Source of the DNA: Microbotryum violaceum
Lineage: Eukaryota
NCBI GenBank assembly: GCA_001244265.2
Contig: CDLV01000014.1
Coordinates: 1,240,001 to 1,304,000 of the forward strand
Length of the DNA: 64,000 bases
Direction: 5' to 3'
A program made the position numbers and the translations under genes. Below are positions 1-64,000 of this stretch, one piece after another. The first letter of the stretch is position 1. Each line of letters opens with the position of its first letter. A model generated the notes under the pieces. The model had not been told where the DNA came from. It saw only the letters and a program-made list of their open reading frames with translations, and did no database searches.

Positions 1-356
1 CGCATACCTTGAGGACGAGTACAAGCACGGTCGTGAATTTGACCATCAACGGTGAGTTGCAGGTCAATCGGGGACGTGCATTCGCAGGTCGAATGAACTG
101 ACGCTGCGCACCCGCTCGTCGCGAGCAATAGTTTTCTGACGGATCAACTCGCCCCGGTCATGCCTCGTCATGGTGGGATTAGGACATCGCAACCCGGGCG
201 TCGCCAAAATTTAAGGCAGACCTCCTGTTTGGAAGCTGTTGGAAACCTGAAAACCCCGATCACGAGATCAGCTTTGCCTCGTTGGAGGTGAGTCGTCTTC
301 ATTCGACGCACTATCCGATTCGACACTGATAAGACATTGATTGCAGTTTAACATAG
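1..356 (+). CDS. possible 3' part of an intron-containing gene (or spliced TE gene), product unknown; putative introns 52-131 and 288-346
   Basis: GTGAGT(52)..CTGAC(98)..TAG(131) and GTGAGT(288)..CTGAT(326)..CAG(346); joining exons in frame 2 reads open (AYLEDEYKHGREFDHQR-FLTDQLAP...PRWS-LT*). No recognisable domain. Confidence 0.4.
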
Positions 357-2864
357 GGTTGTCTCCAAGCCAACAAAGAGGCCACTCAAAATCCAAAGTC
401 TCAAAAGAAGAAGAAGAAGACTGGGGACTAGAGCCCGCAGCAGGTTGGTTGGGAATCGGTGGGTCGTTGACGTTCCTGCACGCGGGCGGGGCCCAAGGAC
501 GTGAGGATCTGCGCTTGCTGGGTTGGGCGTTTGTTCTGGGCTATATATTAATGTTGCTTGTTACAGAGGTATCCAGTTTATGTATGATTGAGGTCAACAA
601 GCCTACAACGCCTTAAAGAATCTTTATGGCTTGTAGACCCAGTCCAGGTGTGCGATGGATGCCATAAGGTTTTCACCTCGCCAGCGTATTTGGGACTTGC
701 CGCTTTTGTAAAGTGACCATACAGATTCTGTTGGGCCGGGATCTACGGGTGCCATAAGGCGCGTCACCTACGGAAACCGTCATGCAGAGCCCATCAGTTT
801 TGCGCGGCGATGTGTAGTAAACAATACCTGCCAGGTATTTTACACCTGCCGTACGGGTGCTCGCCATACGGGGGCAGCACTACTATTTTCTTAGGACCGC
901 CATAACGCGCTCCCAAAAAAGTTCTCACTAAGCTCGACGCCCATCCCCTTGGGATGGGCTTTCGACTCTCCTGACCACTCGCGCAAGTCGTAGCGAAATA
1001 GTGGTTCAAGTTGCAGCAAGACGAAGAACAACATTGCTGTAGGAGTTGTTAAACAAATACCTCAAGCGGTGAAAACCCAGGCTTCTGGGGAAAACCGTAA
1101 GAGATTGATCTAAACGGAAGAGAATCCAAACTTCTTGGTGATACACAGGGATGGTGGGCGGGATGACAATTGGGAGTTTTGCGACCCAAGCTTCTGGATG
1201 TCAGTCGGCTGCAACTGATGATGGAGCAAGTCCACTGATCGTCTCAGCATACCTTTGCGACAAAGGCAAGACACTGTACAAAGACAGTTGGGGCGCGGTT
1301 GGTGCGAAGGACGGCAAAGGGTCTGCTGAGAGATATGCGATTTAGCTCGTTGCCCAACAAGGACCCGGAGCAAAATGCCCCCATAAAGAATTTGCAGGGA
1401 TCCAAGTGCAAAGTACACCGTGCAACAAGCTTGGGTGTATCGAAGCACCTACCCCGAGCTACTCTAAGCGAGCCACGTCGAGGGTTTCATAACGAGCTGC
1501 TAGCAGCTGTGAACGTCCGGCAAGATGGAACTCTCGATCAGCGACCTCGTCAACTGGGAAGTAGTCTTGGGAGTGAGGAACGCACCTGTCCCTACAGTTA
1601 ACGCAGCCACAGAAGTTGGTAATGAACGTCGACAACGCAGTGTAGGCCCAAATGTAGGCCCGCGCCTCCAATTCACTAATACCCATTAGAGCCGTTAGCC
1701 TCCATTTCCTTTTCCTGTCTCTCTTTAGCTTTGCCGTAGAACTCTTCTCTCTTCTCCTCTCCCCATCCATTCATTCTCCCCGAGTTCACACGGATCTACC
1801 TTCGATAATCGCCCAACACCGCTTATCAACCTTTCACTTTCACTTTCCTTTTCTCATCGAATACAATTCAAGGACTTGTACCGTCTTTCTCTTGCCGTTC
1901 GATAGAGAGTACAACCTGGGCTTTCCGCTTTCGACTTCAACACGATCTGGGAAGCCTAAAGCTTTTTTGACGGACAACACCCCACGCTGTCATTCCCCTC
2001 TGTGACTATCAGTCAGTACAGAACCCAATACATACCAAACTCAAAAACGAGTATCGAAGAACAACCAAACTCCAAACGAGTCTTGAAGACAACAACTCCA
2101 AAACGAGTGTAACAGAACCCAAGCTCAGACAAGTCTCGTGGTAGTCACCAATCTCTTCTAAAGGAGTATCGAATACAAGCCGATCTCATAACGAGTTTCG
2201 AAGGATCGTTGCAGCGATCGAGGGATTAGCTACCCCTTGTCTGCGAAGAGGAAAAACCAAGGCCTTGAGACCTCTCCGCGTTGATCACTGGGAGTTATCC
2301 GGATTTCCTTCTTGTTGACTCTTAGAGACTTTCAAGATGTCGACCATGTACCACGAACAGGTACCTACCTACGGGGTCACCCGACGACTCCCCGTCCTCA
2401 AAGGGCCAGCACAGGCAGTGCTGACGAATCCCCATCCAGGCGCGCCGCCCTTCGCTCAGCTCGGCAGACATCCGCCCCAGGAGCCGCGCCAAGATTGCAA
2501 ATGTCGCTTTGGACAGCAAAGTCGACCACAGCGTTTTCCAAGACCCACTTTGCCCGACTCGGACAAACAGATGGACAAAGGCGAGTTTGCCTCCAAGTCC
2601 AGGACGATGTAGCGAACATCGCCGCTGGAAGACTTTCGGCCGCCGCAGAGGCTGCCGTTTGAGAGTTTGAGCAGAGGCCTCAACTCTACGATCACTCACG
2701 TGCTCTCCAGAAGGCAATTGACCTCCTAGTGTCTCTGGAATTAGAGGGCCTAGATCCCAATCTTACCAAGAAAGCAAACAAACAGCTGGTTTGTGCCCAA
2801 ATGGCAACAGGTGCCCCAATTACCCCTGTGCCCAGTCATGAGCCCAAGAGATTTAGCAAGGTGG

Positions 2865-3117
<253 letters not shown>

Positions 3118-3221
3118 TAGAGCCTTCGCCATACCCGATCCACTGCTCATACCTCTGCCGTTAAGCGACTCGGAGAGCATCCACTCGGGAGCCTCCGACC
3201 CCGCCTCCGCCGTTACCGTGA

Positions 3222-3356
<135 letters not shown>

Positions 3357-3359
3357 TGA

Positions 3360-3464
<105 letters not shown>

Positions 3465-3467
3465 TGA

Positions 3468-7818
<4,351 letters not shown>

Positions 7819-8494
7819 GGTGGCAGCGGCCATTCCTCACTCTCGACCTGAACTTGACCTAGCCTGTATGGCAGCTCGCCAGCAGGTTCGCAAAGTGACA
7901 GAAGTTCCTGGTTCCAAGGTACCCCCCAGCGCGCCACCTGGCCTCATGCTCCCTCAGCGAGAGCCGTCCAAGATTCCGAAATTGAGCAACAACTTCAACA
8001 AGGGAAACCCCGTAAGACTTCAGATTCCTGCCCCTGACAAATACAGTGGCAAAGACAGATCTCCTGCCGCCCTCAAGCAATGGCACTTGGCCATCAAGCT
8101 TTACCTCCTTGCGGGAGATGTCGCACCGAGCCGGCATCCACGTTAGTACCCTGACCACCGGAAAAGCCTACGATCACATGTTAGGGGTCATCCTCCTGGA
8201 GATCCGCAAGACATACAACTTTGAGGGAGCTAACACCGCCTTGTCCCCCTGGCCGTTGGAACGTATCATGGTCAAACTTCACCAACATTTTGTAGATGCT
8301 TCCTACGCTCGAGCGGCTGAAGCGGATTTCCGGGCCCTGAAACAGGGGTCGGGCAGAAAGTACATTCCGGTACAAGACTTGCAGCAAAGACTTAAGGAGA
8401 TATGGCGCAATCTGGCCATCCAAGACGAGTCTGCATTGAAGCGTCAGTTTTTCAATGCCCTCACCCTCGACATTGCTACGAGGGTCAGTTGGTG

Positions 8495-11400
8495 TGTTGG
8501 GAATGAGGGCTAGGAATGGCGCGTTCATTGGTAATCTGTTTAGAAGCGTTTGCCTGTTTAGTGAAGCCTGACGATGTGCTCCAACCGTTGTCTTCTCTCC
8601 ACGGTTGGATTACACGCTTGTCAGTCTCTTTATTTGGTAGTGTATGTATTGCTGCAAGGCACAGATCCGCACGCAGAAAAGACGCAGCGCATATCCAAGA
8701 TGGCTACAACCACGGTGGATTCCGGGTCCGCCACTCATCGCGGCCTTATGGGCAACATGTATGGCAATGTCAACGCCACAAATTGGGGAACGGCCAAGGA
8801 TCACCTCCAACGGGTGTTGGAGGGCAATGGCCGGTTCAAGCATGTCACGACCGAACTCAGTGTGGGCCCCAAGCCCAAACAGTCCGAGTTCACCCGTACG
8901 CTGGATAGCTCCACCGTGGCCAACGTAGCCACGTTCTGTACACAACATCGGAACTACCGTCATGACGTCGACGACCTCGATCAAGCCCTGGCGCAGGCCC
9001 GCAACATCTTGTTTGTGTGCCTGGGGGAAGTCACGTTTGCGCGCATCGCCGACCAGCCCACGCACGAGCTGTAGGCAGCCCTCGATAAAGATCTTGGTGC
9101 CGCATCACACAACTTCGCGCGGTCGGCGAAACTTGATGCGCTCTTTCAGTACCAAGCCTACGTCAATGGAGACCCTCTCGACCCTTGCTTGTTGCGCTTC
9201 AACCGGCTGTTCATTGATCTCAACGCCGCGCATGTTTCCTGTGACAAGGCCTACCAGCGCACCAAGATCAACGGGGTCAACTACACGCAAGCTGAGTTTG
9301 ACAAGTGGATTCCGCCGCCTGCGTTGTCGGAAGGCATCCGTATGGACCTCTTGAAGGCGAGGATGCCACGGCCTATTGTCACGGTTATTGACACCCTCGG
9401 CCCTATCCCGTTGCTCAGTGATGTGGATGGGCGTGATTTGTTGCGCGGCGATGTCTTGCTCTTCCGGCACCAACGTTGCCAAAGCCCTCGCGGCAAAGAC
9501 TCAGGGTTGTTGCAGGCGCCCCGCTCGTTCGTCAGGCAAACTGAAGTCCAGTTTTCTCTCGGCTTCAAAGGTACCGGGTCTCGTGGACAAGTGGCCGCAC
9601 GGGGTTGCGCAGAACGGTCGCCTGAGGCTGGGCCCGCAGTGTCGGAAATGCTACGAGCAGGGTCATCTTGGCAACAAATGTACCGTCCCCTTGACCAAAC
9701 TGTCCCGTCATTGGGTTGCCGTCTTAGCCAAGCACAACATCTCCATCGGCGCGGCTGACGTGATGGCACTCGTGGCTGAGTACGGCCCCGACCCATCGGT
9801 TGACGACAAGTCTTACGATAACTATTTTGTCGACGTCGCCCTTGACACCGAAGTCTCTGCGCTGTACTTGCACGACGGTCCCTGCTACCTCCTCGACTCG
9901 GGGGCGACGCGCCACATGACCACTCGTCGGGATCTCTTGATCGACTTCCAGCCTTTCACGACGGAGCAGGTGCGCGTAGTCGGCGCATTCAAGTCCAGCG
10001 CCATGGCTGTTGGCAAGGGCACCCTTCGCTTTGACGCCAATGGGGCGCCTCTCGAGCTCCGCAATGTCCTTCTCGTCCCGGGTCTGTCCGCCGAGCTCGT
10101 CTCTCTTGCCAGTCTCATGAAGGATGGGTACCAGCTGTCTGGGATTTGCGACACCGCGGACGAACACTCTGGTCTCACCGTCTCGGGTCCGGCTTTGAGT
10201 CTCACCTTTGCTCTCGATCGCAACCACTACGTTCTCCAGGCGAGTCCGGGCTCACCTCTTCTGGCAGATCACCAAGCGCTGACAGGCACCTCCTTGCCTA
10301 CAGATGTAGTGCTTTGGCATCAGCATTTGGGTCATCTGTCCTAGGGTCGTTTGGTAGAACTTGCTAAGTCGAGCGACATTTCCCTCGACATCTCTGCTGT
10401 AACCCGGGATCAACTTCGTCTCCTTGATCAGTGCAATGCCTGCTGTTCCGGCAAGGCCATGTCTACCCCCAGTCGTGAAGCTGCCCACCACCCCGCCGAT
10501 GCGCCTTTTGCTCGGGTCTTTGCCGACGTGTGGGGGCCTTCCCCTGTCCCTGCTCTGTCCGGCGTCCGATATCTGTGCGATATCACGGATGAACACTCGC
10601 GTTTCCGCTGGGCTCGCGGCATTCGGCTCAAGAGCGAGGCTTCGTCCATACTCAAGGGCTTCGTTGCAATGTCGAAGATCCAGTATCCTGGCCCGGGAGT
10701 GGCGACCTTGCGCACGGATAGGGGGGGGGGGGGGGGGGGGAGTTCGTCAACAATGCCCTCCGGGATTGGCTTGCTGATCGGGGCATTTTTCACGAGCTAT
10801 CCACTGCATACGAGCACGGTCAGATGGGCATACAGGAGCGGAGTTGGCGTACGATTTTCAACTCTGTTTGGGCGTGGCTTCATCGTTTGGGACTGCCATC
10901 ATCGCTGTGGGAAGAGACTGCGCAGGCAGCCATCTACGTTATCAACCTCCTCCCGTCGTCGCCTCTGCAGCAGCGCACCCCTGATGCCGTTCTTCATGCC
11001 GCTGCGAGTCCCATTACGTCCACCCGTTGTCCCCGCATCGATCATGTCAAAATCTGGGGCTGCGCCGCCCAGGTACCTTTTGCTCCCAAACAACGTTCCA
11101 ACAAGTTGGCTCCGCGTTCGCGCCTGTGCTACTTTGTCGGGTACTCTTTGCGCTCTAAAGCCTGTCGCTTTTACAACCCGGTTGGCAACAAGGTCTTTGA
11201 GTTGTCTCAGGCCAAGTTCTTCGAAGATCGCTTCTTCCCTGCTGCGGCAAACCCTGTACCTACTGTTGTTGTGCCCGCCGTTCTGTCCTATCCGTCCGTC
11301 CCGCGCAGAGTTCCTCCGCCCAACTTTCCCCCTGACGACGACAATACTGTCAATCCTGCGGGCGTCGCACCCGCCGTTGCTGCCCCACCCGCAGCTGGTC

Positions 11401-11693
11401 CGGCCGCCTGCGGCCCCACCTGTCCCACCCTCCCTCGTGTTCTCCAACCCGGGTCCGGCAAACGCCCCTACCGTGGGTGATCGTTCCACTCGTGCTCGTC
11501 GCCCCCTGACTACCTGGGTTTTGCCTGCGCGGCTCACAACTTGGAGTTTGCCACGCACGCCTCCGTCTTGATCGAGGACTTTGGCGAGGACAATCCCGAC
11601 GTTCAGCTGTACTCGTATGAGGAAGCGACTGCCTTTCTTGCCAAAGTCAACAGGAACAACACCCCTTCCATTCGCGCAGCACTTGCTGGTCCA
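8495..11693 (+). mobile_element. Copia I: 3'-truncated Ty1/Copia element (probable 5' LTR ~8495-8700, gag-PR-IN, no RT in view)
   Basis: TGTTGG start interrupts the old gag; CRKCYEQGHLGNKC knuckle, LLDSGATRHM protease, LWHQHLGH and CNAC, RVFADVWGP, LRTDRGG, GIQER integrase motifs; ends at LTR-A. LTR 3' end not resolved. Confidence 0.85.
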
Positions 11694-12456
11694 TGTTGAG
11701 TGGATGCCAAAGAGGTTTCGGACTTGGGATGTAGCGACCGCTGAGGCTACTGGTGGGCGTCGACGTGGCTGTTGTGTGCGATGTCGGCGGTGGGGAGAAG
11801 TCGTGAGGCGGCACAAGCGCGGTCTGACGAGACGGGCGCAGTGCGGCTGAACAATCTGTTCTCTACCAGAGATTAGCAGTCTGGCTCATATTGGGAAGCG
11901 GTAGAGAAGAGGAAGAAAGGCATAAGGAGGCACGGGATGGACACAGTTCTATCAGGCAGGCGCGCAGGTGAATTATAGCAAGCTGGCCAATCACATTGCG
12001 AAGCACATAAGGCCAAACTCTTAGTGGGCCATCGAGGCTGAGAGGTGTTGTGTTGGACAATGAACACGGGGAGAGGACTTATCCACAAGGTCTGGTATTG
12101 TTGGAGGTGGCAATCTGTTACGGTGACTTCCAGGTGTTAGGCAACGTACTTCATGGAGGGGCAATGTTTTGTATTGCCGGTGGTCCATGAGGTCGGAGGC
12201 GGCAACTAGCTGTGGCAAGGTGGAGGCCTTGGCTCGGCAACGTGTGAGAGGCGCGGATATGACTAAGTCCCGGTGTGGAGGGAGCGGCATGCGTGCGTGA
12301 GTTGAACAGGAGGGTGCAGGAGTAATGGAAGGGGACGGCTTGGCAGAGACGAGGGGGCGGCTTATGAAAGGCGCCGGAGGCGAGAAAAGCGCCGAGGCGA
12401 AAAAGGGCGCCCGAGGTTGAAGTGTTCAAAGGCTTGTAGTAGAACGAAATTTGACA
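11694..12456 (-). repeat. LTR-A copy (763 bp, short form), unmatched flanks
   Basis: TG..CA ends; homologous to 21101-21831 in inverted orientation; flanks GTCCA/GGGGT differ, so it joins Copia I to LINE-a. Confidence 0.88.
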
Positions 12457-15400
12457 GGGGTGAAGCGGAGAATCAACTTGAACCAAACTTCCCTCTCCCT
12501 TGCCGTCAGTGCCTTCGAGTTGACCGCCTTCCAGAAGCTCCTGAGGTCGTCCGGCTGCGGTGGTCCCTTGAGCCCGAGCGTGTTGGTAAAGGCCTTTGCG
12601 TTCAGGACCCGGCGGATGCGACAGATGGTGTACGGTCAAGCCATGTTCAGCAGCTTGTACTGGCTTGCCTGTTGTGGAAGCACCGGGTCCGGAAAGCGCT
12701 GCTCCATTGCGAAGCGGGCCACGGGCTTGGGGATAATCGCCTCAAGCGGTGCGCTGGTGCCGATCCGGGGAGGCACGTTGAGCCGTCCCGCCGCCACCGC
12801 CACCGCCAAGGGCGTGTTCTTGTGTCGATCGACAGTGAACCGGTACCAGGCCGCGATTGCCAGTCGCTGCGGGAGCCCGCGTCAATTGTACTTGCTGTTG
12901 TTGCCGAGCACATCCGCAGGCGGTGTCCAAAGGTGAAACCTCCCACCCGCATACAACTCGCGCCGATAGAGATCCGCCACCTTTGGGTAGCCCTGGAGAC
13001 GAAGGTAGTCAGGTATATGAACCGCGTCGATGGTCTGTCTCCCTCTGATGGGGGTGTGGAGGCTGCCGAGCAAGGTGGGAAGCGCGAGCAGGTTTGTGGT
13101 GGTCAAGGTCCTCGGGTTGACCTGCGCGTCTTGCTGTTTCGGAAACCCCAGTGCTGCTCGCCATCGGGGATGGAGGTCGCTGGGGATGGGAGTGGATGGA
13201 TGTGGCCAGAGATCGGTGGCCAGGTCGAGGTCGGGCTGAGCTTGCTGGAGTGCCGCGCACGCAAGTCCTTGCCAGATCGCGCCCGAACCGCCAAGAAGAA
13301 TGTCCCCAATTTGTGCCGCAACCGCGTCCATGACGTCCTGCATCCTGATCACCCCAATCCCCCCCTTGAGCTTGGCTGTGAACACAATATCTCTGCCATA
13401 GCTGGTCCTGCCCTTGCCCCCACAAACGAAATTGACGAGCATGTCATTGAGCTTCTTGACGACTTCGGGTGGCGGGATGTTGGCTGCAAGGAAGTGCAGG
13501 ATCTTGGGGATGGCGTACTGATTGACGTAAAAGGCGCGAGTGTGGTGCGTGAGCCAGCGATGCTGAACCACCTCTAGCGTCGCCTCGAGGCGTTTGATGA
13601 GATTGGCGTAGGCAAGTTCGGCGTTGCCACTCGGGTCGAAGGGGAGGCCGATCCACTCGAGCAACTCGCCTGCGGCCTTGACAACAAGCGGGCGTTCCCC
13701 CGAGTCCCAGCGGCGTCCGATCGGTAGGACGACCGTCTTGTCCGTGTTGAGCCGGCCATTCATTGCATGCCTCCAGTCGAGCGCCAGGTCATTGAGCAAG
13801 TTGAGTGACTCCAAGCCCGCGACGGCAACAACAATGTCATTGGCGAAAGCAAGTGATGTAATGGCGCGGCTCTGTGGATACGGATGAAGTGCAGGTATGG
13901 AGAGATTCAGCGCAATATTTTGACGATGTAGAGCATCCAGGAACGGCTGGAATACGATGTCCCAGACCGACGACGACGCCGGGTCCCCTTGGCCGAGCCC
14001 ACATGTCAGTCGCACCGGCACCGTCAGGAACCCATTGATGATGTAGCGGGTCAAGGTCAAGTCACCCGAGTAGAGTATCCTCAGCACGCAAAGAAAGGTG
14101 GCAGGAGCGCCCAGAGTGTCAAAGATGGCAAAGATCCAGTCATGCTCGACAAGGTCGTAGGTGGACAATTGGTCAAGAGACAAGAGCGCTGCCGCGGGGA
14201 ACTTGGTCCTGCGTGCGCCAAGTTCCTCGATCAGGAGACGAAGGTGTAGTGCAGCGTCAGCCAATTGGCGGCCCTTGACAAATCCGTGCTGTTGTGGCGG
14301 GAGGAGATTGGGTAGAATCTGGTTCAAACGGGCAACATAGACCTTGGTAGAGATCTTGTAACTGCACTCGCGCAGGGTGATTGGCCGGTACAACAAAAGT
14401 TGGGCATGATCAGCATTCTTCTTGTGTCACTTGAAGATGAGGTGCATGAGTCCTTGGCCCTGCTTGGGAGAGAGTGAGTGAGCCTTGCTCTATCATCGCA
14501 TTGTAGGCCTTGGTCAGCACCTTGGCCCACGCCTTGGGTGCGGTCTGGTAGAGTTTGCAGGGCTCGCCCAACGGTCCCAGCAATTGCCCCGGGTGCGTTG
14601 TCCCAATCGCGGCCACAACCTCGTCCTCAGTGATTGGTCGCTGGAGTAAGTCGATCTGCGATTCCGAGAGTCGGCGCAGAAAGAGAGGATCCGAGCGCGG
14701 GTCGTCGCAAGTCCGCGCTGCCCTGATCGGCGTAAGGAATTTGTCCCAAAGTTGGCCAATGTGGTTTGAGTCACGAGGCTTGATGTGGTAGACGGAAATA
14801 CGCCTGCGTGTGGTCAAGAACAACATCAATGTCATGCATTAGCTCTCCGTTGCTCAAGCGCAGTGCTGTGATCTTGGAGTCCGAGTTCCGGACTGCGAGC
14901 TTGGCGTGGACCGGCCGCAACAGTCGTTCCTTGGAGGCAATCTTGGGGACGTGGGCTCGGATCTGGAGTAGGCGCACGCGTTCCTCAACCGCCCACTTGA
15001 GTTCCCCGGACGTCCTTGTCCATTCTGCCGTTTCCGCCTTCCCCCATTCCGGTATTGCCTCCAGATCCTGCATCCTCCCCACCAAATACTCCATCCATTC
15101 CGTCCGCTCCCAATGCAGCCTCCTCGCCATCTCCCCACCCCTATCCCTGCACGCCTTCAGAATGACCTTGAGCTCCTCCACCAGTTCCTCCCCGCTTGCC
15201 CCTTCCAACCATCCTTCCATCATCCGCTGGAATTCCACCGTCTTAAAGGTTGTGGTGTTGATTCGATGTGGTAGGTAGGCAGAGCTGTGGGAGGGTCGCA
15301 TCAGGATCGTCTGAGAGAGCCAGCACAATCAAGACCGGTCGGTGATTGGAAAGCTCCTTGGGATAGTTGTAGATTGTTGAGGCCTGGTCAAGTCTTCTTT

Positions 15401-16040
15401 GGTGTGTTTGTTGCAGGAGAAAGTAGTCAAGCAGGGAGAAGGAGTTGGGTCGCTTGCGATTGGGATTAGGTCGAGTGAAAGATGGGGTGATGGGGTGTTT
15501 GTAGCGGATGCAGTCCGTGTAGGCGGAGTCGAGCTTGCCGATCAGGATTGGCCAGTGATGGCTGCGCCGACTTTGGTTCCGCCGATCGACTTCTGGGCGC
15601 GGGCAGTCGTTGAGATCACCGCCAAGGAGTCGGAGGTGGGATTTCTGTGTTTTGTGAGATAAGAGTTTGTCAAAGAATTTCGCTCGTTGCTTTGGGTCAA
15701 TGGGCGTGTAAACATTGTTGATCTCTAGAATTTTGATGCCGCCCTGCAGACAAAAGGACATGACAAGGAGCTGGCCGTTGAGTGCCGAGTGGGTGCGCAA
15801 GAGCTCGGTGTTGATCAGGGGGGAGTCAGCCGGAATTAGAGTCAGACAATGTTGGTTGATGAAGAGCTTGCCCTCGTACTCGTCCTTGAGGAGTTGCCAG
15901 AGGTGGGGTCTGATGAAGTGCTCTTGTATGAGAATGGCCAATACTTTGAAAAGGGATAGGTAGTTGTAAATGTCACATTGTTTCTCCGGGACCCCCATGC
16001 CCCTCCTCACGTTCCAGGTGATGATGGTGTGCTTAATCAT
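12457..16040 (-). pseudogene. LINE-a ORF2: apurinic-type endonuclease plus reverse transcriptase, disrupted
   Basis: ITWNVR, LIQEH, GGDLND, LDYF, SNHRPV (endonuclease); [30 protein letters not shown] (RT). Confidence 0.92.
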
Positions 16041-18201
16041 TAATGGGTAGTTGAGGTCAAAGCGCTCTTGGTAGTGGTGACGTCCTCAAAGAGGGGGAGG
16101 GCGGGCAGGACATTGTCCTCGGGCTCATGGTCGGACCATCTTTTCTCCTCGGCTACCCCCTTTGCTTTCCCTCGGTCCACTTTCGTCACGCCAACTGGCA
16201 TCGCCGCCACCGCTGACATCGACCTCGTCACCCTCCGCCCCTCTGTTCCATCCTTGACAACAACGCGGCTCTTCCCTTTGATGATCACTCGCTTGGCGTC
16301 GGTCGGTTCGTCACTCGGGTCACTGAGGTCCGCCGCATTCTGTGACCTCTTCATTACCGGCTTCTTGAACTTCGCAGCGGTCCCCCTGATATTGATGGAA
16401 CGTATCTCACCGTCCTCATCCCACGTGGCAAAGTTGTGATGCACCAAAGGGGTTTCAGCGTCGAGCCTCCTCTCGATGCTTTGGTCCCGCTCAAGCCGTG
16501 CCTGCTCAACCCAGTTAGCTCTGATCCTGTCCCACTCCTCCCCCTCGCGTAGCGACTTGGTGAGAGTTTCGGGTGACAAAGGTGGGTTTGGCTCGCGGGG
16601 TGTCGATTCGCGGGAAGCGATCGCGGCAGTTGCTGTTGCGTCACTGTCGTTGTCATTGTCCAGCCTGTTTGTCTCCCCTAAGTCCGTCGCTTCCGCGTTC
16701 TCCGCTTTTGTCACTCCCCCTGCCTTGTCCACATTGTCCACCTCCGTCGCCACCTCCTCTTCCTCCATCTCCGTCGCCACCTTGCCTTCTGTTTCGCCCC
16801 TTCCATCCGCCATCACCTCATCCTCATCAATCACCTCTCCATCAGATCCTCCGCGGTCCTCTAAAACCGACTCGTCCTCGCTCTCAAGTTTGATGACCTC
16901 GGTTTTTGCGGTTGCCTCCGATTCCTCCGAGTCCTGGTCATCTGCCTTATCACCAGCGTCCTCCTCCCCCGATTCCTCTGGCCCCTGTCCGCTCTGGCCA
17001 GTTACCGCTTCCTCCTGTCCCTCCTCAACCTCGAGCCCGGCGAAACAATTCTGTGATGCAATCCTGTTAACAACCGGCACAGGAATGGGTGCCTTGGCCT
17101 CCACAATGTTGGTGTTGGTGTTGCCATTGCCGTTCTGAGTCTCCTTTCACTTGCTCTCCTGATCCAGTCCGCAGGTTCCCACGTGACCAACGAAGTGGCA
17201 CCTACCGCAAGCTGCCTCCTTCTCCTAGTCATGGCGAAGGGTGGTGACCGGGATGCCTCAAGTGGGAAGGCCGATTCTCAAAGGTAGGATCTCTTTCAAG
17301 GTTGTGTTAGGGCGTTTGAACAGGGAGTTGTCATCAAAGTGTAGGAAAGCTGAGTAGTCTCCGGCAATGTGGGCAAAGGCCGAGGCATTGTCCACGCTGA
17401 TAATGCGCAGAACCTGCGCAAGTTGGCACAAATGTCCCTTGCCTGACAAGTCCTGCACTAGTGATTGGAACGATTTGATGATGGCGTCCATGGAAGGCAC
17501 TCCTTGAACACCGACATTGATTTGAAGCTCAACCATGTTATGGTGGAACCTGTGAAGTTTCGCAAAGCGGGCCTTTGCCGATTGCCAAGTGAGAGCAGGG
17601 GGCATCGTAAGCGCAGCATCACGTGCCTCGCCGGTGACAAACCCAACCGTAACGCAATGGTGAGCTGCCCCATTACGCAGGATTGATGAATGTTGTACAC
17701 CTAGGATCTGTGGTGGATAGGCTGCAAGGTGGTCCGGGAGAGGAACTCCAGGCTCAAAGCAGATAGGAGAGATCAGCAATAACAGCCTCGTGACACAGGC
17801 CACGAGATCGGTCTTGTTGGCATGAGACGCTCGCGAGGCGCCCTGGTGAGACAGAGTCACTTCAAGGGCGTAACCAAAGATGTTCTCAACAGACCGGTTT
17901 GCGCTCAAGGCCAAGAATTTCAGCGATGTGGCGGTGGCGACGAGGTAGAGTTTGGCAAAGTAGATGGCCTGGACCCAATGATCCATTTGGTTTCCGGGTA
18001 CAGCACCCATGGCTTGTAGGAGGCTGCCCAGAGCCTTGGAACGCTGTTGTTGTTATTGCTGTTGTTCAGGTGACTGAGTTGCCATCTGACTCGCAGCGGC
18101 GGTGGGGGGGGGCGTGGCTTGCGTCTTCTTCGAGCTTATTGGGATCTGGTTGCGGGGTGGCTGAACGCCGGTGGTGGGGACTCAGGGTCTCCTGTAGACA
18201 T
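16040..18201 (-). pseudogene. LINE-a ORF1 (nucleic-acid-binding-like, long acidic linker), disrupted
   Basis: Homologous to LINE-c ORF1; CGRCHFVGHVGTC knuckle-like motif near 17170-17210; stop overlaps the ORF2 ATG (TAATG). Confidence 0.8.
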
Positions 18202-18280
18202 CTTGTCGGTGTATCACTTGTTAACTCGAATATCAAAGACTGCGGTAGGGAGCGAAGATACTCGAAAACGAGGCAAGAGC

Positions 18281-20187
18281 GCCTAGAGAAAGAAGGGGGA
18301 GAATATACAGAAAGTCACAACTGGGATCACGGAGAACCAAGAATACTAAGACAGAGAGGAGGGAAACACACCCAAGGGACCAAGGGAGGGGGTCAAAGCT
18401 GGAGATAAAGGTCCCCAGGGACTAACAGGCCGCAGCCAAGCCCCAGCTACTCGTCACCCCGACAGCGCCTGATGTCCTCCTTTGGCTGAATCTTGAGTGC
18501 TGGCTGTTGAGCCATTGGGGCCGAGCAAAAAGCAATCCAATACAACAAAACGAGCCTCGCCTTGACGCGAGGATATTGACCAAAAAATGAGCAACCTTCC
18601 TTCCCGAGCCATGCGTAGAACACAAACAAACGAACCATTTGACAGAATCCGACACACGGCTTAGGAGTAGAGGGAGAAGTGGCTGAAGCGTAGTCAACAA
18701 CTGAGCAACAGGAAAGAGAAGAGGAAGGGAAGGGGAAAGGAGAGGGGAAAACTTCACAAAAGCCTCCAACGCAAAGACAATTGCACTGGCTTGCCAATCC
18801 ATCCAAGAACAAAAACCGCTACTGCGCAAAGTAGAGAGAGGGAGAGAGGGAGGTGCGCAGCCTTCCACTGCACAACAAGTTTCAAGACAGTCAGCTTCTG
18901 AAAGAGAAGTTGACCTCCGAAAAAGAAGGAAGGACTTAACTTGGTCATCACACCTCCCAATCTCAAGCCCCAGGCACAAAACCCGCTCGAGAGAGAACAT
19001 CTTGCTCGAACGGTCTGAGTGCACTGGGGAGCAAGGGAGGGGCCACGTCCTTGTCCAGCTCGAACCACTGATGAATGCGCCAGCAGAGCAAGTGCAGCCT
19101 CTGGAAGCCAATCACGCAAGCCAGCCAAACCCACATCCATTTTGAGGTCATTCTCCCACAACCCCGCAAAAGGGGGAGCCCCATAGTCAGCTGCTCCGGA
19201 GTGAACGTCAACGGATCGACATCGGTATCCTCAATGCTGAGCTTGTCAAACAGAATGCGAAGCACCCCGCCCCAGAAGCTGGTCGAGTACGCGCACTCGA
19301 AAAAGTAGTGCGAGACCGTCTCGATGACCGCTGCATCGTTGCCGCAGAACAGACACATCGGCGAAGAGGCATGACCCTGAGTATGCTGCCTCTTGCGCGT
19401 CGGCGTCACGTCGTACACGAGCCGCCAGTGGGTGTCCTGCTCCACAGCAGACACGAACCGGTCATGAAGCCATCTCCAGAAGCGCTTCCTATTGCTCTGA
19501 GAAGTCCCATCAGGGAAACGCTTGACACGATCCTCCCTCCCTGGGAACCGAACCATGTTCACAAGCTGACAAAGCTTGCGAATAGTGAACGGTCAGGTGA
19601 GCCCAAAGAAGTTGAAGCACCGAGGACGGGGAGCCTCCTTGAGAGGTATCCAAGCAGGTCGCAACACGGTCTTGGGCGGCAAGGCTTTCGCCTTGAGCAA
19701 CTGACCCACGCGCAACCACATGTGCTCGTGCTGTAGGGCGGGTTCCTTAGAGTGCTGCCAGAACCCGCGTCGATGACCAACCAGAGCCCAGCCCTTCCCT
19801 TTGTCCCTCCAGTACAGGTCCGCGATCTGCCAAACTTCGCCACTGCGTCCGCATTGTCATACGCGTACTTGACATCTTCGGCATAGAGTGAAGGGAGGCG
19901 AGGCGGAAGCGAGAGCAATTTGGGGAGCGTAAGGAGTTCAGACTTGATGGTTGGTAAGGTGACCCTGGCCACTGCAACGACTGCCCCCCAGCGCGTTGAG
20001 TCGTGATACAGCTTCTCGAGCCGAGCCGTGCCGCTGAAGAATCCCCACGGACTGAAATCGCGGGTCGCAGCAACAAGGGACCTACAGCTCTTGCGAGCTA
20101 GGGGCGCCCAGATTGCCTTGTTTGAGCCCACCACAGCATCCCAAAATTGAAGCGCCACCAAATGAACGATGTTGCCAATTGAAATCA
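18281..20187 (-). mobile_element. LINE-b: 5'-truncated LINE of a related but different family (ORF2 C-terminus 18963-20188 plus probable 3' UTR)
   Basis: ALQFWDAVVGSNKAIW aligns with [16 protein letters not shown] of LINE-c; FW..TPTR..CLFC..ETVSHYFFEC C-terminal zinc finger. Boundary with LINE-a approximate. Confidence 0.82.
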
Positions 20188-20880
20188 AAGTTCCCCAAGT
20201 TTGCCGCTGGGTTTGACATTACCTAACAATTCGCTGGTTGCAAGCATCATTGGTGCTATGGCGTAGTCGTGAGGCGCTCAAGCGCACACTCAAGAGGTTG
20301 AGGGTTTGACCCGCCCGGAGTATGATTGGCTTTTTGGTTTGTTATCCTTTTTGTTAACCGAGGCCTGGCTTCGGGGGGCTTTTTTTTATTGGTGCCTCAC
20401 GGCAATCCTTTTTACCCCTGAAGCAACCTCGTGGTGTAGTTATTTGACTGAGTCCCTTTTTGCCTGGAGCACTCACCTCCCTTTGCTTTTGCCACCCTTC
20501 CCCCAGAGCTTGGTCCACTCATCATCATCACTTGTAGCCTCACTCTTTTTATCCATTTCGCTGGCAATTAAGTCTGTTAGACTCGATTTGCTGCGAGCCT
20601 TCCGATCGAATACACTCCTTGGTTGCTCTTGGTTGACTGCCGCCTCCCAGCCAACTTGACCTCCCCACCGGCCTGGTCAGCTGTTCCTCTGGATTGCTTC
20701 CCTCCCTTTTTCGGTTCGATCTCGTTGGCCACCATAGTCCGTTGTACTGGACTTGCTGCGAGCCCTGCAACCGCGTGTCCTCTGCGGTTGCCTCTCGGTC
20801 GACTGCCGCCGACCCAGCCAACGCTCCTCTCTCGCTCTCTCGTGTGTAGGCATTGTCATCTCCTCCGACGATGCCTGTCA
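20188..20880. repeat. LTR-B copy lacking its first ~40 bp (replaced by LINE-b)
   Basis: Homologous to 22296-23819; ends GCCTGTCA. Confidence 0.85.
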
Positions 20881-21100
20881 GTGAGAACGGAGGCCTGGAT
20901 ATGTCAGATGGGGTGTCAAAGCCATTGTTGGACATGTCAATTGTTGCATTGTTGCTGTCGTTGGTCTCGAGCGCGGCAAATCGGTTCTGGTGTACGACAG
21001 GTGGGGTGAATGGTCATGGTGTAGCTTGCAAGGCGTGTGCAGCGTTAACAAAGGTCCAGTCACCAGTGGTGGGTGGCACGTGGGCCAATCAGGGCATCTC

Positions 21101-21831
21101 TGTCGAATTTCATTCTACTACAAGCCTTCAAACACTTCAACCTTGGGCACCTTCTGTAAGCCGCCCCCTTGTCCTCGCTGCCAAGCCGTCCCCTTCCATT
21201 ACTCCTGCACCCTCCTGTTCAACTCACGCACGCGTGCCGCTCCCTCCACACCGGGACTTAGTCATATCCGCGCCTCTCACACGTTGCCGAGCCAAGGCCT
21301 CCACCTTGCCACAGCTAGTTGCCGCCTCCGACCTCATGGACCACCGGCAATACAAAACATTGGCCCTCCATGAAATACGTTGCCTAACACCTGGAAGTCA
21401 CCGTAACAGATTGCCACCTCCAACAATACCAGACCTTGTGGACAAGTCCTCTCCCCGTGTTCGTTGTCCAACACAACACCTCTCAGCCTCAATGGCCCAC
21501 TAAGAGTTCGGCCTTATGTGCTTTGCAATGTGATTGGCCAGCTTGCTATAATTCACCTGCGCGCCTGCCTGATAGAACTGTGTCCATCCTGTGCCTCCTT
21601 ATGCCTTTCTTCCTCTTCTCTACCGCTCCCCATTATAAGCCAGACTGCTAATCTTTGGTAGAGAACAGATTGTTCAGCCGCACTGCACCCGTCTTGACAG
21701 ACCGTGCTTGTGCCGCCTCACGACTTCTCCCCACGGCCGACGATGCACACAGCAGCTACATTGACGCCCCACCAGTAGCCTCAGCGGTCGCTACATCCCA
21801 AGTCCGAAACTTCTTTGGCATCCACTCAACA
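21101..21831 (+). repeat. LTR-A copy (short form), unmatched flanks
   Basis: TGTCGA..TCAACA; flanks ATCTC/GATTT; right flank is Copia C gag. Confidence 0.88.
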
Positions 21832-22240
21832 GATTTCAGTGTTGAATAAATCTTGGGCGCGGTGAGTTCACCGGTGGGAATTTTGTCGAGGACTGCCAAG
21901 ACTTCGGCTGAGTCAATCAAGTTTGCAAGGATCTCGCAAGCCACAACGTCGCGGGCGGAGCGTTGCAAAGGTGTCCAGTTGGCGGGCACGATGCCGTTGA
22001 GGATGTACAAGCGGATGTCATCCGCTAGGCAAAGGCAAAGTTGGCTCCTTTGCACCATCCAAGTGTGCATGCTTTGGAAAGGCAGTACAAGTGGTGCCGG
22101 ATGTTGTGGCAGGTGCAGCAATGCCGGAAGCGGCAGCGACGTAAGTGCGGCAAGCTGTTCGGCGGGAATTGTTGGGTTGGCACCCGTCACAAGGGGTAGT
22201 GTTGTGGACATGCCAGCTGGTGGCTCGTGGGCTTGTAACC
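21832..22240 (-). pseudogene. gag: Copia C family PBS plus gag N-terminal fragment
   Basis: [31 protein letters not shown] matches the 54882 ORF; PBS-like GGTTACAAGCCC at 22229-22240 (minus). Confidence 0.9.
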
Positions 22241-22295
22241 TATGAGACGATCACCACTACTGTCAGGATAGGTTGAGAGGCAAACAGAAGTGATG

Positions 22296-23819
<1,524 letters not shown>

Positions 23820-24786
23820 CGATGAGAAGGAAGCTAAGAAACGGAAGAAGGGACCCGCGCTGGGATAGGCCCAGGCGCGGGTGAAATTACTGGCGCGCTG
23901 AGGCACTTGCGCGCATCTAAGTTGTTGAGTGGATGCCAAAGAGGTTTTGGACTTGGGATGTAGCGACCGCTGAGGCTACTGGTGGGGCGTCAATGTAGCT
24001 GCTGTGTGCGATGTCGGCGGTGGGAGAAGTCGTGAGGCGGCACAAGCACGGTCTGTCGAGACGGGTGCAGTGCGGCTGAACAATCTGTTCTCTACCAAAG
24101 ATTAGCAGTCTGGCTTATAATGGGGAGCGGTAGAGAAGAGGAAGAAAGGCATAAGGAGGCACAGGATGGACACAGTTCTATCAGGCAGGCGCGCAGGTGA
24201 ATTATAGCAAGCTGGCCAATCACATTGCAAAGCACATAAGGCCAAACTCTTAGTGGGCCATTGAGGCTGAGAGGTGTCGTGTTGGACAATGAAAATGAAG
24301 GGAAGACTTATCCACGACGTCTGGTATTGTTGGAGGTGGCATGACAGGCATTGTCGGAAGGGATGATGATGCCTACACGCAAGAGAGCAAGAGAGGAGCG
24401 TCGGCTGGGGCAGCGGCAGTTGACCGAGAGGCAACCGCGGAGGATACGCGGTTGCAGGGCTTGCAGCAAGTCCAGTACAACGGACTAAGGTGGCCAACGG
24501 GAGGGAAGCAATCCAGAGAAACAGCTGACCAGGCCCGTGGGGAGGTCAAGTCAGCTGGGAGGCGGCAGTCGACCGAGAGCGACCAAGGAGTGGATTCAGT
24601 CGGAAGGCTTGCAGCAAATCAAGTGTAATGGACTTCATTGCCAGCGAAATGGATAAAAAGAGTGAGGGTACGAGTGATGATGATGAGTGGACCAAGCTCT
24701 GGGGGAAGGGTGGCAAAAGCAAAGGGAGGTGAGTGCTCCAGGCAAAAAGGGACTCAGTCAAATAACTACACCACAAGGTTGCTTCA

Positions 24787-30002
<5,216 letters not shown>

Positions 30003-30318
30003 CTACAATGACTATGACTTCTGATCCACCATAGGCTCACCTGGACACTCGTGTTAGTCGCTGAGGGGAGACTAAGAGTGTCCAGGCGCGTGCGCCCTTC
30101 TCATAAGGCCCAGGCGCATGGGCCTTACATTGACCTCTTGAGTGCGCGCCCGCGTGCCTCACAACTACGCCATAGCGCCAACAATGCTTGCAACCAGCAA
30201 ACCTTTAGGTGAACTCAACCCCAGCGGTGAACTTGGAGACTTCACTTTCACTTTCGAAGCCAAAATCGCCCCACGCCACACCTTCGGTTACGCCAACAAG
30301 TGATACACAGAGAGATCC

Positions 30319-32499
30319 ATGCAGACCGGCAATCCCAGCTCGGCCCCTGGGGCCAGAGCCCCACCACCGCCGGCGTCCGCGCCAACAAGCCTCCCAATTG
30401 CGGGGACAAAGGAGACACAAGCCACCCAGGTTGCTGGCCAAACCGCAACCTACGCCGCCGCTACCAACTCTTCAGTGGTCTTGAATGAGGCTCCTGCTCA
30501 GCAACAAGATTGACTTGCATGTCTACAGGCTTTGCCCGGCATTTTGGTGGCAATTCAGGCCGTTCCCGGAAACCGAGCGGACTGTTTTGTTGAGGCCATC
30601 TTTGCGACCCCTGACTTCCCATCCACGGTTGCTACTGCACTCAAGCTCTCAGCTCTCAACGCCACAAGGAACAAAATCAACCCGTTCGCCAACGCGCTTG
30701 AGGTGAGCCTGTCTCACAAAAGCACAGGGAGGGCATCTGCGACCGACAAAGGGGAGCTTGTTGCGTGTGTACGCACCCTGCTCTCGCCCAACACACCAAT
30801 CTGCTTTGACACCGGAGTCCCGCTTTCTGGTGATCTTGAAGCTTTCATGCCTTGAATCACCGGTCTCCAACACTCATCAACTTTCCGCACCGGGGTCCTG
30901 CACCATTGCATCACAGTCGGATTCGTCTCAGCCGAGGCCCGTGACGCCGCCCTTGCGTCCGCCCCCATGCTTGTCTGGAACTCGGCCAACGCGCGCTTTG
31001 CCAAGGCCCACCCCTTCCACCGCAACATGCTCAAGATGCGCATCAATGTTGGTGTGGTCAGACCCCCTTCCAAGGAACAGATTGTCGCGGCGTTCCAGTC
31101 CATCGTTCAACAGCTCTCCACCAAAGGTCACATGTGCCAACTTGTGCAGGTTTTGCGCGTCATTCACGTCAACACCGCCAAGGCCCACACCGTTGGTGAC
31201 TTCTTGGTGTTCATCCACTTCAATGACACCTCTTTGTTCCAGCACCCAACTACTATGCTCAAGGAGATTCTCCCTTCAAGGATGGACTTGCCCACCCGCG
31301 GCCTTGATGTGACCGCCATCCAACACAACTACAAAAAGGAGGCACCGTGTGCGCGCTGCCCCTTTGCAGGTCACGTGGAGAGGTGCCCCCTGATGCAGGC
31401 CGCAAATAGAAAGGAGGCGGAGGACCTGGCCAGGCATGCGGTGATGAGAGGCGCCGGAATGGTGGGGGGAGGAGAGCAGACAGGAGTGGGTCGAGCGGCC
31501 ACCACCAACAACAACAACACCTCCGAGGTGGTGGCCCTAGCCGCGCCCTTGGAACCGACCAACTCAAATTGCGGAACCAATTTGCGGGGCTCGAGGTTGA
31601 AGGAGGACAGGAGGATGCAGGAAAAGGCGCAGGTCGAAGAAAGAAACGAGGATATGGGCGCCAAGGCGGACGACAAGGATTTGGACTTGGATGGGAACGC
31701 CAGAGCGGGCATCGACAAGGCGGGAGGCAACAACAAGGACAAACAGGACAACAGCTCGGAGAGAAGCGAACAAAGGGGGGATGACGTGATGAAAGATGGA
31801 GCAGAGGAAGACGAAGGGATGGAGACAGAGGTGGAAGAAGAGGTCAAACAGGAACAGGGGGTACAGGACAACAGCATCATGATCATCAACAACGGCCAAA
31901 CAACAATCACCACAGTTTCCCGCAAGTTGACTCCTTGGAGTCCCTCATGGCCTCCACTATCTCCGGAGACGTTGGCAAAGTTGCTGCGTGAGGGTGCAGA
32001 ATGGGACCAAGCTAACGCCAAAGCTGCTGCACATGTCCAAGCAGAAAAGGAGGCAAACATCAGCGCCCAACTTGACACGGAGGAACTGCTCGTTTGCCAA
32101 CAATTTGCAGAGTGGGGTCAGGAAGATGGACAACTGCAATTCATCAACATTTGTGGCACCGGCTCCCGGTTGAACAAGAAGATGAAGAGGTCGCAAACGG
32201 TGGCCGATCTCAGCAATCCGAGCGACAACCCGGTCAATGTCAAGCGCATTCTGAACAGGGTCAAAGGTCGAGTAGGAAAGGAGGTAGCGGATCAGGGGAA
32301 GAGGGCGACGAGGTCGATGTCGGCGGCGGCGGCAATGCAGGTCAAGGGGGCCAAGACAAAAGCGGAGAAGGGTAAGGGGGTGGAGGAAGAGAAGTGCTGG
32401 TCCGACCACGAGCCCAAGGATGACATTCTTCCCAAATTCCCACTCTTTGAGGACGACACTACCGCCAAGAGCACGTCTACATCGTCTACCCAATCATGA
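30319..32499 (+). pseudogene. LINE-c ORF1, disrupted
   Basis: [13 protein letters not shown] knuckle-like motif, acidic linker, [16 protein letters not shown]-terminus shared with LINE-a; in-frame TGA stops. Confidence 0.82.
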
Positions 32500-35400
32500 T
32501 CAATCACCTCATCACCAGCTGGAACATGAGGAGGTGCATGGGGATCCCGGAAAAGCGACGCAACATTTACACCTATTTATCAACATTCAAAGCAACCACC
32601 ACCATTCTACTACAAGAACACTTCATCAAACCGGAACTCTGGCAATGTATCAAGGACGAGTACGAGGGCAAGGCCTTCATCAGCAAACACTGTCTGACTT
32701 TGATCCCCGCCGACTTGCCCCTGATCAACGCCAAGATTTTGCGCACCCACTCGGCACTCGACGGACAAATCCTGGTCACCTCTTTTTGATTTTGAGGCAA
32801 CATCCAGATACTTGAGATCAACAACATTCACGCACCAGATGATACAAAACAACGACTCACATTCTTTGACAAACTACATTTCCACAGGATGCAGAGCACC
32901 CACCTTCAACTCCTCGGCGGCAATCTCAATGACTGCCCGCTGCTGGCAATTGATTGGCAGAACCAAGGTTGGCACGGCCATCACTGGCCAATCCTGATCG
33001 GCAAGCTCAACTCACCCTACACCAACTGCATACAATTCAAACACCCACTCACACCATCTTTCACCAGACCCAACATTGTCCACAAGCAGCCAAAGTCCTT
33101 TTCACAACTTGACTATTTCCTTCTGCAGCGCACCCACCAAAATCAACTTGTCCAAGCCTTGACAATCTATGACCACCCCAAGGACCTTTTGGATCACCGG
33201 CCAGTCTCAATTGTCCTGGTTCTCTCGGGCGAGCAAGGAGACGCGGCTCAAACCAATTACATTGTGTCAACGTGGCGACCTTCAAGACGGCGGAGTTCCA
33301 GGGGATGTTGGAAGGATGGTTGGAAGGAGCGAGTAGGGAGGAACCGGTGGGGGAGCTTGAGGTGGTGCTGGAGAACTGCAAGAAGGAGGGTCGGGAGCTG
33401 GCGAGGAGGGAGCATTGTGAGTGGGTGGAGCGGATGGCGGTCTTGGTGGGAAGGGTGCAGGATCTGGAGGCCTTGTCGGTGATGGGGGACAAGGAGACGG
33501 CCAAATGGATGCGGACAATGGAGGAATTTAGGCGAGCGGTCAATGAGCGTGCGCGCCAACTTCGGATCCGAGCCCACGTACCCAAAATCGCTACCAAGGA
33601 ACAACTGTCGCGGCCGGTCCACGCCAAGCTTGCGGCACAGAGTTCGGATTCCAAGATTGCAGCACTGTGATTGCCCAACGGGGAGCTGACACATGACATT
33701 GATGTTGTGCTTGACCACACACAGCCACACTTTCAGCGCCTCTACAATCTTGAGCCGCGCAATTGGGACCACGTTGAGCAACTTAGGGACAATTTATTGG
33801 CGCCAATCAGGTTGGCGCGCACTTGCGACGACCCAAGCTCGGACCCGCTCTTTCTGCGACAACTCTCAGAAGCGCACATTGAGCTGTTGCAGCAACCCAT
33901 CGCCAAGGACGAGGTTGTAGCCACAATTGCAACAACGCACCCCGGTCGATCGCCGGGCCCATCTGACGTGCCCTACAAGCTCTATCACACAGCGCCGCGG
34001 GCGTGGGCCAAGGCGCTGAGCAGGGCTTTCAACGCAATGACCGAGCACGGCTTGCTTTCACCAAAGCAGGGGCAAGGACTTGTTCATCTGCTCTTCAAGC
34101 ACCACAAGATCGGGGCCGATCGCGCCGAGCTCTCGTCGTACCGGCCCATCACCTTGCGCGAGTGCGACTACAGGCTCTTCACCAAGGTCTACGTTGCGCG
34201 ACTCAACCACGTGCTGCCGGACCTGCTCCCACCGCAACAACACGGCTTCGTCAAGGGCCGCCGATCGGCAGACACCTCTTTCCACCTGCGACTCTTGATC
34301 GAGGAGCTGGGCGCGCGCGGCACCGAGTTCCCTGACGCGGCGCTCTTGTCTTTAGACCAATCGTCGGCTTACGACCTCGTCGAGCACGAATGGATCTTTG
34401 CCATCTTCAACGCTCTTGGCGCTCCTGCCGCCTTCCAACGCGTTCTGAGGATGCTCTACTCGGGTAACTCAACCACGGCGCGAAATATCATCAACGGCTT
34501 CTTGACTCCGCCGGTGCAGCTGACGTGTGGGCTTGGCCAAGGGGACCCAGCGTCGTTGTCGGTCTGGGATGTCGTATTCCAGCCGTTCCTGGATGCTCTG
34601 CACCGTCGAGGCATCGCGCTGAACCTTTTGCTTCCTACCATTCACCCCTACCCACAGAGCCGCGCCATTACATCTCTTGCATTTGCCGATGATGTCGTCG
34701 TCGCCGTTGCGGGCTCGGAGTCACTCACCTTGCTCAACAACCTGGTGCTCAACTGGAGGCTCGCAACCAATGGCCGGCTCAACACCGACAAGACTGTTGT
34801 ACTACCCATCGGGTGTTGCTGGGAGGCTGGCAATCGTCCGCTCATCGTCAAAGCTGCAGGCGAGTCGCTCAAGTGGATCGGCCTATCTTTTGACCCCACC
34901 GGCAACACCGAACTTGCCAACGTGAATCTCGTCCCACGGCTCGAAGCAGTGCTTGATTTGGCACGGGACCGGGGGCTCACACACCACACCTGGACGTTCT
35001 CAACCGATACACCTTTCCCAAGATTCTGCACATCCTCTCCGCCGACATCCCACCGCTTGAGGTCGTCAAGGAGCTTGATGGCATTCTCATCGACTTTGTC
35101 CGCGGCGGCAAGAGAAGGTCGTGCTATGGCAAGGATGTTGTCTTCACACCGAGGTTCAAGGGGGGTCATGGGGTCGTGTGGATGCAGGACGTTGTTGACT
35201 CGGTTGCGGCACGCGTCTGGGATGTGCTTCTTGGTGGTTCGGATGTGATCTGGCAAGGACTTGCGCGCGCGGCAATTGTACGAGCCTATCCCGCCCCTGA
35301 CTTTGACTTGGCAACTGATGCGTGGCCTTGCGACTACACTCCGACCCGAACCAATCTACACCCAAGATGGCAGGCTGTGCTGAAGGTACCATCGACGCAC

Positions 35401-36471
35401 AATGCGCAAGTCAAGCCAAGGATGTTGAAACTCGCAAATCTTCTTGCTCTTCCGATCAAGTTGCACACCCTTCACTACCTACCGGGAGCACCAGCTGTGT
35501 CGCAACAACCCTACGACGCCAACTATGCTGCGTTTGCCATTTACGCCAAGGTAGCGGACCTGTTCCAACGCAAGCTGTACCTGGGTGGGGGCTTTCATCT
35601 CTGGATGCCGCCAACGGATGTGGTCGTCAGCAACAGCAAATATGATCAACGGGGCCACCCACAACAAGAGCACATTGTGGCATGGTACCGACATGCGATC
35701 AATCGATTAAGGTTCACACCAATAGCTCAACCGGTGGCAGCAGTATGAATCAACGGGCCTCCCCGAGTCCGCCCCACCACGCTGCTCAAGTCGATCCTGA
35801 CCCATCCAATTGACCCGCCACAGCGCCTTCCGAGACCGGCTCTCCCAGACCAATCAACGCAATACAACTTGCTCAGCATGGATTGGCCATACACCATCCG
35901 TCACGTCCGCCGAGTCTTGAATGCAAAGGCCTCCACCAACACAATTGGTTTCAGGGACTCGCTGCAGCCCGGCAATATCAAGGGATTCTGGAAAGGGGTC
36001 AACTCGAAGGCATTGACGGCGAGGGAACACAAGGTGTGGTTCAAGCTCATCAGAAACTTCACCCCGACTCGGAGTCTGCAGTTTCATCAAAAGCACAACG
36101 ACTTGCCCGTGTGCCTTGTCTGTGGAGTGCCCAAGGACAATTGGGAGCACTACTTCTTTGACTGCATTGACTCTGGGAATGTTTGGATTGTGGCAAGGAG
36201 CGTGCTCTGCAATGCACTGGGGCTCGACACGATCGACAACGCGCATTACATGGCTGTTCAACGCATGTTTGGACTTCCAAAGCTCAAGGCCAGTCTGCGC
36301 AATCAAGAAGGAGCGGGGAGGACAATCAAAATATTCACCGGGCTGGTCTTGGAGATGATCAGCAGCGGGAGGTGGGGGATGCAGAAGTGGGGGACGATGA
36401 TAGGGTGTTGTGAAGAGGAGGATCATCTTGGAGGAGAGGTTGAAGCTGAGGGCGGGAGGAGAGGGCAGTAG
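32496..36471 (+). pseudogene. LINE-c ORF2: endonuclease, RT and C-terminal zinc finger, disrupted
   Basis: ITSWNMR, LLQEH, GGNLND, LDHRPV; SPGPSD, YRPITL, GQGDP, FADD; CLVC..EHYFFDC. Confidence 0.93.
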
Positions 36472-37315
36472 AGGCTGGGTTTGACTTTCCCCCCACCACC
36501 ACACACACACACCAAATTCTTGTGACATCATTTTCTCCTACTGTACACTAAATAGATTGCTTTCATTTTTCATTTGTTACAGGTTCACCGTTGCGGATCA
36601 TGGACCATCTCACAATTTGGCGTTGACTTGGTGTGGCTTGCGCTCTTTGGCTTTGGGGTTCTGAGTCAAGGGAGGGATCAGCGGACACAGGCAGAAAGTC
36701 GGCTTTGAGGGGCCAGGGACGGCCAATGGGGGAGGTTTTGAGGGACCTTCACCGCGTCTTGTTGTGACTGAGCAGAGACTTGGAGCGTCGAGGGTTGTGG
36801 TGGTTGCGCAGTCGTGCTCTTGTTTTTGTCTCGACCAAGTGGGAAGTGGCTGTGGGGTGGGCCTTCTGTCGTTAGTACATTTATATTCTTTCTTTTTCTC
36901 TTCATCTCTCTTTCTCTCTCTCATTAGTCTCCTGGGGGGGAGCAACCGCTTGGCTAGGGCATTTGAATCCAAATCTTGGATTGGTGGACTTGGCTTGTTT
37001 CTTGCACTTTTGCGGGTGGTTTGTGTTATCATTGTAGTCTTCCATCAAGTTTTTCCGTAGGCCAAAACAGGGGGAACAGGAACTGGGAGCAATATGATGA
37101 ACATTTTCTACAAAAACAAAATCCTTCGAGTACTGCTGTCAGGACACGCTGTTATCCTTACATGGCAATCCGTTACGGTGAGTTTCAGGTGGTAGGCAAT
37201 GTACTTCATGGAGGGGCAATGTTCTGTATTGCCTGTGGTCCATGAGGTCGGAGGCGGCAACTGGCTGTGGTGAGGTGGAGGCCTTGGTTCAGCAATGTGT
37301 GAGAGGCGCGGATAT

Positions 37316-37464
37316 TATTTGATCAACTCTACTACGTCAGCGATGTAGTTCTAGCCAAGAGTGATGAATAGGAAGCTAACAGTGTGAGAGCCGCACGCCC
37401 CAAGTTTCCCAGGCACGCTCCGCGCGCCTAAGTCCTGAGCCAAGCGGAGAGTGGATTCCTCACA
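37316..37464 (-). repeat. solo LTR-F (149 bp, TG..TA)
   Basis: TSD GATAT (37311-37315, 37465-37469); matches 45224-45412 minus one 40-bp repeat unit. Confidence 0.9.
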
Positions 37465-38286
37465 GATATGACTTAGTCCCGGCGTGGAGGGAGTGTTGCG
37501 CGCACATGAGTTGAACAGGCGGGCACAGTGGGGCCGCAAGAGTAAGGGGGCGGCTTGGCAGCGAGGACAAGGGGGCAGCTTGGCAGAGACGAGGGGGTGG
37601 CTTAGCTGCAAAGACAAGGGGGCAGCTTACGAAAGGCGCCCAAGGTTGAAGTGTTCAAAGGCTTGTAGTAGAATGAAATTTGACATAAGTCCCCACCGCA
37701 GGTGGGCGGGCTAGCGGGTGCGCGCACAAATCCACCGGCGCAGGCGCGCTGAGTCAGTCGCGCGCCCGCTAGCCCGCCCCCTGCGCTGGGGACTTAGACG
37801 CGCGCGACTGACTCAGCGCGCCAGCACCGGGTGGATCCGTGCACGTGCCCGCTAGGCCGCCCCCCTGCAGTGGGGACTTAGACGCGCGCAACTGTCTTAG
37901 TGCACTAGCAATTTCACCCGCGACTGGGCCTATCTCAGCGCGGGCCTCCTGTCTGTTCTTAGCTTCCTCCTCTCACTTCTGTTCGACTATCAATCCCTCC
38001 TGACAGTAGTGGTGATCATCTTATAGGTTTTGAGCCCAACGAGCAACCAACTGCTCCTTGAGGGATTCTTCGAGCCCAACCACTGGCACCGCACACGTCC
38101 CTCGCAGCATGGACAGCCCTCCTGCCGCACCCTTGCTGCCCAGGGATTCCAGCTCCCCTGAGCCCTCATTCAGCGCGCAAATCGCCACTCTCCAGGCGCA
38201 ACTCGCCGCTCTGCAGGCCTCGCAGCCCCTAGCCGCTGCCGCTCCCACGCCCCGGCCGTTGCAGCCACACCGGTCCACACCACCAC

Positions 38287-38598
38287 TATGAGACGATCAC
38301 CACTACTGTCAGGAGAGGTTGATTGTCAAACAGAAGTGGTGAGAGGGAAGCTAAGAAACAGAAAGGGGTCCGCACTGGGATAGGCCCAGCCGCAGGTGAA
38401 CTTGCTAGGGCGCTGAGGCAGCTGCGCGCGTCTAAGTCGCCACCTCAAGGGGGCGGCCTAGCGGGCGCGCGCCCAAGTCCGCTGGCGCCTGCTCGCTGAG
38501 GCAGTCGCGCGCGCCTAAGTCCCCACCGCAAGGGGCGGGCTAGCGGGTGCGCGCAACGACCGAGGCGCCTCTGTCAAGCTGAGAGTGGACTCTTTACA
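38287..38598 (-). repeat. solo LTR-C (312 bp, short form, TG..TA)
   Basis: TSD ACCAC (38282-38286, 38599-38603) fixes the terminus as ..TCTCATA. Confidence 0.9.
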
Positions 38599-62389: not shown

Positions 62390-64000
62390 TGTGATGTTGT
62401 CACGCCTGCTCAAGCGGTGGTAAGTCTCTGATCGAAGGACCAAGGGAGACCAGACCAAGAAGTTGCTTGTTACACACCTGCTCAAGCGGTGGTAAGTCTC
62501 TGATCGAAGGACCAAGGGAGACCAGACCAAGAAGTTGCTTGTTACACACCTGCTCAAGCACTACAGTAAGTTACCGCATCTAGAAGGGTGAAAGATGATA
62601 GGAAGAGTAGTGCTCACCTGCTCAAGCGGTGATAAGTCTCTGATCGAAGGACCAAGGGAGACCAGACCAAGAAGTTGCTTGAGCAGGAGAGAAACCAGAG
62701 TGGGGCCATTTGGCTGGGCCCAAGTCAGCCCAGCCAAAGTCAGGCGCACGGACCTGGCCCAGGTGCAGAGACCAGGCCAGAGTGGAGAGCTAAGGTGGTG
62801 AAAAGTAGGCCAAAAGTGATCAAAACGAAGAGAGGAGGATGTTGAGGTAGGTACAAGATACAAGAAGGACATGAAGGAGATATTTGATCTCACACCCCCC
62901 CTACTTCGAGTATCAGGGAGCACAGATACCGAGTCGACCGCGGTGCCGAGCAAAGAGGTCGCGTGACAATGCTTTGGTGAAGATGTCCGCTGTCATCTCA
63001 CCAGTGTTGATGTACTGGACGACAATGTCGCCATGGAAACCATATCCCGGACGAAGTGTTCGCGCAGGCGGATGTGCCGAGTCCGAGCATGAAATACCGG
63101 ATTCTTGGTGAGAGCATTGGCGCCTTGGTTGTCGCCGTAGATGAGGACGGGCTTTGAAGACGAAAGGCCAAGCTCACCAAAGAGCTGACGCAGAAAGATT
63201 GCCTCCTTACCAGCGTGTGACAGTGCGAGGTACTCGGCGTCACAAGTGGAGTCGGCAACGCGCGATTGAAGCCGGAGGACCATGAGACGGCAGCACCTGC
63301 ATAGACAAAAGTGTAACCCATGGTCGACTTGGAAGAGAGGACGCATGCACCCCAGTTGCAGTCGGAGTAGCCTAAGAGCGGTGCCGGATTCCCACGAGCG
63401 TAGCGTAAGCCGTGAGAAAGAGTGCCAGCGAGGTAACGGAAGGCGTGTTTGACAGCTCCCCAAGCAGCAGCGGAAGGCGAGTGAGAGAAGCGAGCCAAGT
63501 AACCGACGGTGTAAGCCAGGTCGGGCCGAGTACCAGTGGACGCGTACATAAGGGAACCGATGGCCTGCAGGTACCGAGTGCGATCCGGGAATGGGGTGGG
63601 CTGCAGCTCGACTTCGAGGCGGAGATCGGGCTGCATGGGCGTGGCGACGGGATGGGCATCGGACATTCCAAATCGGGCAAGGACGTCCTTGAGGTATTGT
63701 TCCTGACTCAGAGAGATGGAACCGTCTGGAGAGCGCCGGATCTGGATGCCAAGGACATATTCCGCCTCACCGAGCCGTTTGACACCATAGCGCTGCTCAA
63801 GACCCTGAAGGGTACGCTCAATCTCAGGGAGAGAGGGGCTGATCATGAGCAGGTCGTCGACATAGAGCGCAATGTAGTGGTGCACATCACCCGTTGTCCT
63901 GACGTAGACACAGTGGTCGGATTCGGTGGCGACATAGCCGAGTGCGGACAAGGCAGAGTCAATCTCGTCGTTCCAGATGCGACCGGCCTGGCGCAAACCA
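62390..64000 (-). mobile_element. Copia D 3' half (long-form 3' LTR 62390-62894, RNase H-RT), continues beyond the window
   Basis: Near-identical to 49219-50830. Confidence 0.93.

Follow-up and report, generated by a model that had tools for sequence, protein, structure and literature searches.

Why do two different LINEs lie against the same base of LTR-B, a rare solo LTR of the anther-smut fungus Microbotryum (~735 bp, TG..CA ends, 5-bp duplication)? The original prediction for this locus was that the LINEs are site-specific and belong to a fungal lineage parasitising the LTR. Having followed both junctions through the window, that is, the whole 64-kb stretch analysed, we consider a shared preferred cutting site, rather than an LTR-specialised parasite, to be the most likely answer. 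The features concerned are, by position in the window and strand:

11694..12456 (-), E1 solo LTR (TGTC...CTCAACA), the inverted twin of the other E1 (94.75% identity, 11694-12375 versus 21831-21146).
12457..18247 (-), LINE-a, related to LINE-c and almost complete at its 5' end, which entered the 3' UTR of LINE-b; E1 cuts LINE-a off within the zinc-finger region.
18248..20187 (-), LINE-b, a 5'-truncated member of an abundant Microbotryum LINE family (zf-RVT 6.8e-7, above the Pfam cut-off), its 5' end abutting LTR-B copy 1.
20188..20880 (+), LTR-B copy 1, without the initial ~40 bases; it starts with AAGT and ends with CCTGTCA at 20880.
About 21101..21831 (+), E1 solo LTR, separated from LTR-B copy 1 by a 220-bp spacer (20881-21100).
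22298..23819 (+), LTR-B copy 2, with the vacant site G^AAGT at 22335|22336 and a nested E1-like LTR at about 22884-23687.
24342..24902 (-), remainder of LTR-B copy 3 up to CCTGTCA, then a TGCCA duplication (87-93% identity to copies 1 and 2).
24903..30129 (-), an LTR retrotransposon that interrupts LTR-B copy 3, with terminal repeats (24903-25001 versus 29906-30004, 97%) and long minus-strand ORFs.
30130..30242 (-), bases ~41-150 of LTR-B copy 3, the 5' flank of LINE-c (85% identity to 22335-22446).
30243..37121 (+), LINE-c, full-length but decayed, with an ORF1 region, APE region, RT, zinc-binding C-terminus and 650-nt 3' UTR ending ACAAAAACAAAA.
37122..37162 (-), first ~40 bases of LTR-B copy 3, the 3' flank of LINE-c (38/38 bases aligned to 22298-22335, 94.7%).

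LTR-B has the marks of a solo LTR, namely TG..CA termini (TGTAAGGAT...CCTGTCA), a short target duplication and an empty site elsewhere. The duplication TGCCA flanks copy 3 on both sides, and copy 2 is flanked by (T/C)GATG with four of five bases agreeing; short-read contigs of three of the four runs (X1, X3 and X13) bypass 22292-23820 and so represent the empty site of copy 2 itself. Since the two occupied LTR-B copies differ in their right flanks and the TGCCA duplication belongs to copy 3 alone, the LTR copies are independent. Copies 1 and 2 share 90% identity (20192-20745 versus 22339-22883), and a search of the 64-kb window did not recover the missing first 40 bases of copy 1.

The unoccupied insertion site in copy 2 reads CTCGAAGG^AAGTCTCC (22328-22343), as originally described. 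LINE-c interrupts copy 3, which is inverted, some 40 bases from the start of the LTR. At its 5' junction the inverted LTR-B stops with ...GGAGACTT at 30242 and the first LINE-c base is 30243; at its 3' junction the tail ...ACAAAAACAAAA extends to 37121 and is followed by TCCTTCGAG... from 37122 on. Compared with copy 2, this leaves a 1-nt target duplication, one A/T on both sides. At LINE-b, LTR-B homology begins with AAGT at base 20188, the same phosphodiester bond as the LINE-c 5' junction, and both LINEs are antisense to LTR-B. Of the window's three LTR-B copies, numbers 1 and 3 are thus occupied by two LINE families at one bond (20187|20188 and 30242|30243) and in one orientation, and copy 2 is vacant, which bears out the position, relative orientation and frequency originally claimed. 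Given that both insertions are in LTR-B, the chance of the same base and orientation is P = 1/(2x735) = 6.8e-4. Chance would rarely produce such agreement between two families, which suggests some target preference.

The LINE-b/LTR-B junction is also present in the short-read assembly, since a 418-nt single-copy contig spans it with 0 differences (20043-20460, among the pieces listed). On the LINE-c side, a 945-nt X13 contig among the pieces listed aligns from 30241 and has 12 unaligned letters past the LINE-c 5' end, too short a stretch to compare with the flank. None of the loose ends listed (24 of 933) or of the pieces listed (32 of 7555) places a contig break at 20187, 30242 or 37121. The first 11-17 LINE-side bases at the two 5' junctions are somewhat alike (7/11, 9/17), a likeness that we put down to chance, given that the truncation of LINE-b falls within ORF2. 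A metagenome match to the last 23 bases of LINE-c, to a single unrelated bacterial-looking contig, was likewise set aside as chance. The protein collection searched contains no relative of the 92-aa ORF that crosses the 3' junction of LINE-c.

LINE-a, LINE-b and LINE-c are APE-type non-LTR retrotransposons of L1-like architecture, with endonuclease, RT, zinc-binding and 3'-end features all present in the group. The endonuclease is recognised in LINE-a (Exo_endo_phos 2e-6) and in the LINE-b relative P0012 (Exo_endo_phos 7.6e-6); in tblastx, positions 32604-33233 of LINE-c show 66% identity to the endonuclease region of LINE-a, and the broken ORF itself gives no Pfam match. The LINE-c coding region is spread over several frames and retains RVT_1 (2.6e-20) and zf-RVT (2.4e-4, below the Pfam cut-off). 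Its nearest solved RT is that of human L1 ORF2p (1.3e-18), followed by R2 (1e-14). No RNase H family was detected at E<=0.01 in P0009, P0012 or P0019. An A-rich 3' end, a target-site duplication and 5' truncation are seen in the LINE-c tail ACAAAAACAAAA, the 1-nt duplication of LINE-c and LINE-b, respectively, and the depth of short-read contigs rises from 5' to 3' along LINE-c.

By sequence comparison, LINE-b represents one family and LINE-a together with LINE-c another. LINE-a and LINE-c share 72% nucleotide identity over 3919 bases and are colinear by tblastx (18120-12450 versus 30440-36072), compared with 33-36% amino-acid identity between LINE-b and LINE-c in the zinc-finger region and 46% between the LINE-c RT and that of the LINE-b relative P0009. 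LINE-b matches the 1902-aa P0009 at 84% over 120 aa (residues 1491-1610) from the first codon after the junction, which places its truncation at about residue 1491; the copy in the window lacks the endonuclease, and its 3' junction is absent from the window. The element beside copy 1 had been described as one truncated LINE. The truncated LINE-b is indeed at the junction, but the stretch holds two elements, LINE-b (18248-20187) and LINE-a (12457-18247). Among the loose ends listed, 6 X18 and 5 X1 contigs end at 18248 with a consensus that continues as LINE-b, in agreement with insertion of LINE-a into LINE-b. At the other end of LINE-a, E1 starts with TGTC... immediately after ...CTTCACCCC; neither the missing 3' part of LINE-a nor any LINE copy beyond these three was found in the 64-kb window.

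With about even confidence, we propose that two APE-type LINE families, both abundant and related to each other yet distinct, inserted independently at a shared preferred nick site. LTR-B would carry this site about 40 bases from its start, and insertion would proceed by target-primed reverse transcription. The endonuclease may nick the LTR-sense strand at ...TACTCGAAGGA^AGT, the 3'-OH of the nick would prime cDNA synthesis on the A-rich LINE tail, and a second-strand cut 0-1 nt away would leave both 5' junctions at G|AAGT. What is preferred would be a short sequence or the local shape of the DNA, and not LTR-B itself. The same LINEs probably also stack head-to-tail in their own 3' regions, and LTR-B would be a bystander, in a graveyard of transposons from which insertions are not removed.

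A candidate for the preferred sequence is the 8-mer TTCGAGTA, which lies 3 bases past the LINE-c 3' end (37125..37132, +), in the empty site of LTR-B copy 2 (22326-22333, -) and 11-19 bases upstream of the LINE-a 5' junction (18259-18266, -). It occurs five times in the window versus 1.4 expected and adjoins all three LINE events of the window, which is weak evidence, two of these sharing one target. An 8-mer shared between the LINE-a flank and the LTR-B target is expected for 3.5% of random 40-mers, and the 9-mer common to the LINE-a flank and LTR-B copy 2 has a null of 1.1%. With just three events, two of them at one target, the motif comes down to one independent case, picked post hoc (p about 0.01-0.04). 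LINE-a would also need a duplication of about 21 nt, versus 1 nt for LINE-c, and its 3' junction lies outside the window.

A stricter version, which we offer tentatively and regard as rather unlikely, is that LINE-b and the LINE-a/LINE-c family form a guild of fungal L1-like LINEs with true endonuclease sequence specificity. These would nick just 5' of TYYTTCGAGTA in the LINE-sense strand and home into any repeat with that word, such as LTR-B or the LINE-b 3' UTR, building head-to-tail stacks. The literature searched, though not with a narrow aim, yielded no sequence-specific APE LINE group in fungi.

Pure coincidence, with unrelated insertions falling on homologous bases of a transposon-dense and probably non-recombining region, is doubtful to a similar degree. 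If insertions were uniform in TE space, 0.03-0.3 same-site, same-orientation LINE pairs would be expected per genome, taking 14% TE space and the 392 LINE copies of M. lychnidis-dioicae as given in PMC4469406 (copies from its Table 2). Very many windows were screened as well, so that some chance cases will be flagged. However, the expectation for LTR-B alone is 2e-5, and this LTR has about three copies of which two were struck at one bond. The 8-mer common to the site and the third LINE event of the window also speaks against coincidence.

Both junctions might instead stem from one ancestral event, or from rearrangement (inversion, gene conversion) or misassembly. The neighbourhood has indeed been rearranged: 12457-21100 lies between the two inverted E1 copies, which share 94.75% identity and lack matching duplications, and neither LINE-b nor LINE-a retains its far flank. 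Reconstruction of an inversion around the twins was attempted from their flanks and abandoned, matching duplications being absent. All these origins, including descent from a single insertion, which the original prediction named as the finding that would overturn it, are nevertheless highly improbable because LINE-b and LINE-c belong to different families. Moreover, different parts of the elements meet the LTR (about ORF2 residue 1491 versus a full 5' end), both halves of the LTR survive in copy 3, where the duplication is a clean 1 nt, and the LINE-b junction is covered without differences by the single-copy contig.

We consider it highly improbable that the LINEs are a lineage specialised on LTR-B, in the manner of Tx1L on Tx1D, despite two of three copies being filled at one base and in one orientation by two families. 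Copy abundance was judged from summed contig depth, a rough proxy that gives no copy number. In X18, single-copy contigs have a depth of 210-243 (about 230), LINE-b bins 49,127-57,608, the last full LINE-c bin 75,638, and bins with LTR-B but without LINE 459-1,231. By this rough proxy, LINE-b and the LINE-c 3' end are at ~200-300x single copy versus 2-5x for LTR-B-only bins, so that LINE depth is ~100x that of LTR-B, and the LTR-B depth fits about three copies, namely those of this window. Among 126 gene models, LINE-b-type segments occur in 51 and LINE-c-type segments in 53, on many contigs and in three related species. Several LINE gene models are fused to copia-type domains (PF00665, PF07727), which indicates other neighbours, and LINE-a sits inside a LINE, not LTR-B. 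Both families are therefore far too abundant to live on LTR-B alone. Independent copies at the same base and orientation, one mark of a site-specific LINE, are found in two of three LTR-B copies, whereas a second mark, most family copies lying in the target, is contradicted by depth (a rough proxy) and by LINE-a in the LINE-b 3' UTR. What stands of the predicted site specificity is thus independent insertion at one nucleotide in one orientation with some target preference; a lineage parasitising LTR-B is not supported.

Equally improbable is position-directed targeting upstream of a Pol III-type promoter in LTR-B, like that of TRE5-A at tRNA genes. A-box-like and B-box-like strings and T runs can be picked out by eye from about 61 bases downstream of the site, with the LINE 5' ends facing them, and rust-fungus LTRs with tRNA-derived parts (Helenus) are described in PMC10886601, but that study states that Helenus was not found in Microbotryum, and a tRNA-like element inside LTR-B was ruled out by ARAGORN (0 tRNAs in the window, the three LTR-B copies and a transition-corrected consensus) and by Rfam (copies 1 and 2, no tRNA match with the threshold as loose as E<=10).

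The locus at present yields a clean junction pair and a testable motif, not a new element class. Should a genuine endonuclease preference underlie the shared site, it would explain how LINE stacks and islands of nested transposons grow where anther-smut genomes do not recombine. It would also define a G+C-containing position at which an L1-like endonuclease nicks, which would be useful in studies of the evolution of LINE target choice. If only a hot spot or chance is involved, the arrangement is ordinary transposon-graveyard debris.

Among known systems, TRE5-A of Dictyostelium targets tRNA genes. The Microbotryum junctions resemble it in lying at a set distance from a downstream A/B-box-like string and facing it head-to-head, and differ in that ARAGORN and Rfam detect no tRNA or tRNA-derived element in LTR-B. 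The Tx1 clade, described in PMC4494074 as a clade of animals, includes target-preferring LINEs such as Tx1L in Tx1D, Keno in U2 genes and the crocodilian Tx1-8_Crp and Tx1-4_AMi in LTR retrotransposons. The crocodilian families give the idea of LTR targeting a precedent, and APE-type LINEs recur at a single position within another repeat in the Tx1 clade as they do here. However, most copies of those target-preferring families lie in the target, whereas the Microbotryum LINEs exceed LTR-B by ~100-fold in depth, a rough proxy. The sole Tx1-named match to the Microbotryum LINEs is distant (26% identical, E 5e-13).

Self-nesting LINE clusters are formed by Zepp/ZeppL and Cnl1. Similarly, LINE-b-type and LINE-c-type parts are joined head-to-tail in one orientation in 8 of the 126 gene models, with differing truncation points, and LINE-a lies within the LINE-b 3' UTR, although the nesting position in Microbotryum is known from one case only. 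The human L1 endonuclease has a loose preference for TTTT/AA. EhLINE1/EhSINE1 of Entamoeba are described in PMC1635306 as non-targeted, with endonuclease-driven hot spots. Unlike the sites of these two systems, the candidate motif TTCGAGTA contains G+C rather than being A/T-rich, and it comes from this window and not from a consensus. In other respects the Microbotryum LINEs resemble EhLINE1/EhSINE1 and human L1, which are dispersed and abundant, whose endonuclease favours a short sequence together with local DNA structure, and which reuse some of their sites.

The window (G+C 56%) is a transposon graveyard in which ARAGORN and Rfam searches gave neither a tRNA nor any other match along its whole length. 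Its closest protein relatives belong to M. silenes-dioicae, M. saponariae and M. intermedium. LTR-B, delimited by self-comparison and a three-way alignment, is a solo LTR of ~735 bp that starts with TGTAAGGAT and ends with CCTGTCA. The second solo-LTR family, E1 (about 730-760 bp), starts with TGTCGAATTT and ends with CCACTCAACA, and the two are mutually nested, LTR-B copy 3 lying within E1 and an E1-like LTR within LTR-B copy 2. The stretch 12457-20187, originally taken for a single LINE, comprises two elements, LINE-a and LINE-b.

Repeat features of the window
20188-20880: LTR-B copy 1, without its first ~40 bases
22298-23819: LTR-B copy 2, (T/C)GATG flanks, nested E1-like LTR inside
Broken at 30242/37122: LTR-B copy 3, inverted, TGCCA on either side, hosted by an E1 solo LTR
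12457-18247, minus strand: LINE-a, colinear with LINE-c (72% nucleotide identity), Exo_endo_phos domain
18248-20187, minus strand: LINE-b, C-terminal ORF2 part and 3' UTR only
11694-12456; 21101-21831 (21070-21831 when paired with its inverted twin); 22884-23687 (E1-like); 37163-37685 plus 23923-24341: E1 solo LTRs
22397-22470 (LTR-B copy 2) and 20250-20330 (copy 1): A-box-like and B-box-like strings, by eye

The empty insertion site is preserved in LTR-B copy 2 as CTCGAAGG^AAGTCTCC (22328-22343). LTR-B copy 3 breaks off at 30242 with ...GGAGACTT, gives way to LINE-c (30243-37121; terminal letters ACAAAAACAAAA) and picks up again at 37122 with TCCTTCGAG, a target duplication of one A/T when compared with copy 2. 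In copy 1, LTR-B homology begins with AAGT at 20188, immediately next to LINE-b sequence. The bond G|AAGT thus carries both LINE 5' junctions, and the two LINEs run antisense to LTR-B. The LINE-b junction is covered by one 418-nt single-copy contig (20043-20460) with 0 differences. These junctions bear out the original observation of two LINEs at one LTR-B position in one orientation.

Contigs of three of the four short-read sets skip 22292-23820, which represents the empty site of LTR-B copy 2 itself. The host of this copy (21832-22292 and 23820-23922; also 54671-55321 and 37876-38437) is a high-depth repeat, with a depth of about 31,000 in bin 21942-22598 versus about 230 for single copy in read set X18. 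The E1 part adjoining LINE-c carries a ~149-bp insert (37316-37464; 95% match to 45221-45350), and the several alternative joints seen there among aligned contigs point to a small mobile or variable unit.

LINE-c is interrupted by several frame breaks and retains an ORF1 region, an endonuclease region, a reverse transcriptase (RVT_1, 2.6e-20; nearest solved structure human L1 ORF2p), a zinc-binding part at the C-terminus and a 3' UTR of 650 nt. The zinc-finger region of LINE-a is interrupted by an E1 solo LTR starting TGTC... at 12456. At 18248, at least six contigs of X18 and at least five of X1 depart from the window sequence and follow a common consensus (agreement 0.96-0.99), which places LINE-a inside the LINE-b 3' UTR rather than after the end of LINE-b. 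From its first codon, LINE-b is 84% identical to residues 1491-1610 of P0009, a 1902-aa gene model from a related Microbotryum species, and is thus a copy truncated at its 5' end. In P0009 and related proteins the domain search identified Exo_endo_phos, RVT_1 and zf-RVT, and no RNase H. The LINE-c reverse transcriptase shares 46% identity with P0009 over 438 residues, and LINE-b and LINE-c compared directly share only 33-36% in the zinc-finger region. Judged by these comparisons, LINE-b and LINE-c are related families of one architecture that clearly differ, which argues against descent of both junctions from one ancestral insertion.

The best and most economical explanation of the common base, to which we give about an even chance of being correct, is a shared preferred nick site. 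Extrapolating from the junctions and the established model of target-primed reverse transcription, the LTR-sense strand would be nicked at ...TACTCGAAGGA^AGT, its 3'-OH would prime on the A-rich LINE tail, and the second strand would be cut 0-1 nt off. Such a preference is fitted by two further observations. First, b-type and c-type parts are joined in one orientation in 8 of 126 gene models from related Microbotryum species (P0002/P0003, P0037, P0039, P0046, P0047, P0057, P0060), with differing truncation points (residues 865, 1172, 1196, 1219, 1233, 1538 and 1707 in the P0009 frame), so that head-to-tail stacks of the two families are common in the genus. Second, the 8-mer TTCGAGTA (LINE-sense strand) lies within the empty site and also 3 bases past the LINE-c tail. 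A further occurrence, in the 3' UTR of LINE-b, stands 11-19 bases to the upstream side of the 5' junction of LINE-a, the position expected if the LINE-a duplication were about 21 nt.

A sequence-specific guild of fungal LINEs recognising TTCGAGTA seems doubtful. The 8-mer occurs five times in the window versus 1.4 expected, but an 8-mer in common with the target turns up in 3.5% of random 40-mers and a 9-mer in 1.1%; with one independent comparison, the motif is a lead, not a result. The 9-mer TTCGAGTAT lies at 49735 and 62905, a few bases past a copia-type LTR end in a primer-binding-site-like stretch, and is therefore over-represented in the window's transposon sequence.

Pure chance is unlikely, but with many windows scanned it keeps some weight. 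Two insertions in LTR-B would share base and orientation with P = 6.8e-4. With the 392 LINE copies and 14% TE space of PMC4469406 (Table 2), insertion spread uniformly over TE space would yield 0.03-0.3 such pairs per genome for all repeat families together and 2e-5 for LTR-B alone.

The proposal that these LINEs form a lineage parasitising LTR-B is not supported. In X18, with which X1 agrees, single-copy contigs have depths of 210-243, LTR-B bins without LINE 459-1,231 and LINE-b bins 49,127-57,608, and LINE-c rises from 990-1,651 in its 5' bins to 75,638 in the last full bin; bin 22599-23255 (459, about twice single copy) matches the expectation from the window's three LTR-B copies alone. 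Summed contig depth is not copy number, and to an order of magnitude LINE 3' ends number in the hundreds versus a handful of LTR-B copies. LINE-b-type segments were counted in 51 and LINE-c-type segments in 53 of the 126 gene models, spread across many contigs and chromosomes in three species, and fusions of LINE parts with copia-type domains in some models indicate other neighbours. LINE-a, a close relative of LINE-c, lies inside another LINE.

It is very improbable that the LINEs were placed upstream of a Pol III-type promoter in LTR-B: strings resembling A and B boxes, together with T runs, can be picked out by eye starting some 61 bases past the site on its downstream side, but ARAGORN and Rfam found nothing tRNA-like in any LTR-B copy or in a transition-corrected consensus, and according to PMC10886601 tRNA-bearing LTRs (Helenus) are not found in Microbotryum. 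The A-box-like TGGCGTAGTC and the B-box-like GGTTTGATCC lie about 44 bases apart and are followed by the T runs.

Rearrangement is real in this neighbourhood, where self-comparison revealed inverted E1 twins (94.75% alike) around 12457-21100, but it cannot produce a second junction at the same LTR base with another region of another LINE family. The twins enclose a 220-bp spacer as well as LINE-a, LINE-b and LTR-B copy 1. No matching target duplications occur in the flanks of the twins, and the arrangement may reflect an inversion whose ends were duplicated.

LINEs with a preferred position in another transposon are known (PMC4494074), and the same paper describes Tx1 as an animal clade; against the fungal LINE families we found one Tx1-named match, at 26% identity. 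In Entamoeba, according to PMC1635306, otherwise untargeted LINEs form insertion hot spots through endonuclease sequence preference and DNA structure.
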